Virus record (IMG/VR): IMGVR_UViG_3300045988_134583
Span: 9,820 to 73,819 of that record
Direction: 5' to 3' (one strand)
Length of the DNA: 64,000 nucleotides
DNA from: a virus
Each line of letters opens with the position of its first letter. The stretch's first letter is position 1. The translations under genes were made by a program, and so were the position numbers. Below, one piece after another: positions 1-64,000 of the stretch. A model generated the notes under the pieces. That model made no database searches, was not told the DNA's origin, and saw only the letters and a list, made by a program, of their open reading frames with translations.

Positions 1-2
1 TT

Positions 3-359
3 GAAGGCTATCAGGAAGGAGATCTAATCTGCTACATTGCCCCTTTTTACGGCATCCCGCTAACGCTTAATATCGCCATCCGTAAGACTGGGGAGCTAAT
101 TTTCCGCTCGTGGAGCTGGAACGGTGGAGGGAATACATACCTGCACACCGAAGAAGTAGCCGCTGGCCGTGAAAAATCCCCATTCCAGCGCGGTTTTGTG
201 CCGACACAAGCACAGATCGATACCGTAAGCGGATTGTTTTCCGGTCGTATCACGTTTGACGGTTTGGAGCTTCCCCCGGGAAAATCATTGCAGGAAATAT
301 GTCATGTTGACGTAAGACGTGAGGAGGAGCTTGTCGGGCATAAAATATACCTGGCGTGA
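3..359 (+). CDS. C-terminal fragment of hypothetical protein (5' end outside window)
   Basis: Frame 3 is open from the window edge to TGA at 357-359 (...EGYQEGDLICYIAPFYG...GHKIYLA*). No recognisable motif. Confidence 0.4.
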   Translation, partial: EGYQEGDLICYIAPFYGIPLTLNIAIRKTGELIFRSWSWNGGGNTYLHTEEVAAGREKSPFQRGFVPTQAQIDTVSGLFSGRITFDGLELPPGKSLQEICHVDVRREEELVGHKIYLA

Positions 360-445
360 TATCGGACAAACATTCTATGCATATATATTCAATATTATGC
401 GCAGAGTTATGCAATCGTTAAAGACTAAAAAGGAGGAAGAAACAA

Positions 446-964
446 ATGGAAATGTTTGAAGTCGGCAAGCCTGCCCCATGGCTCAACCTGTCCAAGGAGG
501 GCGCATATTTTGATCTGGACGGATCCGGTTTTTTGCTGGTGTACAACTACAACTCCCCCACTCCCGGCGAGACCGCAGCGTTTCAGGCTGGCACGGCCTG
601 TGAGTTCCGGTTTGTCCGTGTGGGCGGTGTGCTGTTCCTGCTTTCCAAGCTGGGGTCGCTACCGTGGAATGATTCCCCATTTGCTTTGCAGCTGGCCCGT
701 ACTCCTTCCCTGCCGGAGGTTCCGGAGGAAAAAGGCTATGCGGTGACTATGGTACTGCTGGACAACAAAACAAAGCTCGTGCGCGGCTTACGTCTGGTGG
801 GGATGGGTACTCAGTTTTCGCAAAAATTAAGGGCAGAGATTTTGGAAGATGTAGGCAAGCCCATGCTGCGGGAAGAATACTTTGCGAGGGTAGCGGCGGT
901 GCAGTCTATGTACACCACCAGCGCCCTTGTGTCCTTTGCGTCTGACCGGTATAAAATAAACTAA
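446..964 (+). CDS. hypothetical protein (172 aa)
   Basis: ORF-track ORF preceded by AAAAGGAGGAAG RBS. Followed by a hairpin terminator. No motif recognised. Confidence 0.6.
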   Translation: MEMFEVGKPAPWLNLSKEGAYFDLDGSGFLLVYNYNSPTPGETAAFQAGTACEFRFVRVGGVLFLLSKLGSLPWNDSPFALQLARTPSLPEVPEEKGYAVTMVLLDNKTKLVRGLRLVGMGTQFSQKLRAEILEDVGKPMLREEYFARVAAVQSMYTTSALVSFASDRYKIN

Positions 965-987
965 GCGCAGAGACGAAAAAAGAAAAG

Positions 988-1010
988 GCGGAGCCGTTAA
1001 GCTCCGCTTT
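988..1010 (+). terminator. putative intrinsic terminator
   Basis: GCGGAGC-cgttaa-GCTCCGC stem-loop followed by TTT, 24 nt after the stop of 446..964. Confidence 0.45.
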
Positions 1011-1297
1011 GTGGCCTACCCACTAATGATATTTTCAATCCACACCCATTTCTGGGTGACAAGTGCCGTTTCCGTCGTTTTGATTGTTATATCATAAACA
1101 CCAAATTTCAATCCAACACCCCATTTCCAGGGGACACATAGAGAATAACATACGTCTCTGCCTATGTCAAGCGCTAATTATGGACAGAACCATTCCCCCG
1201 AATCAGGGTAGTGGTTTCTTCCTCTTGTTCCATACGAATTGATATTGATGATTACTGTCTTGCTTTTATGCGCAGAGCTTTGAAAACGCCGGAAGTT

Positions 1298-1933
1298 TTA
1301 TTTCTTATCCCCGTACTGCCCGTAGATCGCAGCACTGACGGAAAACTCTATGCCGTACCGATCTTTCAGGTCGAACAGTTTCACCGTCTCGTTAAATATT
1401 TTATCGTATTCCGGAAGCCGCTCCGCAGGTATCTCATCCTTCGGTACGGCCTTTTCTTTGTGCAGACGCATCCCCATGGCCTTCCCTGCTACTTTGGCCG
1501 CCGCGCAGTAATGTTTCCTGTCGCCCAATCCAGCCTCGTAAAGGTATCTATTTCCCTTCTTCTGGTTCTCCCTTGACAACATACGCAGAGCATCCGCTGC
1601 GCCCAATCCAGCGGCATTTCTAAGGGCCGGTAGGACTTCGTGGGTAATCCAGCGCTTGAAGGACTTGGCTTCGGGTTTACGGGAACCCAGGATCAGGGTA
1701 TATAGGCCGGGTTCATTAACCACCGCCACGTTGGGATTGCCTCGTTGATTACCCTCATTTGAAATGAGGGTAATTATCTTCTCGTCCTCGTCCAGTCGCG
1801 AAATAGCTTGAGACGGATTCCTGATATCAAGAGCATTGCATACGTCAGCCGCTGCAAACCACGGTTCTCCATCGATCATGACTGTTCTTACTTTTCCAAA
1901 TTCAGGATGCTCAAAGATTTTGTTCGCTTGCAT
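1298..1933 (-). CDS. Bro-N domain protein (prophage antirepressor family)
   Basis: N-terminus FEHPEFGKVRTVMIDGEPWFAAADVCNALDI...NEPGLYTLILGSRKPEAKSFKRWITHEVLP is the classic Bro-N signature. Confidence 0.8.
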   Translation of the reverse strand: MQANKIFEHPEFGKVRTVMIDGEPWFAAADVCNALDIRNPSQAISRLDEDEKIITLISNEGNQRGNPNVAVVNEPGLYTLILGSRKPEAKSFKRWITHEVLPALRNAAGLGAADALRMLSRENQKKGNRYLYEAGLGDRKHYCAAAKVAGKAMGMRLHKEKAVPKDEIPAERLPEYDKIFNETVKLFDLKDRYGIEFSVSAAIYGQYGDKK

Positions 1934-2142
1934 TGATTTTTCCTTTCTATTATGCGCAGAGTTCTAAATGCGTTGATTGCGACGCGCTTTCCGCAGACGG
2001 AGTACATTTGCGTACCCCATTGCTTGGCCGAATAGGTATACGGTGTTTTGCCGTACACCGGGTTTCGTTTGAATGACCATCGGTTAAATCGACGGTCATT
2101 TATTGTCAGCGCCTACGATACGGCATCCTCCCGTACCCGCCC

Positions 2143-3021
2143 TCACCCTTCCCTATCTTCTTCGCTTCCCCACTTCCTGTACACGGTATCGCTGACGGAG
2201 ATATCCAGCCCGAAACGCTCTTTGAATGACATAATCTCCACTACATCGTCCAGTATGGGCTGACGGTCTTTGAGCATGTCCGGGGACATGTCGCCCTTGT
2301 GCAACATTGTCGGAAGTCCTGCACGGTTGGAAACTGCCTTATCCGCTATGGTATTGGCCTTAATGTAGTCCTGCCTTGTTAGTTCTCTTGTTCCCTGGAT
2401 CTCGTCACGCATCTTACGCATGGCTTCCTTCTGTTGCTCCTTGTCCATCATGCGGAAAACCTCAAAGCCTTCAAAGCCGCTCTTTTGTCGCAGGGTACGG
2501 AGCATGTTGTACACCCAGCGTCGGAACACCTTTGCTTCCTTCTTGCGGCTCATGAAGATAGCATCGTATACGGCAAGCTCGTTGGCGATCAAAAGCTCCT
2601 GCTGACCGCCGGAAGTAGGAATTAGCGCAGTAGACAATTCCGGGGCTTTATCCTCGCTCCCCTCGTTTGAAACGAGGGAAGATATACATTTTCTATCGTA
2701 TTTATACAGAGGAGTTTTTCTATCGCCGTCTGTACTTTTTGCAAGGGTATCGTTTGAAACGATACCCTTTATGCACTTCTTGTTATTTTTATTCTCATCA
2801 TTTTTTACCAGTTCGCCAAGCTTTTCCGAAAGGGTATTGTTTGAAACAATACCCTTTATGCATCCATATTCATCTGAAAGCCTATGTGCAACATTGTAAG
2901 CTTGCAACCCCAGTGCGTCGCATATGTCCTTCAACACGCCCCACCATTCTCCGTCCTTCCACACAAACCGAATGTTATGACCTGCCCAGTTTTCAACCTT
3001 AATTTCTGCCTTTGCCCTCAT
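2143..3021 (-). CDS. Bro-N domain protein with triplicated 29-aa insert
   Basis: GHNIRFVWKDGEWWGVLKDICDALG ... ELAVYDAIFMSRKKEAKVFRRWVYNML matches Bro-N. Start moved to the ATG at 3021 behind a GGAGG RBS. Internal CIKGIVSN(N/D)TL / CISSLVSNEG repeats. Confidence 0.75.
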   Translation of the reverse strand: MRAKAEIKVENWAGHNIRFVWKDGEWWGVLKDICDALGLQAYNVAHRLSDEYGCIKGIVSNNTLSEKLGELVKNDENKNNKKCIKGIVSNDTLAKSTDGDRKTPLYKYDRKCISSLVSNEGSEDKAPELSTALIPTSGGQQELLIANELAVYDAIFMSRKKEAKVFRRWVYNMLRTLRQKSGFEGFEVFRMMDKEQQKEAMRKMRDEIQGTRELTRQDYIKANTIADKAVSNRAGLPTMLHKGDMSPDMLKDRQPILDDVVEIMSFKERFGLDISVSDTVYRKWGSEEDREG

Positions 3022-3268
3022 GTGAGACCTCCATGTGTATCGATTGGATGTGATGCCCGAAAGCATAACAATCATTAGAACAAAAAAGCCGGGATTTGGA
3101 AACTGAAACGCCCTGGTTCACAATTTTTCTACCTTTACAGCGAACACATTTTCGGTTATGCCGTTAATAGCGGGATGTACATAGTACGAAATCGTACTAA
3201 AGAGCAGCCTTACGCATCGAAAACTGCAAAAATTAGTATAAGAGAGGGATAAAACCTCTCTTTTTCTA

Positions 3269-3297
3269 TTTACGTCCTGAATTATATATGTTATAAT
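3269..3297 (+). promoter_or_regulatory. putative sigma70-type promoter
   Basis: TTTACG, 17-nt spacer, TGtTATAAT (extended -10), about 25 nt upstream of the 3320 start. Confidence 0.45.
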
Positions 3298-3319
3298 CTG
3301 TTGAAAAGGAGGTGATTTC

Positions 3320-4231
3320 GTGTTAATTAAATGTCCCGAATGTGGGAAAGAGTTTTCAGACAAAGCCCCTGCGTGTCCCGGATGTGGATGCCCGGTAGAA
3401 GAAGCGAAGAAAATTATTGAGGAAGCAGAGAAAGCCACGGATCCTGCCGAATCATCGGTTGAAGCGCAAACAGAGTCACAACCCAAGGCAGAAGTGAAAT
3501 CCCAGACGGAAATGCAGGAAGAGCAACACCCCGAACCCGCATCAGATTCGGAGGAACAGGAAAAGAAGGAACTTATAGCACAGGCGGCCAGTATATTGAA
3601 CGCACAAGCTAACAAATTGCTGAACGATCAGTGCCCGGAAGCCACGCGGAATGAAGATTCTACATCGAATAAGGAGGACGCTCCGAACACCGGAAGAAAG
3701 AACAAAGGGAAGGCTCCCGCAGGCCTTATGGTCGCTATCTTTTTCGTTCTCCTGTTTATTTTTGCACAGGTATTGAAGACTAATCAGGAAAAAGAAGCAG
3801 AAAAGCGCTCCCGGGCTACCGCAACTCCGTACCATTCATATACCTCAAGTTATTCTGGTTCCTACGGTTCGTCCAGTTCTTCCAGTTCTTCTTCCAGCGG
3901 TTTTAAGTCCGATGCAGAGAATATCGGGAAAACTTACTCAACCCTTATTGGAAACGGAACATCCTACATGGTAATTGACGACGCGCTATGGATCATATCC
4001 TCTCTTGATCTTACCAGCTCTCAGTACAAGGCTTTAAGGTCTACAACCGACGGCAAAAAAATGATCGATGATTTGATAGATGGAGCGAAAGAAATTTGTA
4101 ATACCGTAATGGAGACATACGAGGAATTAGGCTACACCAATAAACATATAAATTTTGAGGTTGGTTCCACAAGCGGAAGTACACTGCTATTGGTGGTTGA
4201 CGGCAAGGTTAAGGTTGATGCTTCAAAATAA
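3320..4231 (+). CDS. zinc-ribbon membrane protein
   Basis: GTG start behind AAAGGAGGTG. N-terminal CPECG...CPGCGC zinc ribbon, acidic linker, one hydrophobic helix (LMVAIFFVLLFIFAQVL), poly-Ser tract. Confidence 0.65.
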   Translation: MLIKCPECGKEFSDKAPACPGCGCPVEEAKKIIEEAEKATDPAESSVEAQTESQPKAEVKSQTEMQEEQHPEPASDSEEQEKKELIAQAASILNAQANKLLNDQCPEATRNEDSTSNKEDAPNTGRKNKGKAPAGLMVAIFFVLLFIFAQVLKTNQEKEAEKRSRATATPYHSYTSSYSGSYGSSSSSSSSSSGFKSDAENIGKTYSTLIGNGTSYMVIDDALWIISSLDLTSSQYKALRSTTDGKKMIDDLIDGAKEICNTVMETYEELGYTNKHINFEVGSTSGSTLLLVVDGKVKVDASK

Positions 4232-4246
4232 AAGGAGAATAAAGTA

Positions 4247-4774
4247 ATGAAGAGATTGTTTATATCGTTTCTTGCTATCTTGTTGGTTTTATCTTTTGTT
4301 GGATGCGCCAGCGGCACGTCTCTGTTTGCGTCTGTTTCCCCAACCCCAACGGAAGAACCAACTCCGTCCCCTTCCCCCACTCCTGAACCTACGCCAACAC
4401 TAAGCCCGGAAGAGCAACAGAAAAAAGAAAACGCAAAGAACTTAATAATTCTTATGTTCTCCGCAAAGCTTGGGAAATACTACGAAGGATACACGTTTCA
4501 TGAAGATACGAACACTTTGGAATTGAAAGTAGAAATCCCTGGTGCCAGAGAGGAATGCTACAATTCCGATAAAAGCAAATGGGAAGAACTATGCGATATA
4601 CAAATGGAAATGACCAAAACTTTTTCTTTGGACGAAATGAAGTTTGATGTAATGATATCCATCCTGAACGACGATCCACAAGCCGGAGATCCTGCGATAC
4701 TGTACTCCACCGTCAACGGATACACCACCTATGACGCAGGTGGCCTTAATAAAAACATGATGCCAGAAAAATAG
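4247..4774 (+). CDS. lipoprotein
   Basis: MKRLFISFLAILLVLSFVGCASG is a signal peptide with a lipobox (L-S-F-V-G-C). Pro/Thr/Glu-rich linker follows. Confidence 0.7.
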   Translation: MKRLFISFLAILLVLSFVGCASGTSLFASVSPTPTEEPTPSPSPTPEPTPTLSPEEQQKKENAKNLIILMFSAKLGKYYEGYTFHEDTNTLELKVEIPGAREECYNSDKSKWEELCDIQMEMTKTFSLDEMKFDVMISILNDDPQAGDPAILYSTVNGYTTYDAGGLNKNMMPEK

Positions 4775-4785
4775 TGTCTATAAAA

Positions 4786-4808
4786 AGAGAGGGCTTCGGC
4801 CCTCTTTT
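4786..4808 (+). terminator. intrinsic terminator
   Basis: AGAGAGGGC-ttcg-GCCCTCTTTT hairpin plus T-run just after the lipoprotein stop. Confidence 0.65.
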
Positions 4809-4887
4809 ACATTTTGTTCATAAATTTGCCATTTACTTTTGACAACCATAAGTGCTATACTTTTGCTTAGCAAAAGGAGGTGATTAT

Positions 4888-5061
4888 GTGTCGGCAAAGA
4901 TGGGTCGGCCAACGGAATATCCTAAACCATACCAAATCGGAATTAGAATAGGGCCAGACGAAAAGGCTATACTGGATGCTTATTGTGAACAAGAAGGAGT
5001 TAGCCAGGCCAAAGCGGTAAGGATTGGAATCGGAAAACTGAAAGCCGACATAAAAAAATAA
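4888..5061 (+). CDS. small ribbon-helix-helix (MobC/CopG-like) protein
   Basis: GTG start 7 nt after AAGGAGG. (M)SAKMGRPTEYPKPYQIGIRIGPDEKAILDAYCEQEGVSQAKAVRIGI fits the GRP...beta-strand...helix RHH pattern. Paralog of 5383..5550. Confidence 0.55.
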   Translation: MSAKMGRPTEYPKPYQIGIRIGPDEKAILDAYCEQEGVSQAKAVRIGIGKLKADIKK

Positions 5062-5322
5062 GGCAACGCTTTTACTTTGAGCGGTGGAGCGAAGCCTTAT
5101 CGTACCGACCCTTTCGGGAGGTGTAAATATTGTACTACACAATTCCGAAAAGGTCAAACATGAATTTGATTTTGGAGGAATGAACACAAATGTATTTTCC
5201 CCCAAATGGGGGAAAACTAAAAAAACGCCTACATTGCTTGAAAAATTGTGTATCTAATTTCATCCTGAAAGATTAAATCTAAAAAATGCGCACGAGTTAA
5301 CATTCAATTCATATTTTCGTTC

Positions 5323-5352
5323 TTGACTTATCGTCAGGACATGATGTATTAT
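5323..5352 (+). promoter_or_regulatory. putative sigma70-type promoter
   Basis: TTGACT, 18-nt spacer, TATTAT, about 30 nt upstream of the 5383 start. Confidence 0.45.
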
Positions 5353-5382
5353 ATTTGTGTGGACAGAAAGTGAGGTGAATCA

Positions 5383-5550
5383 ATGTCTCCAAAGACGGGT
5401 AGGCCGAAGATAGATAATCCAAAGACATCGAGGTTGGAAATCCGCGTTACACCAGACGAAAAGGCTGAAATACAAAGCTTTTCAAGAAAAAGCGGGTACT
5501 CTCTCCTTTCTCTCTTAAAAATTGGAATCGATTCGGTTAAACAAAAATAA
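5383..5550 (+). CDS. small ribbon-helix-helix (MobC/CopG-like) protein, 55 aa
   Basis: Not in the ORF track (<60 aa). My translation: MSPKTGRPKIDNPKTSRLEIRVTPDEKAEIQSFSRKSGYSLLSLLKIGIDSVKQK. RBS GTGAGGTGA. Confidence 0.55.
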   Translation: MSPKTGRPKIDNPKTSRLEIRVTPDEKAEIQSFSRKSGYSLLSLLKIGIDSVKQK

Positions 5551-5675
5551 CGAGCTGTACTTTGGTAGAGACCAGCTCGTTATCCACCCAAAACAAGTCT
5601 CGTAAAAACTGAAAGGGCACATATATTTTACACTGCCCTTTCAAGAATTGCAAGTGAAAAAAGAAAGGGATCAGT

Positions 5676-5966
5676 ATGAATCTTATCGAAACACAGGAAA
5701 GAACCTTCAAAGAGTTTAAGGACGCAGTTTCTCAGGCCAACGAAAAAGTTGATAAAATCTACAGCAAGGGCGTTGACACCATTGATCTGGTGCTGAACAT
5801 CGAAACCGCATTGCGTTTCCTTGCAACGGACAAACTAAGGGACATGGACGAAGATGTATTCCGCATGGTCAGTCTGGTTCTGACAGGGGCAATGCGCATC
5901 GAGGAAGAACTACAGGGAATTGTAGATGCGGTCTATGACGTGGGAAGGAGCCTGACCAATGAGTAG
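5676..5966 (+). CDS. hypothetical protein (96 aa)
   Basis: ORF with AAGAAAGGGA RBS. Its 3' end overlaps the next start (translational coupling). Confidence 0.55.
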   Translation: MNLIETQERTFKEFKDAVSQANEKVDKIYSKGVDTIDLVLNIETALRFLATDKLRDMDEDVFRMVSLVLTGAMRIEEELQGIVDAVYDVGRSLTNE

Positions 5967-6948
5967 GGCTTTAACAATCTTCAACCGGGACATAATCCCC
6001 GTCTACACCACCAACGAAGGTAAGCAGATAGTTATAGGCCGAGAGCTGCATAGATGCTTGCACAGCAAATACCAATACTTAGACTGGTTCAAGAAGATGT
6101 GCTCTTATGGTTTTGTTGAAGGGCAAGACTACTTCCCCTACATCCCCTCTTCCGAAACAGATGGAAATGAATACAAAAGTATTTTTTCAGAAAAAACTGA
6201 AAAAATCAAAAACCCCGAAGAACAGGAAAAAATTGGACGTGGCCGTCCTTCCCGAGACCACTATCTTACCTTCGATATGGCAAAGCACATTGCCATGATC
6301 CAGCGCACTCCCGAGGGATTTGCAATCCGTCAAAAGCTGTTGGAGCTGGAAGAACGTGTGCGTAACCAGATGGTCGCCCTTCCGCAAGACCTTCCCTCCG
6401 CATTGCGCAGACTGGCCGACACGGAAGAACAGAATCAGGCTCTCCGGTGCGCCAACAACCGCCTCCATTCCGAAGTGCAGACGATGGAACACGAGATCGG
6501 CCTGATGGTAGATAAAGCGGACTTCTGCGACACCCTGCAAAACACGACGAACCTTTTCAGCATGAAGGAGCTGTCCGTGTACCTGACGCAGAACGGCGTA
6601 CCACTGGGCAGAACGCGGCTGATGGAACAGCTTCGTAAGGACGGCTACTTATGCAAGGGTGGGCAGTACCGCAACTCCCCGTCGCAGTTCTCTATCGACA
6701 TGGGTCTGCTGATCGGGAGCATGACCACCTATAAGGAAGGGCGCAAGGTAATCCACTACACTTCCCCGAAGGCTACGGCAAAGGGCTTTGAATACTTCCT
6801 GCGCAAGTACGGAGCCGTCAAGGAGCATCACGCCGAGGACATTGCGAAGCTAAGAGCCGAAGCGGTCAAGGGATTGCCCGAGCCGAACAAGAAGCTGCTG
6901 CCTAAGCCGGAACCCCCGAAGAACCTTTACGGAAGCATCGACTTTTAG
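5959..6948 (+). CDS. phage antirepressor (AntA N-terminal + KilAC C-terminal type)
   Basis: N-terminus IIPVYTTNEGKQIVIGRELHRCLHSKYQYLDWFKKM is AntA-like. C-terminus FSMKELSVYLTQNGVPLGRTRLMEQLRKDGYL is KilA-C/ANT-like. Confidence 0.8.
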   Translation: MSRALTIFNRDIIPVYTTNEGKQIVIGRELHRCLHSKYQYLDWFKKMCSYGFVEGQDYFPYIPSSETDGNEYKSIFSEKTEKIKNPEEQEKIGRGRPSRDHYLTFDMAKHIAMIQRTPEGFAIRQKLLELEERVRNQMVALPQDLPSALRRLADTEEQNQALRCANNRLHSEVQTMEHEIGLMVDKADFCDTLQNTTNLFSMKELSVYLTQNGVPLGRTRLMEQLRKDGYLCKGGQYRNSPSQFSIDMGLLIGSMTTYKEGRKVIHYTSPKATAKGFEYFLRKYGAVKEHHAEDIAKLRAEAVKGLPEPNKKLLPKPEPPKNLYGSIDF

Positions 6949-7037
6949 TAAACAATCGTTCACAAACAGGACGGAGGCAGGGCCGGAAACGGCTCTCCCT
7001 CCCCTATCTACTATAAATCGCAGAAGGGAGGAAGCGC

Positions 7038-7202
7038 ATGAAACCCGTAAGCGAAAACCTGAAAAAGTGGTTGAAGGAATACTACCCCGATAAGTACGAC
7101 GAAGTACGTCTGGGCAAGGAAGGTTCCTTCACCCCGCAGATGCAGCTGGAATATCTGAAATGGTGCAGAGGACAACGGCCAGTAAAACGGAAATGGAAAT
7201 AA
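7038..7202 (+). CDS. small hypothetical protein (54 aa)
   Basis: My translation: MKPVSENLKKWLKEYYPDKYDEVRLGKEGSFTPQMQLEYLKWCRGQRPVKRKWK, behind a GGGAGGAAG RBS. Below the track size cutoff. Confidence 0.35.
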   Translation: MKPVSENLKKWLKEYYPDKYDEVRLGKEGSFTPQMQLEYLKWCRGQRPVKRKWK

Positions 7203-7289
7203 ATTCAGGCCGACATCCGAAATTCCATGAACAAAACGACCGGATTATGCTATAATAATAGTATCGACAGGTGAAGGAGGATTGCCCAT

Positions 7290-7487
7290 ATGGCCGATAA
7301 GAAGAACAGAGTAAAAATCACTTGGTCTGACATTGTAAACGAATGTGTGCGCACATACGAAAAAAATCGAAAAATAAAGCAGGAGAACACACTTACCGGG
7401 AGTATTATTGGTGACTCGTTCCTGTTTGATGCCCTGATGGGAAGAAATAATCGCAGCCGGGACGACGACAGAAAGCGCAGAAGATAA
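7290..7487 (+). CDS. small basic hypothetical protein (65 aa)
   Basis: GAAGGAGG RBS. Sits directly upstream of the recombinase gene. An excisionase-like role is speculation only. Confidence 0.4.
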   Translation: MADKKNRVKITWSDIVNECVRTYEKNRKIKQENTLTGSIIGDSFLFDALMGRNNRSRDDDRKRRR

Positions 7488-7504
7488 GGAAGCAGGAGTG
7501 CAGT

Positions 7505-8434
7505 ATGGACATTATCGAATTGCGGGACAGCTACATTGCATCCCTGAAAGCCGACAAGGCGCAGACTACGATTGAAGGGTATGCGCGGACGATCAATTTG
7601 TTCCTTGCTTGGGCGGGAGACAAAAACGCAAAGCTCAATACCGCAACGATAATGGGCTGGCGCTCCCACCTTGCCGAGGAAGGCGACGGCGTTACGACGA
7701 TCTCCCTGTACATGCAGCACATGCGGTACTGGTGCGAGTACATCAGCGCTATACAGGATGGATTTGTTATGCCTGATTTCGGCATTTTGAACCCAGATAA
7801 GCGCAGAGTGTCCGTAGCTAAGAAAAAGCCGTACAAGCACGTTCTGGGGCCTTCCGAGGTGATTGCTATTCTCAGTGCAGACAGGCCGAGCAAATGCAGC
7901 ACGGAGACATGGCCGAGGAATAAAGCGATCCTGACGTTATTCTTGACCGGCTCCATGCGCAATGCAGAGCTATGTTCTATCCGTCCCTGCGATCTGGACT
8001 GGGAATCGCATCAAATCCTTTTGGAGAATACGAAGGGCGGTATGCCCCGATATGCCGCCTTCCCCGCCATTGCGCAAAAGGCGGTAACGGAGTATCTGGA
8101 AAGCGGATACAGACCTAAAACGTTGAAGGATACAGACCCTTTGTTTGTCTCTTATCCGCAAGGGAATCCCTTCTGCTGGGGTGCGTTTGACCGGGATGTT
8201 TTAAGCTCCCTTGTAATGCGTCTGGTGCGCCTTATAACTGGCATTGATGGCATCCGCTCCCATGCGTTGAGACACGCTTCCGCATCTTTTATGCTGACGC
8301 ACGATGTGCCGTTGGATGAGATTCAGCAGGCGTTGGGGCACAGCAATATAAACACTACAATGCGCTATGCTCAGAGGATCGTCAACAAGGGAGAAGTACG
8401 AAAGAGTGTGTTCGATGCAATAGCCGCAGTATGA
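7505..8434 (+). CDS. tyrosine recombinase (XerC/D-like phage integrase family)
   Basis: N-terminal SAM-like core-binding region. C-terminus ...IRSHALRHASASFMLTHDVPLDEIQQALGHSNINTTMRYA carries the R..H..R..Y catalytic signature. Confidence 0.85.
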   Translation: MDIIELRDSYIASLKADKAQTTIEGYARTINLFLAWAGDKNAKLNTATIMGWRSHLAEEGDGVTTISLYMQHMRYWCEYISAIQDGFVMPDFGILNPDKRRVSVAKKKPYKHVLGPSEVIAILSADRPSKCSTETWPRNKAILTLFLTGSMRNAELCSIRPCDLDWESHQILLENTKGGMPRYAAFPAIAQKAVTEYLESGYRPKTLKDTDPLFVSYPQGNPFCWGAFDRDVLSSLVMRLVRLITGIDGIRSHALRHASASFMLTHDVPLDEIQQALGHSNINTTMRYAQRIVNKGEVRKSVFDAIAAV

Positions 8435-8474
8435 ACTTACATGCTAATCCGGTGTGCGAAATTAGTGCAAAAGA

Positions 8475-8499
8475 AAAAGCCGTCCGTATGGGCGGCTTT
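8475..8499. terminator. bidirectional hairpin terminator
   Basis: AAAAGCCGTCC-gtat-GGGCGGCTTT has an A-run on one side and a T-run on the other. Lies between the convergent recombinase and abiQ-like genes. Confidence 0.55.
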
Positions 8500-8536
8500 A
8501 TTCATTACGTCCACAGTTCACAGGCCGTGGTGTGTC

Positions 8537-8610
8537 TTTCATAAATCATCCGCGCTTGAAGCGGCGGAGCGCTTTTCATAAATCATCCGTACTCAAAGTA
8601 GCGGGGCACT
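8537..8610. repeat. two tandem 37-nt repeats with an internal variable hairpin
   Basis: TTTCATAAATCATCCG occurs twice (8537, 8574). It is followed by CGCTTgAAGCG in one unit and TACTcaaAGTA in the other, then GCGG(A/G)GC(G/A)C. Confidence 0.7.
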
Positions 8611-8627
8611 TTCCATTATCATTTATT

Positions 8628-9119
8628 TCAGATTTTCGGATACTCCATGCATTTAACTTCAAGAAGGGCAAAGTCGCAGCAGCGTTGTTTTACCTTAATG
8701 TCCTGCGGGGTCAAATTCTCATCGGCTTTAAGAACTAAGGTTCTTAGATTTTTAGCCGTTTTTATTATTTCGTTTTCGTCCGCCGTGATTAACCTTTGCT
8801 GGTTTTGCAGCAGGTTTCTATAATTGATATCAGGCTCCTTCTGTATATCGAAATAAAGAAGTTCTGCGCTTGGAACGGGGATCATATTATTGAAGTTTAT
8901 CGCTCCGTATTTTCCCCCTCCTATCTTTCTAAAGTCTTTGGTGTTTTTCATTTTCAAATGCTTTTTCTTCGGTGAGGAAAGAGGTGCGTAGTATTCCAAA
9001 TTTCCGATCTGCACCACAAAGCCGATGTATGGTCTCCGCTGACCCTTGTTTTCAGGAACCTTGGAATCGTAGCCCCTAAGATAAGATACATAGGCATCTT
9101 TGATGTGGTAAAATACCAT
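8628..9119 (-). CDS. toxN: type III toxin-antitoxin toxin, AbiQ/ToxN-family endoribonuclease
   Basis: FYHIKDAYVSYLRGYDSKVP...YYAPLSSPKKKH...INFNNMIPV...LRTLVL...CCDFALLE matches remembered ToxN/AbiQ blocks (FY.I...Y..YL...D.KVP, Y.APL.SPKK.H, MIP, C.F.LLE). GGAGGGGAG RBS. Confidence 0.9.
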   Translation of the reverse strand: MVFYHIKDAYVSYLRGYDSKVPENKGQRRPYIGFVVQIGNLEYYAPLSSPKKKHLKMKNTKDFRKIGGGKYGAINFNNMIPVPSAELLYFDIQKEPDINYRNLLQNQQRLITADENEIIKTAKNLRTLVLKADENLTPQDIKVKQRCCDFALLEVKCMEYPKI

Positions 9120-9133
9120 TCTCCCCTCCGCAT

Positions 9134-9157
9134 AAAAAAAGGGGGAATAAATCCCCC
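9134..9157 (-). terminator. intrinsic terminator between antitoxin repeats and toxin gene
   Basis: On the minus strand, GGGGGA-tttat-TCCCCC is followed by TTTTTTT. This is the canonical type III TA architecture. Confidence 0.75.
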
Positions 9158-9160
9158 AAC

Positions 9161-9270
9161 TTTTTTAGTTCCCCGCTTGTTGGTGGGGGGTCACCGCTTT
9201 TTTAGTTCCTCTCTCATGGTGGAGGCTCACCGCTTTTTCCGTTCCTCGCTTATTGGTGGAGGCTCACCGC
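9161..9270 (-). ncRNA. toxI: type III antitoxin RNA repeat array (3 tandem repeats of 36-37 nt)
   Basis: Minus-strand units are GCGGTGAGCCTCCACCAATAAGCGAGGAACGGAAAAA, GCGGTGAGCCTCCACCATGAGAGAGGAACTAAAAAA and GCGGTGACCCCCCACCAACAAGCGGGGAACTAAAAAA. They sit immediately upstream of the terminator and toxin. Confidence 0.8.
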
Positions 9271-9282
9271 TTTTATGTCTCT

Positions 9283-9311
9283 ATTATATGCAGTCAGTTC
9301 AATAAAAACAA
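9283..9311 (-). promoter_or_regulatory. putative promoter of the TA locus
   Basis: Minus strand: TTGTTT, 17-nt spacer, TATAAT, about 12 nt upstream of the first repeat. Confidence 0.4.
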
Positions 9312-9353
9312 TAGGTTTTGGCAAAAAAATTTAGGAATTTTTATCCTTTTTTG

Positions 9354-9392
9354 AAAAAAGAGGGCTTCAATACCGCAATGTCTTTAGCCCTC
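9354..9392 (-). terminator. putative terminator after holin gene
   Basis: Minus strand: GAGGGCT...(21-nt loop)...AGCCCTC followed by TTTTTT. The long loop lowers confidence. Confidence 0.45.
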
Positions 9393-9415
9393 CTTTCCTC
9401 GTCCCTTATAAATTA

Positions 9416-9631
9416 TTAGAGTACGCCGCCAAAATCCTTATTGTACTGTGCCGTGGAGATGCACAGGATAGCGCCCAGAAATACGGTAGCGCCGTTGATA
9501 GTAGCTACGATTTGGTCAGCATAGGGAAAACCCCAAGTGTTGGCCAGAAGCGCATAGAAGGTTGCGACAGCGGGCAGTACAATTATTACTACCCATTTTA
9601 GCACATCATATACACGATCAGGAAGTTTCAT
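9416..9631 (-). CDS. putative holin
   Basis: 71 aa with two hydrophobic helices (WVVIIVLPAVATFYALL; ATVFLGAILCIST). Directly downstream of the endolysin. Confidence 0.6.
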   Translation of the reverse strand: MKLPDRVYDVLKWVVIIVLPAVATFYALLANTWGFPYADQIVATINGATVFLGAILCISTAQYNKDFGGVL

Positions 9632-9678
9632 TGCTTCAAATCCTTTCTTTAATTTGCTTTTTCTATGGATACACGCGA

Positions 9679-10461
9679 TCAGGCATCGATCATCTGCGTG
9701 TATTTTGGAATGTTGGAAATGTAGGCTTCTTGCCCCTTGTATAGGATTTTATACCAGCCCGTCTTTTCGTGCAAACCGAGATACGGGAACGTGTCTCCCC
9801 TGTGTGCGGTTCCCAGCCTCTTGCTGGAAGCATATCCGTCTGCACGAACGTTGACGGAACCGCCTACTACTTTTACCTTCTTCTCGCAGACAACAGGTGG
9901 AGTATCCGGGGCTTCCGGCTCTACGGGCTTTATATCCCCCGTTATTTCGTCCTTAAACACCAGAGGTATTCCCCATTTGTGCCAGTACCGTTCTTTGAAT
10001 TTAACACGCACTACGCCAGTCCTGCGGCCTTCTGCATGAATACACTCCGTATCGGAGATCATGTACCCTACATGGGATACACGACCGTTTGCATTTTCCC
10101 GGAAGAGCCAGTACCCTTTCTTCGGTGCTTCGGTTTTCGGCACCATAGCGCAGCGGGAAGCCATAGTATTGGAGTTTACATCCATCTTGTACAGCTTTTT
10201 CAGGTTATACAGCCAATATACTCCCAAGCCGGAACAGTCATAGGCATACAAAACAGTGGCTCCTGCATCGAATTTCTTCTTGCAGAACTTTTTTGCAGCC
10301 TCCGCATAGGTCATATTTGGATATCCGCCCGTGCGTTTTTCGCATTTATCTACCACCTGTTCATAGTTTTCAGGGGTAAGTTTCGTATGCTGCCCGCCCC
10401 AGAGATATGGTTGCCCAACCTGTTCTTTCAAATACTTTATAAAGTCGGTAAGGTTACTCAT
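9679..10461 (-). CDS. endolysin: NlpC/P60-type peptidase + C-terminal SH3-like domain
   Basis: PYLWGG...YAYDCSGLGVYWLY...SHVGYM fits the NlpC/P60 Cys-His pattern. C-terminus VNVRADGYASSKRLGTAHRGDTFPYLG...WYKILYKGQEAYI is SH3b-like. Start set at the ATG behind GGAGGTGG. Confidence 0.8.
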   Translation of the reverse strand: MSNLTDFIKYLKEQVGQPYLWGGQHTKLTPENYEQVVDKCEKRTGGYPNMTYAEAAKKFCKKKFDAGATVLYAYDCSGLGVYWLYNLKKLYKMDVNSNTMASRCAMVPKTEAPKKGYWLFRENANGRVSHVGYMISDTECIHAEGRRTGVVRVKFKERYWHKWGIPLVFKDEITGDIKPVEPEAPDTPPVVCEKKVKVVGGSVNVRADGYASSKRLGTAHRGDTFPYLGLHEKTGWYKILYKGQEAYISNIPKYTQMIDA

Positions 10462-10575
10462 TGCTCGTGACCACCTCCACATATATGCCTGCCAGCGCAG
10501 AAAGATCGTGGTACAATGGTGTACCGCTGTCTCTCATGCAGACGATTCTTTATCCCGTTGAGGACTTCCCGTATA

Positions 10576-10872
10576 TCATCCATCCGCAAGCGTCTCCAAT
10601 CCGGTCATTATCTGGGCAATGTTATTCTCGCATTCAGTTACCCGTGTTTCGAGATTCAGTCCGGGGTCAGGTGTTTCCGGCTTGGGAAGCGGATCGTAAA
10701 CATAGGATCCGTCCACATAGCGATTGTCGTAGATGTCCCCGGCCGGGAGGGTGTCCACCAGCACAGCGCCCTCTTTGGCGTACTGGGCATATGTGGCGGA
10801 TAAGATCCTCCCGTCCATATCAAGGTTGAGTGCGTACATCAATATATCCCCCAAATCTGGTACAGGATGCAT
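10576..10872 (-). CDS. hypothetical tail/lysis-module protein
   Basis: ORF-track ORF. The true start may be the internal Met (MYALNLDMDG...). No motif recognised. Confidence 0.45.
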   Translation of the reverse strand: MHPVPDLGDILMYALNLDMDGRILSATYAQYAKEGAVLVDTLPAGDIYDNRYVDGSYVYDPLPKPETPDPGLNLETRVTECENNIAQIMTGLETLADG

Positions 10873-11708
10873 TCCGTGTTGTCCTGCTTCCCACCCATCC
10901 TGTTGTTGCTTAAGTTGTAATCATATCCGTAAGCGTTACCGATATGCACCTTGCCCCCGGCCACTCGGTTAATAATCCTCGTCTGTAAGGTGATATGGAG
11001 ATCGTTGCTTATGGTCGTCCAGTGCGCTTCTGTCAGCACACCGCCCCGATCGGTATTGTCCAAAATAAACCCTCCGTTCGTCCCCACGCAGAGCAAAAAC
11101 GGGCAGTTCTCGTCAATATCGATATCCTGTGGGGGTAGTGTAGAGGTGGGGCTTGCGTTTGTCCAGAGCACAACAGGCTTTCCCCACGCGCCGATACCTT
11201 CACGGGCTGTTGTGGGAGTTGTCCCACCTGTGCCGCCATTTGCAACCGACCATGGCGCCCCCAGATCTTTGAGCAGTTCTGTCAGTGTTGTTACCCCCGT
11301 CCCACCATCCGACACACTCAGCGGAAAACTTGGTATCCCTAAATTCTCTCTCGCTCCGTTAGCATCCTCCGCCCCCGTACCGCCCTTATTTATCGGAACC
11401 GGTATCTCAATAGAAGTCCCTCCCTGCATAAGTGGTACGGCAATGGCGTTAGTAGCTCCGTAAGACCACTCTATCCAGCACATATCCCCGACTTTCGCTT
11501 CGGAAAGCTGACTGGAATAGGGAATCATGATCTGATTGGAGAACGCTTCCTGCACCCCTATAAGCCCCGTAGTAGCGTTCGGCGCAGTAGAAACCTTGGC
11601 CTTGCGTCTTTGCACAGCACCAGCCGTCATAGCGGATATTTTCTTCGCCACCATAGGTTCCAGTGCTTTCCATATTTTCAGAGCCTCCACGGTGCTGTTA
11701 TCAGGCAT
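10839..11708 (-). CDS. tail fiber-like protein
   Basis: Repeated GGTG(A/V/G)..A..AR.NLG / GGTGVTT / GGTGGTT motifs typical of phage fiber proteins. Located in the distal tail module. Confidence 0.55.
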   Translation of the reverse strand: MPDNSTVEALKIWKALEPMVAKKISAMTAGAVQRRKAKVSTAPNATTGLIGVQEAFSNQIMIPYSSQLSEAKVGDMCWIEWSYGATNAIAVPLMQGGTSIEIPVPINKGGTGAEDANGARENLGIPSFPLSVSDGGTGVTTLTELLKDLGAPWSVANGGTGGTTPTTAREGIGAWGKPVVLWTNASPTSTLPPQDIDIDENCPFLLCVGTNGGFILDNTDRGGVLTEAHWTTISNDLHITLQTRIINRVAGGKVHIGNAYGYDYNLSNNRMGGKQDNTECILYQIWGIY

Positions 11709-11744
11709 AAAAAGCGTTCTCCTATCTGTTGTTTTCTCTTTCCC

Positions 11745-12338
11745 TCAGAAGATGTACCCATCCTTGCTGTTAAATAATCCCATAAATCCCCCGGGCACCG
11801 AATCAAACCCGACAACCCGCACATTGCGCCAGCCCTTGAGACAGGTGTAGCAGACATACTCCGCATCGTCTATCACGCTGTGGTAGTCCGCGTCCGTGAT
11901 GTAGTCCCCGGTGTTGTGCCCGTCAATCGCCCATGTACAGGTGAGGGCTATAATCTCGTCCTTGGTGAGGATGTACGCCCGGTCGCCCACCTCCACTTTG
12001 GGGAGCGTTTTGAACTCCTGCGTCTTGTGGTCGGCTATGAGGTTGGATGTCTTGGTCAGGTAATGGTGATACCACCCTGCGCTGTCCTTGCGGTTGGCTA
12101 TGCGCTGGCCGTTGTCCCAGTTGACGTAGTACAAGCCCACATCGATACCCACGCTGGGGATAATCAGTCGGCCTTTTAACCGGGGCTTTGTGACCATTTC
12201 TCCCCGCATTTCCATGTGCCGCCACATGATTTGCATACCCTCTGTTTTGATGTTGACAGGGGGAGCCTGTGCCTGTTTGGCGTGGCAGGGCATAGAGACG
12301 AGGATGCAGAGCAGGAGGACAGCGAGGTACTTACGCAT
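11745..12338 (-). CDS. secreted protein with sortase-like motif pattern
   Basis: Signal peptide MRKYLAVLLLCILVSMPCHA. GRLIIPSVGIDVGLY ... IADHKTQEFKTLPKVEVGDRAYI ... YTCLKGWRNVRVV resembles the sortase His / TLxTC Cys / Arg layout. Confidence 0.45.
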   Translation of the reverse strand: MRKYLAVLLLCILVSMPCHAKQAQAPPVNIKTEGMQIMWRHMEMRGEMVTKPRLKGRLIIPSVGIDVGLYYVNWDNGQRIANRKDSAGWYHHYLTKTSNLIADHKTQEFKTLPKVEVGDRAYILTKDEIIALTCTWAIDGHNTGDYITDADYHSVIDDAEYVCYTCLKGWRNVRVVGFDSVPGGFMGLFNSKDGYIF

Positions 12339-12900
12339 CTGTGACCTCCGTTGCCTTGAGGGTGCCGGTGTCGTCTACCGTGATGCTGAATTTTTTGGTG
12401 GAACCGGTAGTGCTGGAATTTAGTATCACATCCGAGATGTCCGGCAGGAGGGACTTGTCCAGCTTCTTGGCCTGGTACTTCTTCGTTGTGACGGTTTTGG
12501 TTTGGGATACGGATACGCTCGACAAATTTGGGTAGGTTTGCGTAACTTGCATTCCACGACCAAAATCCGCGATAATGTACATCGCGTCAAGCGGAAGGCT
12601 TGTTAGGGCACCGTTCATGACGAAATTGATCTCGTCTCCACCTATTACAAGCCTGTAGCTTTTCGCATTGTCATACCCGGAATAACCTTCGGCTGGTGTC
12701 AAGCTGTAAGCATATGTACCTGTGCCCCCAACATCTTGCCCGTCAATGAGGTCGCCGCTGGCAATCTGCTGAGAATCCTCATAAATTACAATATGCCCGC
12801 CAACATATTTTCCGTGCGCCAATACAGCTATTGGCGGCTCCTTTAAGTCGGCCATAATAGCATCATCAGGAGCGTTTGTAATTCCAATGATTTTATCCAT
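12331..12900 (-). CDS. hypothetical tail-module protein (189 aa)
   Basis: ORF in an operon with its neighbours. No motif recognised. Confidence 0.55.
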   Translation of the reverse strand: MDKIIGITNAPDDAIMADLKEPPIAVLAHGKYVGGHIVIYEDSQQIASGDLIDGQDVGGTGTYAYSLTPAEGYSGYDNAKSYRLVIGGDEINFVMNGALTSLPLDAMYIIADFGRGMQVTQTYPNLSSVSVSQTKTVTTKKYQAKKLDKSLLPDISDVILNSSTTGSTKKFSITVDDTGTLKATEVTDA

Positions 12901-12903
12901 AGA

Positions 12904-13179
12904 TTATGCTCCGAAAAAATACATAAGATAGGCAACGTCTTTAGCTGCGGTCTGCGTAGTCTCTCCGTCAAGCGTTACATTGTAAATATCGCCTTCGACA
13001 AAACCGCCGAACGTGTCGCTTACACTTACCGTTGCTTCTCCGTCTACGATAGTGGCAGTCAATAACGTTTCTTCGCTGGTGGATATCTCTGTGCCGAGAT
13101 AAAACTTATACGCCGGGAGCATCTTAATGACCATTGCCCGCAGGCTGGTCAGGATGGCCTTGATGTGATTGGTGGTCAA
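12904..13179 (-). CDS. hypothetical protein (91 aa)
   Basis: ORF-track ORF, tightly packed in the operon. Confidence 0.5.
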   Translation of the reverse strand: MTTNHIKAILTSLRAMVIKMLPAYKFYLGTEISTSEETLLTATIVDGEATVSVSDTFGGFVEGDIYNVTLDGETTQTAAKDVAYLMYFFGA

Positions 13180-13181
13180 GG

Positions 13182-13442
13182 TTAGTTACCTCCGGATGTG
13201 TTGCCGATACTGAGACTTGCAAAGCTGCCGTTGTTGTCGGAAAAGATTTGGATGCCGACAACTCCCTCTGCCGTGCCAAATACTTTGCAGCTGGTTACTG
13301 TGCTTTGCGTTGTCCCCGCAGTGCTTACGTCTCCAAAACTCAAGACCACTTTCCCCGACATAAACGCATCGTAAATCTGCTGGGGGGTAGCTTCCGTGGT
13401 TTTTGCTGCGTCTGTATAAATTTTGTTGCCGCCTGCTGGCAT
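13182..13442 (-). CDS. hypothetical protein (86 aa)
   Basis: AAGGAGGG RBS 7 nt upstream of the ATG. Confidence 0.5.
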   Translation of the reverse strand: MPAGGNKIYTDAAKTTEATPQQIYDAFMSGKVVLSFGDVSTAGTTQSTVTSCKVFGTAEGVVGIQIFSDNNGSFASLSIGNTSGGN

Positions 13443-13455
13443 AATTTATCCCTCC

Positions 13456-13614
13456 TTAACCAACGTAAAAGGTCGTCACACTTCCCCCGCCGAACTTGGC
13501 GTTTCCCTTGCTGATTCTCTTGGCCACTCCGTCCACGATAACAAGGATATCCGCATCTTCGGGGATTTCCGTTATTTCTTCCAAATCTGCCACGTCTCTA
13601 AACTCAATCGCCAT
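13456..13614 (-). CDS. small hypothetical protein (52 aa)
   Basis: Fills an otherwise empty 184-nt gap. My translation: MAIEFRDVADLEEITEIPEDADILVIVDGVAKRISKGNAKFGGGSVTTFYVG. AAAGGAA RBS. Confidence 0.4.
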   Translation of the reverse strand: MAIEFRDVADLEEITEIPEDADILVIVDGVAKRISKGNAKFGGGSVTTFYVG

Positions 13615-13626
13615 ATCAATTTCCTT

Positions 13627-14241
13627 TCACATCAAAATTATTTTGTCCTTGGCGCACAGGATTGCCCCTGCGCTGGTTACTGCCGGGAGGGTGTCCGTGT
13701 CTATCAGGCATTGGAGGAGGGTGTCGTCGTCCATCCGGATATTATTCCGGGCGACTTCCCGTTCTTCGGATGTCAAGTCCTGTTCCTGGTTATAGAGGAC
13801 TGCGCCATCCAACGTAGCGGCCTTTCCCGCTCTTCGTTTAAGTGGCACTGATACGTCGTTCTGCTGCGCTATAAATATCCGTGCGGTTACTTCCCCATCT
13901 GCGTCGGAAGCTCCGGGGAGAACACTCCGAGAGCGGGAGAACATGATAGCCCCCGGTTCGCTTTCCCCGCCGACAACAGATCCGTCCTGAAATACCGCTC
14001 TGGCCTGCACGTTGATGTACCCCTTTCTAAGGGCAAACGTGTTCTTCTGCGTAAGTGGTATCTTAAATTTCAGTGTGGCATCGTCAAACGTAGCCGTCTC
14101 AGGCCACGTTTTTCTGATATCCCCTACCATAAATTCAACGCTGGTAACATTGTTGGGCGTTATGGCTTGCCCGTCCAGCGATAGCAGGGTGATGTTAAGC
14201 GGGTATTCGTCTCCTTGCATCATCTTGAAAAATCTGGGCAT
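13627..14241 (-). CDS. hypothetical tail-module protein (204 aa)
   Basis: ORF directly downstream of the large tail protein. Confidence 0.55.
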   Translation of the reverse strand: MPRFFKMMQGDEYPLNITLLSLDGQAITPNNVTSVEFMVGDIRKTWPETATFDDATLKFKIPLTQKNTFALRKGYINVQARAVFQDGSVVGGESEPGAIMFSRSRSVLPGASDADGEVTARIFIAQQNDVSVPLKRRAGKAATLDGAVLYNQEQDLTSEEREVARNNIRMDDDTLLQCLIDTDTLPAVTSAGAILCAKDKIILM

Positions 14242-14251
14242 GTATTCTCCT

Positions 14252-17200
14252 TTATTGTGCAGTCGTGATCGTGGCTACCGGGAAATCCTGTACGGAAGTG
14301 GCGTTAATGGTCATGCTTCCCGTCTGCCCTATGGGGATGGTGTATCCCGTTACGAGGTGTCTTTCTACCGGATTCCCGGGCTTGTCCGTGCGCTGAATAG
14401 TAACAAGGTTGTTTTCCACAAGATGGAACATCTGCGTACTTTCTATCGTGACGGACTTCTTCAATATACTTTGACGTTTCAGTTTGAAAACTGCCAGAGA
14501 TTCACAGATATCCTGCGTATAGTAACCACTCTGCTGATATCTTTTGGTCTTTTTCCCGATAAGGTTTGCATTGGTGTCGCTGGCAGGATCGTAATTTGTG
14601 GCTCTGCCTGCGGTCTGCCCGTATTCGGACAGGGATTCCCCCATAATGATTATGTCGTTGTATACTTCGGAGTTTTTAACGACATAGGTAGCCCCCAGAA
14701 ATGTAGAATTGAGGGGCGTAAACTCCCACTGTATTGGCTTATTCTGGTCTACGATATCATCCTGCGAAGGACTTAAACGGAGCTGCCCGAAAGCGTCATA
14801 CCCTATCCACCCCGCCAGCATCGTATTCAGTTCCAAAATAACGTCTGCATAGGAGCCGTTGTCGCTGTCGCACCTATATGTGTACGGCGTATTGGTAAGC
14901 GGTACGGTGGTTCCATCCGGCAGGGTAGTGGTTTTCCCGTTGTAGTACCCGGTAAAGACGGGTATGGTAGCATCCACTTTCTGCCCGTTGCCCCGGTCGA
15001 ATTGCAGGATGGAATTGATAGCGTTAAATATATTACTATTTAAGGGTATTTCGTAGGTTCCGTCAAGATTTCCAAACAGCGTCCCGTCCAGATATGCCCA
15101 CTTATCTACGAGGTTCAGAGTAGTCTGTTTCAGCCCCGGCTTGAATACTTCCTCCGGGTCTTTGATGTAAAACACGCCCTGAGACAGATAAAATGGCTCT
15201 CCGCCGGGAAGAACAATCCCCATCCACAACTGTACCTGCTGGCCGAACCAGAGTTTGTTTACGTTGTAATCATACTCCCCGTCAAGGTTTGCGAGAGTGA
15301 CAGTAGCCGTTCTTCTCGCTCCGTTTTGCAGATTGACAGACAGTGAGCCTTCCTGAATAAATGCCCCGCTCCGGGAGTTTAATTCGTTATAGTCCAGCGA
15401 GAAAGCAACAGACCCGTTCGGATTAAGGAAGTCAAGCCGCGCCAGCTTCTTATACTGCCCTTTTAACGCCTGTAAATACTGCGTCCACTGCGTATCCAGA
15501 GCCAGCACTACATTCTCTATCGTAATGGATGCAGTACCCGTCCAAACGGTTGCACTGGAAGTCCCTACCGTATTGGTAACGGCAGCCTTATACTGGGTAA
15601 CGCCGCCTACTCTGGTATTGGGAGTAAAGATACTTCCCGTTTCGCCCGTTATAGGGGTGAACTGGCTGCCTTTATAGCTCTTATACCACTGATAGGAGAT
15701 CGTCCCATAGGGAGCCGTAGCGGATGCATTCAGGGGCGTTGCAAGGTCGCCAGCGTTGTAGGTAGCGTCCTGCATGTAATAGTAGGATGTGAAGGTCGGC
15801 GCTTGTGCCTTTACAACCTTTACCTGGGCTACATTGCTGGTGATCTCTCTGGTATGCCCCGCACGGATGGCCGTTACCTTCACCTTGTAATACAGGGAGC
15901 CGTCCTGCGTAGTGTCCGGGGCGTAGATAGCCTGATCTTCCGGCAGAGTGGTCAGCCATGCCCAGTTATCTGCGCCGTTCGGGCTTCTTCCCCACAGATA
16001 GTGGTTTATAAGACCGTTGGGCTTTACCGTACCGTCAAGCGGAGTGGCCGCAGTACCGATAGGCACTGCCTGATAGGAAAGCAGATCGCTCCGAAATTCT
16101 ACAGGGATCTCCCCTCCCCAATACGGATAGAGGGTAATGCTCTGGTTCGCCGAATACACGGCATTTAGGTCGTAATCCTTGTTTCCGCCATCCGTCGTTG
16201 CCCATCCTACCTGCGTCCACCCTAACCGGGTAAATGTCACGCCCAGCAGGGTTATAGGCGTTCCGATGATCTGCGAAGCGGACTGAGGCGTTCCCGTTCC
16301 GTTCGCACCGGGCGCATACGTTACCGTATAGGTGTTCAACTCCCAAACGGCATACAGCGTGGTATTTTCCGTAAGAGAGATGCTGTCTCCCGCCTGATAT
16401 GCCGCCGTTCCCGTAGGAGTAGTAGCCCAGCCCCTAAAGGCATATCTGTCCTTAGTAGGCACGGAAGCGGTTATGGTGGTGGTGTAGCCGCTTGCGCTTG
16501 CGTACACGGTTTCGGCGGCAGGAGCGTTGGTTCCGCCGTTGGCGTTATAGGCCAGAGTTACATAGGCCAGCTCGTAGTTTAGGGACATGCCGGATATCGT
16601 GGCCGTCCCGTTATAATTGCTTACGTCTCCGTCCCTATACCTGCCTACATTCAGGATGCATACGCCAGTGCTCTTTATTGCCTGTATGAGGCTGGCAGAC
16701 AGCGGGATGGAGGTGGAAGTCCCGTCCAGCGTAGCCGTCTGGAACACCGCACCGCTGATGCTGTTTAGGAACTGAGGCGCACTTACCGCAGTAATGTAAA
16801 CCTGCCAGCTGGATACGTTGGAATGGGAGATCGTCAGCGTACCGGACTTGATAAGATCAGGCGTTACCGCAAAGGAACCGCACCTCTCGTAGGAGGTTCG
16901 AGCGGAGGACAGAGAGTAGGTGCAGGTGCATCGAACAGTTACCCTCCAACCGTTGCCCAAACTCTCTATGTTGGTAGTGGTGTAGCTGTAGCTTTCGCCG
17001 GATCTTCCCTCGTCCGAATAGGCGTTACCTATAAGGGTACTGGTGCCTGTAGACAGGGTTCCGTTGCTCAGATACCACGTTCCTATGGCAGCGCGGTTAT
17101 TTATGGCCGACTGGAAGGATATGGCAGCTCTTGCATTGGCCTGTGCTGCACTGATAGCCGCCGCAGAAGTGCTCCCAGTCCCGGAAGCCGTAGCAGACGA

Positions 17201-17272
17201 TGTAAAACCGCCCCTCGTTCTTCTCGCTATCGTATTGATGCCCGTAGACATCGTAGCCGCAAGTATAGGCAT
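14252..17272 (-). CDS. tail-associated protein: Listeria-Bacteroides-type repeats + C-terminal prophage-tail (hub/endopeptidase-tail-like) region
   Basis: 1006 aa. YNANGGTNAP...YAFRGWATTPTG...TLYAVW and TVTYAPGANGTG...TRLGWTQVGWATT...ITLYPYW are flg_new/InlB-B-like repeats. The C-terminal half resembles siphovirus Tal N-terminal domains. Confidence 0.7.
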   Translation of the reverse strand: MPILAATMSTGINTIARRTRGGFTSSATASGTGSTSAAAISAAQANARAAISFQSAINNRAAIGTWYLSNGTLSTGTSTLIGNAYSDEGRSGESYSYTTTNIESLGNGWRVTVRCTCTYSLSSARTSYERCGSFAVTPDLIKSGTLTISHSNVSSWQVYITAVSAPQFLNSISGAVFQTATLDGTSTSIPLSASLIQAIKSTGVCILNVGRYRDGDVSNYNGTATISGMSLNYELAYVTLAYNANGGTNAPAAETVYASASGYTTTITASVPTKDRYAFRGWATTPTGTAAYQAGDSISLTENTTLYAVWELNTYTVTYAPGANGTGTPQSASQIIGTPITLLGVTFTRLGWTQVGWATTDGGNKDYDLNAVYSANQSITLYPYWGGEIPVEFRSDLLSYQAVPIGTAATPLDGTVKPNGLINHYLWGRSPNGADNWAWLTTLPEDQAIYAPDTTQDGSLYYKVKVTAIRAGHTREITSNVAQVKVVKAQAPTFTSYYYMQDATYNAGDLATPLNASATAPYGTISYQWYKSYKGSQFTPITGETGSIFTPNTRVGGVTQYKAAVTNTVGTSSATVWTGTASITIENVVLALDTQWTQYLQALKGQYKKLARLDFLNPNGSVAFSLDYNELNSRSGAFIQEGSLSVNLQNGARRTATVTLANLDGEYDYNVNKLWFGQQVQLWMGIVLPGGEPFYLSQGVFYIKDPEEVFKPGLKQTTLNLVDKWAYLDGTLFGNLDGTYEIPLNSNIFNAINSILQFDRGNGQKVDATIPVFTGYYNGKTTTLPDGTTVPLTNTPYTYRCDSDNGSYADVILELNTMLAGWIGYDAFGQLRLSPSQDDIVDQNKPIQWEFTPLNSTFLGATYVVKNSEVYNDIIIMGESLSEYGQTAGRATNYDPASDTNANLIGKKTKRYQQSGYYTQDICESLAVFKLKRQSILKKSVTIESTQMFHLVENNLVTIQRTDKPGNPVERHLVTGYTIPIGQTGSMTINATSVQDFPVATITTAQ

Positions 17273-17281
17273 AAGCCCTCC

Positions 17282-18736
17282 TTATTCTGCGCCCGGCCAG
17301 AAGCTATCCGTCGGCAGGGATACAATGGATTTATTCTTCGCGCTCCCGATCTCCGCCCACGATATCGTAGCTACAAGAGCTTGTTCGTAAGTATCATCCT
17401 GCGTCTGCATCGTAATGGCGGCAGAGGTGTCCACAAGGAGCACGTCCCCCTTCCGGTTCTTATAAAACTTCGGTGCATTGGAAGCGGAGATTTCGTAGAT
17501 ATCGTCTTGATACGCAACCGTATCTCCCTGATACTGATTCAGGCCGGATGCTTTGCCGATGTATGCTTTAACGGATCCGGTCTTATACAGGGAACTCTTG
17601 GGCTGTCTGTTCGGAAACCGGGTGAAGTTCTCCTGTAGAGACGGGCTGTTGGAGTTGGTGACGGCACCGCTCTCTACCCCTAAAGAGAAGGAATATTCGT
17701 TTGTTACCCGGTATGTACCGTCCGCATTAAGGGCGGTAAGCAGGATTGTATGTTCCCAAAACACGGGAGTAAAGCTTCCTGTCTGCACGACTTTCAGGAT
17801 CTCCCCTCCCGCTCCCAGCGTCCAGATAACATAGGACACGCTCTTTTGGGAAGCGGTGGAATAATCACATATTCGGTTTGTTTCCGCTCCTACCTCTGCA
17901 ATCTTGCGCAGTACAGCATCCCCAGCGTTCTGCCGATACACGATGTACTTGTAGATATTGGTCGTAAAGGTTTCCTTCGGCCATCGAAGATACACGGCGG
18001 AATGTCCGTTCAGTCTGCCCAGAACGTATCCTTCCGCAGGAGCCGTTTCCACTTCGTAGTCTGCCGAAAAGTCCACAAACCCGGTCGTTACCTGTACGCC
18101 GTTGGATGTCTGCACAGTACACTTTATTGCGTAAGTAACTCCAGACATAAGCCCCTCCACGGTATAGGAGAGAATCTGCGTCGTAATGGGGCCGGATTCT
18201 GCAATAGGATCGTCCTCCTTGCCGGAAAGAGCGAATACCCACGACACCCACGATACCGGGTCTCCCTGCGTCTGCTCGTAGTTGGCAGTGATGGTCATTT
18301 TTGCAGGATCCTCCGGGTCTGCGCTCGTGCCACCAATTTCCAGTGTAGGAGTATCCCTTGTGATAAAGACGGACGCGGAAGTCTGGGCAACACTCTCTGT
18401 ATCGCTCCACCACTGCGTAATCAGCATCTTGTATCCGTATTCATAGCCGTTTACAATGCCCGCAGAAGCAATAGCGGAAGCGCTTATCTCCGTGGCAAAG
18501 AACTGCGGATTTCCCATTGCATCATGCGCCTGAAAAGGCTCTGCAAGGGCTACTTCCCCGGAGGAATACATCTGGGTGGATTCCGTTGTGTTCTGATAAA
18601 TAACGATCTGGTAGGCCGTCATGGGGCTATCCCCGTTTACCTGCCACGATACCTGTAACGGATTCGTTACATCCACCGTCCCCGCCCCTGCGCCGGAAAG
18701 ACTGGACGGGGACACGTTAGAGGGCTGAAATAGCAT
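17282..18736 (-). CDS. distal tail protein (Dit)-position protein
   Basis: 484 aa, immediately after the tape measure gene. Called by synteny only. Confidence 0.5.
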   Translation of the reverse strand: MLFQPSNVSPSSLSGAGAGTVDVTNPLQVSWQVNGDSPMTAYQIVIYQNTTESTQMYSSGEVALAEPFQAHDAMGNPQFFATEISASAIASAGIVNGYEYGYKMLITQWWSDTESVAQTSASVFITRDTPTLEIGGTSADPEDPAKMTITANYEQTQGDPVSWVSWVFALSGKEDDPIAESGPITTQILSYTVEGLMSGVTYAIKCTVQTSNGVQVTTGFVDFSADYEVETAPAEGYVLGRLNGHSAVYLRWPKETFTTNIYKYIVYRQNAGDAVLRKIAEVGAETNRICDYSTASQKSVSYVIWTLGAGGEILKVVQTGSFTPVFWEHTILLTALNADGTYRVTNEYSFSLGVESGAVTNSNSPSLQENFTRFPNRQPKSSLYKTGSVKAYIGKASGLNQYQGDTVAYQDDIYEISASNAPKFYKNRKGDVLLVDTSAAITMQTQDDTYEQALVATISWAEIGSAKNKSIVSLPTDSFWPGAE

Positions 18737-18749
18737 CTATTTTCTCCGA

Positions 18750-21700
18750 TCACATGGATTCATTGGCGTATATGGACAAGGTGCTCAACACCTGAGACAT
18801 GGGCTTGTTTGCCATATCCGCGCCGATCTTAACGCCGTTGATGTAGTAGTTTCTGCTGTTGTTTGTATTGGAAATGGAGCTGTTTCGCGTGGAGAATTTA
18901 TTGCCGGAAGTTCCTGCTTCCACGAGTGCCCGGATGGATCGGGTGAAGTTCATGAACTGAGCGTTCTTAACCGGGCTAAGCACGTCCTTCGTAATAGACG
19001 GCCCTATAACCACTTCGTCCCCAACTGCGCCTTTAGGCATATAGCCAGAGCCGGAAGCAATTCCGCCCTCATCGAACATCATGTCGGTTCTGCTTCCACC
19101 GCTCCTTCTATCTACGGCAGAACTGACCTCTTGCTTTTTATTCTCTGTCTTTCCCCCGCCGCCTCCGGAACTCTTAGATTCCTTCGTTTCCGTCTTGGCC
19201 GTCTGCGCCTTATATCCGGCATTTATGATAGCCATGACAGCTTCATTTATGGCCGCATCGAACTTGGTTCCTGCTCCGTAAATAATTTCCGTAAAGCCGT
19301 CCAGCACCCCGCCTACGTTTTCAGCGGCTTCTTTCAGCGCCGGAACTCCGCTGTTCTGCATATCCTGCAAGATTTCTGTAATGCCCCTTGCGGGTGCTTC
19401 CATCGTCTTTAGGATATCTTCCCACTGCTTTACCGTGGCATCGTACTGGGCCTGAATAGCATCTTTCTGCGCCTGCAAGCCGTCCAGTATGGCCTGATAT
19501 TCCTGCTCGGCCTTGAAGTCGTCCAGATTCTTCTGAGCGTCGTCCAGCTTTTCCTGTGCACTTGCGACGGCCTTCTGATCGGCCATCCACTCCCACTGCT
19601 TCGTATCCTCGTTGTAATACCGGACAGTCCGCTCTACCTGCGCTTGGAGCAGATTCTTTTGGGCTTCTTCTACCGCAAGCTGCAATTCAAGGAGCTTATC
19701 GGCCTCTTCCTGCGCTTCTTTGGAGGCTTTCAGCGCATCTATCTGTGCGTCGATTTCCTCCTGTCGCTTATCCGCTTCCTCCTTGGCCTTGTCCTTGTAC
19801 CAGTTTACCCACTCCCTAAATTCGGACAGGATATCGTCCGGATTTTTGGAACTGGTAGAACCGGAGGAAGAACCGCCGCCGGAAGAAGTGGAGGAAGAAC
19901 CGCCCCCCTTGGGAGAGGTTGTATTGAGCCATCCATCTTTTCCGCCTGCAAAAGCCGGGAGAGAACCGCCAAATGTGTTCTTGGTTTCGGCAGCGGTGAG
20001 CACCATATCGTCCGCACTCAGATTGACGATAGCGGGCTTGCCGTGATTGGCAACATAGGCACTTCCGGTGCGGTTGTTGACAATAAGCTCCGGTTTGGAG
20101 CCGTCTGCTGGGTGTTCGTCGTTTACAAGAGCCAGACCGGAGTAGGAATCTCGTTTGCCCTTTGCTCTACCGCCTATGCCGGAAGTGGGTGATCCGCTTG
20201 TCGGCCCCTGTACACTAACCGGAATAACGATTGGATGTTTGGACGCTTCTGCCTGTGCATTTGCGGCTACTGTCTTTCCGTATTGCTGTCCCTGCTCGGC
20301 GGCATAGCCCATGTCGGCAGGAATTTCTGTGCCGCCCTTTTCCTTTTGCTTGGCAATCCACTCAGAAATTTCTTCGGAGTACATTCCCAAAGACTGGATA
20401 AAGGAGGCCCATACGGTCTCAGATACGCCAGTAGCCGACGCCATCTGGGCAAGGAACTCATCTACGCTCTTATTGCCCAGATCGAACGACCATGCATATT
20501 CGTCTCCCATGTCCTGCATGGAAGCGATAATCTCTCCGGTGGCATCCCGCACAACGTAAGCACCGTCTGTGGTCTGCTCTGCAATATTCTGCCAGAACTC
20601 AGCAGACGCATCGGAGTAATTGCCGGTCTTAATAGCATCCATGTATGCGCTAAGACCGATTTCAGCCGCATACTCCATAAGTCCTGCGGCATCGTCTGCG
20701 TACTTTTCCCTTACCTCGTCGGAGAAAAGGAGGTCTGCGGACTTCAAGAACGCATTGGAACCGTAGTATCCCTTGTCTGCGGCTTCGGACATGGCATCGT
20801 AGATATCCCCGATGCCTTTTATATCCTCGTCAAGCTCTCCTTTTATGGCTTCCGCAGTATCCTTTATCTTCTGCGAAGCGTTTGAGAATGCTTCTTCCAG
20901 CTGGGTTCCGGAATCAGCTACCTTTTCCGTGCTATTGGCTGCGTTTGCGGCGGCTTCGGCATATTCGGTATACGCCTGTGCCAGCATATTGATAATCCGG
21001 TTCTGCTGTTCCAGCGGGAGGTCGGAATCTTGGATTGTTTTTATCAGTTTATCGTAGTTCTCCTGCGAATCTACGGTAACTTCATTCAGGAATCCAGCCA
21101 ACGTCTTTCTATCGTTGGCCGCAACTTCTTCGTTTAGAGCGCTGCGATAGGCATTCGCCGTGTCGCCCAGCTTATTCGTCCAGTCTTTAAGGGACTTATA
21201 AGTATCCGTCTGGAATATGGATTCGTCACCGGTCTCTTTGGCAACCTGATCGTATTCTTTCAGTAAAGATACGGCAGCTTCATAAAACGTGAGGATTTCT
21301 TTGGCGTCGCTTTTATCGAACCGAAGATTATACTTGGTTCCGCCGTTAGTGATGAATTTTTCTACATCACCACCAGCTTTTTTAAGCGTAAAGAAGGTTT
21401 TTCTGGAAAGACCGCCCCGGTACTTATCCAAGTCGGTGAAATCGAATCCGTCCAGACCGACACGGTTTTCAAAGATATTGCTGGCTTCCGCTTTAAGGCT
21501 TTCTGCCGCATCCGACCTTGCCTTAAACGCCGCCGTTTCAGCTTCTTCCAGCTTCGCCTGCGTAAGTTTTTTTATCTTTTCCGCAGTAAGTTCAGCCGCA
21601 TCACCTTCTACACCCAAAGCAGCAGCAAGATCCTTTGCGGCCTTGGTGTGTTCCTCCGTATCGCTCTTTGTAGCTTCCAGTGCCTCGCCCAGTGTAAGTA

Positions 21701-23669
21701 TCTTTAGGCTGGCATCGTTGGCCGCTTTCGCTTCCTTTAAGGATTCCTCAGCAGTGTCTTTCAGTTCTTGCTTGTAGTTATTGTAGGCAACTACAGCTAT
21801 GGCGATAGCCGCCACCAAAGCTACCGCAGCGGCCTGCACTATGGAAAGCATGGTTGCCGAAGTGGCAGCCGCAGTCCCCAGCGTTGTCAGGGATGTTGCA
21901 AAGCCTTTTACGCTGGTTATTGCTGTTTGTACGAAGCCAACAAAATCTTTTAGCTTTATGGCTGCCAGCGCAGCACCTACAATCGCAAGCGCCGTCCCCA
22001 GATCGCCAAAACCGCTTATTAACTTCGTTACGCCGTCAATAAGCCCCTTTATCCAGTCCGTTTTTACAGTGTTGGACACGAACTCTGCCCAGGTGTTTTT
22101 GAGAATGTTGACCTTGGCGTCCCAGCTGGTCAGCGCGTTCTCGACTTCCTTGTCTGCACTCCCTACCGAATTGGTAAAGGAATCCAGCATGGATTCATAC
22201 ATATCCCAGTTCTGGATAAGAGCCAAAAGCTGGGAAGAACGGAGCTTACCGGAAATATCCGTTACCTGTTCCATCAACTCCTGCGCATTGAGCGTACCTT
22301 CTTTGTACGCCTTCGCAAGAGCGCCGATAGCCTCCATAGGGTCTATCAGATCCCCGGTAGCATCGGCAGCGGCCATAACATCCGGGATATACTGGCGCAG
22401 AACATCCCGCAGGCCTTCAATTTCCCCGGCAGTCCACTGAGCACCGTCCTCTATCTCCGTCTTGGTGTCCCCAACGATGTTGAGCATCAGGGCACGAAGA
22501 GCACGAGCAGCTTCGGAACCGCTTCTCTGGGTAACTGCTGTAATAGTGCCCAGTGCAGCGGAAAGTTGGTCTGCGCCTACGCCTACCTGTGCGGCAACAG
22601 GGGCAACAATACCCATGCCCTCTGCCAGTTTCTCCATGGTAGTGGCGTAGTTATTATCGATCTCGTTTGCGCCGTCGATAATCTTGTTCAGTTTCTCTAC
22701 GCTTCCGCCCAGCTTATAGGCGGCATCTACGGAGATCAGGAACTGATTGGCGGTCTTTGCAGACATATCGCCTACCAGCTGTGTCTTTGCGGACAATTCA
22801 GCCAAATCAGCTATCTGCTCCTTATATCCTGCTCGGGCAAACGATGCGGCGGCGGAAAGATAGGAATCGGCCGTAGTACCGAGAGCGGATCCGGTCTTAT
22901 ACGCCTGTTCTTCCAACGTGGCCAGCTGCTCTTCGTTGAAGCCTGTGACCTTACGGACAGTTACCAGCTCGGAATCCACCGCTTTCATGGTGTCCAGAGC
23001 GTCGTTCATTGCCTTTCTCAGTTCGGAAAAGGCGATAGATTTCAGCCTGAAACCCAGGGTAGAAAGAGCGGTATTGTATCGTTCTGCGCTGGCGCTTGCC
23101 TGACCGGCAGACTGCGCATATTCTTTTTGTGCAGCGGCATCTTTTAGGGCTACACCAGCGTTTTTTTCATGTTGCTGTGCAACCTTCAAGGCCTGTTGAT
23201 AGGTCTTTTCTGTTGCTTGTGCCGTTCCCTGCTGTGCTTTTACTATGTCTGCTCCGCTTTTGGAAACGGTCTGGGTAGTCTTTTCCTGCGCTTGCTGGAA
23301 TTTAAGCGCTTCCTGTCTGCTCTTTTCTACGGATTGCCGTGTTTTTTCATTGGCAGCCTGCGCTTTTGCCTGCTCCTGAGTGGTTTTCTGTATGGCCTGT
23401 GCAGTCTTTTCCTGCTCCCGTGCATATTTTGCGTTGGCGGCATCCGCTTTTGCCTGCTGTGCGGCCAGTTTTGCCTGTTCCGTAGCCAATTTCGCCTGCG
23501 CAGTAGCCAGTTTCAGGGCTTCTTTGGAGAGTCCTTCTACGCCTTTTGTATCTACCGAAAAGCTGATTTTTGTGCCGCTTATAAGCTGTGCCGTTTTTTG
23601 CAGCTCTTGGAGCTTGGCAAGCGCATTATTCTCTTGGAGGTCTACTTTCAGTCTTACGATTTCAGGCAT
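18750..23669 (-). CDS. tail tape measure protein
   Basis: 1639 aa. Long Ala/Gln/Lys coiled-coil N-terminus, a TP901-type core (NNYATTMEKLAEGMGIVAPVAAQVGV...LGTITAVTQRSGSEAARALRALMLNI) and hydrophobic helices. Confidence 0.85.
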   Translation of the reverse strand: MPEIVRLKVDLQENNALAKLQELQKTAQLISGTKISFSVDTKGVEGLSKEALKLATAQAKLATEQAKLAAQQAKADAANAKYAREQEKTAQAIQKTTQEQAKAQAANEKTRQSVEKSRQEALKFQQAQEKTTQTVSKSGADIVKAQQGTAQATEKTYQQALKVAQQHEKNAGVALKDAAAQKEYAQSAGQASASAERYNTALSTLGFRLKSIAFSELRKAMNDALDTMKAVDSELVTVRKVTGFNEEQLATLEEQAYKTGSALGTTADSYLSAAASFARAGYKEQIADLAELSAKTQLVGDMSAKTANQFLISVDAAYKLGGSVEKLNKIIDGANEIDNNYATTMEKLAEGMGIVAPVAAQVGVGADQLSAALGTITAVTQRSGSEAARALRALMLNIVGDTKTEIEDGAQWTAGEIEGLRDVLRQYIPDVMAAADATGDLIDPMEAIGALAKAYKEGTLNAQELMEQVTDISGKLRSSQLLALIQNWDMYESMLDSFTNSVGSADKEVENALTSWDAKVNILKNTWAEFVSNTVKTDWIKGLIDGVTKLISGFGDLGTALAIVGAALAAIKLKDFVGFVQTAITSVKGFATSLTTLGTAAATSATMLSIVQAAAVALVAAIAIAVVAYNNYKQELKDTAEESLKEAKAANDASLKILTLGEALEATKSDTEEHTKAAKDLAAALGVEGDAAELTAEKIKKLTQAKLEEAETAAFKARSDAAESLKAEASNIFENRVGLDGFDFTDLDKYRGGLSRKTFFTLKKAGGDVEKFITNGGTKYNLRFDKSDAKEILTFYEAAVSLLKEYDQVAKETGDESIFQTDTYKSLKDWTNKLGDTANAYRSALNEEVAANDRKTLAGFLNEVTVDSQENYDKLIKTIQDSDLPLEQQNRIINMLAQAYTEYAEAAANAANSTEKVADSGTQLEEAFSNASQKIKDTAEAIKGELDEDIKGIGDIYDAMSEAADKGYYGSNAFLKSADLLFSDEVREKYADDAAGLMEYAAEIGLSAYMDAIKTGNYSDASAEFWQNIAEQTTDGAYVVRDATGEIIASMQDMGDEYAWSFDLGNKSVDEFLAQMASATGVSETVWASFIQSLGMYSEEISEWIAKQKEKGGTEIPADMGYAAEQGQQYGKTVAANAQAEASKHPIVIPVSVQGPTSGSPTSGIGGRAKGKRDSYSGLALVNDEHPADGSKPELIVNNRTGSAYVANHGKPAIVNLSADDMVLTAAETKNTFGGSLPAFAGGKDGWLNTTSPKGGGSSSTSSGGGSSSGSTSSKNPDDILSEFREWVNWYKDKAKEEADKRQEEIDAQIDALKASKEAQEEADKLLELQLAVEEAQKNLLQAQVERTVRYYNEDTKQWEWMADQKAVASAQEKLDDAQKNLDDFKAEQEYQAILDGLQAQKDAIQAQYDATVKQWEDILKTMEAPARGITEILQDMQNSGVPALKEAAENVGGVLDGFTEIIYGAGTKFDAAINEAVMAIINAGYKAQTAKTETKESKSSGGGGGKTENKKQEVSSAVDRRSGGSRTDMMFDEGGIASGSGYMPKGAVGDEVVIGPSITKDVLSPVKNAQFMNFTRSIRALVEAGTSGNKFSTRNSSISNTNNSRNYYINGVKIGADMANKPMSQVLSTLSIYANESM

Positions 23670-23671
23670 TC

Positions 23672-24148
23672 TTATCTCCCGTCAACGATAAATCCTCTTT
23701 TTTTAAGGCCATTCGCCAAATATGTGTCTGCGTCTCCGCTGTTTACAAAATCTTCCATTCCCGGCTGCATGAACGGACGTGCGAGGGCCTGTGCGTAAAT
23801 CCGGCTGTGTTTCCAATGATATCCATGTCCGGATTCGATAATGTCGGCTATATATCCAGGATCCCATCCGTCTGTATCATCGTATGCCGAGTTACCTTTC
23901 GTGACATTCTCAACGCCGACCTCCATATCCCCGCTGTAAAACTTGTAGTTCATGGGGTCTTTCAGGCCGTCGTCGGTTTCCCTTCGCTCATATCCGTCTG
24001 GGATGGGTGTATAGACATCGTATACGCGCCGCTCTGCGCTATCGATCATTGCGATCACGATAGGGTCTATCATGTCATTTTGGAGCGTTGCATTTACGGC
24101 GTTTACGAGCTGGCTTCTAAATTTTTGATAATCGTCCATAAGGGACAT
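23672..24148 (-). CDS. virion protein (HK97 gp10-like ARPF motif)
   Basis: Start at the ATG behind AGGGAGGG. ...IYAQALARPFMQPG... resembles the gp10-family motif. Weak call. Confidence 0.4.
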   Translation of the reverse strand: MSLMDDYQKFRSQLVNAVNATLQNDMIDPIVIAMIDSAERRVYDVYTPIPDGYERRETDDGLKDPMNYKFYSGDMEVGVENVTKGNSAYDDTDGWDPGYIADIIESGHGYHWKHSRIYAQALARPFMQPGMEDFVNSGDADTYLANGLKKRGFIVDGR

Positions 24149-24237
24149 ACTGCATCCCTCCCTTACTCCAAAGCGCCCACGCATGGATGTTTTGGAGTGC
24201 GCCCCGCCATCTGCAAGACGGAGGGGCGCAATAGAGG

Positions 24238-25329
24238 TTAAGCCGTCACGGTCACGTTGCAGGTGGCCTTGATAGCGTTGTTGCTCTTGAGGGTGATAGT
24301 GCAGGTATCGCTGCCCGCAGTGCTGCCACCGGTTACTACGCCGGTGTTGCTCACGGTAGCCTTGTCCCCGGCCATGGCATAGGTCATAGTGCCGTAGTCG
24401 GGCACAACGATGGAGTTATCTGCCATGAGGAAGCGCACGGGGATCTGAGCGGTAGCAGAGGTCTTTACGGTCACACCGCCGCCGATAACGACGAGGCCCT
24501 GTACATCCTGCTCTGCATCACCGTTGGGAACGTATACCCAGTAGGCCAGCTGAGACATGGCGCAGTCGGTGCATACAGTGGTATCGCCAACGGGGTCGTA
24601 AAGCAATGCGGTGCCGGACAGAGCGGTGGTGGCGTTGCTGGACTGAGAACCGTCGGTATCCGCCTTGGCGGAGAACTGCATACGAGGAATAATGCAGTAG
24701 AGCCAGCCGACCATGGAGGACTGAGAGCTTGCAACGGTGTTCTCGGTGCTGTAAACGGCAATCTGGATGGTTACGCGCTTAATTGCAGGGGAGAACACGG
24801 AGTTGGCGACCAACTGTTTGGCGGAAGCCTTGTTTACCCAGTAGTACACCTTGTAGGTAGTACCGGAAGTGGCGGTGAAGCCTACAACTTCGTGGGTATC
24901 GTTGTTGATGGTGTAGGCGGTAGCGGCATTGGAAGTGCCGTCGCTTACATAAGCAACAATCTTGGACAAGCCCTGGGGAGCTACGGCGGTAGCAGAAGCA
25001 GAAATGCTCAGAGTGGTACTGGATGCGGTAACGATCTCGCACACAGGAGCGGGGGCGTTGTACGTCACCTGAGAACCGAGCTGCATTGCGCGGGCTTCCA
25101 GAGAGAAGTCAGCAGCGGTCAGTTCCAGATTGACAGCGGAATCGGAGGGGAGCTGAATGGCAATAGCGTTGCCCAGACCGGCCCGGACTTCATTCATGTT
25201 GACGGAAGTGGTCAGGTTTGCGGTCTGCACCTTATTGGACTGGTAATCTACGTTGCCGGTTAACGGATCGTCTACGACAACGTTGCAAGTGCCCTTGGCA
25301 TACAAGTTTTTATTATTGAGCTGAAGCAC
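24238..25329 (-). CDS. putative major tail protein with C-terminal Ig-like (Big_2-type) domain
   Basis: 363 aa, upstream of the tape measure gene. C-terminus ATVSNTGVVTGGSTAGSDTCTITLKSNNAIKATCNVTVTA is Ig-like. Confidence 0.5.
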   Translation of the reverse strand: MLQLNNKNLYAKGTCNVVVDDPLTGNVDYQSNKVQTANLTTSVNMNEVRAGLGNAIAIQLPSDSAVNLELTAADFSLEARAMQLGSQVTYNAPAPVCEIVTASSTTLSISASATAVAPQGLSKIVAYVSDGTSNAATAYTINNDTHEVVGFTATSGTTYKVYYWVNKASAKQLVANSVFSPAIKRVTIQIAVYSTENTVASSQSSMVGWLYCIIPRMQFSAKADTDGSQSSNATTALSGTALLYDPVGDTTVCTDCAMSQLAYWVYVPNGDAEQDVQGLVVIGGGVTVKTSATAQIPVRFLMADNSIVVPDYGTMTYAMAGDKATVSNTGVVTGGSTAGSDTCTITLKSNNAIKATCNVTVTA

Positions 25330-25347
25330 AGTGGTTTCTCCTTTGCT

Positions 25348-26190
25348 TTATGAAATTGATGGTGTGTTAGGCGCATTTTGATCTGTGGAAATAGTGGCGT
25401 TATGAGCCTTTTGCAGAGCATCCATAGAAATAAGACCGGCTGTATCGCTCTTTTCCCGGTCAAAACACCAGGAAGGTGTCGGGTTGCCCTCCTTGTACTT
25501 TCCTCCGTTTGCTTCTACAATGGCGGCGACCAGATAGCCGTATCGCCTTGAAATGGAGCGGACTTCCTCTTCAAACTCTTTTATCGTCCACTCGAAAAGC
25601 TCACTTTTTCGTATCCTTCTTTCGCTTGCTACGCTTGCAAGAAGGTCGTTCAGTTCAGTGTTCAGCGGCACGGCATTGGCCGCATTCATATCTTCCTGCG
25701 CCTGTATAAGATCGGGGTTATCCGCTTCGTCCGGAAGCGTTTCCCCGTTAAGTTCGGCTATCAGCTCCCGCACCTGCTGGAACTGAGCGGACGTTATTTG
25801 GTACGTCCTGTCGCCTTGTTTGATTTGGATGGCCGTTAGCGCACGTTGGTTCGAAACCTTCCCTAATGGGACGATCTCATCCTTATCTGATAGCCGCAAC
25901 GATAAGAACAGGATCTTCATCAGGGCTGGCCACTCGCCTCCGCCCGCTTCCGGGCCTTGCATCATACGGGAAATGGCCGCGTCATAACTCATTGCCCATA
26001 CGCACTCAAGGTATGGAAGCACGGCGTATTGTACAGGGAGCGTGCCCTGACGCAGCAAGAGCACTGGCTTACACGCCTGCCATATTTCGTAATCTTCTAC
26101 TAACAGGGGATAGTAGACCATTCCTTCCAGCTCTACCGCTTCATTCTTTTGCAGAGCTTTCCGTTTATCTGAAAAGGGGTGTACATGCAT
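25348..26190 (-). CDS. hypothetical virion-module protein (280 aa)
   Basis: ORF in the head-tail joining region. Confidence 0.55.
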   Translation of the reverse strand: MHVHPFSDKRKALQKNEAVELEGMVYYPLLVEDYEIWQACKPVLLLRQGTLPVQYAVLPYLECVWAMSYDAAISRMMQGPEAGGGEWPALMKILFLSLRLSDKDEIVPLGKVSNQRALTAIQIKQGDRTYQITSAQFQQVRELIAELNGETLPDEADNPDLIQAQEDMNAANAVPLNTELNDLLASVASERRIRKSELFEWTIKEFEEEVRSISRRYGYLVAAIVEANGGKYKEGNPTPSWCFDREKSDTAGLISMDALQKAHNATISTDQNAPNTPSIS

Positions 26191-26213
26191 TCGTCTGCCG
26201 CCCTTCTCATGCG

Positions 26214-26879
26214 TTAAGTGACTGGCATCTCGCCCAGCTTATCGCCCATGATCGTAAGACCCATAACAAGCTGGTAGCCTACGTTATGCGCGTCGTCCGT
26301 TATGTAGCGGATCCCGCACTCGGCGTTCTGTTTCCGGTCAAAATAGAAGGTTCCAACGCCCACGCCCATATTCAAGCCAGCAAGAGCGGCCATAATATCG
26401 GATGTAATTGCCCATGACCGGGAGAGCGCATAGTCCTTTGTGTTGGAATCGTAGGAGGTATTGCACAGCGTCCGGAACACTACGGAAAGTTCCGACTTAA
26501 AGGGGTTGGATGCCTGTGCATATCCCATAAATGCGTTGATTCTGGTCTGCGCCTTTTCCTGTGCCTGTAACACTGCCATCTGAGGGAACATCCTGTAGCC
26601 TTTAAGCGTGGGTGCCGCATCCGGTTTTTCCGGGTCATATATAATGGAGAGCTTTTCTTCGGGAGTGGGAATGCGCTGATCCAGTGGCCGTGCATCATCC
26701 CAAAACAGTCTCTTGACAAGCCGCACCCTTGGGCATCGGTTATCCTCAAACGGGACGTGGGTTCCGGTGGGCATATCCAATAAGTAGTAAAACACCTTGC
26801 GAAGCAGCTTTTCAGCATCCGGGAAGGTGAGATATGCCTGTGTCCGCTCATACGGTTCATACCAGTTTTCAAAGGCCAT
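26214..26879 (-). CDS. hypothetical virion-module protein (221 aa)
   Basis: ORF in the operon. Confidence 0.55.
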   Translation of the reverse strand: MAFENWYEPYERTQAYLTFPDAEKLLRKVFYYLLDMPTGTHVPFEDNRCPRVRLVKRLFWDDARPLDQRIPTPEEKLSIIYDPEKPDAAPTLKGYRMFPQMAVLQAQEKAQTRINAFMGYAQASNPFKSELSVVFRTLCNTSYDSNTKDYALSRSWAITSDIMAALAGLNMGVGVGTFYFDRKQNAECGIRYITDDAHNVGYQLVMGLTIMGDKLGEMPVT

Positions 26880-26886
26880 GGTGTTG

Positions 26887-27459
26887 TTACTCCTTGACCT
26901 TTTCCGCCTCGATCTTTTTAAGGGTTTCCAGCAGCTCGTTAAGATCGTCCGGTGTAAGGGCGTTCATCTTATTTGCCATAAGAGTACGCCCTACAGGGTC
27001 ATTTTTCAGAGCCATTTCCTGCTCGATCTCGATGTTCAACATCCGGAGGAACTGATGGTAATCATTCAGCATCTCATAACAGGCATCTGCCACTCCGGGG
27101 GTCTTACTCCGTTTCATGCGGTCGATCTGAGCTTCAAAGTTGCCCCAGCGGTCTGTATCGTCAGCAGACATAAGCCACTGGATAGGCTTGCCGCCTTCGC
27201 TTTCCTCCGTATGCACCGGGTCAAATCCCTTCCGCATATACTCCTTAACGAAAACGCCCGTCTTAAACATGGCCTCCCGTAGAGTATTCCGATCTGCCAT
27301 ATCGGGAATGGCAGTCTTTTCGCCCCCGTCCATAATGGCTACAGGCTTTGTCTCCACTACGAGCTGGGCGATAAACTTTGCAGCTACCCATTTCTGCGTA
27401 ACGGGCATGTAGGTGTTGGCGTTCTTTATATCGTTTTCCGTTATAACAATGCGTTCCAT
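26887..27459 (-). CDS. hypothetical protein (190 aa)
   Basis: Start moved to MERIVITEND behind AAGGAG. The longer track ORF would run through the tRNA gene. Confidence 0.55.
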   Translation of the reverse strand: MERIVITENDIKNANTYMPVTQKWVAAKFIAQLVVETKPVAIMDGGEKTAIPDMADRNTLREAMFKTGVFVKEYMRKGFDPVHTEESEGGKPIQWLMSADDTDRWGNFEAQIDRMKRSKTPGVADACYEMLNDYHQFLRMLNIEIEQEMALKNDPVGRTLMANKMNALTPDDLNELLETLKKIEAEKVKE

Positions 27460-27492
27460 GCGTATTTTCTCCTTTTTTTGCATGTTGGATAT

Positions 27493-27566
27493 TGGCAGGG
27501 ATGGAAGGTATCGAACCTTCTGCATCCGGGTCAAAACCGGATATTCTCCCTTTGAACTACATCCCT
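27493..27566 (-). tRNA. tRNA-Gln (anticodon UUG), CCA encoded
   Basis: Manual cloverleaf: acceptor AGGGATG/CATCCCT, D stem GTTC/GAAT, anticodon stem TCCGG/CCGGA with loop TTTTGAC, T arm GAAGG-TTCGATA-CCTTC, then GCCA. Confidence 0.85.
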
Positions 27567-28014
27567 ATGCGTTCTGTCCCCAGCGAAGCGTGTTGTAATA
27601 CTCTTTAACGGCCTTTATGGAATATACCGCCTTGGAGTTTTCAAATTCTTCGTGAGCACGGCAGAAACTCTCGTACTCGTCAATGTCTGTCAGGACATCT
27701 TCCAGCCGCTCTTTCGATGGCTTCCGTCCTTCTGCGATCTCGTCTGCCATCTGCAAAGCCCTGCGTCTGGCTTCCTTTGCGTTCTTGATCTCATCAGCAT
27801 GGACGTGCTCGTCATGCTTTTCGCACAGCTCGTCCAGTCGCTTTTTCATCTCCTGAATAAGGGAGTATGTCTGCTCTTCCTGTTTCTCGATCTTTGCTTT
27901 GCTCTTATCTTCCTTGTTCCACTTACGGGTCAGAAACAGTCCGGTCAGGGATACTGCCGCCCCTATGGCCGCACTGGTTCCGTAAGTGATTACTGCGCTT
28001 ACCACTTCATTCAT
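27565..28014 (-). CDS. membrane-anchored coiled-coil protein
   Basis: N-terminal hydrophobic helix (VVSAVITYGTSAAIGAAVSLTGLFL) followed by a charged helical region. Confidence 0.5.
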   Translation of the reverse strand: MNEVVSAVITYGTSAAIGAAVSLTGLFLTRKWNKEDKSKAKIEKQEEQTYSLIQEMKKRLDELCEKHDEHVHADEIKNAKEARRRALQMADEIAEGRKPSKERLEDVLTDIDEYESFCRAHEEFENSKAVYSIKAVKEYYNTLRWGQNA

Positions 28015-28034
28015 TTTTTACCCTTCCGGCGGGA

Positions 28035-28241
28035 TTATTTGCCCTGATAGACCGCACAAACCCGGCCTGGGTCGTCCGCCACTTCGTATCTTTTGGTCAT
28101 GCCGCAATACCGCTGGAAGGCGCAGATGCATTGGGATGCTTCATGCGTATTGGTCGGCTCCTTCCCTCCAGGGTAAAGCTTGGAACACGTTACAAACCGC
28201 CATAGGCTATCCCGCCGGGCGTATTCGCAGTTATATGCCAT
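28035..28241 (-). CDS. small Cys-rich hypothetical protein
   Basis: 68-aa ORF between operon genes. Confidence 0.4.
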   Translation of the reverse strand: MAYNCEYARRDSLWRFVTCSKLYPGGKEPTNTHEASQCICAFQRYCGMTKRYEVADDPGRVCAVYQGK

Positions 28242-28251
28242 GGGTTTCTCC

Positions 28252-29559
28252 TTAAAAAGCCATCAAAACGACGATCTGCTCTGCCGTCTGTCCGTTGCAG
28301 GAGGCAGTTATCGTCAGGGGAATATTAGAGGTGTCGTAGCAGGTGACGATCAGTGTGTTTCCGTCCGTTACGGCCTTATAGCACGTTTCTTCCGGGCCGG
28401 AGAAGGTGTAAGTAATGGGGTTCTCCGTTTTCACCCCGTCCTCATAGTAAGCAGCTTCGGTATTGAAACTCTCATACTGGCCTATTTTCATAGGTACTGG
28501 CATAAGGAACTGCACAAAATCATTTGTAGAGGACTTGGCGACTGTTATTTCCAGCGTTTTTCTGATGGAAGGGTTCTCGTGCAAGTAGCACTCTATCTCG
28601 GCAGAGCCAGCCCCCTTTGCCGTCACATTCCCCTCTGCGTCCACGGCAAGCACATCTGTATCGCTGCTGTCCCAGCCGTAAGAGAAGGGGAATTTATCTC
28701 CGTCCGGTGTTTCTCCGTTACGCACGGATACCGGAACCAGCTTTTGCTTGGTTCCTGCGATCATGCTATGACTTCCTTCCATCGTTATCTCCCAGGAGAA
28801 AGCGCCTGCATCGGCCACTTCGTTTTCCAGATCGTCATACACATTGGCTTCGCTAAGTCTGCACTCAGCTTTTATGACGTGATTACTGTCCGCTTCCATG
28901 GTGTAGTCCCGGACAAAATTAGTCATACCCGTCAGGTAGTACCCTTCCCCGCCCAATATGATCCGCGTATTGTTTTTTACGTCCCGTGTGGTGTCATTCA
29001 GCTGTAAGATAACGTGCTGATAGGTGCTCGGCAGGGTGATATACTCCGTTACCCAGTTGGCAGACGCAAGGCTCATGCCCTTGGAGTAGGACATTGGCGT
29101 TTTTACCACGTTGCCGTAATAATCCAGGTGGTTATAAGTGCAGTTGCACCGGCGTACTACCGCATTTCCCACGATAGAGGCCGTGTTGCCGGGATTGACT
29201 ACGATCCAGTAATTGTTGTTAAAGTACACATACGCGCCGGAAGGAATGTAGTCTATGCTGTCGTTTTCCAGCAGAATGGTCTGCCAATCGTCCCCCAGAT
29301 GCTCCCCCGTGGTAGGGTTAATGAGGTCAGAGGAGCGGAGTTTTACAGGCGTCCATGCGTAAAAATCCTTGTAATCTACGCCCTGAATCTCTCCTTCAAA
29401 CACATCGGAGGCGAGATAGAAATTCCTTCTGTAAAAGGCTTTGGTAGCCTTGCTGAAAAGCTGCTTTTGCAATCCCCCTGCATGAGGGACGTTGGAACCA
29501 AACGAAGAAGGGAGCTTCCCCGCCGTAGCCGTCCTGATATTTTTCTGAATATCCGCCAT
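28252..29559 (-). CDS. virion protein with Ig-like (Big_2-type) domain
   Basis: 435 aa. ...SSDTDVLAVDAEGNVTAKGAGSAEIECYL... is a Big_2-like segment. Confidence 0.6.
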   Translation of the reverse strand: MADIQKNIRTATAGKLPSSFGSNVPHAGGLQKQLFSKATKAFYRRNFYLASDVFEGEIQGVDYKDFYAWTPVKLRSSDLINPTTGEHLGDDWQTILLENDSIDYIPSGAYVYFNNNYWIVVNPGNTASIVGNAVVRRCNCTYNHLDYYGNVVKTPMSYSKGMSLASANWVTEYITLPSTYQHVILQLNDTTRDVKNNTRIILGGEGYYLTGMTNFVRDYTMEADSNHVIKAECRLSEANVYDDLENEVADAGAFSWEITMEGSHSMIAGTKQKLVPVSVRNGETPDGDKFPFSYGWDSSDTDVLAVDAEGNVTAKGAGSAEIECYLHENPSIRKTLEITVAKSSTNDFVQFLMPVPMKIGQYESFNTEAAYYEDGVKTENPITYTFSGPEETCYKAVTDGNTLIVTCYDTSNIPLTITASCNGQTAEQIVVLMAF

Positions 29560-29607
29560 GCAATGCTCCCTTCTAATATGCGTCCATATGTATTTCTTTT
29601 GTGCAAA

Positions 29608-30321
29608 TCACGGTGAAAACCGAACGTGCTTAATAATTACCTGTCTGTAGTGGGCGTTTTGCTCGTACTTCATAAGGCGGTCATTCAGCTCAATCTGAAT
29701 CTGCCTGCGCTTACGCTCCTGTGCTTCCGTCCACGCGCCCTCGGTAGAGGACGGCTTAAACGTCTTATCGTAGGTCTTGGGTGTCCGGTCTATCCATGCT
29801 CCGGAGAAGGCCGTCTCCCATAGGCTTCCCAGACACATACACAGGATCTCCTTTATCTCCCCATTCAACGGGTTATCGAAAACTGCATCCGTATAAAAAT
29901 CCAGTTCGATTATGTCCTCTGCCCTGACAGGGGAATCTTCGGAGGCGTATACCGTAACGTCCCCACTTGTGGGGTCGTAGGATCCAGTTCTTGGGGTGTA
30001 TACGGTATCCCCGAATCGATCTTTGGAGATAATGCCAATGGAGCACAGTTCATATCCCGTGCGTCCACTGGCTATCATCACGTTTTCTTCCGTGTAGTTT
30101 CCCTGTACCTTTTCCATGCTGTCGAAGGACGGCTCGGAATAAGTCAGGTATTCCCGCATTTCAGGCGGACGGTCAAATTTCGTGACTGCCAGCTCCATCA
30201 TTTGGGACTTCTGTCGCAGAAAAAGGGCCGGATTCTCTGAGAAATCCTGTTCCCATCTGTCGTCGTTAATGACTTTGGACGCCATTGCCAGCGTAATGAT
30301 GTCTGTAAAGGTGGTGGCCAC
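29608..30321 (-). CDS. hypothetical head-module protein (237 aa)
   Basis: ORF in the operon. Confidence 0.55.
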   Translation of the reverse strand: MATTFTDIITLAMASKVINDDRWEQDFSENPALFLRQKSQMMELAVTKFDRPPEMREYLTYSEPSFDSMEKVQGNYTEENVMIASGRTGYELCSIGIISKDRFGDTVYTPRTGSYDPTSGDVTVYASEDSPVRAEDIIELDFYTDAVFDNPLNGEIKEILCMCLGSLWETAFSGAWIDRTPKTYDKTFKPSSTEGAWTEAQERKRRQIQIELNDRLMKYEQNAHYRQVIIKHVRFSP

Positions 30322-30374
30322 GCATGTCCTCCCGAATTAGTTCTATGTGGAACTTGTTCCACGCTGTTTCACGG

Positions 30375-31118
30375 TTAGTCTCTCTCGTCTGCCTCGTCCC
30401 GTTCGTTCATTCCCCGGATGATGGCAATGAAGTCTCCGTCTCTGCGAGGATCTACATCCGGCAGGTCTCTGTAACGCTTTTTGGACAGCTTATTGAGCTT
30501 CACGATCAGATCCCGATTGCCCAGAATCCGCTTATCGCCGTTCTCGTATGCTTCCAGGAACTTACTGGCCACAGCGTCCTTATAGGCGGGGCAAAGATCC
30601 TGATACACATCCAGCAGCTTTTCAGGCCGTTCGACGAAGTTCCGGAACATATCCTCACTCATGACCTCATTGGGTGCATAAGAGACCTCATACATAGCCC
30701 GTTCTTCGTCCGTAAGGCCGTCCATGACCAGCAGTTTTCTCTTTTTCAGGAGCAGCTGCACGAAGTTATCCCGGAACTCTCCGAAAAAATCATCCCTGCT
30801 TACGGAGAAACGGCCTATGGGGCCTGTAATGGAGCCAAATTTGCCGTTATTGCCGAACTGGATATAGTTATCGTCCGAACAGGAATCCATAAAAAGAAGC
30901 TTAACCATGGGCTTCTCAGCTGTTACCTGTACCACGCTATTGGCGGTGGCAGCCTGCATCTTCGCCATGGCTTCCTTGACGGCGGCTTCTACAAGAGCCT
31001 GCACCTGCTCTTTTGTGAAGGTTTCAGGTGCCTTTTCCTCGGCAACGGGTTCCTGCTTTTTATTCTCTTTTGCGGCCTTACGAGCGGCCTTTTCTTCCTC
31101 AGTCAGCTTTGCAGCCAT
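30375..31118 (-). CDS. hypothetical head-module protein (247 aa)
   Basis: ORF with a Lys/Glu/Ala-rich N-terminus. GAAAGGAAGAAAAA RBS. Confidence 0.55.
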   Translation of the reverse strand: MAAKLTEEEKAARKAAKENKKQEPVAEEKAPETFTKEQVQALVEAAVKEAMAKMQAATANSVVQVTAEKPMVKLLFMDSCSDDNYIQFGNNGKFGSITGPIGRFSVSRDDFFGEFRDNFVQLLLKKRKLLVMDGLTDEERAMYEVSYAPNEVMSEDMFRNFVERPEKLLDVYQDLCPAYKDAVASKFLEAYENGDKRILGNRDLIVKLNKLSKKRYRDLPDVDPRRDGDFIAIIRGMNERDEADERD

Positions 31119-31160
31119 GTGTTTTTCTTCCTTTCTTTACATGGTTTTGTGCTTGTAAAA

Positions 31161-31204
31161 TGGCGCGGGCTTCCGGAGTCGAACCGGAAAGAGCCTCAAC
31201 CCGC
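31161..31204 (-). other. tRNA-like minihelix (acceptor stem + T arm + GCCA, no D/anticodon arms)
   Basis: Minus strand: GCGGGTT-gaggctctt-TCCGG-TTCGACT-CCGGA-AGCCCGC-G-CCA. Preceded by an 11-bp hairpin (31211-31235) right after the capsid gene stop. Confidence 0.5.
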
Positions 31205-31244
31205 ATGTATAGGAGGGAGAGGTTGTCTCCCTCCTTGAAGCACA

Positions 31245-32453
31245 TCAGGTGATGGAGCTGATAACACCGATCTTGGAACCCATGGGGGCGATAGCGCCTA
31301 CACTCAGGGTCATGTTGATATCGATGCTGTTGTCGCCGGTCTCCCGAGGATCCATCTCAATGACGATAGGATCGTCCTCGAAGATAATATAAACGGGCGC
31401 ATAGCCTTCGCCAGCACGGGCAACCATCCAGATGGTGTCGGTGGGCAGCATCTCGGTGGGAGCGGCGTTGTTGACGGTGCCAGCGGGGTACGCGTTCTGG
31501 ATGAGCGCCATGGGAACGCCCAGAGCGGTGCCCATGTAGCCCCGGCTGAACCATTCCTGACCCAGCTGGTAGGTGAGGGCGGCGTCCTGAGAAGTGCCGG
31601 AGGGCAGTACCTTGGACAGGGGCAGCCAGTCACCGTATGCTACGATGCTCTCACGGGGCAGACCGTTGGCCTGAGACACTGCCTTTGCCAGAGAAATCCA
31701 GTTGGCGGTGGTGTATCCGGTTTTCTTGAGGTAGGCAGGGATAGCAGCCGCATTGGCGATACCTGCGGTCATGGCCGCATTCCACATGGCGAGAATTTTG
31801 TTCTCGATGCCGCCAGCCATGGCGAGGTAGTACCGACCGATGTCCGCACCGCCGTCCTGATTGCCCACGAGCTGATACCACTTGACCTTGGCAGCTGCAC
31901 TCTTGGGAGTGGGGTTGCAAGTGATATTCTTCTCGTACAGGTAGTTCTTGGGCACACTGCGGGAAGCGCCCCAGGAGCTATCCTGGAAAACGAAGATATC
32001 ATTGGACAGAGTCCGCACCTCGTAGGTCTTGCCAATGGGAGTACGATCTACAAAGGCCAGATCGCCCAGAGCGTTAGAGGTGGTGTAGGGAATCATGGGA
32101 GAAATTACCTCGGTGGTAATTCCCTGCAAGGTTGCCAGGAAGGAGTTATTCCGGAACCACTGCTTCTGACCCCGCAGGAACTCCGCGTAATCCTGGGGAG
32201 CGTCTTGACCGGTGGCCTGAGCGGCTACCTTGGCGCAGAACAAGAAGGTTTTCTGAGAAATACTCTCATTCATCTTCCTGTACTCGGCCTCGTTCATACG
32301 AGCCTCGAACTTCTCTTTACGGGCATTGGCAAACAGTTTTCCATGGCTCTCGGCCAGAAGCAGACGGCTGCCAGCAACGATTTCCTTACGCTCGTCGGTT
32401 CTGCTGCCCACGAACAGGGAAGCAGGGGCGTTGTTAAGTTTCAAGGATTCCAT
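31245..32453 (-). CDS. putative major capsid protein
   Basis: 402 aa. Position after the protease/scaffold-like gene, high-expression context (strong downstream hairpins) and capsid-like composition. No search possible. Confidence 0.55.
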   Translation of the reverse strand: MESLKLNNAPASLFVGSRTDERKEIVAGSRLLLAESHGKLFANARKEKFEARMNEAEYRKMNESISQKTFLFCAKVAAQATGQDAPQDYAEFLRGQKQWFRNNSFLATLQGITTEVISPMIPYTTSNALGDLAFVDRTPIGKTYEVRTLSNDIFVFQDSSWGASRSVPKNYLYEKNITCNPTPKSAAAKVKWYQLVGNQDGGADIGRYYLAMAGGIENKILAMWNAAMTAGIANAAAIPAYLKKTGYTTANWISLAKAVSQANGLPRESIVAYGDWLPLSKVLPSGTSQDAALTYQLGQEWFSRGYMGTALGVPMALIQNAYPAGTVNNAAPTEMLPTDTIWMVARAGEGYAPVYIIFEDDPIVIEMDPRETGDNSIDINMTLSVGAIAPMGSKIGVISSIT

Positions 32454-32472
32454 TTATTTCACTTCCTCTCTG

Positions 32473-33063
32473 TTAGGCAGTAGCCACGTTGACGTCGCGG
32501 CAGGCCATGACATCGTAGTAGGTCATGCCAGCCCAGGAACCCACGGTGGCATTGCCGGTGTCTACCAGCTTGAAGTAAGGGGTGCCAGCCTTGGGAGCGG
32601 CAGATGCGGGAACCAGCAGACCAGCCGCAATGGTGAAGTAGGTGTTGGAGCCGATGGCAGTGCTCAGATTGCCGATGCCGAAGCGATAAATCTTATCGTT
32701 GGAGTCAAAGTCAATCTTGGTGAAGGTGGTGGGGATACCGGCCACTTCGCCCAGACCCAGAGTTTCGGTGCCCACCTTATAGGCGTTACCGGAAGCACTG
32801 GAAACCATCTGCACATCGTAGGGATTGCATGCGTAGATGCCGGTGATGTCGGAAGCGGCAGCAGCGGTCATGAGGTAGGCATTCATGTTGTTGATGCCGG
32901 TATACCCCTGATTGGGGTAACGGTTGCCACGGACGCAGAGCAGACCAGCGGAGCAGTCTGCGTTGGCACTGGAAGCCTGATATACGCCGGTGATGTTCGC
33001 CAGCTCGTCGTAGACGGAGTTGGAGCACTTCACCTCAAACATGGTGTTTGCGATAAAAGCCAT
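32473..33063 (-). CDS. hypothetical head protein (decoration/scaffold position)
   Basis: 196 aa, between the protease-like and capsid genes. Confidence 0.5.
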   Translation of the reverse strand: MAFIANTMFEVKCSNSVYDELANITGVYQASSANADCSAGLLCVRGNRYPNQGYTGINNMNAYLMTAAAASDITGIYACNPYDVQMVSSASGNAYKVGTETLGLGEVAGIPTTFTKIDFDSNDKIYRFGIGNLSTAIGSNTYFTIAAGLLVPASAAPKAGTPYFKLVDTGNATVGSWAGMTYYDVMACRDVNVATA

Positions 33064-33084
33064 GTGGTTTATTTTCCTTTCTCT

Positions 33085-34488
33085 TTACTTGCAGTTACGG
33101 GCAATAAGGCCGTCTACGCCGTCGCCCTCGTTGTTGTCGGTAGAGTTGCCCCGGATGGAATCCAGCCAGGAGTGGACGGAGTTTTCGGCCTTCTTACGGT
33201 CGGAGCGGATCTTGCTCTCGTGGTCGAAAATCTTGGACTTTACGACCTGACAAGCCTTCTCGTCGCCGCAGAACTCGCCCTTCTCGTTCTCGCACTCACT
33301 GTATTTATCTTCCTCGGCGTCCTTCTTGACGTCCTCCACTTCCTCGTCGGAGATGGGGTTCTCTGCATCCTCGTTGTACTTGGCAACAAGGGCATTGATA
33401 GCAGCAATGACGGAATTGCGCCGACGGGCGATCTCCTTGCGTTTCAGTTCCGTAGCTTCCTTCTCGGCGGAATTAGCGCGTTCCTCTGCCTGCTTCTGAG
33501 CGGTCTCAGCGGCAGAAGCCTTGTCGGTAAGCTCCTTAACCAGGGCGTCATAACCGGCCAGCACATCCACATGGATGGATTCTCCGTTTTCCATGACGGC
33601 CTCGGAGTTCAGGGCAACGGGCTTGATACGGGATTCAATGATATTGTCGCCGTCGTCAGCCTGCCGGGTGTACTCATACAGGCAGTTGTCCTTCTTGGAC
33701 AGAAGGCCAAAGCTCATGCCATCCTCGGAGTTACCCACGATCACATAGCCGGGGAACTTCTCACGCATGGCGTCAAGCTGTGCTTTATTAAAAGCCATCT
33801 TGCTTTTGTTTCCTTTCTCTTGGTTTTTTGCGGCTTCTTCTTGGTAGGCGGCGACCTTGAGCTTGAAATCTTTCAGATCGTCTGCCAGGGACAAGGTGCG
33901 GATATGCGCGCCTGCAACGGCGGGAGTTACGCCCAGCCCCAGAATGGTGGTGCCCAAAATCTGGTAGCGGTCGAAAACTTCTACGTCGTTTTCTTTCCTT
34001 ATATCTTCCACAAGCGTCTCGATGCTTACATCCATGCCTCTGGCTCCCTGTTCCGTCAGCAAGGCGGTAAGCTCCTGGGCGTAATAGCTCCAAATGGTGC
34101 CCTCGCCCACAATCCATTGCACGTTGTCCTTGTCTACAAGCTTTATATCTTCATCGGATTTGAACCATCCGACGATTCTTTCTGCTTTAGCGTCCATAAA
34201 GGAGGCGTATTCATTGCCCCGTTTATCCCGCTTCACCTTATAGTTGTGCCCGTCGCCCACCTTATCCGGGTTGGGATAGGCCACAAGGATGGGCGTATCC
34301 ACGAACAGGGAACGATGCTCGGAAAGGTTCTTGTACTGCCATCCGTTCCGGTTTACTTCCCCATTCAGCAGCCATACCTCAACCCGGTACTGAAACGGAT
34401 TTTCCTGTGCGAGAACCCGCAGCTTGCCGGGGAAGGATCGGTAGGCTTGGCCGCCGTCTACGGTCTTGAATTTACTCATCTTCTTCAT
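33085..34488 (-). CDS. putative prohead protease / scaffold fusion
   Basis: 467 aa. Globular N-terminal half (LLNGEVNRNGWQYK...), coiled-coil C-terminal half (AETAQKQAEERANSAEKEATELKRKE). Called from position. Confidence 0.4.
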   Translation of the reverse strand: MKKMSKFKTVDGGQAYRSFPGKLRVLAQENPFQYRVEVWLLNGEVNRNGWQYKNLSEHRSLFVDTPILVAYPNPDKVGDGHNYKVKRDKRGNEYASFMDAKAERIVGWFKSDEDIKLVDKDNVQWIVGEGTIWSYYAQELTALLTEQGARGMDVSIETLVEDIRKENDVEVFDRYQILGTTILGLGVTPAVAGAHIRTLSLADDLKDFKLKVAAYQEEAAKNQEKGNKSKMAFNKAQLDAMREKFPGYVIVGNSEDGMSFGLLSKKDNCLYEYTRQADDGDNIIESRIKPVALNSEAVMENGESIHVDVLAGYDALVKELTDKASAAETAQKQAEERANSAEKEATELKRKEIARRRNSVIAAINALVAKYNEDAENPISDEEVEDVKKDAEEDKYSECENEKGEFCGDEKACQVVKSKIFDHESKIRSDRKKAENSVHSWLDSIRGNSTDNNEGDGVDGLIARNCK

Positions 34489-35002
34489 CCTCCATCAGGT
34501 GAAGCACCCAGTTATCAAAGGAGGAAGCGTTTACGCCTTTGTCCCACATATTCCACGCTTGAAGAATCTTCGTATACAGCCGAGAATTTGCAAGCATGAA
34601 CTCTTCTGTTTTCAGCGCCATGGGACGGAAATCCGCATTGTCGGTAGCCCTGTGAAAAGCTTCCAGCGCTTCCTGATACTCATCCATAACGCCTATAACG
34701 ATCTCAAACGCCTTATCCACGTCTCCGATCTCTTCCACCAACTCCGGAGTAGACGGGTAAATACCCATCAAATGGCGCTCATGCAAAAGATCGATAAACT
34801 GATCGAAAAACTGAGGGTACAGGTGACTGATCTTGTGGATGAATTTGGAGGTGTTTGGCAACGCCGCCTCGATATAGAACCACTCTTGCACGGTGTCAAG
34901 GAAGCGGTTCACTCGCTGGGCTGCGTCCACAACTCCCCTTGCAGGCTCTTTTAAGGGCGCATACTTTTGATTTTTATAGTCGAAAATGTCTCTTGCTTTC
35001 AT
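34472..35002 (-). CDS. hypothetical helical protein (176 aa)
   Basis: Start set at MKARDIF behind GGAGAGGG. Acidic C-terminus. Confidence 0.5.
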   Translation of the reverse strand: MKARDIFDYKNQKYAPLKEPARGVVDAAQRVNRFLDTVQEWFYIEAALPNTSKFIHKISHLYPQFFDQFIDLLHERHLMGIYPSTPELVEEIGDVDKAFEIVIGVMDEYQEALEAFHRATDNADFRPMALKTEEFMLANSRLYTKILQAWNMWDKGVNASSFDNWVLHLMEDEEDE

Positions 35003-35119
35003 GTGTGTCCCTCTCCCAAAAAGAAAAGGGCAAAGAGCCTTTTGCTGCTCTCTGCCCCACTTGGCCTTGCCGCTTCCCACTTGAAGCGGCGCATGTTTTG
35101 CTTCGATTTTCCATGCGTT

Positions 35120-35195
35120 TGGCGGGAACGGTAGGTTTCGAACCTACAGCCTTCCGGTTAACAGCCGGATGCTCTACCTGTTGAGCTACGAACCC
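35120..35195 (-). tRNA. tRNA-Asn (anticodon GUU), CCA encoded, with two U-U mismatches in acceptor stem
   Basis: GGGTTCG-TA-GCTC-AACAGGTA-GAGC-A-TCCGG-CTGTTAA-CCGGA-AGGCT-GTAGG-TTCGAAA-CCTAC-CGTTCCC-G-CCA. Acceptor positions 4:69 and 5:68 are T/T. Confidence 0.8.
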
Positions 35196-35742
35196 ATGTA
35201 TGCAAACGGTTACTCACGCACTAAAAAAATACTCGATGCCACAGAACCCCACAGCGCCTTCATGTTACCTGAAAAGGTGTTGCGCTTTCACCGTTAAGCA
35301 TCAAAAACAATGCTTTAGGGGAACGTATGCGTGACGGCTTTTAACCATTGTCCAGTAGCCGAGGCCCAGCATCGGATGGGGCATCCCTCGGCGGTACTAC
35401 CGGAAGCACCCTGGACGATTTACGACAGCTTGCCGTGGAGAACGATTGTTCCGCCGTGTTCTCCGTCCGGCGACCCTCCTTCGCGGTTGGGTTCGCGCCT
35501 GCCGTCAGGACAGCGGATGCGCTTGCCAGTGCTCATCCTCACGAGCCTAATTCGTGCGCATTTTCAGCGTCTGCCCTCGAATCCCTTTGACGGCTTTGGA
35601 ATATTGACAGCAGATACTTCAATATGGAGTTTCTGCCGATAAACTACATCTACGATCTCGTTATTTCGTATCTTCCTGCGTATGAGCACATCGTCTCCGT
35701 CCGCAAGAATACGCTCTATGGCCCTGGTCTCCCGCTCTCCGA
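35196..35742 (-). ncRNA. candidate large structured ncRNA (ROOL/GOLLD-like context)
   Basis: A ~550-nt gap in an otherwise gap-free operon. Many nested helices, including a G-U pair that only works on the minus strand. Abuts a tRNA. The only ORFs are unconvincing. Confidence 0.45.
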
Positions 35743-36528
35743 TCAACCTACGACCTCCAACAGTTTTTTGTTTCCGGCCAGCATGATCTGCTGTTTCAGG
35801 TTTGCCGTGGGTGTAAGCAGCTTTCTGGCCGCATAGGAGGAATACCCCAGCCACGACGTAGAAACGATCAATCGCCACGAAACAACGCTCACACGGTTAT
35901 TCTGCTTGTCCACCATGATCTTACCCACCGGATAATTCATGGGCTTGTGGGTATGCCCCACCACAAGGCAGTCTATACCGTCAATCGCCATCCCGAAGCG
36001 CTCTGCCTTTGTAGCCGACGCACCGGTGTAAATGGAAGAACCGTTCCCGTGCGTAATTGCAAAAGTGTATGTCGGGTTTCTAAGGCCGTTGCTCTCTTTC
36101 CTGCCAAATTGGAGTTTCAGGAAGGCAATGTCCTCCCTGTATATGTCCTCCAAATCCAGTTTGGCCATGATGTCGTAGGTGATATCGTTGTCCACTTCCC
36201 GCAGGTTTCGAGCTTCGTGGTTGCCGGATACGGCGCACAGGATTCGCTCCCTAATGGGCGTTAGGTTACGCACCATCCGGGACTTCTGTTCCTTCGGGCG
36301 CATCCGTTCCTCGTAAACGTTCGTGACGGAACTTTTGATGCCGTTGTTTACAAGGTCTCCTACCAGGACAATGTAAGTGTTCTTGCTATCCAGCAAATCC
36401 CGGCAGAATTTATCCCAGTCTTTTTCGTAGCACTCCTGCGCCCCTAAATGGACATCCGACACGGGAATGATAGTGATCCCCTCGTTGGTCGGGAAATGGC
36501 GGATTATCATCTCAAAATTGTCTCTCAC
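35743..36528 (-). CDS. calcineurin-like metallophosphoesterase
   Basis: IIPVSDVHLG ... VLVGDLVNNG ... SGNHE ... VVGHTHKP are the canonical MPE metal-binding motifs. Confidence 0.8.
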   Translation of the reverse strand: MRDNFEMIIRHFPTNEGITIIPVSDVHLGAQECYEKDWDKFCRDLLDSKNTYIVLVGDLVNNGIKSSVTNVYEERMRPKEQKSRMVRNLTPIRERILCAVSGNHEARNLREVDNDITYDIMAKLDLEDIYREDIAFLKLQFGRKESNGLRNPTYTFAITHGNGSSIYTGASATKAERFGMAIDGIDCLVVGHTHKPMNYPVGKIMVDKQNNRVSVVSWRLIVSTSWLGYSSYAARKLLTPTANLKQQIMLAGNKKLLEVVG

Positions 36529-36543
36529 TTGACCGCCTTTCGG

Positions 36544-38262
36544 TTACATATCCATATCCCCGTAGGAATCCGCATCGTCCTCTGCCCCCTCGCTTTGGGG
36601 CGTATCGTTGGACGGTCTGCCGGGCGACGGGTTTGCTCCGCTGTCCGGGTTCTTGGCGGAATAAGAGGATATGAGGGGAATCCGCTTGCTGAGCAGGTTG
36701 GACTTCTCAATAGCGCTGGAAATTGAGATATCTTCCAGCAGAGAATGTCCTCTGAGCGCGTCGTAGCGGAGCGTTTCTATCAACAGCCCGAGTGTCATGC
36801 CGTCTTTGGCGGCTTTAAGATCGTCCTTTTCGGAGAAGATATCCCCGAACATCTTGAAGCCCCACTCGTATTTCAGGTTCAGCGTCCCGTACAGATAGTT
36901 AATCATGCGCTCAAAGCCCATGTAAACGCACTGGCCGAACTTTGCCGCAATGGCAGCGGCCACATTGACCATGCCTACTCGTGGTTCTGCGCTTGCGCTG
37001 ATAATGCCGATACCGGATTTCTGAATCAGGTAGGAGTACCCGGCGGCGGAAATATTCTCCGCATTAGGCGCTTCGGCAAGACTATTCAGCTTCATGTCCT
37101 TAAATGGTGCTGCATATATGCCGATACCGGAAGTATTATTCTGGGCCATCATGTTATACCACAAGGCCAGATACACGTCCCGCACCGCCGGACTGATCTT
37201 TATGGGATCTGCCTGCGTAGGCGTGTTTGTGTTAATTGTCTCCATCTCGCCCAGCACACAGGCCACAAGGGGGTTTTGCAGGATACTGAGCTGCACTGCC
37301 TCGTAGTCCGCCTGCTGTATGGCGGAAATGAGAAGCCCCGTAAACGGGGAGATCTCATCCATGGTGGTATCGTCTATCTCAAACGTCCAGCACTCCGTAG
37401 GCGGCAGTGTGACCCAGTAGAACCACGTTCCGTTCTGTTCGTACACGTCTGGGTTTCCTGCCAGCGCTCTGCGTTTCTTCTCCGCTTCGATCTTTTCAAG
37501 GTCGAAATCACAGGAGCGTTTGGAAGAATATACGATCTTGCTTCCGGGCTTTTTGATGAAGCTCTGCATGTCCCGGACATACGGTTCAAACAGATCCCCG
37601 AACTGCCGGTAATCGGTTCCCGGCTGTAAGAAGTACATCATGTCAAACATGAGGGTGTACTTGGAGATGTTATTGAATCCTACAATCTTTATCCAGTCCT
37701 GTGGAAGCCTTTGCAGATAGGCATACTCGCAGGTGTTATGGGCTTTATCTATCTTCTTCCGAAGGTAATAATGCACCTTGCCGCTTATCCCGCACTCACC
37801 CATTACCCGGTGCGCGGCGGCTCTTACGTCCATCTTCCCGCAAATCTTTTCCAGAAGCCGCCATTCCCGCAGGAGATCATCCTTGGCAATGGAGCTTTCC
37901 GAATCCAGATACAGAGGGTAATTGTACCAGCGGTAGGTGGGGACGTCCTGATAGGTCTTTATGATGTTGAAGATGGGATAGGCGCTGTACCGCACCCACT
38001 CCATAGCCTGTCTTAAAGGCTTTTCGCTGTTATCCGGGTTATCAAGATAGCTGGCTACCTGGTTTTTATCGTATTTGAAAGCCCGGGAAGAGATCCCCTT
38101 GATGCGGTTATTCTGCATGTAGGGGTTAAAGGTCATGGCCGCTCCCAATCCGGTTCTGGAAAAGGCGGACAGCACACCTTCGGGAGAAATATTCCCGTAC
38201 CGCTCCATTAACTGGCGATAGTGCTCAGATACGGGCGGTTTCCCCTGTTTCTGTTCTCCCAT
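36544..38262 (-). CDS. putative portal protein
   Basis: 572 aa. Second gene after the large terminase, with an acidic C-terminal tail. Start set at MGEQKQ behind GGAGAAAGAG. Confidence 0.6.
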   Translation of the reverse strand: MGEQKQGKPPVSEHYRQLMERYGNISPEGVLSAFSRTGLGAAMTFNPYMQNNRIKGISSRAFKYDKNQVASYLDNPDNSEKPLRQAMEWVRYSAYPIFNIIKTYQDVPTYRWYNYPLYLDSESSIAKDDLLREWRLLEKICGKMDVRAAAHRVMGECGISGKVHYYLRKKIDKAHNTCEYAYLQRLPQDWIKIVGFNNISKYTLMFDMMYFLQPGTDYRQFGDLFEPYVRDMQSFIKKPGSKIVYSSKRSCDFDLEKIEAEKKRRALAGNPDVYEQNGTWFYWVTLPPTECWTFEIDDTTMDEISPFTGLLISAIQQADYEAVQLSILQNPLVACVLGEMETINTNTPTQADPIKISPAVRDVYLALWYNMMAQNNTSGIGIYAAPFKDMKLNSLAEAPNAENISAAGYSYLIQKSGIGIISASAEPRVGMVNVAAAIAAKFGQCVYMGFERMINYLYGTLNLKYEWGFKMFGDIFSEKDDLKAAKDGMTLGLLIETLRYDALRGHSLLEDISISSAIEKSNLLSKRIPLISSYSAKNPDSGANPSPGRPSNDTPQSEGAEDDADSYGDMDM

Positions 38263-38602
38263 TCTCTTTCTCCTGTTCTGCTTTAAGCTCACGCTCAAAC
38301 TCATCTAAAAAGTCGTGGGTAAGCTTTTCTATTTCATTTTCGTGGCGCTTGGCTTCCTCGTGCGCAATAGTGCCGATGCAGTCTTTGAGCCACTTCCAAT
38401 CTTCGTCCTTAAAATGCCCCGCAGCATCCGAATTAGAGATCAGGACGCATGGAAGCTCGGGTTCATTCTCGGTGAAAACAAGTACATACTTGGGTGTGAT
38501 CCGGTAAAACCGCTGTCTCAGCGCATACCCTATGGATTCCTGCGTCATACGAAGGCCGTACACCTTTTTGGTTTCGGGCTTCTTCACTCTTTTTGCCGTC
38601 AC
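38225..38602 (-). CDS. hypothetical protein (125 aa)
   Basis: ATGA start/stop overlap with the terminase large subunit. Confidence 0.5.
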   Translation of the reverse strand: MTAKRVKKPETKKVYGLRMTQESIGYALRQRFYRITPKYVLVFTENEPELPCVLISNSDAAGHFKDEDWKWLKDCIGTIAHEEAKRHENEIEKLTHDFLDEFERELKAEQEKENGRTETGETARI

Positions 38603-40434
38603 CGATTATTTCCTCCGATTCGTCCTATGCATCTTGCTCTGCCGTAAACAGGGCCGTTTACAAGCCCGTTAATAGCGCCCCCTGTCTGCATCTGTTGCCG
38701 TGCCCATTGCTCCCACTGGTTATCTCCCCGGTTCGCATCGGCTCGGCGCTCATCCTCCAACAGTCTGCATACCCGCAGGCCGTATTTGGTGGCAGACCAC
38801 ATATCTCGCTGTATGCTTTTGCTTATTCTGACTTCGTTATAGCCGTATACGCCGTTTTTCTTTTTCAGATTGGCAATCTGGCCGCACAGTTCTCTGGTTT
38901 TCAGATACGGATATGCGATTGCACCGTCCATTTCGTCCGTTTTGATCCTGTGCTCTGTCTTATACGCTTTGATACCGTCCTGAATGTTGGAAACCAGCAT
39001 ACGGACGTTTCCGTGCTCCCACTCACGCTCTGCGTATTCCAGCATACCGGAATCCGAATCGTGAGACCCCGTTATGCCGCCTGTAGCGACGATGGGGTAA
39101 AGCACCGGAATTGCTCCCTTTACTTCCAGTTCCGGGTAATCGTGGTTGATGCAGCACAGCGGAGGCATTCCGTCCTGTAGGTCGCTGTGGAGCATTTCTA
39201 TGATGGCCGTGCCGTATGCCCGGGAGTCGATAGCTATGTAAGCTGGCGAAGAATTACGCATGGTGTACCTGCGCCAGTAGTCCTTAACGATTCTCGCCTG
39301 TTCTGCGGCGCTCTTGGGAGGATCCATGTCCTGCACATAGACGATATCCTTCTTGAACAGACTGTTGTCCCACACTCCGTTCTGGGGTGTACACTTGATA
39401 ACGCTATAGGCGCACTTGGCATTGTTCGTTCCGTCCCGATAGGAGTTATCCTGCCCTATAACGTACACGCACTGGGGATCTCCGCAGTGCTGGAACTCCA
39501 TACAGGAGATTGTCTTGCTCTGCGTAAGGGTCAAGTCCCTGATAACCGGGTTTTCACTGGTGCCCGTCCATATGGACAGCATCTCCCGGAGCCACACGTC
39601 CGGGGTAAGAGCGTCTTTAAGCTCCTGTGCCCAGGAGTATTTCCGTATCCCGGACAGGATAGCCACCTCGAATGGGATGTCTATGGCAAAAGCGCTCTTG
39701 CCTTCCCGCATCTTCCGGTATGTGTTTACCCGCATATCGAAGGATGGATTCTGTTGTGTACCGGCGGATGTGACGTAATGGTGCTGGTTCTGCGGAAATG
39801 TGCTGTCCTCTTTGGCGTTTATTGTCCGCGTAGCACGGACGGCAGCCAGAACCACCTTTTCAAACTCATCGTGGTCAAAGGCTTTGCCGGATTCCTCCTG
39901 CGCCACTTCCTCTGCGGTAACTCCGTGGATGGTATCGCCACGGGCTACTGCGACAGAGATTTTTGACCCGAACTTGGTCTTTATCTCAAATCGATCTGCG
40001 GAATCGGATACGATCTCCCACATGGAGGTAAGTCCCGGGAAGTTCCCGCATATCTCTCTCCAAACCTGAGAGAGAATACCGACCGTCTGCTTGTTTGTGG
40101 GGCCTACATACGCCCTCTGTACACCGGGGAACAGGATTCCCTGCACCGCCGCATTGGTAAGCTCTACATACGACTTCGTAAGTCCTCGGCTGCCGGTGAT
40201 GAACGTATCGGTGTATCTGCTGGATACCCGCATGTTCATGCGCTGAATGGGAGCCAGACGGTACTTCGGATTATCCGCTTCGCAAAGATCGAGGAATTTG
40301 TCCGGATACCAGCGCCAGTAGGAGATCAGGAGAGCTGCGCCCTCATCCCCGTACTGCTCGTAGTCCAGCGCCCTTTCTTTCTCGATCTCGACCCATGCGC
40401 GTTTGTTTTTGTCGTATTTTTTACCTAACGGCAC
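38599..40434 (-). CDS. terL: terminase large subunit
   Basis: 611 aa. Walker-A-like ITGSRGLTKSY. Size and position upstream of the portal gene. Confidence 0.75.
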   Translation of the reverse strand: MPLGKKYDKNKRAWVEIEKERALDYEQYGDEGAALLISYWRWYPDKFLDLCEADNPKYRLAPIQRMNMRVSSRYTDTFITGSRGLTKSYVELTNAAVQGILFPGVQRAYVGPTNKQTVGILSQVWREICGNFPGLTSMWEIVSDSADRFEIKTKFGSKISVAVARGDTIHGVTAEEVAQEESGKAFDHDEFEKVVLAAVRATRTINAKEDSTFPQNQHHYVTSAGTQQNPSFDMRVNTYRKMREGKSAFAIDIPFEVAILSGIRKYSWAQELKDALTPDVWLREMLSIWTGTSENPVIRDLTLTQSKTISCMEFQHCGDPQCVYVIGQDNSYRDGTNNAKCAYSVIKCTPQNGVWDNSLFKKDIVYVQDMDPPKSAAEQARIVKDYWRRYTMRNSSPAYIAIDSRAYGTAIIEMLHSDLQDGMPPLCCINHDYPELEVKGAIPVLYPIVATGGITGSHDSDSGMLEYAEREWEHGNVRMLVSNIQDGIKAYKTEHRIKTDEMDGAIAYPYLKTRELCGQIANLKKKNGVYGYNEVRISKSIQRDMWSATKYGLRVCRLLEDERRADANRGDNQWEQWARQQMQTGGAINGLVNGPVYGRARCIGRIGGNNR

Positions 40435-40437
40435 AGT

Positions 40438-41163
40438 TTACTCCCTCGGGGGAACTGCCTCTCCTAAGTCATGCATTGCCCGTTCCTCCCGCAGTGTCAT
40501 TTTCGGCGCAAGCTCGTTGTAAACATCGGTTACTTGCAGAGACTTCGGCAGGAACGATAGTTCGGATTCCCCTCCGTTTTGTCGGATTGTATTTTCGATT
40601 TTCAGCAGGATCGTGTCCAGCACGTCCAGCGAAAGATCGTATTTGCCCTTGTCACCCTTGATGTACCGCACGACTTCCTCTCGGGTGTATGTCTTGACGC
40701 CTTTGCGTTCGAGACGGTCAATCAGAGCATCGGGACGAAAGGTCTCCATAGGCTTGGAATCCCCTGCCCGCATGGCCTCTGTAGCCATCTCTTTGTTAAT
40801 CATGTCCTGGTATTTCTTTTCTCCGTCCGTATCGTTCTCCATACGGCATCTGCGCTGTAGCAAACGCCAGCAGGAGATCGTGTGCAGGGACGCGTCGGTT
40901 CTGCTGGGAGCATTTTTATACTCCTGCGCAATGCTGTCGTAGAACCGGTTTAGAAGCTCCAAATCTCTGTCCGAAATATCGTCCAGATACAGTTCCCATA
41001 CCTCTCGGCTGTGCGGGTCAAGCCTTCCGGCGAGAGCCGGTTCATCGCTTTCCTGCACAGTCTCCGGAATCTCCTTCGCATTTTTCTCCTGTGCGGCGAG
41101 ACGGCCTTTCAGGGCCTTTCCGGACTTCGCTTTATTCAGTTCTTTTTCGTCTGGAAATCTCAT
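40438..41163 (-). CDS. terS: putative terminase small subunit
   Basis: Positional call. Start set at MRFPDEKEL (41163), because the longer track ORF begins inside the promoter repeats. No strong RBS. Confidence 0.4.
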   Translation of the reverse strand: MRFPDEKELNKAKSGKALKGRLAAQEKNAKEIPETVQESDEPALAGRLDPHSREVWELYLDDISDRDLELLNRFYDSIAQEYKNAPSRTDASLHTISCWRLLQRRCRMENDTDGEKKYQDMINKEMATEAMRAGDSKPMETFRPDALIDRLERKGVKTYTREEVVRYIKGDKGKYDLSLDVLDTILLKIENTIRQNGGESELSFLPKSLQVTDVYNELAPKMTLREERAMHDLGEAVPPRE

Positions 41164-41379
41164 AGCACAAAATTTACGACCGGGGTTCCCCAACACCCGA
41201 TTCAACCCGCCCTTACGCCGTCCCGAGGATGGGGAACTTGGCGCACATCCAATTTTTGAGAAGGAGAGAGAACGATCTGTCCGATGAAAAAAATCACAAA
41301 TGCAAGGAAAATTCCCTGCATGAAAATTGTCTTGCCAGAGGCAGAAACCCCTGTTCGCATTTGTTTTTCTATGCCATGT

Positions 41380-41418
41380 ATTATAACACAAACCGTGTGC
41401 AAAGTATAGGGTGAATTT
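41380..41418 (-). promoter_or_regulatory. putative late promoter, proximal copy
   Basis: Minus strand: AAATTCACCCTATACTTTGCACACG, 8 nt, TATAAT (preceded by TGT, extended -10). Confidence 0.45.
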
Positions 41419-41473
41419 ATGGTTTTATGTGTCTTTGCTGTGAACTTATATGCGATTTTTAACTCATACACCC

Positions 41474-41512
41474 ATTTTACCGGAAAGCGTGTGCAAAGTA
41501 TAGGGTGAATTT
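41474..41512 (-). promoter_or_regulatory. putative late promoter, distal copy
   Basis: The identical 25-nt element, 8 nt, TAAAAT. Same geometry as the proximal copy, 94 nt upstream. Confidence 0.4.
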
Positions 41513-41516
41513 TCGC

Positions 41517-42116
41517 TTAAATTCTGCCGGGTCTATACAAACCAAGCATGGTGTCCCGGAAGGTTACGCCGACGGCAATAGCCGCCCAGCAGTCTGCGCT
41601 TACTCCGTGGAAAATATCGGGGTTCTTCTTGGTGCCCCTACCGTTCTGCATATCGTGCTTCGCATAGCGGTCGATCAGCGCCCGGCGGATATTGGCATCC
41701 TTGGCTCTGGGGTTCCCACACAGATCCAGCTTCTCGTCCTTGCGGTACACCAGGTAAGGCCGGGGGAATAAGCCTCCCACCGTATAGGGTGCAAGGGCTT
41801 CTTGCAGCCTGCCGATGAAAACGCACGTCTCAAAGACCTCAAAGCCTACCGCCATGCCGTAGGAGGCGATCATCTCTATGGCCGTATCCAGTGCGCCTTC
41901 TTCCTGCGCCGTCTCCTTCACTTGCGCCATGAAGGTGTCGTTGTCCAGCTTGCCATATGACAAGACCTCCATGCTCCTGTCGTCCATTCCCGTCCAGCGA
42001 AGCAGTGCGTAGGCGCTTTTTGCGTTGCCGGGGTCTATCGATAGGATGGTGAACGACGCTCCGTCCTGAATCCTATGCTTTGTGCTTGCGTTCTGGGCTT
42101 CTAAAACCATGCTCAT
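41517..42116 (-). CDS. RuvC-like Holliday junction resolvase (phage type)
   Basis: ILSIDPGNAKSAYALL (Asp-containing first motif) ... IEMIASYG ... ANIRRALIDRY ... SADCWAAIAVG. Pattern remembered from RuvC-fold phage resolvases. Confidence 0.5.
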   Translation of the reverse strand: MSMVLEAQNASTKHRIQDGASFTILSIDPGNAKSAYALLRWTGMDDRSMEVLSYGKLDNDTFMAQVKETAQEEGALDTAIEMIASYGMAVGFEVFETCVFIGRLQEALAPYTVGGLFPRPYLVYRKDEKLDLCGNPRAKDANIRRALIDRYAKHDMQNGRGTKKNPDIFHGVSADCWAAIAVGVTFRDTMLGLYRPGRI

Positions 42117-42220
42117 TCTCGTTTTGCTCCTTTTTTGTTCCAGTTACTCACGTTTGCGCCTAAAATCGATTTTAGACATGTTTCTGTGCTTTCTATCGGT
42201 GCTCGCGAGGGTGGGTGGTG

Positions 42221-43015
42221 TCACCGCTTCCCTCCCGCCATTCCGAACTGCTCCATCATGCGGGTCATTTTATCCTTCGCCATCCCCAGTCTGCGTCCCT
42301 TGGTGGTTACTCGCATGGGAGCACACATCTCCGTAAGGCGGTCGTAGATGCGCTTGCGCACCGCGTCCTCGGTCTCCGTAAAGACCGTGGGGGTCAGGTT
42401 GGTGGTTACGATCAGCGGCTTCTTAGCCTTGTACCGCGTGTTTACAATCTCGTAGGCGGATTCCATGCCGAACTCTGTATCCCGCTCTATACCCACATCG
42501 TCCAGAATCAGCAGGGGTATATCCGCTACGGTGGATAGCACGGCTTCCCGGTTCTCCCCGAAGTCACGCTGCATACTGGCGGTCAGTTTGGGGATGGTGG
42601 TCATTATGACCGGGATGCCCTTATCGATCAGGGCGTTGGCGATACAGGCGGCGTAAAAGGTCTTACCGCCTCCGACATCCCCCCAAAGCAGGATTCCGGC
42701 GTTGTTTTTACGCACCCAGTCCCAATTCTCAACGTACTTTTTGCACAATTCGCTGGTTTTTGCGCTTGTGCCATCGTCATTGGCGAAAGTGCAGTCGATG
42801 TACTGAGCGTCTGTAAGCCCTCGTTTCCGGTAGGCGGAGATCTTCTGTTCGGTCTCACGCTTTACCCGGGCGGCTTCTTCGGCTTTCTGCCTCTCCCTCT
42901 CGCAACGGCACATCCGATGCACCAGTCGGAAGGGAATCAGCCCCTCTACACCAAACCAACGTTCGGTCTTTTCTCCGCAGACAGGACAGGTTCTCTCAGC
43001 AGCCATCTGTTCCAT
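42221..43015 (-). CDS. DnaC/IstB-like AAA+ helicase loader
   Basis: N-terminal CPVCG zinc finger. Walker A GDVGGGKTF, Walker B LLILDDVG. Confidence 0.75.
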   Translation of the reverse strand: MEQMAAERTCPVCGEKTERWFGVEGLIPFRLVHRMCRCERERQKAEEAARVKRETEQKISAYRKRGLTDAQYIDCTFANDDGTSAKTSELCKKYVENWDWVRKNNAGILLWGDVGGGKTFYAACIANALIDKGIPVIMTTIPKLTASMQRDFGENREAVLSTVADIPLLILDDVGIERDTEFGMESAYEIVNTRYKAKKPLIVTTNLTPTVFTETEDAVRKRIYDRLTEMCAPMRVTTKGRRLGMAKDKMTRMMEQFGMAGGKR

Positions 43016-43021
43016 GCAGCA

Positions 43022-44020
43022 TCACCACCCGAAATCCTTTCCTGTCTCGTACTCGCTGGGGTCGATACGGGGCTTGCCCTTTTCGACCGACCTGTTCAGG
43101 TATCCCTCGAACTTTGTGGGTCTGAACAGGGTTTCCGGGCGGAAGTATTGCTCCATCTCCGTGTTCTTCCATGCATCCCACATTTTTTTGACGACGGTCT
43201 TGCAGTCCTCTACGCTGTACCCTTCTCCCAATCTGGCCAGCACACGATCCCGGTTTGATTTTATGTGCCGGTATTTTTTTCCGGATACGGAGTTCATGTA
43301 GTCTATTACCGTATCTGCATCCGTGTAATTCACACTTGGTTTCTCACTCGGAGTAGGAGTAAGTGTTACTTGGTTATCTCTAACAAGACTGTTACCCGGT
43401 ATTGCTACTTGAGTGTCTATATCGTTACTAACTTGTGAAGGATTTAGAGATAAGTCTTTCTCGTTGTTAGAAGATATATATATATAATCTTTTTCTTTGG
43501 TTCTTTCTTTTTCTGCGTTACATGTAACGTTACATTCCGTTACTGTAACGTTACGTAACGTTACATCTTCCTCGGGAGTTGATCCCTCACAAAGCTGCGC
43601 GTTTCCTTCCGGTTCCGGAAGTCCCTGCTGTTTTTTCCTCTCCCGATGCTCCTTGACCCGTATCCTTGTTTGCTCCCTGATTCTTTCAATTTCGTCGTCT
43701 TTCTGGTATTCTTCCCATCCGTTGATCTGCAAAATGGTGTCTGGATTGGTTTGAACCATGTTCAGACTTTCAAAGGCAGCTAAAGCGAATTTCACGATGT
43801 TTTCATCAAAACCCAGCTCGTCGGCAAGCGATTTTGTGGTATACGGAACGTTCTCTGTCAGGAAGATCATCCCATTGGCGCTGCACCGGCCTGCCATTGT
43901 AAGCAGCATTATCCAAATCAGGACGATGCTGTTACCTTCCGGGAGCTTCCGCAAATACTTGATTTTGCGGTTATCAAACATATCGGTTGTTATTTTAACC
44001 CACTCGACTTTGCCACTCAT
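43022..44020 (-). CDS. phage replisome organizer (N-terminal domain) + conserved phage C-terminal domain
   Basis: WVKITTDMFDNRKIKYLRKLPEGNSIVLIWIMLL is the replisome-organizer N-terminal signature. The C-terminus YMNSVSGKKYR...VLARL..GYSVEDCKTVV is DnaD-like. Confidence 0.75.
   Translation of the reverse strand: MSGKVEWVKITTDMFDNRKIKYLRKLPEGNSIVLIWIMLLTMAGRCSANGMIFLTENVPYTTKSLADELGFDENIVKFALAAFESLNMVQTNPDTILQINGWEEYQKDDEIERIREQTRIRVKEHRERKKQQGLPEPEGNAQLCEGSTPEEDVTLRNVTVTECNVTCNAEKERTKEKDYIYISSNNEKDLSLNPSQVSNDIDTQVAIPGNSLVRDNQVTLTPTPSEKPSVNYTDADTVIDYMNSVSGKKYRHIKSNRDRVLARLGEGYSVEDCKTVVKKMWDAWKNTEMEQYFRPETLFRPTKFEGYLNRSVEKGKPRIDPSEYETGKDFGW
43473..43566. repeat. putative origin of replication: AT-rich tract + GTAACGTTAC iterons inside the organizer gene
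   Basis: (AT)n at 43473-43488. GTAACGTTAC at 43524, 43545 and 43555, plus partial CGTTAC copies at 43516 and 43538. Confidence 0.5.
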
Positions 44021-44023
44021 AGC

Positions 44024-44326
44024 TCACGCCTCCTGCCCACTAATCGTGTACCAGCTCATCCTATCCATCGGGTTTTGGCTGTAATTTCCCGTGAGTACAA
44101 GCCCTTTTTCCACCAGCTTTTGGATGGCGATGCCTATCTGGCGTTCCGTCATATACGGAAAAATATCGGCGAACATGCGCTTTGAAACACAGATCCAGAA
44201 GTGCCCGTCGTGGAAATTCTTTCCGGTAGCTTTATTCTGCTCTACCCATGACCTTATCATCTCAAAAACGGTTGCCGAATTGGTTCCACAGAGTGCGGCA
44301 ATTTCAGTGTCAAAAACGTGCTTCAT
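44024..44326 (-). CDS. winged-helix-like replication-module protein
   Basis: 100-aa ORF upstream of the organizer gene. The helix-turn-helix-like segment is a weak call. Confidence 0.45.
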   Translation of the reverse strand: MKHVFDTEIAALCGTNSATVFEMIRSWVEQNKATGKNFHDGHFWICVSKRMFADIFPYMTERQIGIAIQKLVEKGLVLTGNYSQNPMDRMSWYTISGQEA

Positions 44327-44328
44327 GC

Positions 44329-44895
44329 TTACCCTCCAAATTTGCTTAGTTCTCTTTGTTTTTCCATGTACTCCCGAAGATCCTGCGCTCCGGGTATTTC
44401 ACCCTTCCGCACTATCTGGTCGAACATCTGGGAGTTAGATCGCTCGATTACTGCGTTCTTCCGGGCGCAGAACTGCCTACCATCCGCTGAGTAGGGCGGG
44501 ATAATCATGTCCGCTTCGATGATGAAGAACGTCTGCTTCTTGTACTGCGAGTAGAGTTTATCGTACACCAATGAGCCGTAAACGCAAACCGGATCTCCCT
44601 TCATGAGGTACTGAATCCCCTCTGCGTATACGTCACGCACCTGCACCCGCATATTTTCGGTTCTGGATACTCCAGAGAAGTTAATCCACATCCGGACTAC
44701 AAAAACTTTCTCCCGACGCTTTGCTCCCCAGCCTTCGGTCTTGATGTAGCCCTTTTGGGGGTCGGACATAAGAGTGCCCCACCCCCAGCAGGGAAGCTGG
44801 AATTGCCTCGGTCTCGTTTGCGCATAACTATTCACTTCTCCCGGCGTGGCGAATACGAAGTTATTCCGTTTATGCGAATAGACAAACAGGGGCAT
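44329..44895 (-). CDS. hypothetical protein (188 aa)
   Basis: Start at the ATG overlapping the upstream TGA (TGATG), behind GGAGGGG. Confidence 0.5.
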   Translation of the reverse strand: MPLFVYSHKRNNFVFATPGEVNSYAQTRPRQFQLPCWGWGTLMSDPQKGYIKTEGWGAKRREKVFVVRMWINFSGVSRTENMRVQVRDVYAEGIQYLMKGDPVCVYGSLVYDKLYSQYKKQTFFIIEADMIIPPYSADGRQFCARKNAVIERSNSQMFDQIVRKGEIPGAQDLREYMEKQRELSKFGG

Positions 44896-45353
44896 CAGAT
44901 CCCCTCCATTATCTTTTTTGCCCAGCAGTATTCTGTCTCGATGATGCATCCGGCAGCGGCAAAATCGGCCACGGATTTTACGGCATCGGCAGTGGCAATA
45001 TCCTTGGCTATTTCTTCCGTCTCGGCCTTTACATCGAAGTCCTTGACCTGTACGCTGACACAGGTGCCGTCGGTCTCCTTAACCGTAACTACGACGGATA
45101 CCTTGTACCAGTTCTTTACAACGTTGAACCGGACAGAGCCAGCGGAACGGGTGTCTGCATCAATGCAGAATTTCTCCGTTCTTCCGGAATAATCCGCAGA
45201 AACCTTCATGGATTCAAGAGGGTTCTGGATGCGGTTTTCGAGGATATCCAGCACGTCCATCTTGTCCGTCCAGTTGGCCTTGCGAAGCTTGTTAATGATG
45301 CTCAAAACATACTCCTGCGGAATGTAAATGTTGGATTCAATCTTTCTTTCCAT
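44895..45353 (-). CDS. hypothetical protein (152 aa)
   Basis: Start set at MERKIESN behind AAAGGGAA. Confidence 0.5.
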   Translation of the reverse strand: MERKIESNIYIPQEYVLSIINKLRKANWTDKMDVLDILENRIQNPLESMKVSADYSGRTEKFCIDADTRSAGSVRFNVVKNWYKVSVVVTVKETDGTCVSVQVKDFDVKAETEEIAKDIATADAVKSVADFAAAGCIIETEYCWAKKIMEGI

Positions 45354-45528
45354 TGCTCTTTGTTCCCTTTCTGCGTAGTGCGATATAGTGGTCAAAACCA
45401 ACCCAAAGGTAGAACCTGAACGTCCTCTGAAAGTGCTCGTCCAGATAATAAGAGGGACGATAGAAGAAGTAAAAGCGGCGTCTGTTTGAGTGCCGTTTGC
45501 CCCAGCAGAAGCGTCCTATACAATGCAT
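45337..45528 (-). CDS. possible small basic Cys/aromatic-rich protein (63 aa)
   Basis: ATG 7 nt after GGAGG (MHCIGRFCWGKRH...). Odd composition, so it may be spurious. Confidence 0.25.
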   Translation of the reverse strand: MHCIGRFCWGKRHSNRRRFYFFYRPSYYLDEHFQRTFRFYLWVGFDHYIALRRKGTKSNGKKD

Positions 45529-45565
45529 AGAAGTCCTCCGTATACATGAATTATTATCCAAATAA

Positions 45566-46300
45566 TCAGTCGTTTGTTTTCCAACCGATGATGCCGCACA
45601 GTTTCTCGTCCAGACGGATTCCGTCGGTATGATACTTCGCATCGAAGGTGGTCTGGCCTATGGAATGTGCTTCCCGATGATGTTCCCGGCACAGCGGCTC
45701 TACAAGCTGCCCTAAGTGCGCTATTTGCCCTCTATTTCGCCCCATGCCCACCGCCTCGACTTCGTGTACGTCTGCGGGCTTTCCACAGATACAGCACCGT
45801 TTATTTGCCACACAGGCGTACATATACCGGGTTATATCGCTGGCACGATTCAAAAGGCTTTCGGAGCATGGAATCGCATTCTCCACACAGAGGTTTACGA
45901 GCCAGTCTATAAAGTCCGATGCGGTGGATTGATCTATTGTGTTTTCAGATCTGGCAGACAGGGAAAAGAAGTCTATTCCGGTTAATCGACAATAGTTATT
46001 GGTGAGGATGAAGCGTACTTCCTCACTGTCTGCGGTATCGATCAGATAGTTGAGTTCCAGGGCGTTCATTGTTTCCGCTATGACGTGTCGTTTCTCCGCA
46101 TAGCCGGAAATGAAGGAGGTAATATCGTGTACAAGGGCATGGATACAGCGCCGCTGCGCCGGGGTAATTTCCCGTGCGTCCTTCAAGATCACTTCGACCT
46201 CCGAGCTTTTATCCAGGACGTCGCTGATATCTCCGAGTATGGGGCACGAGATATAGAGCACCCCCGCACGTTCGTCAAAAGCGTTTATTGTTCCTTTCAT
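45566..46300 (-). CDS. putative HNHc-type nuclease (phage recombination module)
   Basis: C-terminus CCICGKPADVHEVEAVGMGRNR...LCREHHREAH is a Cys/His nuclease motif of the family found next to RecT. Confidence 0.6.
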   Translation of the reverse strand: MKGTINAFDERAGVLYISCPILGDISDVLDKSSEVEVILKDAREITPAQRRCIHALVHDITSFISGYAEKRHVIAETMNALELNYLIDTADSEEVRFILTNNYCRLTGIDFFSLSARSENTIDQSTASDFIDWLVNLCVENAIPCSESLLNRASDITRYMYACVANKRCCICGKPADVHEVEAVGMGRNRGQIAHLGQLVEPLCREHHREAHSIGQTTFDAKYHTDGIRLDEKLCGIIGWKTND

Positions 46301-46328
46301 ACGGGGGATGCTCCTTTACTGTTGTTCT

Positions 46329-47192
46329 TTATGCGAGAGGATCTGCCTCCATGGTCTGGTCTATGGTAACAGCGGGTTCTTCGGGGACTTCTACGGCCTC
46401 TGTTACGATTTCGCCGCCCTTAACAACGCCGATAGATTCATCCGTTTCGAACGCACGAATGAGTTCCGTGGACATGATGCCCCATTTGGAAATGATCTGT
46501 CTGAGAAGGGTCTTACATCCCATGTCGTCAAACGCGGTGTACCAAAATGAAGAATATTTCCACATTTCCGACTGCGGGATTTCTCCCCTTTGCAGCTTTT
46601 CATACGCTTCCTTACTGAAAGCCTTTGAATATTTGTCCGCATGGGCAAGCATTTTCTGGTAAGACCAGTACATGGCCTTCCTAAACCCGTTAAGATATTC
46701 GAAGAAGCAGTAGTAGCCTATCGTCTTTGCTTTTTCTCTGGCTTCTTCATCCTCTATGAGGTTTACTTCGATTTCTTCTGAAAGCGGATCGAAGCTTACG
46801 AGTTCTCCTTCTTTGATGGGAAGAACGTTAATTTTCTTGTAATATCCGCTTCGAATAGCAAGTTGGACATATCCTTTATACCCCATTTGAAAGGTGGCCA
46901 CCTTGCATCCACGCTTTTTATCGTCATACGGAACCATGTAAAACATTCCGAGCTGGGGAGAGGGCGAAAGGTTGAGCGCTTCGCCCAGCAAACCGGCAGA
47001 CAATATGGTGGATGCCTCACACTCTTGCAGTTTAGGATTTACGGAAACCGCCGAAGTGATGGAAGCTATGAACCTGGCCGAACGCTTGGGATCTCCGATT
47101 GTCTGGTTGATGAGATTCTTGTAGCCTTCGCTTTGAATAGCTACGCTGAATTTGGGTCTCTGATTCTTGGTAAGAGAATTGTTAGTTGCCAT
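46329..47192 (-). CDS. recT: RecT-family single-strand annealing protein
   Basis: ...GMFYMVPYDDKKRGCKVATFQMGYKGYVQLAIRSGYYKKI... is the RecT core. Paired with a YqaJ exonuclease gene. Confidence 0.75.
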   Translation of the reverse strand: MATNNSLTKNQRPKFSVAIQSEGYKNLINQTIGDPKRSARFIASITSAVSVNPKLQECEASTILSAGLLGEALNLSPSPQLGMFYMVPYDDKKRGCKVATFQMGYKGYVQLAIRSGYYKKINVLPIKEGELVSFDPLSEEIEVNLIEDEEAREKAKTIGYYCFFEYLNGFRKAMYWSYQKMLAHADKYSKAFSKEAYEKLQRGEIPQSEMWKYSSFWYTAFDDMGCKTLLRQIISKWGIMSTELIRAFETDESIGVVKGGEIVTEAVEVPEEPAVTIDQTMEADPLA

Positions 47193-47195
47193 TGA

Positions 47196-47414
47196 TTATG
47201 GCTCCTTTCTGTATAATTTAAGCCGTTTGGTAAGGGAAACAATCTGCTCTTGCAGCTGCTCAATCGTGGCCTGCTGTTTAAGGCATAGATCGTCCAGCTC
47301 TTTCAGTGTCTTGTCCTGATACTCGATAAGTGCTGCGGAAATCTCGCAGGCATTGAGAATATCCGTTATGCTGGTGGATTCCCGCAGCGTTTGAAGGAGA
47401 GTGAATTTGTTCAC
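47196..47414 (-). CDS. hypothetical coiled-coil protein (72 aa)
   Basis: Overlaps the upstream stop by 4 nt. Confidence 0.45.
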   Translation of the reverse strand: MNKFTLLQTLRESTSITDILNACEISAALIEYQDKTLKELDDLCLKQQATIEQLQEQIVSLTKRLKLYRKEP

Positions 47415-48283
47415 TTAACACTCCCGTACCGGATGCCATTCCGCAGAAGGAAGTCCCGCAGAGCTGCTTTCTGTGCATCGTTTACCCACACCCGGAAATC
47501 AATCTGCTGCAATGGCTTGGGTGTTTCCAGCACGTCCTCTTCAAAATCAACTTTATCCACAACGGCGTCAAGTTCTTCAACTTCCTCCACGTCGGGGTTT
47601 GGTTGTTCCACAGGAGCCTGCGCCTTGGCCTGTTCCGCCTGACGGATGCGCTCTGCGGCTTCCTCTTCCCGTTTTCTGGCCGTTTCCAGTGTAGTGTTAT
47701 GTCGGATAACATCAGCAATGGAAAGGGTCAAATAGTACCGCTGTACAAGCTCTATAGAGAAGGGAGAATCCATCTTGCGGATAGTTTCCAGATCGTCCCG
47801 GATACCGTTCAGGCGGTCGCTGATGTCCGTTTCCACCTGCGCCATCTTGTAGGTACGGTTAAGCCACTTCGGATTCCAGATTTTATCCAGAGAGATGTGT
47901 TCGGCCAATTCTCCGGCGGTAATGGCATAGAACTTCTCGATCTGAGACTGCTTTTCCTTGATCTCCGCGTCCTCGAAAGCCTTGACCTGTGTGTTGATAT
48001 TATCGATGCCCAAATGGATGATGCCCGTGATCTCCTTCATCCGGGCTTCAAACTCCTTGTAGGGCTTCTCGCATTCCTTCTTAATGGCCTTGCGCTGATC
48101 TTCCAGCGCGGATTCCAGTTTACGAAGGTTGGCAAGATCCTTTTTCGCGGCAGTAACACCATCTGCGGTGACGAGGACGGACTGATAAGGTTCCATTCTC
48201 TCGGCTATTTCTGCCTTCAACTGCTCCCAATTCCAGGAAATAGGCGTAGACTTAATAGGGGACACGATCATTTCAAGTGCCAT
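47411..48283 (-). CDS. DUF1351-like recombination-module protein
   Basis: 290 aa, with N-terminus ...WNWEQLKAEIAERMEPYQSVLVTADGVTAAKKDLANLRKL... as in siphophage DUF1351 proteins. Confidence 0.5.
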   Translation of the reverse strand: MALEMIVSPIKSTPISWNWEQLKAEIAERMEPYQSVLVTADGVTAAKKDLANLRKLESALEDQRKAIKKECEKPYKEFEARMKEITGIIHLGIDNINTQVKAFEDAEIKEKQSQIEKFYAITAGELAEHISLDKIWNPKWLNRTYKMAQVETDISDRLNGIRDDLETIRKMDSPFSIELVQRYYLTLSIADVIRHNTTLETARKREEEAAERIRQAEQAKAQAPVEQPNPDVEEVEELDAVVDKVDFEEDVLETPKPLQQIDFRVWVNDAQKAALRDFLLRNGIRYGSVK

Positions 48284-48363
48284 AGCGTTCGATTCTCCTT
48301 ATTTGATTTTCAATTTGTTCGGAAAGTGATGAAATGAGTAAGATGGGGTAACAAGTGATACAG

Positions 48364-49023
48364 TTAGATTTCGGGCAGGATCAGGGGTGGGCGTTTGTCG
48401 GCTTCCACATATCCCCAGAACTTGGTTTCCTCTTTCAGGAGCCATTCCATGCCGTCGGCAACGTTCTGGTCGGTACGGTCTATCCGATATTCCCGAACCA
48501 CCCATTCATTCTGCCCCATAAGGAGCGCATACAGTATAACAAAATCCCATCCTGTGGCAAGGAGTTGGTGTACGGTCTGGCAGAAGTATCCCTGCGGGTA
48601 GCCGTCCTTCCATTCGTCCCATTGTGCCCTTGTAGTCAGTGTAGCGGTTTTGATTTCCAGTATGCCGTGGTTGGCTCCGTAATGAGTCGGTGAATCCGTG
48701 TAAAGTTCTCCGTCCAGCGTGGCTCTCAGCCATGGCCGCTCCGAAAGATAGAGGATATCGAACTGGTTGTAGGAAAGCTGGTATTCCGGGTGCTTGACCT
48801 TGAACATTTCCCGCATAACCGGCTCCATTTTGTTGCCGAACTCGATGAACCTATTGTTTACGCGCTTGGATTTTTTGTGTCCAGCCATGATCTCCCAAAG
48901 CTCCTGATTGGTTTGCCACTTTGAGATTCCTACGGCTGCGGCTGCGCTGGATGCTCCGATTCCGGTAGTCCTTCCGGCCAGCCAGTCCTCTCTGTTTGTA
49001 AAGTGCAGTCTTTCAAGGGGCAT
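48364..49023 (-). CDS. YqaJ-like (lambda Exo-type) recombination exonuclease
   Basis: REDWLAGRTTGIGASSAAAAVGISKWQTNQELW... and the later D/E/K motifs are typical of YqaJ. Confidence 0.7.
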   Translation of the reverse strand: MPLERLHFTNREDWLAGRTTGIGASSAAAAVGISKWQTNQELWEIMAGHKKSKRVNNRFIEFGNKMEPVMREMFKVKHPEYQLSYNQFDILYLSERPWLRATLDGELYTDSPTHYGANHGILEIKTATLTTRAQWDEWKDGYPQGYFCQTVHQLLATGWDFVILYALLMGQNEWVVREYRIDRTDQNVADGMEWLLKEETKFWGYVEADKRPPLILPEI

Positions 49024-49046
49024 GTCCGCATATCACCTCCTTAATT

Positions 49047-49271
49047 TCAGTCCCATTCAGACACACATTTGACGGTTATGCATTCGTCACAGCCTACCAC
49101 ATCCCCGAAGTCGTTTTCGTACAGGCGCTCCGGGAGATTATTGCCGCAGACCGGGCAGCACACACGCTTCTTCTTACTGTCTCTCCATTCCTCCGGGGTC
49201 ATTCCGGTACGCTCCATAAGGGCAATATCGGGATGATCTGGGAACATAGGATCGTTTGCTTTGTAACTCAT
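49047..49271 (-). CDS. small zinc-ribbon protein (74 aa)
   Basis: ATGA overlap with the sigma factor stop. CCPVCG...GCDEC. Confidence 0.45.
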   Translation of the reverse strand: MSYKANDPMFPDHPDIALMERTGMTPEEWRDSKKKRVCCPVCGNNLPERLYENDFGDVVGCDECITVKCVSEWD

Positions 49272-50080
49272 GCCGCATAACTCCTGTAACCACGCATGAA
49301 GTAGCAGAGGTAATTCAACGCTTCCTGATCTTTCATTCCAACCCATGTGTGAGACATTTTCAGCTTCTTCCCAATCTCCCGCATAGGGATATTAAGACAG
49401 TAGTGCATGTAAACAATCTTCTTGCAATCTTCGGTAAGGTGTTTAAGGGAGTTTTCCAGATCGACCCGCAGATTGGAATAGTCCTCGAAGGGAGCGTCAG
49501 ATGCGAGGGTATCCATAATGGTTTTCACGCCTTCCCGGTCATTGCAGATAGGAGCGTCCAGATAGGAAACGCCGACGTAGGAGGAAATGAGCAGATAGTA
49601 ATCGTACTCAGACATTCCCATCTCATGAGCCACGGCCTCGTTAGCGGTTTTGGCATCGCCCTCTTTCAGCAGCGTGGAGAATCGCTTGATTGCCTTACGG
49701 GCTTTGGCTCTGTCGTGCTCCGGAATATGCAGCTGAGCGCAGTTACGCTCGTAAACGGTGAACTCACCCTTGATCTTGTAATAGGCGAAGGTGGAGAATT
49801 TAACGGAAGAATCCAAACTGAACTGGTCTACCGCCTTGCAAAGCCCCATGCACCCGGTCTGGATGCAATCTTCCCAATCGGGAGTACAGCTGCCGTAGTG
49901 GTCGTTTATATACTTGGCTACGAGGCGCATGTTCCCTTCGATGCACTTTTCTCTGGCCTGATCGTCCCCGGCGTGTGCGAGGCGGATAAGGCGCATGGAT
50001 TCTTCGTTGGAGATAGAAGGATAATCTTTCAGGTCGATAAAGAACCTGTTTTCCATTTCGCGGTACTTACTCTTGCACAT
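49268..50080 (-). CDS. sigma-70 family RNA polymerase sigma factor
   Basis: Region 2: NMRLVAKYINDHY...EDCIQTGCMGLCKAVDQFSLDSSVKFSTFAYYKIKGE. Region 4: LTEDCKKIVYMHYCLNIPMREIGKKLKMSHTWV. Confidence 0.75.
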   Translation of the reverse strand: MCKSKYREMENRFFIDLKDYPSISNEESMRLIRLAHAGDDQAREKCIEGNMRLVAKYINDHYGSCTPDWEDCIQTGCMGLCKAVDQFSLDSSVKFSTFAYYKIKGEFTVYERNCAQLHIPEHDRAKARKAIKRFSTLLKEGDAKTANEAVAHEMGMSEYDYYLLISSYVGVSYLDAPICNDREGVKTIMDTLASDAPFEDYSNLRVDLENSLKHLTEDCKKIVYMHYCLNIPMREIGKKLKMSHTWVGMKDQEALNYLCYFMRGYRSYAA

Positions 50081-50846
50081 ATTGTCTGCTTTCCTCCGTA
50101 GCCAGAAATTTATTGACGAAATAAAGCTGCCCCTTCCCGGTAATGACGGGTGTCTTATTGATGATCGTGCCGGAAGGAGTGGAAACGGTTCTTTCCTTGA
50201 TCTCCATCAATCCAAGCTCCATGCTGTACTGGGTAGGCATGTTCTTTGACTGCCCATCCTTCATAAGGTATCCGCTGCTTCTTAACCAATCGAACATCCG
50301 GGTTCGGCCAATGTCCACGCCGTTCTGACGGATGATCTTTGCCAGATCGCCTACGAGGATGGTGCTTTCGGAAGTACCTACCGAATCAGCGAACAGGACT
50401 TTTGGAGCGTTCTCCTTCTCCCTTGCTTCCAACGCTTTGCGCTTTTCCGTTTCCTCTTTCAGGGCGGTAGCCAGCTTAATGAGGTAGTCGGGGTTGAGCA
50501 GTGCGGCTTCAAGAGTTTCGGGGGTAAGGTAGGCACCGTGTTTACGGATTGTGGGTAACACTTCATCAAATACCCAGCGTTCAAACTTCTCAGCGGTGGG
50601 GAGCTTACTATGCGTTATGAGACGGTATACATCGCCCTCTGCGATAAACAGCATTTCCTGTTCCCCGCCGTTTGTAGGGATACGCCGTTTTAGCGTACCC
50701 TTTGCATGACGAGCAACTGCTTCGTTTGGTCTACTGTATCCGAGCGCCCTCGCAACATCGGATCCGCAGAACAACGGCTTCCCGTTTTCCTCGATCGTTC
50801 GTACTTCACCAAACTGTTCATTACGGAATACTTGCATCTCTTCCAT
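50067..50846 (-). CDS. Bro-N + KilAC-type antirepressor
   Basis: VFRNEQFGEVRTIEENGKPLFCGSDVARALGY...KLPTAEKFERWVFDEVLPTIRKHG. C-terminus ILVGDLAKIIRQNGVDIGRTRMFDWLRSSGYL. Confidence 0.8.
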   Translation of the reverse strand: MEEMQVFRNEQFGEVRTIEENGKPLFCGSDVARALGYSRPNEAVARHAKGTLKRRIPTNGGEQEMLFIAEGDVYRLITHSKLPTAEKFERWVFDEVLPTIRKHGAYLTPETLEAALLNPDYLIKLATALKEETEKRKALEAREKENAPKVLFADSVGTSESTILVGDLAKIIRQNGVDIGRTRMFDWLRSSGYLMKDGQSKNMPTQYSMELGLMEIKERTVSTPSGTIINKTPVITGKGQLYFVNKFLATEESRQYVQE

Positions 50847-50862
50847 GGTATAGTTCCTTTCT

Positions 50863-51093
50863 TTATTTACTTTTTGCCGAAGGTGTGTTATCCTGAGTTG
50901 ATACAGTAGAAAAGAGTTTTCTCGGGTCTGTATAGTCGTAAAGTTCCAGCAGCTTTATCAGAACATCGTAGGACGGTTTTCGTTCCCCCTTTTCCATGAG
51001 GCGAACCGCTTCTGCGGATACTCCAATCAAAGAAGATACATAGGCTCTGCTCCATCCACGAGTTCTTCTTTCTTCTTCTATTGCAAGGATCAC
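50863..51093 (-). CDS. XRE-family HTH regulator (76 aa)
   Basis: GTG start behind AAGGAG. GWSRAYVSSLIGVSAEAVRLMEKGERKPSYDVLIKLLELY. Confidence 0.65.
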   Translation of the reverse strand: MILAIEEERRTRGWSRAYVSSLIGVSAEAVRLMEKGERKPSYDVLIKLLELYDYTDPRKLFSTVSTQDNTPSAKSK

Positions 51094-51182
51094 TGGTTAC
51101 TCCTTTCTCCTTGCACGCTCCAACTCTCGGTTGGAATAGTTACATAATAGCAACTTTAAGTTGGAAAGTCAAGGTGTGTTTT

Positions 51183-51404
51183 ATGTCTTACAGAGAAATT
51201 TTTTCAGAGAGATTTTCCAGTCTGCGCATAAAGAGCGGAATCAGCAGAAGCCAAATGGGAAAAATACTCGGCGTCTCAAACGAAGCAATAAGGCTTATGG
51301 AAATAGGAATGAGAGCGCCCGGCTTCGAAATGTTTCTGGCGATTGCAGACTACTTCAACGTTTCGTTGGACTACTTAACAGGTAGGGATTCCAAAGAAGA
51401 ATAA
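51183..51404 (+). CDS. XRE-family HTH regulator (73 aa)
   Basis: FSSLRIKSGISRSQMGKILGVSNEAIRLMEIGMRAPGFEMFLAIADYFNVSLDYL. Confidence 0.6.
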   Translation: MSYREIFSERFSSLRIKSGISRSQMGKILGVSNEAIRLMEIGMRAPGFEMFLAIADYFNVSLDYLTGRDSKEE

Positions 51405-51405
51405 A

Positions 51406-51681
51406 ATGTTCAAGGATAGGTTTCGCTCGGCTCGTATTTACCGAGGATATACCTTGCAAGAAGTTGCAGACAATTTAGGAATGGCATTAAGGTCGATACA
51501 GAAGTATGAAGGCGGAAACAGAGAGCCGGACTTTTCTACTCTGGTAGAAATTGCGGACTTATTCGATGTCCCTACCGACTTCCTGCTCGAACGGGATGAT
51601 TATCTTCGTTCTCTCGGAGTATCCGTTGATGTACCCCCAGAATGTCCTCTAAGGCGTCCCAAACCTCAAAAGAACCATTGA
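51406..51681 (+). CDS. XRE-family HTH regulator (91 aa)
   Basis: RIYRGYTLQEVADNLGMALRSIQKYEGGNREPDFSTLVEIADLFDVPTDFLL. Its 3' tail overlaps the convergent gene 51572..51793. Confidence 0.6.
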   Translation: MFKDRFRSARIYRGYTLQEVADNLGMALRSIQKYEGGNREPDFSTLVEIADLFDVPTDFLLERDDYLRSLGVSVDVPPECPLRRPKPQKNH

Positions 51682-51793
51682 GGTCTGCATACTCTATCTT
51701 CTGATAGTGACGAAGGGAAAGCCCCAAAGCGTCCGCAATAGACTGCTGGGTGTATCCGTGTTCTTCCCGGGCTTTTTTCAGTTTGCTCCGCAT
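51572..51793 (-). CDS. XRE-family HTH regulator (73 aa)
   Basis: LKKAREEHGYTQQSIADALGLSLRHYQKIE. Confidence 0.6.
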   Translation of the reverse strand: MRSKLKKAREEHGYTQQSIADALGLSLRHYQKIEYADLNGSFEVWDALEDILGVHQRILRENEDNHPVRAGSR

Positions 51794-51804
51794 GACCGGC
51801 CTCC

Positions 51805-52026
51805 TTATGCATCCTCAAAAAACTTAGTAACGGGAACCCGCATCTTCTTTGCAATGCTGTCCAGCTCCCCTAATGTTATGTCCGCAGGATTCTTTCGCCT
51901 GCGTTCCAGTGTTCTGCCGGAAAATCGTGCCCAAAGAGAAAGCTCGGCGTCGCTTACCCCTCGAATCTTGGCGTTGTACTCTACGGACGCAAGCACTCGT
52001 TCCGGTGCGGTAGTCTTGCTGGCCAT
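51805..52026 (-). CDS. small HTH-like protein (73 aa)
   Basis: ...AELSLWARFSGRTLERRRKNPADITLGELDSIAKKMRVPV... is HTH-like. Weak call. Confidence 0.45.
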   Translation of the reverse strand: MASKTTAPERVLASVEYNAKIRGVSDAELSLWARFSGRTLERRRKNPADITLGELDSIAKKMRVPVTKFFEDA

Positions 52027-52037
52027 CCCTTCCCCTC

Positions 52038-52322
52038 CTATCCGGCTGTGCGGGCTTTTCTCTCCGCAGCGTCCTTTTTAAGCTGCTTGTCTGCAATGTG
52101 CAGGGTGTTCTCAATGTTCTTGAGTTTCCGGCGCATAAGCGTTTTTTCCGTGTCCTCCTGCATTGGTTCGGACTGATCGAATATAGAGTCGGAGATATTG
52201 CCCAGAGTGACCGCATAGCCCTTTACGAGCGTTACAAGGGCTTTCATGTTCCGGGCATGTTCCGAGCAGGATCCTTTGTCGTCAAAGGTTACGATGTTGC
52301 CGTTCTTAATGATGATCTTCAC
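52038..52322 (-). CDS. hypothetical protein (94 aa)
   Basis: ORF overlapping the upstream stop by 4 nt. Confidence 0.45.
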   Translation of the reverse strand: MKIIIKNGNIVTFDDKGSCSEHARNMKALVTLVKGYAVTLGNISDSIFDQSEPMQEDTEKTLMRRKLKNIENTLHIADKQLKKDAAERKARTAG

Positions 52323-53116
52323 TGGTTTTTACCTCCCTTAAAAATTGCTTTTCCGTTGATCCTGAAATCTTCGATAATGTTTCTGTAAATCTTGGAGAAA
52401 TGGGCTTTGCCCTGCGGGGTAATCATCGTGCGCTTTCCTACATGGCCTGTAGATGCTTGGAAGTCTTTGAGGACGAAGTAACCGGCGTTCTTATTGGCGT
52501 TAGGTCTGAACTCTCTCGTGCGGCCTGTAGTGCGGTAGATATATTCGCTATCCAGCAGGAGGTTGATAAAGGCGCGTTCCGGAAGTCCTATCTGCTTTGC
52601 GGTGTCCCGGAAGTTGCTGAGGGAAGCATCCGCATGAATGAAGCTATCGTAGTAATCGGCCTTGGGGAGCATCTGCTCGTTCTCGTATTGGAGCGCTGCC
52701 GTTTTCTTCCGTTCTTCCTTTAAGGCGGTAAGGAGCTGGATGCCAAACTCCGGGGAAGCGATCATCTGATCTACTACGTTGGGTGTGATGTATGCACCGT
52801 GCTTGCGGATGGAGGGGATAACCTCGTCGAATACCCAACGCTCGAATTTTTCTGCGGATGGGAGTTTGCTGTGTGCGATAAGACGATAGACATTTCCTTC
52901 TGTAATGAACTTCGCCTGCTGCTCTCTACCCATGCTGTCTATGACTGGGCAAATTGCCCACCCATCTTCCTTGCAGTGCAGCTTTATTGCCTTTGCAGTA
53001 TCTGCATACCCGAGTGCCCTCGCAACATCTGTTCCGCAGAAAAGAATCTGTCCGTTTTTCTCGATCGTTCGTACAGAGCCGAAGTCGTTGTTCTTGAAGA
53101 TTTGAATGTCTACCAT
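52319..53116 (-). CDS. Bro-N domain antirepressor-like protein
   Basis: Start at MVDIQIF behind AAGGAG. FKNNDFGSVRTIEKNGQILFCGTDVARALGY...KLPSAEKFERWVFDEVIPSIRKHG. Confidence 0.8.
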   Translation of the reverse strand: MVDIQIFKNNDFGSVRTIEKNGQILFCGTDVARALGYADTAKAIKLHCKEDGWAICPVIDSMGREQQAKFITEGNVYRLIAHSKLPSAEKFERWVFDEVIPSIRKHGAYITPNVVDQMIASPEFGIQLLTALKEERKKTAALQYENEQMLPKADYYDSFIHADASLSNFRDTAKQIGLPERAFINLLLDSEYIYRTTGRTREFRPNANKNAGYFVLKDFQASTGHVGKRTMITPQGKAHFSKIYRNIIEDFRINGKAIFKGGKNQ

Positions 53117-53130
53117 TGATGCTTCTCCTT

Positions 53131-53268
53131 TTAGTCGTGTGTACACTCCCGCAGTATTTGCAGGATAAAGGCGTTCATCGTCAGTCCTTCATATGCGGCT
53201 TCACTCTTGATAATTTCATAAAGCCAATCCGGAACCGCTATTCCAATTCGTTTCTTGTTCGTCACCAT
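53131..53268 (-). CDS. small RHH (Arc/CopG-like) protein, 45 aa
   Basis: My translation: MVTNKKRIGIAVPDWLYEIIKSEAAYEGLTMNAFILQILRECTHD, behind AGGAGGTG. Below the track cutoff. Confidence 0.5.
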   Translation of the reverse strand: MVTNKKRIGIAVPDWLYEIIKSEAAYEGLTMNAFILQILRECTHD

Positions 53269-53379
53269 TTCGTCACCTCCTGATATCATTATATCGTTGC
53301 GTCACTTTTGCGTCAATACCTTTTTTTGTTTTTATTTTGAGATATAATGGCGCAAAATAGACGCAAGGAGGATTTCACA

Positions 53380-53562
53380 ATGCCGTCAATCATGCCTCGC
53401 TACACTCTGCGTATCTCTAAAATCCTGCTGGACAAGATCGGATATATCGCAGAAGAAAACGGACGCTCCGCCAACCGTGAGATCGAGCTGCTGATAAAGC
53501 AACGTATCAAGGAGTATGAACAAGAGAACGGTGTGATCTCGCCCACTGATTTAGAGCGATAA
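53380..53562 (+). CDS. small RHH (Arc-like) protein, 60 aa
   Basis: Start at the ATG behind AAGGAGG. MPSIMPRYTLRISKILLDKIGYIAEENGRSANREIELLIKQRI. Confidence 0.5.
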   Translation: MPSIMPRYTLRISKILLDKIGYIAEENGRSANREIELLIKQRIKEYEQENGVISPTDLER

Positions 53563-53692
53563 GAATTGTCTGATTCATGGTCATGCCACTTTCTTCCGCT
53601 TTACTGCGGATAAGCGCATCCATTTCATCATTCATCCGGAGCGTCAGCCGAACCCGCCTGGGTTCGGAATTTTTGCATGATTTACCTTTCAT
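53507..53692 (-). CDS. small RHH (MobC/CopG-like) protein, 61 aa
   Basis: RRVRLTLRMNDEMDALIRSKAEESGMTMNQTILIAL. Its 3' end overlaps the convergent 53380..53562 by 56 nt. Confidence 0.45.
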   Translation of the reverse strand: MKGKSCKNSEPRRVRLTLRMNDEMDALIRSKAEESGMTMNQTILIALNQWARSHRSLVHTP

Positions 53693-53763
53693 AGTTATTC
53701 CTTTCCGAATGAAATTGCTGTCCCTAAAAATTCTTCTCTATGCCCTAACACTCCACGTCAGGG

Positions 53764-54186
53764 TTACAATTTAATCAAATCTTTTTTTGCAAGAGATTCT
53801 ATCAGCATAATGACCAGCGCTTGTTCTCTTGCGGGAAGGGAAGAATACAGGGTTACGGCCTCCTGCTCTGCTTTGTTTCGTTCCAAAAATCGTCCGACGC
53901 CATCTAACTCTTCATCAGACAATCCCTTCATTTTGGGAAGGAGAGAAATGGTCTTATCGGAGTACATCTTCGTATCCGCATCTTTTCCGGTAACAAGATA
54001 TTCTACGGAAACTCCGAACACTTTAGCCGCCGTTACCAGCTTATCTCCCGTAGGAGAATTGTTAGCCCATCTGGTGAAAGTGTTTTTGCCGAAGCCGCAC
54101 ATTCTTTCTGCGGCAGACAAGGACATGCCTCTTTCTGCACACAAACCTTCGATACGCTTTTTCAATCCGGTATTTCCTGCCTGCAT
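53764..54186 (-). CDS. XRE-family switch regulator (140 aa; Cro/CI-type)
   Basis: Start at MQAGNTG behind GGAGG. LKKRIEGLCAERGMSLSAAERMCGFGKNTFTRWANN. Divergent from 54340..54666. Confidence 0.7.
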   Translation of the reverse strand: MQAGNTGLKKRIEGLCAERGMSLSAAERMCGFGKNTFTRWANNSPTGDKLVTAAKVFGVSVEYLVTGKDADTKMYSDKTISLLPKMKGLSDEELDGVGRFLERNKAEQEAVTLYSSLPAREQALVIMLIESLAKKDLIKL

Positions 54187-54257
54187 ATAAATCCTCCAAA
54201 TAAAGTATTGCAAAAATCATCCTTATGTGGTACGCTAATTATATAAACCCGCGAACC

Positions 54258-54298
54258 ATCCATACGGATTATGAGAATATAATAACATCCAAACGGAT
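54258..54298. promoter_or_regulatory. putative operator pair in divergent switch region
   Basis: ATCCATACGGAT (54258) and ATCCAAACGGAT (54287) are ATCC-N4-GGAT inverted repeats 29 nt apart. A weaker third copy, ATCCTTATGTGG, lies near 54218. Confidence 0.4.
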
Positions 54299-54339
54299 AA
54301 TTGTAAAGAGGAAAACGGCAAGGAAAGAATGAACATTTT

Positions 54340-54666
54340 ATGAACGATATTTTGGAGAGAGTGAAATTACTCTGTAAGGAAAAAGGAATAACCGTTAAGA
54401 CCCTTACGGAAGAAGTGGGGGTATCTTATAATGCGGTCTATAAGTGGAGAGTTCAAACGCCAGATTCAGCTATCATAGTAAAAATGGCGGAAGCGCTCGG
54501 AACCACTACAGATTATATCTTAACCGGAAAGGATGGAGAAGCAAGAAAGTATTCGGACGATGTTCTAAAAATCCTCCCTCTTCTGGAAAAGATGAACGAA
54601 ACAGAGTTGTCTACGGTTCTGTCTATGGCGGAACTTCTGACTGGGAAAAAAGAAGATAAAAAGTAA
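54340..54666 (+). CDS. XRE-family switch regulator (108 aa; CI-like by orientation with int)
   Basis: LERVKLLCKEKGITVKTLTEEVGVSYNAVYKWRVQ. The C-terminal tail is paralogous to that of 53764..54186 (K.YSD..L..LP.M...EL). Confidence 0.7.
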   Translation: MNDILERVKLLCKEKGITVKTLTEEVGVSYNAVYKWRVQTPDSAIIVKMAEALGTTTDYILTGKDGEARKYSDDVLKILPLLEKMNETELSTVLSMAELLTGKKEDKK

Positions 54667-54748
54667 GCCCCTTCCTACTCGGTGGGGCTTACTTATATGG
54701 AGGGAAGCACTATGGAGGAATCAATTTTGAGAGGGGGTTAAGGTGCGG

Positions 54749-54949
54749 TTAGATGTACTCTTCCATCCCCAGAGCGTTGAGAATTTCTTCGCATGTACCG
54801 TTTACAATTATTGGAAAAATCTCGGCTCTTTCCGGAGTTGACATGTGAACGTACTTTGCAAGGAAAACGGAAAAGCGCTCCCTCTGCTCTGCCGTCATGT
54901 GCACGATTAAATCCAAGATACCATCGATTGCTTCTGCCGTTCGATCCAT
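54749..54949 (-). CDS. hypothetical protein (66 aa)
   Basis: Isolated minus-strand ORF within the lysogeny module. Confidence 0.4.
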   Translation of the reverse strand: MDRTAEAIDGILDLIVHMTAEQRERFSVFLAKYVHMSTPERAEIFPIIVNGTCEEILNALGMEEYI

Positions 54950-55300
54950 TTATTCAATCCCTTTCTTTGGGTAATGTCCGTGCCGTTCGTTACATACGAA
55001 CAAAAGTACGTATTGATATTTTAGCACAATCTGAGAAAGATGCAATAGCTTTTTGCCGATCAGATTTGTATATTAAAACCTTAGCATGAAGTGTAGCGCA
55101 AAGTAAAGGGTGTTTTTAAGTGTTATATAACGGCAGGAAGCGCAGGGTAAGCAGCTACGCTTCCCACCTCCACCCGGTATGGTGTGTGGTTTCACCGGGC
55201 TTGTCTGCATTATTGCACACTTGCCCAAGAAGTACAATACGCAGTAGTGCGAATTTTGCTTCATCTTCGCAAATATGCAGATCAAGAAGGGAGTTCAAAC

Positions 55301-55804
55301 GTGAATCAGGACAAAATCCGAAAAGAATGCCGACGGTCAAAGAAGGTACTCGGCCTGTCGAACAAGGAAGTAGCCGATGCAACGAACGTTCCGAAGGGCA
55401 CTGTGGACAGATTCTTCGGTGCTACAGACTGCAACTTCACTTCTGCTACCATCGAACCTATCGAAGAATATTTGAAGAGCAAGATGCAGACAGAGCAAGC
55501 GGAGGGCGCAGAGGATGCTTCCTCTATGCAGGAAATGTACGAGAGGATTCTGGGTGAGAAAGAAGATCATAATAAGTCCCTTGCAGATAGGCTGGGAGTA
55601 TCCGACCAGCACCTCGACGTAGCCCTATCCCAGTTGGAAGCGGTTCAGGCGCAATTAAGCGATACAAGGGAGAAACTGGAAAAGATAGAGCGGGAAAGCA
55701 GAATAAAGGACAAGATTATAATCGGGCTTCTCCTTCTCGCCTTGATCGTTTTAATTATTGACTTTGCAAACCCGAACGAAGGGTGGATGCATCTATTCTG
55801 GTAA
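55301..55804 (+). CDS. membrane-anchored HTH protein (167 aa)
   Basis: GTG start behind GAAGGGAG. KKVLGLSNKEVADATNVPKGTVDRFF HTH, a coiled coil, then a C-terminal TM helix IIIGLLLLALIVLIIDF. Confidence 0.55.
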   Translation: MNQDKIRKECRRSKKVLGLSNKEVADATNVPKGTVDRFFGATDCNFTSATIEPIEEYLKSKMQTEQAEGAEDASSMQEMYERILGEKEDHNKSLADRLGVSDQHLDVALSQLEAVQAQLSDTREKLEKIERESRIKDKIIIGLLLLALIVLIIDFANPNEGWMHLFW

Positions 55805-55816
55805 AGGAGGAAAATT

Positions 55817-56890
55817 ATGGCTAAAAATAAGAAAGGAAAGATACCCACGATAATAGAACTGCCATCCGGGTCTTACAGGATGCAGGCATGGGACAATGCG
55901 GCTAAGAGAAAAGTTTCGTTTGTCGCCGACGATTGCGAAACCGTTATGCGTGAATACCTCGAATGGCGGATGGCACAAAGCAGAAAGATTGATGTGGGAA
56001 TAACCGTAGGGGAAGCGGTAGACCGTTATATCAATGCAAAAAGAGGAACATTGGCTCCATCTACCATAGAAGGATACGAAAACAAGCGAAGAAACTCCTT
56101 TAAGAGTCTTATGGATTTACCATGCAAAAAACTGACGCCGGAGATAGTGCAGGCAGCTATAAGCGCCGAGAAAACAAGGATATCATACAAATCAAAGGCC
56201 GCCATGTCCAGCAAAACAGTTAAGAACGCCTATGCACTCATAGAATCTGCATTGAAGATGCAGAATATAACTCTGCCGGACGTGACGCTTCCGGAGGAAA
56301 CGAAGCGGATTGTGGAATTGCCGGAAGCATCGGAAGTCCTGGCTGCCATCGTAGGAACAAAGTCAGAACTTCCTGCCCTGCTTGCCATGTGGTTATCTCT
56401 TTCCATGTCAGAGGTAAGAGGAATACAGGTGGATGCAATAAAGAATGGATACCTAACCATAAAAGAGAGCAGAATCCGGGTCGGCGGCGTAGATATGAAA
56501 AAGAATTGCTGCAAAGAGTTTGAGCGGACGAGAAAGCTGCAAATACCAGACAGAATCATGCACCTTATAGAAGAAACCGAGGCATGGAAAAATCAGTCTG
56601 GGTACATCGTCCCCGAAAGTGGCAAGGTCATATGGCAGAACTTCACAAATGCGTTAAAGAAGGCAGGAGTGCAGCATATGCGTTTTCATGATCTTCGTCA
56701 TATGAACGCATCCATAATGACTTACCTGAATATACCGGAACGTTATGCAATGGAAAGAGGCGGTTGGAAAAGGCCAGACACGCTCCGGAAAGTGTATCAG
56801 CATACATTTTCAAAAGAACGTGTGCAGGTAGACAACAGTGTGGATGAATTTATGAACGGGCTGTTTGACGATCTTGAGAAGAACAAATAA
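55817..56890 (+). CDS. int: tyrosine integrase
   Basis: AAAGGAGG RBS. ...MRFHDLRHMNASIMTYLNIPERYAMERGGWKRPDTLRKVYQH carries the catalytic H-x-x-R ... Y. Confidence 0.85.
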   Translation: MAKNKKGKIPTIIELPSGSYRMQAWDNAAKRKVSFVADDCETVMREYLEWRMAQSRKIDVGITVGEAVDRYINAKRGTLAPSTIEGYENKRRNSFKSLMDLPCKKLTPEIVQAAISAEKTRISYKSKAAMSSKTVKNAYALIESALKMQNITLPDVTLPEETKRIVELPEASEVLAAIVGTKSELPALLAMWLSLSMSEVRGIQVDAIKNGYLTIKESRIRVGGVDMKKNCCKEFERTRKLQIPDRIMHLIEETEAWKNQSGYIVPESGKVIWQNFTNALKKAGVQHMRFHDLRHMNASIMTYLNIPERYAMERGGWKRPDTLRKVYQHTFSKERVQVDNSVDEFMNGLFDDLEKNK

Positions 56891-56911
56891 ATTTCTCATT
56901 TGAGGAAACTT

Positions 56912-57154
56912 TCATGGGAAATTTCGTGGGAAAAAACATTTCCAAGTATGTCGTAAATCGGTACTGAAATGGCAAAAATACGACAAAATTGTCAAAACGA
57001 ACCAGAAAATAAGCCCGAAAACGTCTATAAAAACAAGAAAAAGTGCCCGCAAACAGGCACTTTTTCTATTTGGTGGAGGTGAGGGGAGTCGAACCCATCA
57101 CCAATTACCTAAATATCTATGTTTTTTAAGCATCATGGGAAATTTTGTGGGAAA
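56912..57154. other. attP-like site: tRNA 3'-end core flanked by arm-type repeats
   Basis: TCATGGGAAATTT(C/T)GTGGGAAA occurs at 56912 and 57133. The core at 57071-57096 is the reverse complement of GGGTTCGACTCCCCTCACCTCCACCA (T arm + acceptor 3' strand + CCA). Confidence 0.55.
57037..57066. terminator. hairpin terminator abutting the tRNA 3' fragment
   Basis: AAAAAGTGCC-cgcaaaca-GGCACTTTTT lies directly downstream (minus sense) of the ...ACCA end. Confidence 0.6.
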
Positions 57155-57167
57155 TAAAACTGGTCTA

Positions 57168-57584
57168 TTAGAACGGTATATCTCCGCTCTCAATGTCCTC
57201 AAAACCACACATATCGGACTGCCCCGCTCTGCCGCCTGAGACAATTCCGCCTTCTTCAACGCCTCTGGCAATGGATATTTCGTCAACATTCATGCTGTAG
57301 CCGACCCTCGTCTGTCCGTCCTTTTCGTATGTATAAATGGTGGGAGAACCACACATACTGACATGCAGACCCTTCTCTGCGTATGCAACAACATACTCGG
57401 CCAGTCTGCCGAACGCACAGCAGTTTATGAATGCGGATTTCCGCTTCCCGTCTGCCGTAAGACTTTTTTTACCGGTGTAGGGAAGCTTTGCATGGACAGT
57501 GAATTTGACCCCAACAAAATCTCCGTTTGTTTCCATTGTCTCGGGCGTATTGAAGATGTAACCGTCACAAAATAATTTGAACAT
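57168..57584 (-). CDS. ssb: single-stranded DNA-binding protein
   Basis: OB-fold pattern (INCCAFGRLAEYVVAYAEKGLHVSMCGS...YEKDGQTRV), a Gly-rich linker and the C-terminal acidic tip ...DIESGDIPF. Confidence 0.8.
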   Translation of the reverse strand: MFKLFCDGYIFNTPETMETNGDFVGVKFTVHAKLPYTGKKSLTADGKRKSAFINCCAFGRLAEYVVAYAEKGLHVSMCGSPTIYTYEKDGQTRVGYSMNVDEISIARGVEEGGIVSGGRAGQSDMCGFEDIESGDIPF

Positions 57585-57620
57585 ATATGTTTCCTTTCCA
57601 GGCGGTGCTACCGCCATAAC

Positions 57621-57893
57621 TTAATTTACCGCTTTCTGTTTTCGTGCTTCGGACAGGAAGCTACTTAGAATCCTATCAAGCTCTGCGTCCTTCTGACGCT
57701 TGCGCTCGGCGGATGCTTCTCTGCGTCGCTGTTTTGTGCGCTCTCGGTTCCTTCCCTTACGTTCTTCCTCGCTTTGGGTGGCAAGGTCTGTTTCCAGAGC
57801 GTTTTTATATGGATCCTGTGCTATGCACTCAGAATATGGACAGGTGAAGCAATCATCGTGTAGGCAGGTTTCGTATTTTACTTCTTTTTCCAT
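57621..57893 (-). CDS. hypothetical Cys-rich/basic protein (90 aa)
   Basis: ORF with a C..C...C N-terminus and an Arg/Lys-rich C-terminus. Confidence 0.5.
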   Translation of the reverse strand: MEKEVKYETCLHDDCFTCPYSECIAQDPYKNALETDLATQSEEERKGRNRERTKQRRREASAERKRQKDAELDRILSSFLSEARKQKAVN

Positions 57894-58009
57894 TTATATA
57901 TCCTCTTTTGATACGCAGATGTGAGTTCATTCATTTATGTATGCCGGATTTCCGTTGAATTGTTGTCATCGCAAGTGGGGATGATTTCAACTGCTTGCGT
58001 CCAAACATA

Positions 58010-58738
58010 TTATATTGCCCCGTACCTTCTGAGGAAATATTCCAGCCCCCGTTGCGTGACGTATGTAGTGCTCCGGATCTCCACTTCTCCGTTATGGAGG
58101 TACTTGCTTTGCTTCACTTCCATCAGCCCCATATCCAAAGAATCCTGCGTGGGAAGGTTTTTAGTCGGGCCTGCCTTGCAAATATACCCATCGTTGCGCA
58201 GGAGAGAGAAAAGCCGGTTACGTCCAATTTTAACGCCGTTGGAGGAAAGATAGGCGGACAGCTCCTTAACCTGCATTACAGACTTTGTATCCCGAACTGC
58301 ATCGTAATACTCGGCTTTAGGGAGCATTTCCCGGTTCTTCTCCTGCAAGGCCAGTCTTTCTTCCTCGCTTGCAACAAGGGCTTTCAAGGCGGATATATAG
58401 TCATGCGGAAGCATTGTGTAGCTTCCGGTTTTACGGATGCTGGGAATAACGTCATGGGTGATCCAGCGCTTAAAGGCTTTTGCTTCGGGCTTGCGGGAAC
58501 CAAGGATCAAGGTATATAGTCCGGGTTCGTTCACCACGTTTACCGGAAGCCCGTTGCTGGCACCCTCGATTGAAACGAGGGTGCGCTCGTCGGCATCCAG
58601 ACGGCGCATAGCATCGGTGGGATTCCCAATCTCCAACGCCTTGCATACGTCAGCCGCTACAAACCAAGGTTCACCGTCAATTACAGTCACTCTAACATCA
58701 CCGAATTTTTCGTTTTTGTACAGCTGAATATCTGCCAT
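58010..58738 (-). CDS. Bro-N + KilAC-type antirepressor
   Basis: LYKNEKFGDVRVTVIDGEPWFVAADVCKALEI...NEPGLYTLILGSRKPEAKAFKRWITHDVIP. C-terminus MQVKELSAYLSSNGVKIGRNRLFSLLRNDGYI. Confidence 0.8.
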   Translation of the reverse strand: MADIQLYKNEKFGDVRVTVIDGEPWFVAADVCKALEIGNPTDAMRRLDADERTLVSIEGASNGLPVNVVNEPGLYTLILGSRKPEAKAFKRWITHDVIPSIRKTGSYTMLPHDYISALKALVASEEERLALQEKNREMLPKAEYYDAVRDTKSVMQVKELSAYLSSNGVKIGRNRLFSLLRNDGYICKAGPTKNLPTQDSLDMGLMEVKQSKYLHNGEVEIRSTTYVTQRGLEYFLRRYGAI

Positions 58739-58755
58739 TGTTGTGTTTTCCTTTC

Positions 58756-58791
58756 TTATCTGTTTTCTTATCTGTTTTCTTATCTGTTTTC
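58756..58791. repeat. 3 perfect tandem copies of a 12-nt unit
   Basis: TTATCTGTTTTC x3. On the minus strand this is GAAAACAGATAA x3, and the first copy supplies the stop codon of 58780..59169. Confidence 0.8.
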
Positions 58792-59169
58792 TTCGCTCTC
58801 AACCGGCTCAAACGCTGCTGTTTTCTTTCCTTCCCTTGACGGTATATCTATCAGTTCCGGATGCTTTAGCTCCATCTGGATAGCCCAGAGGATGTTCCAT
58901 GCAGCGGCTACAAGATGCGGTTCGTCGTCCATCCCGTCCATATACTTTGCAAGGTGACGAATCCCAGAATCCAATAGAGAATGAAGGACAATTCCCTTGT
59001 CTACATTGTGCTCTCCGTATTTAATGGCACCCTGTTCGCAGTGCTGGGAAATCCGGATTATTGCCGCCCAAGGAGTAAGATCCATTCTCCCCTTCCCCTG
59101 ATGCATGTCCCTCTTTGCTCCGGTGGAAAACACTGTTCTTTCGCCTGAATCCTTTATCTCCGTTCCCAT
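58780..59169 (-). CDS. all-alpha NTP pyrophosphohydrolase-like protein (dATP/dGTP diphosphohydrolase N-domain / DUF5664-like)
   Basis: KDSGERTVFSTGAKRDMHQGKGRMDLTPWAAIIRISQHCEQGAIKYGEHNVDKG...RHLAKY..G.DDEPHLVAAAWNILWA matches my memory of that family. Start set behind AAGGAGG. Confidence 0.55.
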   Translation of the reverse strand: MGTEIKDSGERTVFSTGAKRDMHQGKGRMDLTPWAAIIRISQHCEQGAIKYGEHNVDKGIVLHSLLDSGIRHLAKYMDGMDDEPHLVAAAWNILWAIQMELKHPELIDIPSREGKKTAAFEPVESEENR

Positions 59170-59426
59170 TGCCCCTCCTTTTGTTCCTGCCCAAGCCACC
59201 ACCTTATAGGGTCGCCGTGTGGGCACTTACCGTCCAAAAAATCGCATTCCTTTAATGCAAGCTGTTTTCCTTGTACTACTTCATCTGTAATGACTACAGT
59301 AGGGCATACCTCGCATAGATCGCCCAGCTGGTCGCTCCAAGGCTCCATATCGCAGTAGGCGATCTTTTCTATGATGTCCCGCAGAGTTTCTGGATCGCAT
59401 TTCTGAATGTACTCGTAATTCGTCAT
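59154..59426 (-). CDS. hypothetical protein (90 aa)
   Basis: ORF in the operon, Cys-containing. Confidence 0.45.
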   Translation of the reverse strand: MTNYEYIQKCDPETLRDIIEKIAYCDMEPWSDQLGDLCEVCPTVVITDEVVQGKQLALKECDFLDGKCPHGDPIRWWLGQEQKEGQWERR

Positions 59427-59448
59427 TCGCCCTTTTTATCTTTCCTTT

Positions 59449-60000
59449 CTAACTTTCGTATTTGAAGGTGAATCCTCTGTTTTTTCCGCCTTTTCCTCCG
59501 CTTTTACATATCTTCGATATGTTTGCACGGGTGTAAAAGTTCGCATCAGCGGCCTCCTGCGTCCCTTTATACACATCCAGGACTTCCCCGGTTTCGTAAT
59601 CGATTTTCAGGACAACTCGCTTCTTTGCTTCCAGCATCTTACGGCTGCGCTCTTTTGCGGACTCGAAACCGATGTTTTTCTCTACGTTGCAGGTTTTTGA
59701 GCCGTTTATGTTGCAGACGGAGTATCCTTCGGGAACTCCGCCCAGAAAAGCGTCCGCTACAAGGCGGGAAACAAGGATGAAGTGATATTTCCCATCCAAA
59801 CCCATAAGCGCAACACCGTAGGAGCTTGTCCAGTTGCGTTGGTGTTTATAAAACGGAGTAAGGATCCTGTATCCTGTTTTGTGCAGTCTGCGAACCTGTC
59901 CCATTCTGTTGACCTGATAGTAAGTCTGGATGCCGTCCATCTTTACGTCCGTCCAACCGTGGAAATCGTTTTTATCTTTTCTAAGCGGCTTAACTCCCAT
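59449..60000 (-). CDS. NUMOD4/HNH-homing-endonuclease-like protein with degenerate HNH
   Basis: GWTDV...YYQVNRMGQVRRL is NUMOD4-like. SRLVADAFLGGVPEGYSVCNINGSKTCNVEKNI sits where HNH_3 has V.H.DG...NN. The C-terminus is NUMOD1-like (IDYETGEVLDVYKGTQEAA). Confidence 0.45.
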   Translation of the reverse strand: MGVKPLRKDKNDFHGWTDVKMDGIQTYYQVNRMGQVRRLHKTGYRILTPFYKHQRNWTSSYGVALMGLDGKYHFILVSRLVADAFLGGVPEGYSVCNINGSKTCNVEKNIGFESAKERSRKMLEAKKRVVLKIDYETGEVLDVYKGTQEAADANFYTRANISKICKSGGKGGKNRGFTFKYES

Positions 60001-60557
60001 TTTGTAGCTTCCTCGTATCTGAATGTAAAACCCCTGATTTCGTCTCCTTTTATTCTGCCTTGACAGATATGTGCAACGGTACTGGGGTCGTAATTATTGG
60101 CCTTACCGGCCTCTTTTATGCTGGGGTAGATATCCAGAACTGATCCGTCTGTAGACGAAATTTTAAGAACTGACTTGCGTTTGCCCTTGTTTGTTTGAGA
60201 TATTAGATTGCTTATTTGGGATATCCCGATATTTGAGAGGACGCAATTTGATTTGCAACTGTCTATATTATATGCTATGCATCCTTCCGGCACACCGCCT
60301 AAGAAGGTTGTCGCCATGAAGTAAGGAACTGCTCGTACTTTGAATTTTCCATTGGGCTGCATCAGCCCTATGGAGTATACTGCTCCGGTGCTGCGGAAGG
60401 CACGCCAGCCGGGTCTTAATTTGACGTACCTTCCGTCAGGAAGAAGTTTTCGGAAGTTCCCGGCTCGATCTACCTGATATCGGTGCTTCCAGTCGCCGGG
60501 AATGTCCGTAAAACCATTGGGGTCGTTTGCCGTGTCCGTATAGATTTTATTGGGCAT
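59943..60557 (-). CDS. NUMOD4/HNH-homing-endonuclease-like protein with degenerate HNH (paralog)
   Basis: FTDIPGDWKHRYQVDRAGNFRKL ... FMATTFLGGVPEGCIAYNIDSCKSNCVLSNI ... ISSTDGSVLDIYPSIKEAG. Paralogous to 59449..60000. Confidence 0.45.
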   Translation of the reverse strand: MPNKIYTDTANDPNGFTDIPGDWKHRYQVDRAGNFRKLLPDGRYVKLRPGWRAFRSTGAVYSIGLMQPNGKFKVRAVPYFMATTFLGGVPEGCIAYNIDSCKSNCVLSNIGISQISNLISQTNKGKRKSVLKISSTDGSVLDIYPSIKEAGKANNYDPSTVAHICQGRIKGDEIRGFTFRYEEATKWELSRLEKIKTISTVGRT

Positions 60558-61140
60558 TATCGTCTTTTTCTCCGGTAATGAGCCAAGAGAACGGAAGGGA
60601 CTGTTTTATCCATTTACAGAACTCAACCCACTCCGGCAGACGATGGTTCTTTCTCTGGCTGTAGATGGTTTTGAGCTGCAAGTAGTTTGTGGTAATTCCC
60701 GCCGTGAGAATAAGACCCGACGGGCAATTATACAGCAGACGAAGATAATCTTCCGGGCTGTTGGTTTGGTTATAGGCCATTCTAAGCCTCTCCATTTCCC
60801 TTTTTGTGTTCTCCGTCACATAAGGACACATGCAAGCATCGTAGTCCATTTTCGAGATGCGGTGCATGGTGGATTGGCTGGATACGATATCGAACCAATG
60901 ATATCTTTCGGCTTCCACCCACGCCTTGTTCGATAACGATAGGTCGAACTGGACAATAATGCCTTTCAAAAAATTATCGTGTCCGCTTCCCTTGGGAGAT
61001 GTTGCCAGTTTTTCTATGGTTTTTGTGTACTCGTTTGTGCATTTTCCCGCACATAGTGACATCGGGAATTTAGATACGCGGAAACTGTTTTCCAACCCAT
61101 ATACTTGAACATTGCTCACAAGCTTCGGCCAGTTGGTCAT
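60547..61140 (-). CDS. divergent ThyX-like (flavin-dependent thymidylate synthase fold) protein
   Basis: GHDNFLKGIIVQFDLSLSNKAWVEAERYHWFDIVSSQSTMHR aligns by eye with ThyX [40 protein letters not shown]. The later NYLQLKTIYSQRKNHRLPEW aligns with NFLNLRADSHAQWE. Confidence 0.45.
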   Translation of the reverse strand: MTNWPKLVSNVQVYGLENSFRVSKFPMSLCAGKCTNEYTKTIEKLATSPKGSGHDNFLKGIIVQFDLSLSNKAWVEAERYHWFDIVSSQSTMHRISKMDYDACMCPYVTENTKREMERLRMAYNQTNSPEDYLRLLYNCPSGLILTAGITTNYLQLKTIYSQRKNHRLPEWVEFCKWIKQSLPFSWLITGEKDDNAQ

Positions 61141-61355
61141 TTAATACACACCTCGTAATGCTCGGCTACGTTATGCGCCGTCTCCATAAGTTCCAATCCG
61201 TCTGCTTCCCGGCGAAGAAAAATAATTCCGTGTCCGGAAAGCTCGAAGCAACGGTATCGTCTGAATACGCTGCCTGCTTTTATTTCTGCAATGCAGTTCT
61301 TGCCACCTATGATGTGGCCGAAGGTGACATAGGGCTTTTTACAAACAAACTTCAT
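61137..61355 (-). CDS. hypothetical protein (72 aa)
   Basis: ORF with a 4-nt overlap to the downstream gene. Confidence 0.4.
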   Translation of the reverse strand: MKFVCKKPYVTFGHIIGGKNCIAEIKAGSVFRRYRCFELSGHGIIFLRREADGLELMETAHNVAEHYEVCIK

Positions 61356-61367
61356 TGTTGGTTCTCC

Positions 61368-61613
61368 TTATTTGTTCCAGCGGCAGACTGGACATAAGCG
61401 GTTTTTGAAGTCTTTGTATCCGCCACATAAAAGGCAGAGTTCGTTACGCATATCCATTATGCTTTGGGGAGAGAACCCGGTTTCTTCGTATGCCGCAAGA
61501 ACCGGGACAACGGCGGCTACGCAGTCCAACGAATCGTTGCAACGCCCTTTTTTAGGACAATTCTCGCAATTCAGGTGCGGGCCGTTCTTGCCGTTCATAG
61601 TGAGCCTTTGCAT
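61368..61613 (-). CDS. Cys-rich hypothetical protein (81 aa)
   Basis: CENCPKKGRC...C...CLLCGG...CPVC, several CxxC pairs. Confidence 0.45.
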   Translation of the reverse strand: MQRLTMNGKNGPHLNCENCPKKGRCNDSLDCVAAVVPVLAAYEETGFSPQSIMDMRNELCLLCGGYKDFKNRLCPVCRWNK

Positions 61614-61617
61614 ATAT

Positions 61618-61821
61618 TTACATCCTCTCTGGATACTTATACCGTTTACTACTTCCGTTCACCCATCCGTGGCTTCGGATTCCTCCGCCTGCGCGAATTT
61701 GAAGCTCTCTCTGGGCTGCGTAGGCTTCTATAGTTCCGCAGCCGTTCTTCTTCTTTTTGAGTGAGAGCGTATAAAGTTCCTCGTCAGTCATTTCTCTGAT
61801 CTGCTGGGCTGTGTAGGCCAT
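61618..61821 (-). CDS. hypothetical protein (67 aa)
   Basis: ORF overlapping the 3' end of the methyltransferase gene. Confidence 0.4.
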   Translation of the reverse strand: MAYTAQQIREMTDEELYTLSLKKKKNGCGTIEAYAAQRELQIRAGGGIRSHGWVNGSSKRYKYPERM

Positions 61822-62386
61822 ATTTTGAAACCTCCGGTTTTGTCAGCGGAACGTATCTGGTATGCACGATAGGGAACTCGCTCGGATACCAAACACACCA
61901 CATTACGTCCATAAGAGGGGAACCACTCCCGCGCTTTTTGAAAAGGAAGTCCGGTCGCCAAGTTAGTGGAAGAATAAATTTAGGCGGGAACGAAAAGAAA
62001 AGTGGATATCTTTTTTTAGAATGCCAGTATTGGCTTTTGAGAAGAAGGGCAAAGTTCACGTTGTGCTCTACGCACCTTTTTATGAACTGTTCTGCTAAAG
62101 AAAACGGAGGATTCGTTATTATCCAATCGCATGGGATTTTATCTGTAGTAAGGAAGTCTTTACCGGATCGTATGTCGGTTCCTATGCAGTTATAGCCAAT
62201 TTGCCCGATGGCTTCCACCATGTCTCCTTCCCCGCAAGCTGGCTCCCATATGAGCTTTCCTTTCGGGATCCGAAGAAATTCCATTAACGCTACAGTTGCT
62301 TCCGGTGGAGTGGGATAAAAGTCAGATTCCGCCCTGCCGTATGCGGAGTTTCCGCCTACAATACGGCTTCCAAGTTTATCATCCAT
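61784..62386 (-). CDS. orphan N6-adenine DNA methyltransferase (gamma-class motif order)
   Basis: DFYPTPPE, then motif I WEPACGEGDM, then motif IV NPPF. No adjacent restriction gene. Confidence 0.75.
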   Translation of the reverse strand: MDDKLGSRIVGGNSAYGRAESDFYPTPPEATVALMEFLRIPKGKLIWEPACGEGDMVEAIGQIGYNCIGTDIRSGKDFLTTDKIPCDWIITNPPFSLAEQFIKRCVEHNVNFALLLKSQYWHSKKRYPLFFSFPPKFILPLTWRPDFLFKKRGSGSPLMDVMWCVWYPSEFPIVHTRYVPLTKPEVSKYGLHSPADQRND

Positions 62387-62465
62387 ATTTAATTGTCCTT
62401 TTTATATAATTAGAAAATTCGAAATGAAATTGGGAATTAAAAATGTGATTATGTGCGAAAAGGAT

Positions 62466-62490
62466 GGGAGTGCGGGAGTTTCGCACTCCC
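62466..62490 (-). terminator. putative hairpin terminator
   Basis: GGGAGTGCG-ggagttt-CGCACTCCC, a 9-bp stem just downstream (minus sense) of 62505..63179. Weak T-run. Confidence 0.4.
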
Positions 62491-62504
62491 AAGCGAGAAA
62501 ATGG

Positions 62505-63179
62505 TTACTCCTTGATTTCCAGCATTGTTACACAGTGATTGTGTCGTTCACTGTTTAGGAATCCCGGATGTTTAGCATCCTCTGCGTCCTTGTAAGGCTC
62601 ATATCTACGCTTTGGATACTTGTCTCCATCGTCAGCAGTTACAACGCCGTCTTTATACTCGTAGATTTTCCCTACAGTCCACCAGTCGTATCCGCCATTC
62701 TCTACGCACACCATTTTTCCGTTGTAATACTTCGGCTTCTCCGGCTCCTTCTTTTTCGCTCCCAGCGCCCTCCTGAGTGCCAGTTCGCACCCGGTATACA
62801 GGTCAAATTCATCATCCGGGGAGCATTTCGCCGTGCCGTGCAAATCGCCCATGCGTACGGTAATGGTGTTGCCGTTGCGCTTGATTACGCCGATGGTTTC
62901 TTCACGTTCAAACTCGGAGAAGGGGACGATTTTCCAACCTTCGTTTTTGTGACTCCCAGCACTGGAATACGTGAGATACTTGTTTTGCTTATCACCAAAC
63001 CCGCACTCTATTTGGTGCCCATCAAGGCCGCTTCCAGTGGCAAAGCTGTCAAGAGGTAACATTCCTCCGCACCACCTAAGCCCTGCCTTCTGGCACATCT
63101 TCAAGAACTCAATCCGTTCTTCCCTACTCGCAAAGCTGACCGCGATCTTCTTCTCAATAAAATCATTCATGGTATACAT
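62505..63179 (-). CDS. hypothetical protein (224 aa)
   Basis: ORF between the FolD-like and methyltransferase genes. Confidence 0.5.
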   Translation of the reverse strand: MYTMNDFIEKKIAVSFASREERIEFLKMCQKAGLRWCGGMLPLDSFATGSGLDGHQIECGFGDKQNKYLTYSSAGSHKNEGWKIVPFSEFEREETIGVIKRNGNTITVRMGDLHGTAKCSPDDEFDLYTGCELALRRALGAKKKEPEKPKYYNGKMVCVENGGYDWWTVGKIYEYKDGVVTADDGDKYPKRRYEPYKDAEDAKHPGFLNSERHNHCVTMLEIKE

Positions 63180-63194
63180 GGTTTTGCTCCTTTC

Positions 63195-63923
63195 TCACAT
63201 TAAAACATGGCTCATCAACACTGCCGTGGTCACAGGCCCCACGCCGCCCTTGAAGGGGATGAGGTTGATCCCAGGATCGTACTCCTCGTACCCATCACCA
63301 ACATAGTCCCCTCCTACGTTAATCACTGTGCATCCGCGAGGCACCCACGTCCAGTCCAGCAGTCCCTTTTGTCCCGATGCACATACGACAATATCCGCAT
63401 TGCCTACCTGCTCTATCAGTTTTGCCTTTTCCGTCTTGCTGTGGCACACCGTCACAGTGGCATCCCGAGCCAGCAGGAGCATGGCCGTAGGCTTGCCTAC
63501 TCTCTCCGACCGCCCGATTACTACCGCATGTTTGCCCGCTATGGGAATATTGTAGTAGTCCAGCATACGGATGATCGCTTCGGCGGTGCAGGGAGTGTAT
63601 TCGCACATCTCTCCTACATAAGCCTTTACCCGTCCAGCATCGTTTTGCCCGTCCATGGCGTAAAAACCGAACGCGTCTGAGGCCGGTGGCTTACGCACAT
63701 CCAGCACCGTAAACGTCCCCATCCTTCCCGCCTGTAAAAGACTTTCCGCGTACACCAGTCTTACCTGCCACCGCTCGGCCTCCCGCTGGATTGCCGCCAG
63801 ATATCCCTTGTCCGATGTATCATCCTTGATAACCGTAAGTATGCGTTTCCACGCCATTGCCTCAATCCACTCTGCGTACTGCTCCCGCAGGGCATCCGCT
63901 ACTGGTTTGCCGTATAAGATCAT
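63195..63923 (-). CDS. FolD-like methylenetetrahydrofolate dehydrogenase/cyclohydrolase homolog
   Basis: GKHAVVIGRSERVGKPTAMLLLARDATVTVCHSKT...ADIVVCASGQKGLL...VINVG...KGGVGPVTTAVLMSHV parallels E. coli FolD (G.S..VG.P, T..H..T, GGVGP). AAAGGAGG RBS. Confidence 0.7.
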   Translation of the reverse strand: MILYGKPVADALREQYAEWIEAMAWKRILTVIKDDTSDKGYLAAIQREAERWQVRLVYAESLLQAGRMGTFTVLDVRKPPASDAFGFYAMDGQNDAGRVKAYVGEMCEYTPCTAEAIIRMLDYYNIPIAGKHAVVIGRSERVGKPTAMLLLARDATVTVCHSKTEKAKLIEQVGNADIVVCASGQKGLLDWTWVPRGCTVINVGGDYVGDGYEEYDPGINLIPFKGGVGPVTTAVLMSHVLM

Positions 63924-64000
63924 GCTGCCTCCTTTGCCGCCGCCAGATCGTCACACCACCGCAAAAATGCCCGGAGCAGTGGGTTTGTGTTGCCCTGATC
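63920..64000 (-). CDS. 3' end of an upstream gene (5' end outside window)
   Basis: Open minus-strand frame from the window edge (...DQGNTNPLLRAFLRWCDDLAAAKEAA*). Its TGA overlaps the FolD-like ATG (ATGA). Confidence 0.4.
   Translation of the reverse strand, partial: DQGNTNPLLRAFLRWCDDLAAAKEAA

Follow-up and report, generated by a model that had tools for sequence, protein, structure and literature searches.

Cassettes of the ToxIN type, which pair an RNA antitoxin with an RNase toxin (type III), are known anti-phage and addiction modules. Plasmid-borne examples include ToxIN of Pectobacterium atrosepticum pECA1039 (PDB 2XD0/2XDD), ToxIN of Bacillus thuringiensis pAW63 (PDB 4ATO; Rfam RF02519), for which a role in plasmid retention is documented, and AbiQ/antiQ of Lactococcus lactis pSRQ900 (PDB 4GLK), whose antitoxin array has 2.8 copies of a 35-nt repeat ahead of a terminator and is cut in an A-rich stretch (PMC7781912). 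Chromosomal toxIN loci of gut Firmicutes were catalogued by Blower et al. 2012, among them those of [Ruminococcus] torques ATCC 27756 (here L026) and Ruminococcus sp. 5_1_39BFAA (L004). Phage carriage is rare in the literature yet documented, the toxIN of Clostridium botulinum phage D-1873 being the only phage-borne one acknowledged there (PMC5086642, PMC12283969). Here we describe a complete, ordinary-looking ToxIN-type cassette at positions 8628-9311, minus strand, of a 64,000-nucleotide stretch of a viral genome (IMG/VR record IMGVR_UViG_3300045988_134583; hereafter the window). The toxIN family and its RNA are already known; only the carriage by a phage is uncommon.

Read along the minus strand, the locus has a candidate promoter, three tandem repeats and an intrinsic terminator, followed by an open reading frame of 163 aa that is preceded by a GGAGG ribosome-binding site (Table 1); promoter, repeats, terminator and toxN are ordered as in pECA1039. 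[quoted passage not shown] We consider it very probable that the locus is a functional type III operon of the toxIN family and an accessory ('moron') cassette of a ~74 kb, probably temperate gut phage.

Table 1. Features of the toxIN locus and its surroundings in the window.
Feature	Position	Strand	Evidence
309-aa tyrosine recombinase, phage integrase family	7505..8434	+	Pfam Phage_integrase 3.5e-24; PHROG integrase 4.2e-34
Hairpin and T-run AAAGCCGCCCATACGGACGGCTTTTTCTTTT downstream of toxN	8467..8501	-	Weak Rfam matches
toxN, 163-aa ToxN/AbiQ-family endoribonuclease toxin (predicted)	8628..9119	-	Pfam, PADLOC, structure
GGAGG ribosome-binding site, 5 nt 5' of toxN ATG	9125..9129	-	Sequence reading
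Intrinsic terminator/attenuator between antitoxin array and toxin	9134..9157	-	Terminator scan
ToxI-like unit 3, 37 nt, GCGGTGACCCCCCACCAACAAGCGGGGAACTAAAAAA	9161..9197	-	Covariance model E=2.3e-8
ToxI-like unit 2, 36 nt, GCGGTGAGCCTCCACCATGAGAGAGGAACTAAAAAA	9198..9233	-	Covariance model E=1.5e-9
ToxI-like unit 1, 37 nt, GCGGTGAGCCTCCACCAATAAGCGAGGAACGGAAAAA	9234..9270	-	TRF; covariance model E=6.2e-9
Candidate sigma-70-type promoter, toxIN operon	9283..9311	-	Sequence reading
Candidate lysis-operon terminator, upstream of toxIN promoter	9354..9392	-	Sequence reading
Dp-1-type holin	9631-9416	-	Pfam Phage_holin_Dp1 4.7e-23; PHROG holin 8.7e-24
NlpC/P60+SH3 lysin	10482-9679	-	Pfam NLPC_P60 1e-8, SH3_3 1.7e-8
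Lysis cassette (lysin and holin)	9416..10482	-	Context of toxIN

The toxN product is a full-length member of the ToxN/AbiQ toxin family. The motif blocks by which the original prediction had assigned it to this family (FY.I, YL..D.KVP, YAPLSSPKKKH, NMIPV, LVL and C.F.LLE) are all present in the translated reading frame, and a profile search bears out the assignment, Pfam PF13958 (ToxN_toxin) matching over profile positions 1-159 of 159 with a score of 166 bits (cut-off 25; E=9.5e-49). PADLOC returned AbiQ (E=9.1e-41), and a phmmer search of the PDB retrieved ToxN_Ec (7d8o), ToxN_Bt (4ato) and ToxN_Pa (2xd0) at ~1e-18 and AbiQ, the most distant solved relative (26% identity), at 5e-8. A Foldseek search with an AlphaFold2 model of the product (pLDDT 92.7, pTM 0.87) matched 2xd0, 4ato, 7d8o and 4glk at TM 0.78-0.84; the pAW63 toxin is the best structural match (TM 0.84, 31% protein identity), with ToxN_Pa at TM 0.81 (~30% identity) and AbiQ at TM 0.78. 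No other fold was significant in this search, the next matches being CcdB and MazF at E>0.1, and the model thus predicts the ToxN fold, which is MazF/Kid-like with a helical extension. Membership of the cptIN or tenpIN families was rejected, as the Pfam and PADLOC scans gave only ToxN_toxin and AbiQ and the significant structure matches were all ToxN/AbiQ.

The active-site residues of ToxN_Pa/Ec, K33, T52, S53 and K55 (PMC8860590), align to R29, S48, S49 and K51 of the window toxin, and none of R29, S49, P50 and K51 varies across 36 relatives. The catalytic positions are thus kept, with K33 and T52 of ToxN_Pa replaced by R29 and S48; a K33R change is also found in E. coli ToxN clusters 4 and 5 (PMC8860590). 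Tyr29 of ToxN_Pa lies opposite a gap of four residues, which leaves it without an aligned counterpart in the window toxin.

The repeat array is well beyond chance. TRF reports it at 9160-9274 (period 37, 3.1 copies, score 167), the mean column identity across the three aligned units is 92%, and the units are direct repeats on the toxN strand ending 41 nt before the toxN ATG. A covariance model built from the repeat family detects exactly three units in the 64 kb window, at E-values of 1.5e-9 to 2.3e-8, the next best match being at 0.29. Minimum free energy folding of the whole array was no better than shuffles (z = -0.97), which is uninformative because pseudoknots lie outside the model of the folding tool.

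The repeat had been thought unrelated to known ToxI sequences and possibly a new RNA variant, a view that the homology evidence overturns. The units are 2-7 edits from bacterial toxIN units, unit 2 being 2 edits from a unit of bacterial locus L023, and the covariance model (R1) also detects ToxI of B. thuringiensis (E=5e-5) and, collinearly, the units of P. atrosepticum ToxI. At 74 of 87 loci (TRF), the toxin is preceded at a distance of 30-120 nt by a homologous array of two or three 34-40-nt units. The model has 221 significant matches in the 87 loci, all on the toxin strand and nearly all directly upstream of the toxin, and the family includes toxIN loci catalogued by Blower et al. 2012 (PMC3401426). 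Like the window, the L026/L004-type loci have a ~37-nt unit (consensus GCGGTGAGTCTCCACCATAAAGAGAGAACCTAAAAAA) in ~3 copies, with terminator placement and pseudoknot register alike and toxins of the same subfamily (56-61% identity to the window toxin). They differ in being chromosomal, whereas the window locus is on a phage genome, and in having UCUC/GAGA as the second stem where the window has CCUC/GAGG or CCCC/GGGG.

The window units are also collinear with the structurally solved antitoxins. With ToxI_Pa they share GGUGA-xxxxC-xACC-xxUAAGx-GxxG and two common stems, the second being UUGC/GCAG in ToxI_Pa and CCUC/GAGG in the window; pECA1039 carries 5.5 identical 36-nt repeats with the junction AGAAAUUC (cut AA^AU), in contrast to three non-identical units that end in a run of 5-6 A in the window. 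The ToxI_Bt unit is 34 nt long (UUGGUGUAACUCUACCGUAGUGAGUACCAAAAAA) and ends in an A-run as in the window, but its loop 1b-2b is shorter. An Rfam scan of positions 8400-9700 at E<=10 gave no match to the ToxI model RF02519, only terminator-like noise. This model is a 34-nt B. thuringiensis-type profile with a gathering threshold of 50 bits, which scored 59, 47 and 37 bits on the ToxI_Bt units and nothing on ToxI_Pa. Because RF02519 is narrow and misses ToxI_Pa too, the absent match says little about ToxI membership, and it was discarded as evidence of novelty. Separately, the RefSeq record of pECA1039 has a spurious 'hypothetical protein' called over toxI.

Each unit is predicted to form an H-type pseudoknot like that of ToxI, defined here by two nested 3-4-bp stems, a short loop 2a-1b and a longer, A-rich loop 1b-2b. 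The stems of unit 1 are GGTG/CACC and CCTC/GAGG; unit 2 shares the CCUC/GAGG second stem, and unit 3 has the compensatory variant CCCC/GGGG. The GGTG/CACC hairpin of the original prediction therefore stands, but the AGCCTC versus ACCCCC difference it had taken for simple loop variation does not: this segment is strand 2a of the pseudoknot, and the difference is one half of a compensatory change in the second stem. Units were aligned with a covariance model of stem 1 only, so that the alignment was not biased towards stem 2; a plain MAFFT alignment had misplaced indels in the 3' half and was set aside. Across 103 distinct units, 98% of cells are paired. Stem 2 is 99.2% paired with compensatory changes in three of its four pairs, its pairing drops to 41-62% when the partners are slid, and none of 500 shuffles reached the observed values. 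G-U pairs are frequent (50 of the 103 units at one stem-1 position), and the pairing accordingly fits only an RNA read from the toxin strand. In all, the ToxI pseudoknot is backed by covariation in ~220 aligned units from Firmicutes and Treponema. With a length of 7 nt, loop 1b-2b falls into 'Group I' of Blower et al. 2012 (PMC3401426). The A-run at the unit end is conserved at 93-100% and matches the published cleavage motifs A^AAAA (ToxN_Bt), A^AAA (AbiQ) and AA^AU (ToxN_Pa) (PMC7781912), the ToxN_Bt cut fitting the window run.

The candidate promoter comprises a -35 element, TTGTTT, at 9311-9306, a 17-nt spacer and a perfect -10 element, TATAAT, at 9288-9283. The -35 element is weak, agreeing with TTGACA at three of six positions, for which reason a consensus promoter scan did not report this promoter. 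This region is shared without change by the related phage L092 and almost without change by L096, and published type III loci have a promoter in the equivalent position (PMC5086642). The terminator, GGGGGA-TTTAT-TCCCCC at 9157-9141 followed by seven T at 9140-9134, has a 6-bp GC-rich stem; of 84 related loci, 70 have a comparable hairpin and T-run within the 110 nt preceding the ATG. Downstream of toxN, a hairpin that is conserved in L096 and L092 and weakly matches terminator-like parts of Rfam ctRNA and leader models is likely a bidirectional terminator common to toxN and the convergent recombinase gene. Upstream of the promoter, a second hairpin (7-bp stem GAGGGCT/AGCCCTC, 19-nt loop, T6), with a loop too long for the terminator scan, may terminate the lysis operon, an assignment made with low confidence.

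The order lysin, Dp-1 holin, toxIN on the minus strand agrees with the placement directly after the lysis genes in the original prediction, and on its other side toxIN is bounded by the tyrosine recombinase gene, which is convergent with toxN. To our knowledge, toxIN at a junction of lysis and integrase genes has not been described before. The phage carries two tyrosine recombinase genes and many antirepressors. Comparison of the toxN-recombinase spacer with the remaining window sequence, the region around the second integrase included, gave no shared att-like direct repeat longer than 14 nt, and so placed neither attP nor the prophage ends. A conserved toxIN-recombinase module was rejected, the two recombinases and the toxIN-adjacent one of locus L081 being essentially unrelated. 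The identical toxin protein occurs in 73 blocks of the collection, none of them on a contig longer than 200 kb. Independent assemblies yielded contigs of 73,719, 73,776 and 73,755 bp that are broken at different places, indicating a replicon of ~73.7 kb that is circular or circularly permuted.

Beyond this phage, a single-protein scan of IMG/VR for toxin homologues found nothing, a profile-based scan found seven viral loci, and blastn of the locus against GenBank phages gave one weak match only. Homologues are present in 4 of 50,697 GenBank phage records; among these are C. botulinum phage D-1873 and a pair of Clostridioides elements of ~132 kb, one of which is named in plasmid style (pCD1602_4). 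As in the window, a ToxN-family gene is thus carried on a phage or prophage in D-1873 and in Fusobacterium phage phiFN37 (annotated ToxN), but these toxins are only 34-40% identical to the window toxin and occupy different slots: D-1873 has its gene at the neurotoxin locus and phiFN37 between morphogenesis genes, rather than at the lysis-integrase junction.

In the related phage L096, the slot between holin and recombinase is likewise occupied by toxIN, with an intact, 72%-identical toxN allele. The two phages are 95-97% identical in the flanks and 60-80% identical in the cassette. Matched changes distinguish the ToxI sequences in stem 2 and loop 1 of the pseudoknot and in the 3' tail, and all three L096 units carry the CCCC/GGGG stem-2 variant of window unit 3. 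Closely related phages thus appear, from these comparisons, to carry interchangeable, diverged toxI-toxN allele pairs in one fixed slot with near-identical flanks.

From the characterised relatives we infer how RNA processing, the exact cleavage site, complex stoichiometry, toxicity, trigger and role may look in this system. One promoter would drive a transcript of the three ToxI-like repeats, and the intrinsic terminator would halt most transcripts, leaving antitoxin RNA in excess, with read-through providing toxN mRNA. ToxN, as a MazF/Kid-like endoribonuclease, would cut the precursor within the invariant A-runs bounding the units, releasing 36-37-nt RNAs that would each fold into an H-type pseudoknot (stem 1 GG(U)G/CACC, stem 2 CCUC/GAGG, an A-rich 7-nt loop crossing stem 1). 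Their single-stranded tails would fill the ToxN active site to give a closed, inactive ToxN:ToxI assembly. If transcription of the locus stops, or turnover of ToxI exceeds its synthesis, as when another phage infects the cell or the element is lost, ToxN would be freed. Free ToxN would then cut cellular and viral RNAs at A-rich sites, and the cell would be arrested or killed. The phage could benefit through abortive-infection protection of its lysogen against competitors, through a penalty on prophage loss, or both, and a defence or addiction role in lysogens is plausible. When loci of related gut Firmicutes were assayed in E. coli in 2012, they conferred no resistance to phage; those loci were cptIN, not toxIN (PMC3401426).

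Possibly the cassette is mainly a post-segregational killing module that stabilizes a prophage or extrachromosomal phage-plasmid, rather than a defence system; upon loss of the element, synthesis of the labile ToxI would end and the remaining ToxN would kill the cell. In C. botulinum, the type C/D toxin phages are maintained as plasmid-like prophages, and the few GenBank phage records with homologues include D-1873 and the plasmid-style pCD1602_4. The differing contig breaks and the lack of any contig above 200 kb among the 73 blocks fit such an element, although circular contigs would arise just as readily from virion DNA packaged by the headful mechanism, and a published study of ToxIN_Bt indicates that it promotes plasmid retention (PMC4615649). 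However, the two tyrosine recombinase genes and numerous antirepressors point to a temperate phage that integrates, and ParA, ParB and ParM were absent among the ~40 ORFs scanned. A predominantly addictive function is therefore possible but somewhat doubtful, and defence and addiction are in any case not mutually exclusive. A counter-defence function, in which the phage array would act as a decoy antitoxin against host ToxN during infection and the linked toxN would be secondary, is very unlikely. Such a strategy has a parallel in the escape mutants of phage PhiTE, in which a pseudo-ToxI neutralizes host ToxN. The likely hosts (Lachnospiraceae, Ruminococcus, Blautia, Clostridiales and Treponema) commonly carry toxIN with ToxI only 2-7 edits away, and the heterogeneous units could widen the range of ToxN neutralized. 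A pure decoy would nevertheless have no need of toxN, and the gene is intact here and in L096, with its catalytic residues kept and its product identical across the 73 blocks; the canonical terminator and ribosome-binding site are retained as well. ToxI-ToxN pairs are, moreover, reportedly cognate-selective, as the PDB title of 4ato ('selective toxin inhibition by a non-coding RNA') suggests.

The adjoining tyrosine recombinase gene raises the question of whether the repeats act at the level of DNA, for instance as operator repeats or as arm sites for a recombinase close to attP, rather than as an RNA antitoxin; the direct-repeat search of the window found no attachment site. This explanation is effectively refuted. 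The repeat family lies upstream of ToxN homologues in dozens of unrelated contexts and always on the toxin strand, its pairs covary in an RNA-specific manner that includes G-U pairs, a terminator follows the array in 70 of 84 loci, and the repeats are homologous to structurally solved ToxI RNAs. CRISPR-like repeats or DNA-binding sites were likewise rejected, since the RNA covariation is strand-specific and the repeats are constantly linked to toxN.

The paired alleles allow a more speculative proposal, that they define phage 'incompatibility' or exclusion groups in which the ToxIN of a lysogen aborts non-cognate siblings, and that a mixed array serves as a partial master key. The window array is mixed in this sense, with two CCUC/GAGG units and one CCCC/GGGG unit resembling the L096 allele. 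We regard the proposal as unlikely; if true, a master-key array would let a phage neutralize the ToxN of a competitor or of its host. The locus adds no new mechanism, and its value is that of an example and a resource: a clean, complete toxIN on a widespread gut phage. The Rfam ToxI model is too narrow, and a broader one could annotate many antitoxins that are currently unannotated. The window and L096 alleles, finally, form a natural pair for mapping the determinants of ToxI-ToxN specificity.

Reading of the minus strand across 8400–9600 recovers the cassette exactly as in the original prediction, from a −35/−10 pair through repeats of 37, 36 and 37 nt, a terminator and a GGAGG site to a 163-residue ORF. 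Tandem Repeats Finder places the array at 9160–9274 (period 37, 3.1 copies, score 167), and its three units share 92% column-wise identity. A hairpin and T-run separate array from ATG in 70 of 84 related loci, in agreement with the array–terminator–toxin order that defines type III systems in a 2016 review (PMC5086642). The TTGTTT/TATAAT pair, though kept in related phages, is a candidate promoter as judged from sequence; a promoter scan made no call for it because the −35 shares just 3 of 6 bases with TTGACA. A spurious 66-residue ORF runs antisense through the repeats (9105–9305, plus strand).

Features of the toxIN locus and its surroundings in the window (toxin strand, the minus strand carrying toxN)
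Feature	Coordinates	Strand	Remarks
Candidate promoter −35, TTGTTT	9311–9306	−	read from sequence
Candidate promoter −10, TATAAT	9288–9283	−	after 17-nt spacer; read from sequence
Repeat unit 1, 37 nt	9270–9234	−	sequence reading
Repeat unit 2, 36 nt	9233–9198	−	sequence reading
Repeat unit 3, 37 nt	9197–9161	−	sequence reading
Terminator hairpin GGGGGA-TTTAT-TCCCCC, then T7	9157–9141 (hairpin)	−	terminator scan
RBS, GGAGG	9129–9125	−	read from sequence
toxN, 163 aa	9119–8628	−	ORF reading
NlpC/P60+SH3 lysin	10482–9679	toxin strand	
Dp-1-type holin	9631–9416	toxin strand	
Tape-measure gene	23669–18750	toxin strand	
Tyrosine recombinase, 309 aa	7505–8434	+	convergent with toxN
Bro-N/ANT/KilAC antirepressor-like paralogues	1298–1933, 2143–3075, 5959–6948, 50067–50846, 52319–53146, 58010–58738		
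tRNA-Gln(UUG)	27493–27566	−	amid phage structural/packaging genes
tRNA-Asn(GUU)	35120–35195	−	amid phage structural/packaging genes

The proposed ToxN/AbiQ identity of the protein was borne out by profile search. It covers the whole of Pfam ToxN_toxin (PF13958; E=9.5e-49, 166 bits against a cut-off of 25 bits) and matches PADLOC AbiQ (E=9e-41), the solved ToxN proteins of E. coli, B. thuringiensis and P. atrosepticum (E~1e-18), and the solved AbiQ (E=5e-8). An AlphaFold2 model built on 36 relatives (pLDDT 92.7) superposes on 2xd0, 4ato, 7d8o and 4glk with TM 0.78–0.84, and a structure search with this model returned no significant match beyond these four. The active-site residues K33, T52, S53 and K55 of the P. 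atrosepticum and E. coli enzymes (PMC8860590) align with R29, S48, S49 and K51; R29, S49, P50 and K51 are invariant among the 36 relatives, and some E. coli ToxN clusters are known to carry arginine naturally in place of K33 (PMC8860590).

The suggestion that the RNA partner might be a new variant did not hold up. Rfam gives no match to the repeats, which is no evidence of novelty since its ToxI entry, RF02519, is a narrow 34-nt B. thuringiensis-type model that detects the ToxI of that species (ToxI_Bt) and misses the archetypal ToxI of P. atrosepticum pECA1039 (ToxI_Pa). Among 87 loci encoding toxin relatives (80 genomic, 7 viral), 74 carry arrays of 34–40 nt in 2–3 copies, 30–120 nt upstream of the toxin (Tandem Repeats Finder). 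Units of related arrays are visibly homologous to those of the window (consensus GCGGTGAGTCTCCACCATAAAGAGAGAACCTAAAAAA). A covariance model of 105 distinct units, in which only the hairpin stem (stem 1) was specified, recovers three units and no more in the window (E from 1.5e-9 to 2.3e-8, against 0.29 for the next hit) and gives 221 matches in the loci, all on the toxin strand and nearly all directly upstream of the toxin. The window's units lie 2–7 edits from units of bacterial loci, and loci with homologous units include those of [Ruminococcus] torques ATCC 27756 and Ruminococcus sp. 5_1_39BFAA, two organisms that Blower et al. 2012 include among their toxIN hosts, in a paper where ToxI sequences of this kind are already aligned as pseudoknots (PMC3401426). 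ToxI_Bt (E=5e-5) and the ToxI_Pa units are also picked up by the covariance model, and the ToxI_Pa unit AGGTGATTTGCTACCTTTAAGTGCAGCTAGAAATTC is collinear with the window unit GCGGTGAGCCTCCACCAATAAGCGAGGAACTAAAAAA. Because homologous units thus precede toxin relatives in catalogued toxIN loci, and the model reaches both known antitoxins, a new RNA variant is unsupported. Such arrays are probably widely unannotated or mis-annotated, since RF02519 misses both ToxI_Pa and the window's family; in pECA1039 itself, the toxI repeats are covered by a RefSeq CDS named 'hypothetical protein' (357–578 of locus L088). Two bacterial loci also hold extra ToxI-like units ~200–300 nt downstream of the ToxN homologue (L061:4673–4707 and L073:4736–4805), which points to either another toxIN locus in tandem or an orphan array of antitoxin units.

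The predicted GGTG-N6-CACC hairpin and its differing loops (AGCCTC versus ACCCCC) are real, but the hairpin is only part of the fold. The loop difference is matched downstream, where units 1 and 2 read GAGG and unit 3 reads GGGG; CCUC or CCCC pairs with these, and each unit therefore forms an H-type pseudoknot. Pairing was counted on the alignment of the stem-1-only model, which is thus unfitted to the second stem (stem 2). Over the structure ..((((..[[[[))))..........]]]]......... 98.0% of cells are paired, and in stem 2 99.2%, with compensatory changes at 3 of 4 pairs (one pair: UA 59, CG 36, UG 8). Sliding the stem-2 partners by 1–3 columns lowers pairing to 41–62%, and in 500 shuffles neither the pairing nor the covariation score of the real alignment was reached. 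A G-U pair closes stem 1 in 50 of 103 units, which fits RNA made from the toxin strand only. The geometry (stem 1 of 3–4 bp, 2–3 nt to strand 2a, 0–1 nt back to stem 1b, and a 7-nt A-rich loop before strand 2b) is that of the 'Group I' ToxI of Blower et al., and the G before strand 2b, which intercalates in ToxI_Pa, is kept in the window's family (PMC3401426). The terminal A-run is 93–100% conserved and agrees with the cleavage motifs published for ToxN_Bt (A^AAAA), AbiQ (A^AAA) and ToxN_Pa (AA^AU) (PMC7781912), from which the exact cut here would be placed by analogy. Alignment columns 13 and 26, the last nucleotide before stem 1b and that just before strand 2b, show non-Watson-Crick covariation (T/T in 51 units, C/A 29, C/C 7, C/T 6; in the window, C13 with C26, A26 and C26). 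These two positions may make a tertiary contact (base triple) comparable to the triplexes of the ToxI_Pa crystal structure.

As predicted, the cassette follows the lysin and holin genes on the same strand; further upstream on that strand are tail-fibre, tail, tape-measure, portal, replication and RecT/YqaJ recombination genes. The exact toxin sequence occurs in 73 blocks of the assembly collection, with no copy seen there on contigs >200 kb. Three independent contigs (L091, L093 and L094; 73,719, 73,776 and 73,755 bp) start and end at different points, and this together with their near-equal lengths indicates a complete ~73.7 kb genome, circular or circularly permuted, of which the window is a 64 kb portion; the cassette is thus genuinely phage-borne. 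Comparison of the toxN–recombinase spacer with the rest of the window located no att sites, and the phage may either integrate or be maintained as a plasmid. A second tyrosine-recombinase (phage integrase family) gene lies at 55817–56890 (+), essentially unrelated to the first (BLASTP E=7e-4 over 24 residues); of the two, one may serve as integrase and the second in dimer resolution or inversion. The window also holds six antirepressor-like paralogues, unusually many, at both its ends. An ORF at 63195–63923 (−) has a Pfam match (E=1.3e-37) to the NAD(P)-binding domain of FolD, the tetrahydrofolate dehydrogenase/cyclohydrolase; either it is an auxiliary metabolic gene of the phage or it signals the start of host DNA.

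Sister phages retain the holin/toxIN/recombinase order, with flanks ~95–97% identical (window 8400–9420 versus 5700–6720 in both L092 and L096). In L096, however, the cassette is only 60–80% identical in nucleotides. Its toxin has 72% protein identity to the window's (46 synonymous and 47 non-synonymous codon differences), and its three repeats have a CCCC/GGGG stem 2, UC rather than AG in loop 1 and a 3' tail of AGC rather than AAC. Toxin and antitoxin thus changed together on one phage backbone, and from sequence the divergence resembles the outcome of either cassette exchange or diversifying co-evolution. L096 lacks a ~120-bp segment that immediately follows the toxN stop in the window (8504–8623). 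This segment contains the 15-nt direct repeat GGATGATTTATGAAA twice and, by a gene caller on metagenomic contigs, a 37-residue ORF; it could include recombinase-binding or att-related sequence, or be a functionless indel.

Defence and toxin-antitoxin modules at the lysis–integration junction of prophages are a familiar pattern. Other viral contigs carry the toxin family elsewhere: within a tail module, beside a DarB-like gene, or adjoining an integrase unrelated to the window's. Among ToxN-family cassettes, those of L084 (IMGVR_UViG_645058813_000003), L087 and L090 (phage phiFN37) sit in very different positions, with neighbours that are Dit/tail genes, a DarB-like antirestriction gene, or neck and unknown genes. 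These varied slots are consistent with the cassette behaving as an independently mobile accessory unit. A homologue is present in only 4 of 50,697 GenBank phage records, and 7 IMG/VR loci with toxin relatives were found. The sole prophage toxIN cited in the literature is that of C. botulinum D-1873 (PMC5086642), and, according to a 2025 survey, phages had given no reports of any other type III system until its own tenpN findings (PMC12283969). Since all the features accessible to sequence analysis place the window's locus in the toxIN family, and phage carriage of toxIN is uncommon yet documented, it represents a known family and not a new kind. The most useful by-products are the window/L096 allele pair, with which specificity could be studied, and a broad alignment of ToxI units with its model.

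Follow-up and report, generated by a model that had tools for sequence, protein, structure and literature searches.

The late operon of a temperate siphovirus of Oscillospirales-type Clostridia contains a stretch of 368 nucleotides, located between a small gene (orf60) and tRNA-Asn, that varies far less among strains of the phage than the fourfold-degenerate sites of the flanking genes. This low diversity is the pattern expected from purifying selection. The stretch, which is called nc368 in this paper, reads as non-coding, and we encountered it in one phage species. As best explanation we propose that nc368 is a species-restricted functional non-coding RNA or a leader of the tRNA, and this is a proposal that we would accept about as readily as we would doubt it. 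All positions refer to the window, i.e. the whole stretch of 64,000 nucleotides of viral DNA that was analysed, and the features of the locus are given in Table 1.

Results

Layout of the locus

The distance between tRNA-Asn and the metallophosphoesterase gene, both of which lie on the minus strand, is 547 nt (35196..35742). According to our crude map of the genes in the window, no other gap in the structural operon is as large, and most of the others measure less than 55 nt. A sequence-only reading of this DNA had described the same situation (about 550 nt between the two genes, 0-50 nt in the gaps elsewhere), and our measurements agree with it. More than 2000 homologues of the metallophosphoesterase gene were found, and their identity jumps from 99% to 66% with none in between. 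On the other side of the gap, tRNA-Asn is separated from the next late gene by ~117 nt, which carry two hairpins and a T-run. The gene calls for L148-L155 agree with our assignment of this next gene, and its homologues come after the phosphoesterase slot in four related loci (L003, L004, L082, L083). When the region was scanned for terminators, we found one at 35058..35027, which closes the unit containing tRNA-Asn, and none between orf60 and tRNA-Asn. A scan for promoters gave no promoter-like site in the stretch formed by orf60, nc368 and tRNA-Asn.

Table 1. Features of the late operon around nc368 (positions in the window)
Feature	Position	Strand	Evidence and remarks
Metallophosphoesterase gene, 261 aa	35743..36528	-	Pfam Metallophos, E 1.7e-9; PHROG 7339, E 2.6e-34; upstream neighbour
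orf60, 60 aa	35564..35746	-	TTG start overlapping the upstream stop codon; GGAGG 7 nt upstream
nc368, non-coding, 368 nt	35196..35563	- (inferred)	Non-coding frames, low strain diversity; one phage species
Invariant core of nc368, 150 nt	35231..35380	-	Zero variants in 14 copies
tRNA-Asn (GTT), CCA encoded	35120..35195	-	ARAGORN; Rfam tRNA, 66.3 bits
Hairpin plus GCCAAnnGGGGC element	35047..35093	-	Rfam gut-2, sub-threshold; kept in L082 and L083
Intrinsic-terminator-like hairpin plus T-run	35027..35058	-	Terminator scan: 12 pairs, then TTTCTTTTTG
Next late gene, 176 aa	34472..35002	-	ORF with GGAGAGGG upstream of ATG; downstream neighbour

The phage is of the temperate type and encodes an integrase and repressors. 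Its tyrosine integrase gene (7505..8434) is 27 kb away from the gap, and upstream of nc368, at a distance of 3-6 kb, are the terminase genes and the beginning of the structural module. A sigma-70-type protein is encoded by the phage itself. The phosphoesterase loci found in GTDB genomes belong mostly to Oscillospiraceae, Acutalibacteraceae and other Clostridia, and for this reason we place the host range in Oscillospirales-type Clostridia. The phage is common, and an index of public assemblies lists the exact orf60 protein in 285 blocks.

A small protein-coding gene in the gap

With 183 of the 547 nt, orf60 occupies one third of the gap, and it is a genuine small protein-coding gene. We base this assignment on its ribosome site, its codon score, its syntenic homologues, the third-position bias of its variants and a confidently predicted fold. 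The ribosome site has the form GGAGG-N7-TTG, and the TTG overlaps the stop codon of the phosphoesterase gene (GTTGA). The codon-usage score of orf60 exceeds that of 99% of the non-coding frames of the same length in the window; among real gene segments it ranks in the lowest tenth. When 1.84 billion representatives were searched exhaustively with phmmer, a sole distant relative was obtained (P0123, 55 aa, E 6e-4), and a profile search added a second one (P0124, 55 aa). The genes of these two proteins follow directly after a phosphoesterase homologue (~60% identity) in L082 and L083, and they stand ~110 nt ahead of a 177-aa homologue of the next late gene. Among 14 strain copies, 7 of the 11 variable sites of orf60 are at the third codon position (binomial p ~0.04). 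At fourfold-degenerate sites the diversity of orf60 is rather low, with 3 of 27 sites being variable. The AlphaFold model consists of a helix and a beta-hairpin in residues 1-40 with pLDDT values of 82-91, and no match was found in Pfam, PHROG or PDB folds. The sequence-only reading had stated that the gap holds no convincing ORF, and the conserved and syntenic 60-aa TTG frame contradicts this statement. We consider orf60 as a probably ordinary small late gene, which may be translationally coupled to the phosphoesterase gene. Because orf60 is real, the non-coding part of the gap comprises 368 nt and not ~550.

Coding potential of nc368

Judged from its sequence, nc368 is non-coding and would not be translated. 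None of its six frames has a coding-like codon score, and all of them contain mixed types of stop codons; therefore, no single codon reassignment opens nc368. The strain variants are distributed over the three phases in a 4/3/4 ratio, without a periodicity of 3 nt, and a U-run of nc368 contains a segregating indel of 1 nt. On the basis of codon scores, stop types and variant phases, we rejected an alternative genetic code as well as mini-ORFs. The long plus-strand frames of the gap had no match in Pfam and PHROGs. We also tried to explain nc368 as a decayed gene, but tblastn of those ORFs that follow the phosphoesterase gene in relatives gave only noise when run against the gap. A role as template of a diversity-generating retroelement (DGR) or as internal repeat was discarded, as there is no second copy within the window. 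Iterons, repeated motifs or over-represented k-mers were not found in nc368.

Strain diversity of nc368

For quantification of the strain diversity an alignment of 14 copies was used, of which 11 span the region 34064..37246. Here, we found that among the 11 strains 81 of 376 fourfold-degenerate sites in five flanking genes are variable (21.5%), compared with 11 of 368 sites (3.0%) in nc368 (Fisher p = 8e-16). The first two codon positions are variable at 1.7% and tRNA-Asn at 3.9% of the sites, and nc368 is indistinguishable from both of them. A similar picture was obtained from pairwise comparisons of the window with L087 or L088, in which the genes for the phosphoesterase and the portal and the next late gene gave pS values of 0.16-0.18, and nc368 a divergence of 0.016-0.019. 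The reduction extends over all depths of the tree. Variants fixed between the deepest clades number 15 at fourfold sites versus 1 in nc368, the corresponding numbers for intermediate variants are 36 versus 6, and those for singletons are 30 versus 4. Distances in nc368 correlate with fourfold distances (r = 0.58) at an overall ratio of 0.14, and on both sides of nc368 it takes no more than a few tens of bases until the diversity is normal again. Inside nc368, the stretch 35231..35380 carries 0 variants, where ~32 positions should vary if the rate were that of the fourfold sites; the probability of finding a gap of 150 nt among 11 uniformly placed nc368 variants is ~0.04.

Since 3.0% of the sites are variable in nc368 versus 21.5% at fourfold sites, and since this reduction is proportional at all tree depths, we conclude that nc368 is under purifying selection, from which this pattern is expected; a single recent sweep predicts it poorly. 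The contrast was measured against the fourfold sites of the flanking genes, as other gaps of the phage hold genes and not neutral spacer. Two candidate intergenic controls were discarded on these grounds: the portal-terminase "gap" is actually a 125-aa gene, and in the 478-nt "gap" (51094..51571) there is an HTH gene on the opposite strand. The flanks can import divergent alleles by recombination, which is not open to the lineage-unique nc368, and the contrast could be exaggerated in this way.

Folding and RNA family searches

The sequence-only reading had described the gap as full of nested helices, and each of the helices it listed is indeed present. These are GGAGAAC/GTTCTCC (35437-43/35458-64), GGATG-ggg-CATCC (35374-86) inside CCGAGG/CCTCGG, CGCG-N8-CGCG (35482-97) and ATGCGC/GCGCAT (35517-22/35556-61) around GCTC-N8-GAGC. 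The stem at 35499-35513 has, as described, a G-U pair on the minus strand and a C-A mismatch on the plus strand. What did not stand up is the conclusion that the region is helix-rich, since the folding energies (MFE z -0.78 to -0.27) are those of chance, and the stems, although somewhat more numerous than in shuffles, are no more frequent than in neighbouring coding DNA. For the minus strand of the 547-nt gap an MFE of -184.8 kcal/mol was calculated, which compares with -179.3 +/- 7.1 kcal/mol for dinucleotide shuffles (z -0.78), and for the plus strand z was -0.33. With dinucleotide-preserving shuffles of nc368 we obtained z-values of -0.60 (minus strand) and -0.27 (plus strand), and sliding windows of 120 nt inside the gap ranged from -1.5 to +1.8. 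Strong structure was seen nearby in a single window, which is located downstream of tRNA-Asn (35000..35119, z = -3.46). When we counted perfect stems of at least 5, 6 and 7 bp, we found 31, 10 and 3 of them in the gap. Shuffled sequences gave 19 (+/- 5.7), 4.7 and 1.2, and neighbouring coding segments of the same length gave 20-30, 5-10 and 0-3. Thus, nc368 exhibits no measurable sign of special folding.

Rfam 15 (4227 models) was applied at gathering thresholds to the whole window and at E<=10 with permissive filters to the 1.1 kb from 34900 to 36000. At gathering thresholds only two tRNAs were found. The permissive search returned the tRNA, a sub-threshold gut-2 match (35047..35093) and a chance match to the HtrA thermometer (34997..35034), all of which are outside the gap; neither strand of 35196..35742 gave a match, even at E<=10.

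When six haplotypes were folded together with RNAalifold, 114 pairs were predicted, among which there were 0 two-sided changes and 2 one-sided changes with the pairing kept; in this alignment only 11-12 sites vary. In the helices predicted for the minus strand, the variants at 35529, 35438, 35407, 35230 and 35384 keep the pairing, and the variant at 35520 breaks a loop-closing pair. The pairing-preserving changes on this strand are G-C to G-U, G-U to A-U and A-U to G-U, whereas several of the same variants give A-C on the plus strand. This 5:1 asymmetry between the strands is not significant (one-sided p ~0.11). Transcription in the direction of the operon, with which the sequence-only reading had found the stem with the G-U pair to agree, is thus only weakly favoured: five of six helix variants pair on the minus strand, but their excess does not reach significance.

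Distribution among related phages

To define the distribution of nc368 we collected loci with a phosphoesterase homologue, 80 from IMG/VR and 56 from GTDB genomes, and searched them with blastn and nhmmer. The element is absent from 140 other loci with a phosphoesterase homologue, and the matches obtained are copies from the same species only. Searches of IMG/VR, JGI metagenomes and GTDB genomes with degenerate patterns of the stop-free frames of nc368 returned only strains with at least 95% translated identity. Among 185,579 species genomes there was nothing similar to nc368, and blastn against GenBank phages in "distant" mode gave a match to the tRNA alone and none to nc368. Within the species, nc368 is present in every strain copy examined with unchanged spacing, and among ~30 contigs there is none without the element.

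In most relatives another ORF stands immediately after the phosphoesterase gene. L003 and L004 have an unrelated 105-aa ORF in this place, ahead of a homologue of the next gene. The orf60 homologues of L082 and L083 are separated by ~25-30 nt from a hairpin-plus-terminator module, behind which the next gene stands, and in the lineage studied here nc368 and tRNA-Asn sit between orf60 and this module. Because the loci of the relatives hold other arrangements and matches to nc368 come from the same species only, we consider nc368 together with tRNA-Asn as lineage-specific.

tRNA-Asn and the hairpin module

The acceptor stem of tRNA-Asn (GTT) carries two U-U mismatches. The same unusual stem is found in phage tRNA-Asn genes of L090 and L091, and this tRNA type was also found in phage tRNA arrays. 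A strain variant in the anticodon stem keeps the pairing as G-U. Since the same type of tRNA-Asn occurs in phages without nc368, the tRNA does not need nc368. The idea of a cassette in which nc368 travels together with tRNA-Asn was abandoned, as the flanks of the L090 and L091 copies are unrelated. We also rejected the attP site of a tRNA-integrating phage: the integrase gene is far away, the tRNA is complete and it is of a phage tRNA-Asn type.

The element at 35047..35093 reached 34.8 bits with the Rfam gut-2 model (gathering score 39.8, E 2.3e-5). It aligns with the spacers of L082 and L083, and the shared module consists of an 8-bp hairpin, the GCCAAnnGGGGC element and a terminator whose 5' arm reuses GGGGC. 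In an alignment of these three sequences only, 97% of the cells pair and two pairs show compensatory changes, a result equalled by 53 of 500 shuffles. The gut-2 model gave no match at E<=1 to the modules of L082 and L083, and a model built from the modules of the three lineages (R1) found nothing else in 720 kb of related loci. Our literature search for the gut-2 motif gave no text on it. The module resembles gut-2 (RF02990) in its two-hairpin layout, its AAnUGG-type loops and the GCCAAnnGGGGC element. It differs from gut-2 in that its score stays below the gathering score and in that its second hairpin shares GGGGC with the terminator stem. We therefore call the module gut-2-like and not a member of this family, since it is sub-threshold here and unrecognised in L082 and L083.

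Theta ribozymes, which are HDV-like, occur within ~5 nt of tRNAs in gut phages, and for most of the tRNAs beside them the CCA is not encoded (Kienbeck et al., 2024, PMC10879173). As in that system, a small structured element is tied here to a tRNA of a gut phage. However, the CCA is encoded, nc368 is located upstream of the tRNA, and no ribozyme family was among the Rfam matches. The hairpin module starts 26 nt past the CCA and not within ~5 nt, and on this ground of position we rejected the theta ribozyme as an explanation for the module.

Discussion

If nc368 functions as RNA, it would be transcribed on the minus strand within a late transcript extending from the phosphoesterase gene as far as the terminator at 35027. 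The 3' end of nc368 would be defined by RNase P, which would cut at the 5' end of tRNA-Asn, and nc368 might then act as a free species of ~370 nt or as a functional leader of the tRNA. Co-transcription and release by RNase P are the simplest inference because there is neither a promoter-like site nor an internal terminator and because a terminator follows the tRNA. The sequence-only reading had proposed a large structured RNA next to the tRNA as a candidate. The idea behind this proposal, a non-coding element with a function at this place, is supported by the lack of a coding signature and by a rate of change of ~14% of that of fourfold sites, but neither thermodynamics nor covariation gives evidence of structure. 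Several observations weigh against an RNA. The folding energy of nc368 is unremarkable (MFE z ~-0.6), there is no pair with a compensatory change, and the same type of tRNA-Asn exists in other phages without nc368. The low diversity may in part be a matter of history, as the flanks can recombine in divergent alleles, and a function at the DNA level would account for the conservation equally well. A functional RNA or tRNA leader restricted to this species is nevertheless our best explanation. A more specific version of it, in which nc368 is the sole known member of a new class of ~370-nt phage non-coding RNAs that is released by RNase P, has a function of its own and shares the setting of ROOL and GOLLD but not their sequence or fold, appears doubtful to us.

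A DNA-level cis element conserved as double-stranded DNA is an unlikely explanation for nc368. Such an element might be the recognition or cleavage site of the terminase, a promoter or operator for the phage's own sigma factor or a platform for protein binding. Conservation of nc368 without a structural signal would be consistent with it, and so would the sigma-70-type protein. The L156 assembly ends in an Illumina adapter fused at 35105, which is 15 nt past the tRNA, and together with the L157 assembly, which ends at 35149, it hints at a physical end or a recurrent breakpoint. However, the adapter represents a single event in a contig of 5.7x coverage, and other contigs read through. The upstream distance to the terminase genes and to the beginning of the structural module is 3-6 kb, and the integrase gene is 27 kb away. 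Arrays of binding sites are usually patchy in their conservation; in nc368 the constraint covers nearly every base, including the invariant run of 150 nt, and repeated motifs, iterons or a promoter-like site are lacking. It is likewise improbable that nc368 is a functionless spacer, which arrived with the tRNA and owes its low diversity to population history (recent recombinational spread or inflated flanks). Such an artefact would fit the occurrence of the cassette in one species-level lineage only and the lack of a structural or family signal. The flanking genes differ two- to threefold in synonymous diversity, which suggests mosaic histories, and the fourfold diversity of orf60 is also rather low. 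But deep, intermediate and singleton variants are reduced proportionally, where a single recent sweep predicts otherwise, and variants of nc368 mark the same clades as the flanks, as the one at 35481 does for L087 and L088. Normal diversity resumes within a few tens of bases on each side, and there is no strain lacking nc368 among the ~30 contigs.

The sequence-only reading had suggested that the whole ~550 nt might be one large ornate RNA of the ROOL or GOLLD type, and this we find hardly credible. The context does match, with a prophage-type genome of gut Clostridia and tRNA-Asn immediately downstream, and the listed helices exist. ROOL and GOLLD have been reported near tRNAs and in prophages, and the mean length of ROOL is ~581 nt (Weinberg et al., 2017, PMC5737381). 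The covariance-model searches, a check which that reading had itself proposed, refuted membership in either family, as Rfam 15 stayed blank in the gap at E<=10. Moreover, a genuine gene takes up 183 of the 547 nt, the 368 nt left over fall well below the ROOL mean, the folding energy equals that of shuffled sequences and the number of stems equals that of neighbouring coding DNA. The absence of a covariance-model match, the absence of covariation, the translation of one third of the region and its restriction to a single lineage are all findings which that reading had named as speaking against its proposal. We judge it very unlikely that one or several protein-coding genes, small or recoded, are concealed in nc368. 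There are mini-ORFs on the minus strand, one of 40 aa at 35420..35542 and one of 17 aa just upstream of the tRNA, and a related phage (L091) has a suppressor tRNA with the anticodon CTA. However, all six frames are non-coding by codon score, no single stop reassignment opens a frame, and the long plus-strand frames match nothing in Pfam or PHROGs. The variants split 4/3/4 by phase, three of the four variants in the 40-aa frame are at the second codon position, and the indel of 1 nt, which varies among strains, disrupts the 17-aa frame.

Should nc368 prove to be a functional RNA, it would be a further case of the unexplained pattern of large non-coding RNAs beside tRNA genes in phages of gut Firmicutes. 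Should it prove to be a DNA site or an artefact of diversity, the region would be a tRNA cassette of the ordinary kind that occupies a variable slot in the head module. The phage is so abundant (285 assembly blocks) that expression and function of nc368 are directly testable in metatranscriptomes or induced lysogens. Folding energy and family searches were blank for nc368, and it was the within-species diversity that showed strong selection on it. For lineage-restricted elements, constraint at the strain level can thus flag function where covariation cannot.

When nc368 is compared with known systems, the closest resemblance in setting is to ROOL and GOLLD, of which GOLLD is the longer one. 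Like these RNAs, nc368 is non-coding, several hundred nucleotides long and located beside a tRNA in a prophage-type genome of gut or rumen Firmicutes, and it is probably co-transcribed with that tRNA. Unlike them, it matches no covariance model, measures 368 nt and shows no evidence of a multistem junction. ROOL and GOLLD occur across phyla, whereas nc368 is found in one phage species. There is also a likeness to morons and tRNA cassettes, since an extra unit sits in a slot among the late genes, its cargo varies from relative to relative and a terminator closes the unit. A classical moron brings a promoter along with its protein gene; in the present locus no promoter was detected, and the cargo consists of a tRNA and a 368-nt non-coding stretch under selection.

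Slot downstream of the phosphoesterase gene and other phage genes

When the loci carrying a phosphoesterase homologue (L003-L081, L092-L147) were compared, it became clear that the slot 3' of this gene is a variable cargo site. An unrelated 105-aa ORF is found there in L003 and L004, many relatives carry various ORFs of about 100 aa, and the family of the 60-aa gene orf60 occupies the slot only in the window lineage and in two distant phage loci (L082, L083).

Between the genes for the large terminase and the portal, a gap of 294 nt turned out to be only apparent, since a 125-aa gene is located there. Variants between strains follow a 3-nt spacing in this gene region, and gene calling places a 118-aa gene at the matching position of L082. 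Among the phage's own genes are one for a sigma-70 region-2 protein and one for a tyrosine integrase, together with five or six anti-repressor paralogues of the Bro-N/ANT type. The HTH repressor region varies between strains.

Positions of the features described in this part
Feature	Sequence	Position	Remarks
Hairpin, GCCAAnnGGGGC element and terminator	window	35027..35093	minus strand, downstream of tRNA-Asn
Module counterpart	L082	4189-4262	
Module counterpart	L083	3650-3724	
tRNA-Asn	window	35120..35195	
tRNA-Asn	L090	5258-5333	
tRNA-Asn	L091	248-322	
tRNA-Gln (TTG)	window	27493..27566	
125-aa gene	window	38225..38602	
Sigma-70 region-2 protein, Bro-N/ANT paralogues, tyrosine integrase	window	49268..50080, 50067..50846, 2143..3075, 5959..6948, 7505..8434	
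HTH repressor region	window	near 51100..51800	
Adapter junction	L156	2143-2183	joins at window 35105

Module downstream of tRNA-Asn and contig ends

The layout of the hairpin/GCCAAnnGGGGC/terminator module is kept in L082 and L083, which both carry the orf60 family, and two pairs are compensatory among these three sequences. Its GGGGC motif has alternative pairing partners, a small second hairpin or the terminator stem, and thus these two structures are mutually exclusive. The module matched the Rfam gut-2 motif with 34.8 bits, but this score is below the gathering threshold (39.8 bits).

Two contigs of this phage, both from the same study, end close by. L156 (58.9 kb, ENA) has an Illumina adapter fused to its end 15 nt past the tRNA CCA, and L157 (52 kb) terminates within tRNA-Asn (window 35149). 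No adapter sequence was found in any other fetched locus. Either the DNA may physically end here, or the adapter-fused end may be an assembly tip, coverage of L156 being 5.7x.

tRNA genes

The second tRNA of the window, tRNA-Gln, is squeezed between late genes essentially without a leader, whereas a 368-nt stretch precedes tRNA-Asn.

The acceptor stem of tRNA-Asn contains two U-U mismatches (pairs 4-69 and 5-68). Two unrelated phage contigs each have a tRNA-Asn gene with the same stem; in L090 the gene belongs to a six-tRNA array, and in L091 it lies 264 nt upstream of a tRNA with a CTA anticodon (amber suppressor). The doubly mismatched tRNA-Asn looks like a phage-specific tRNA-Asn type.
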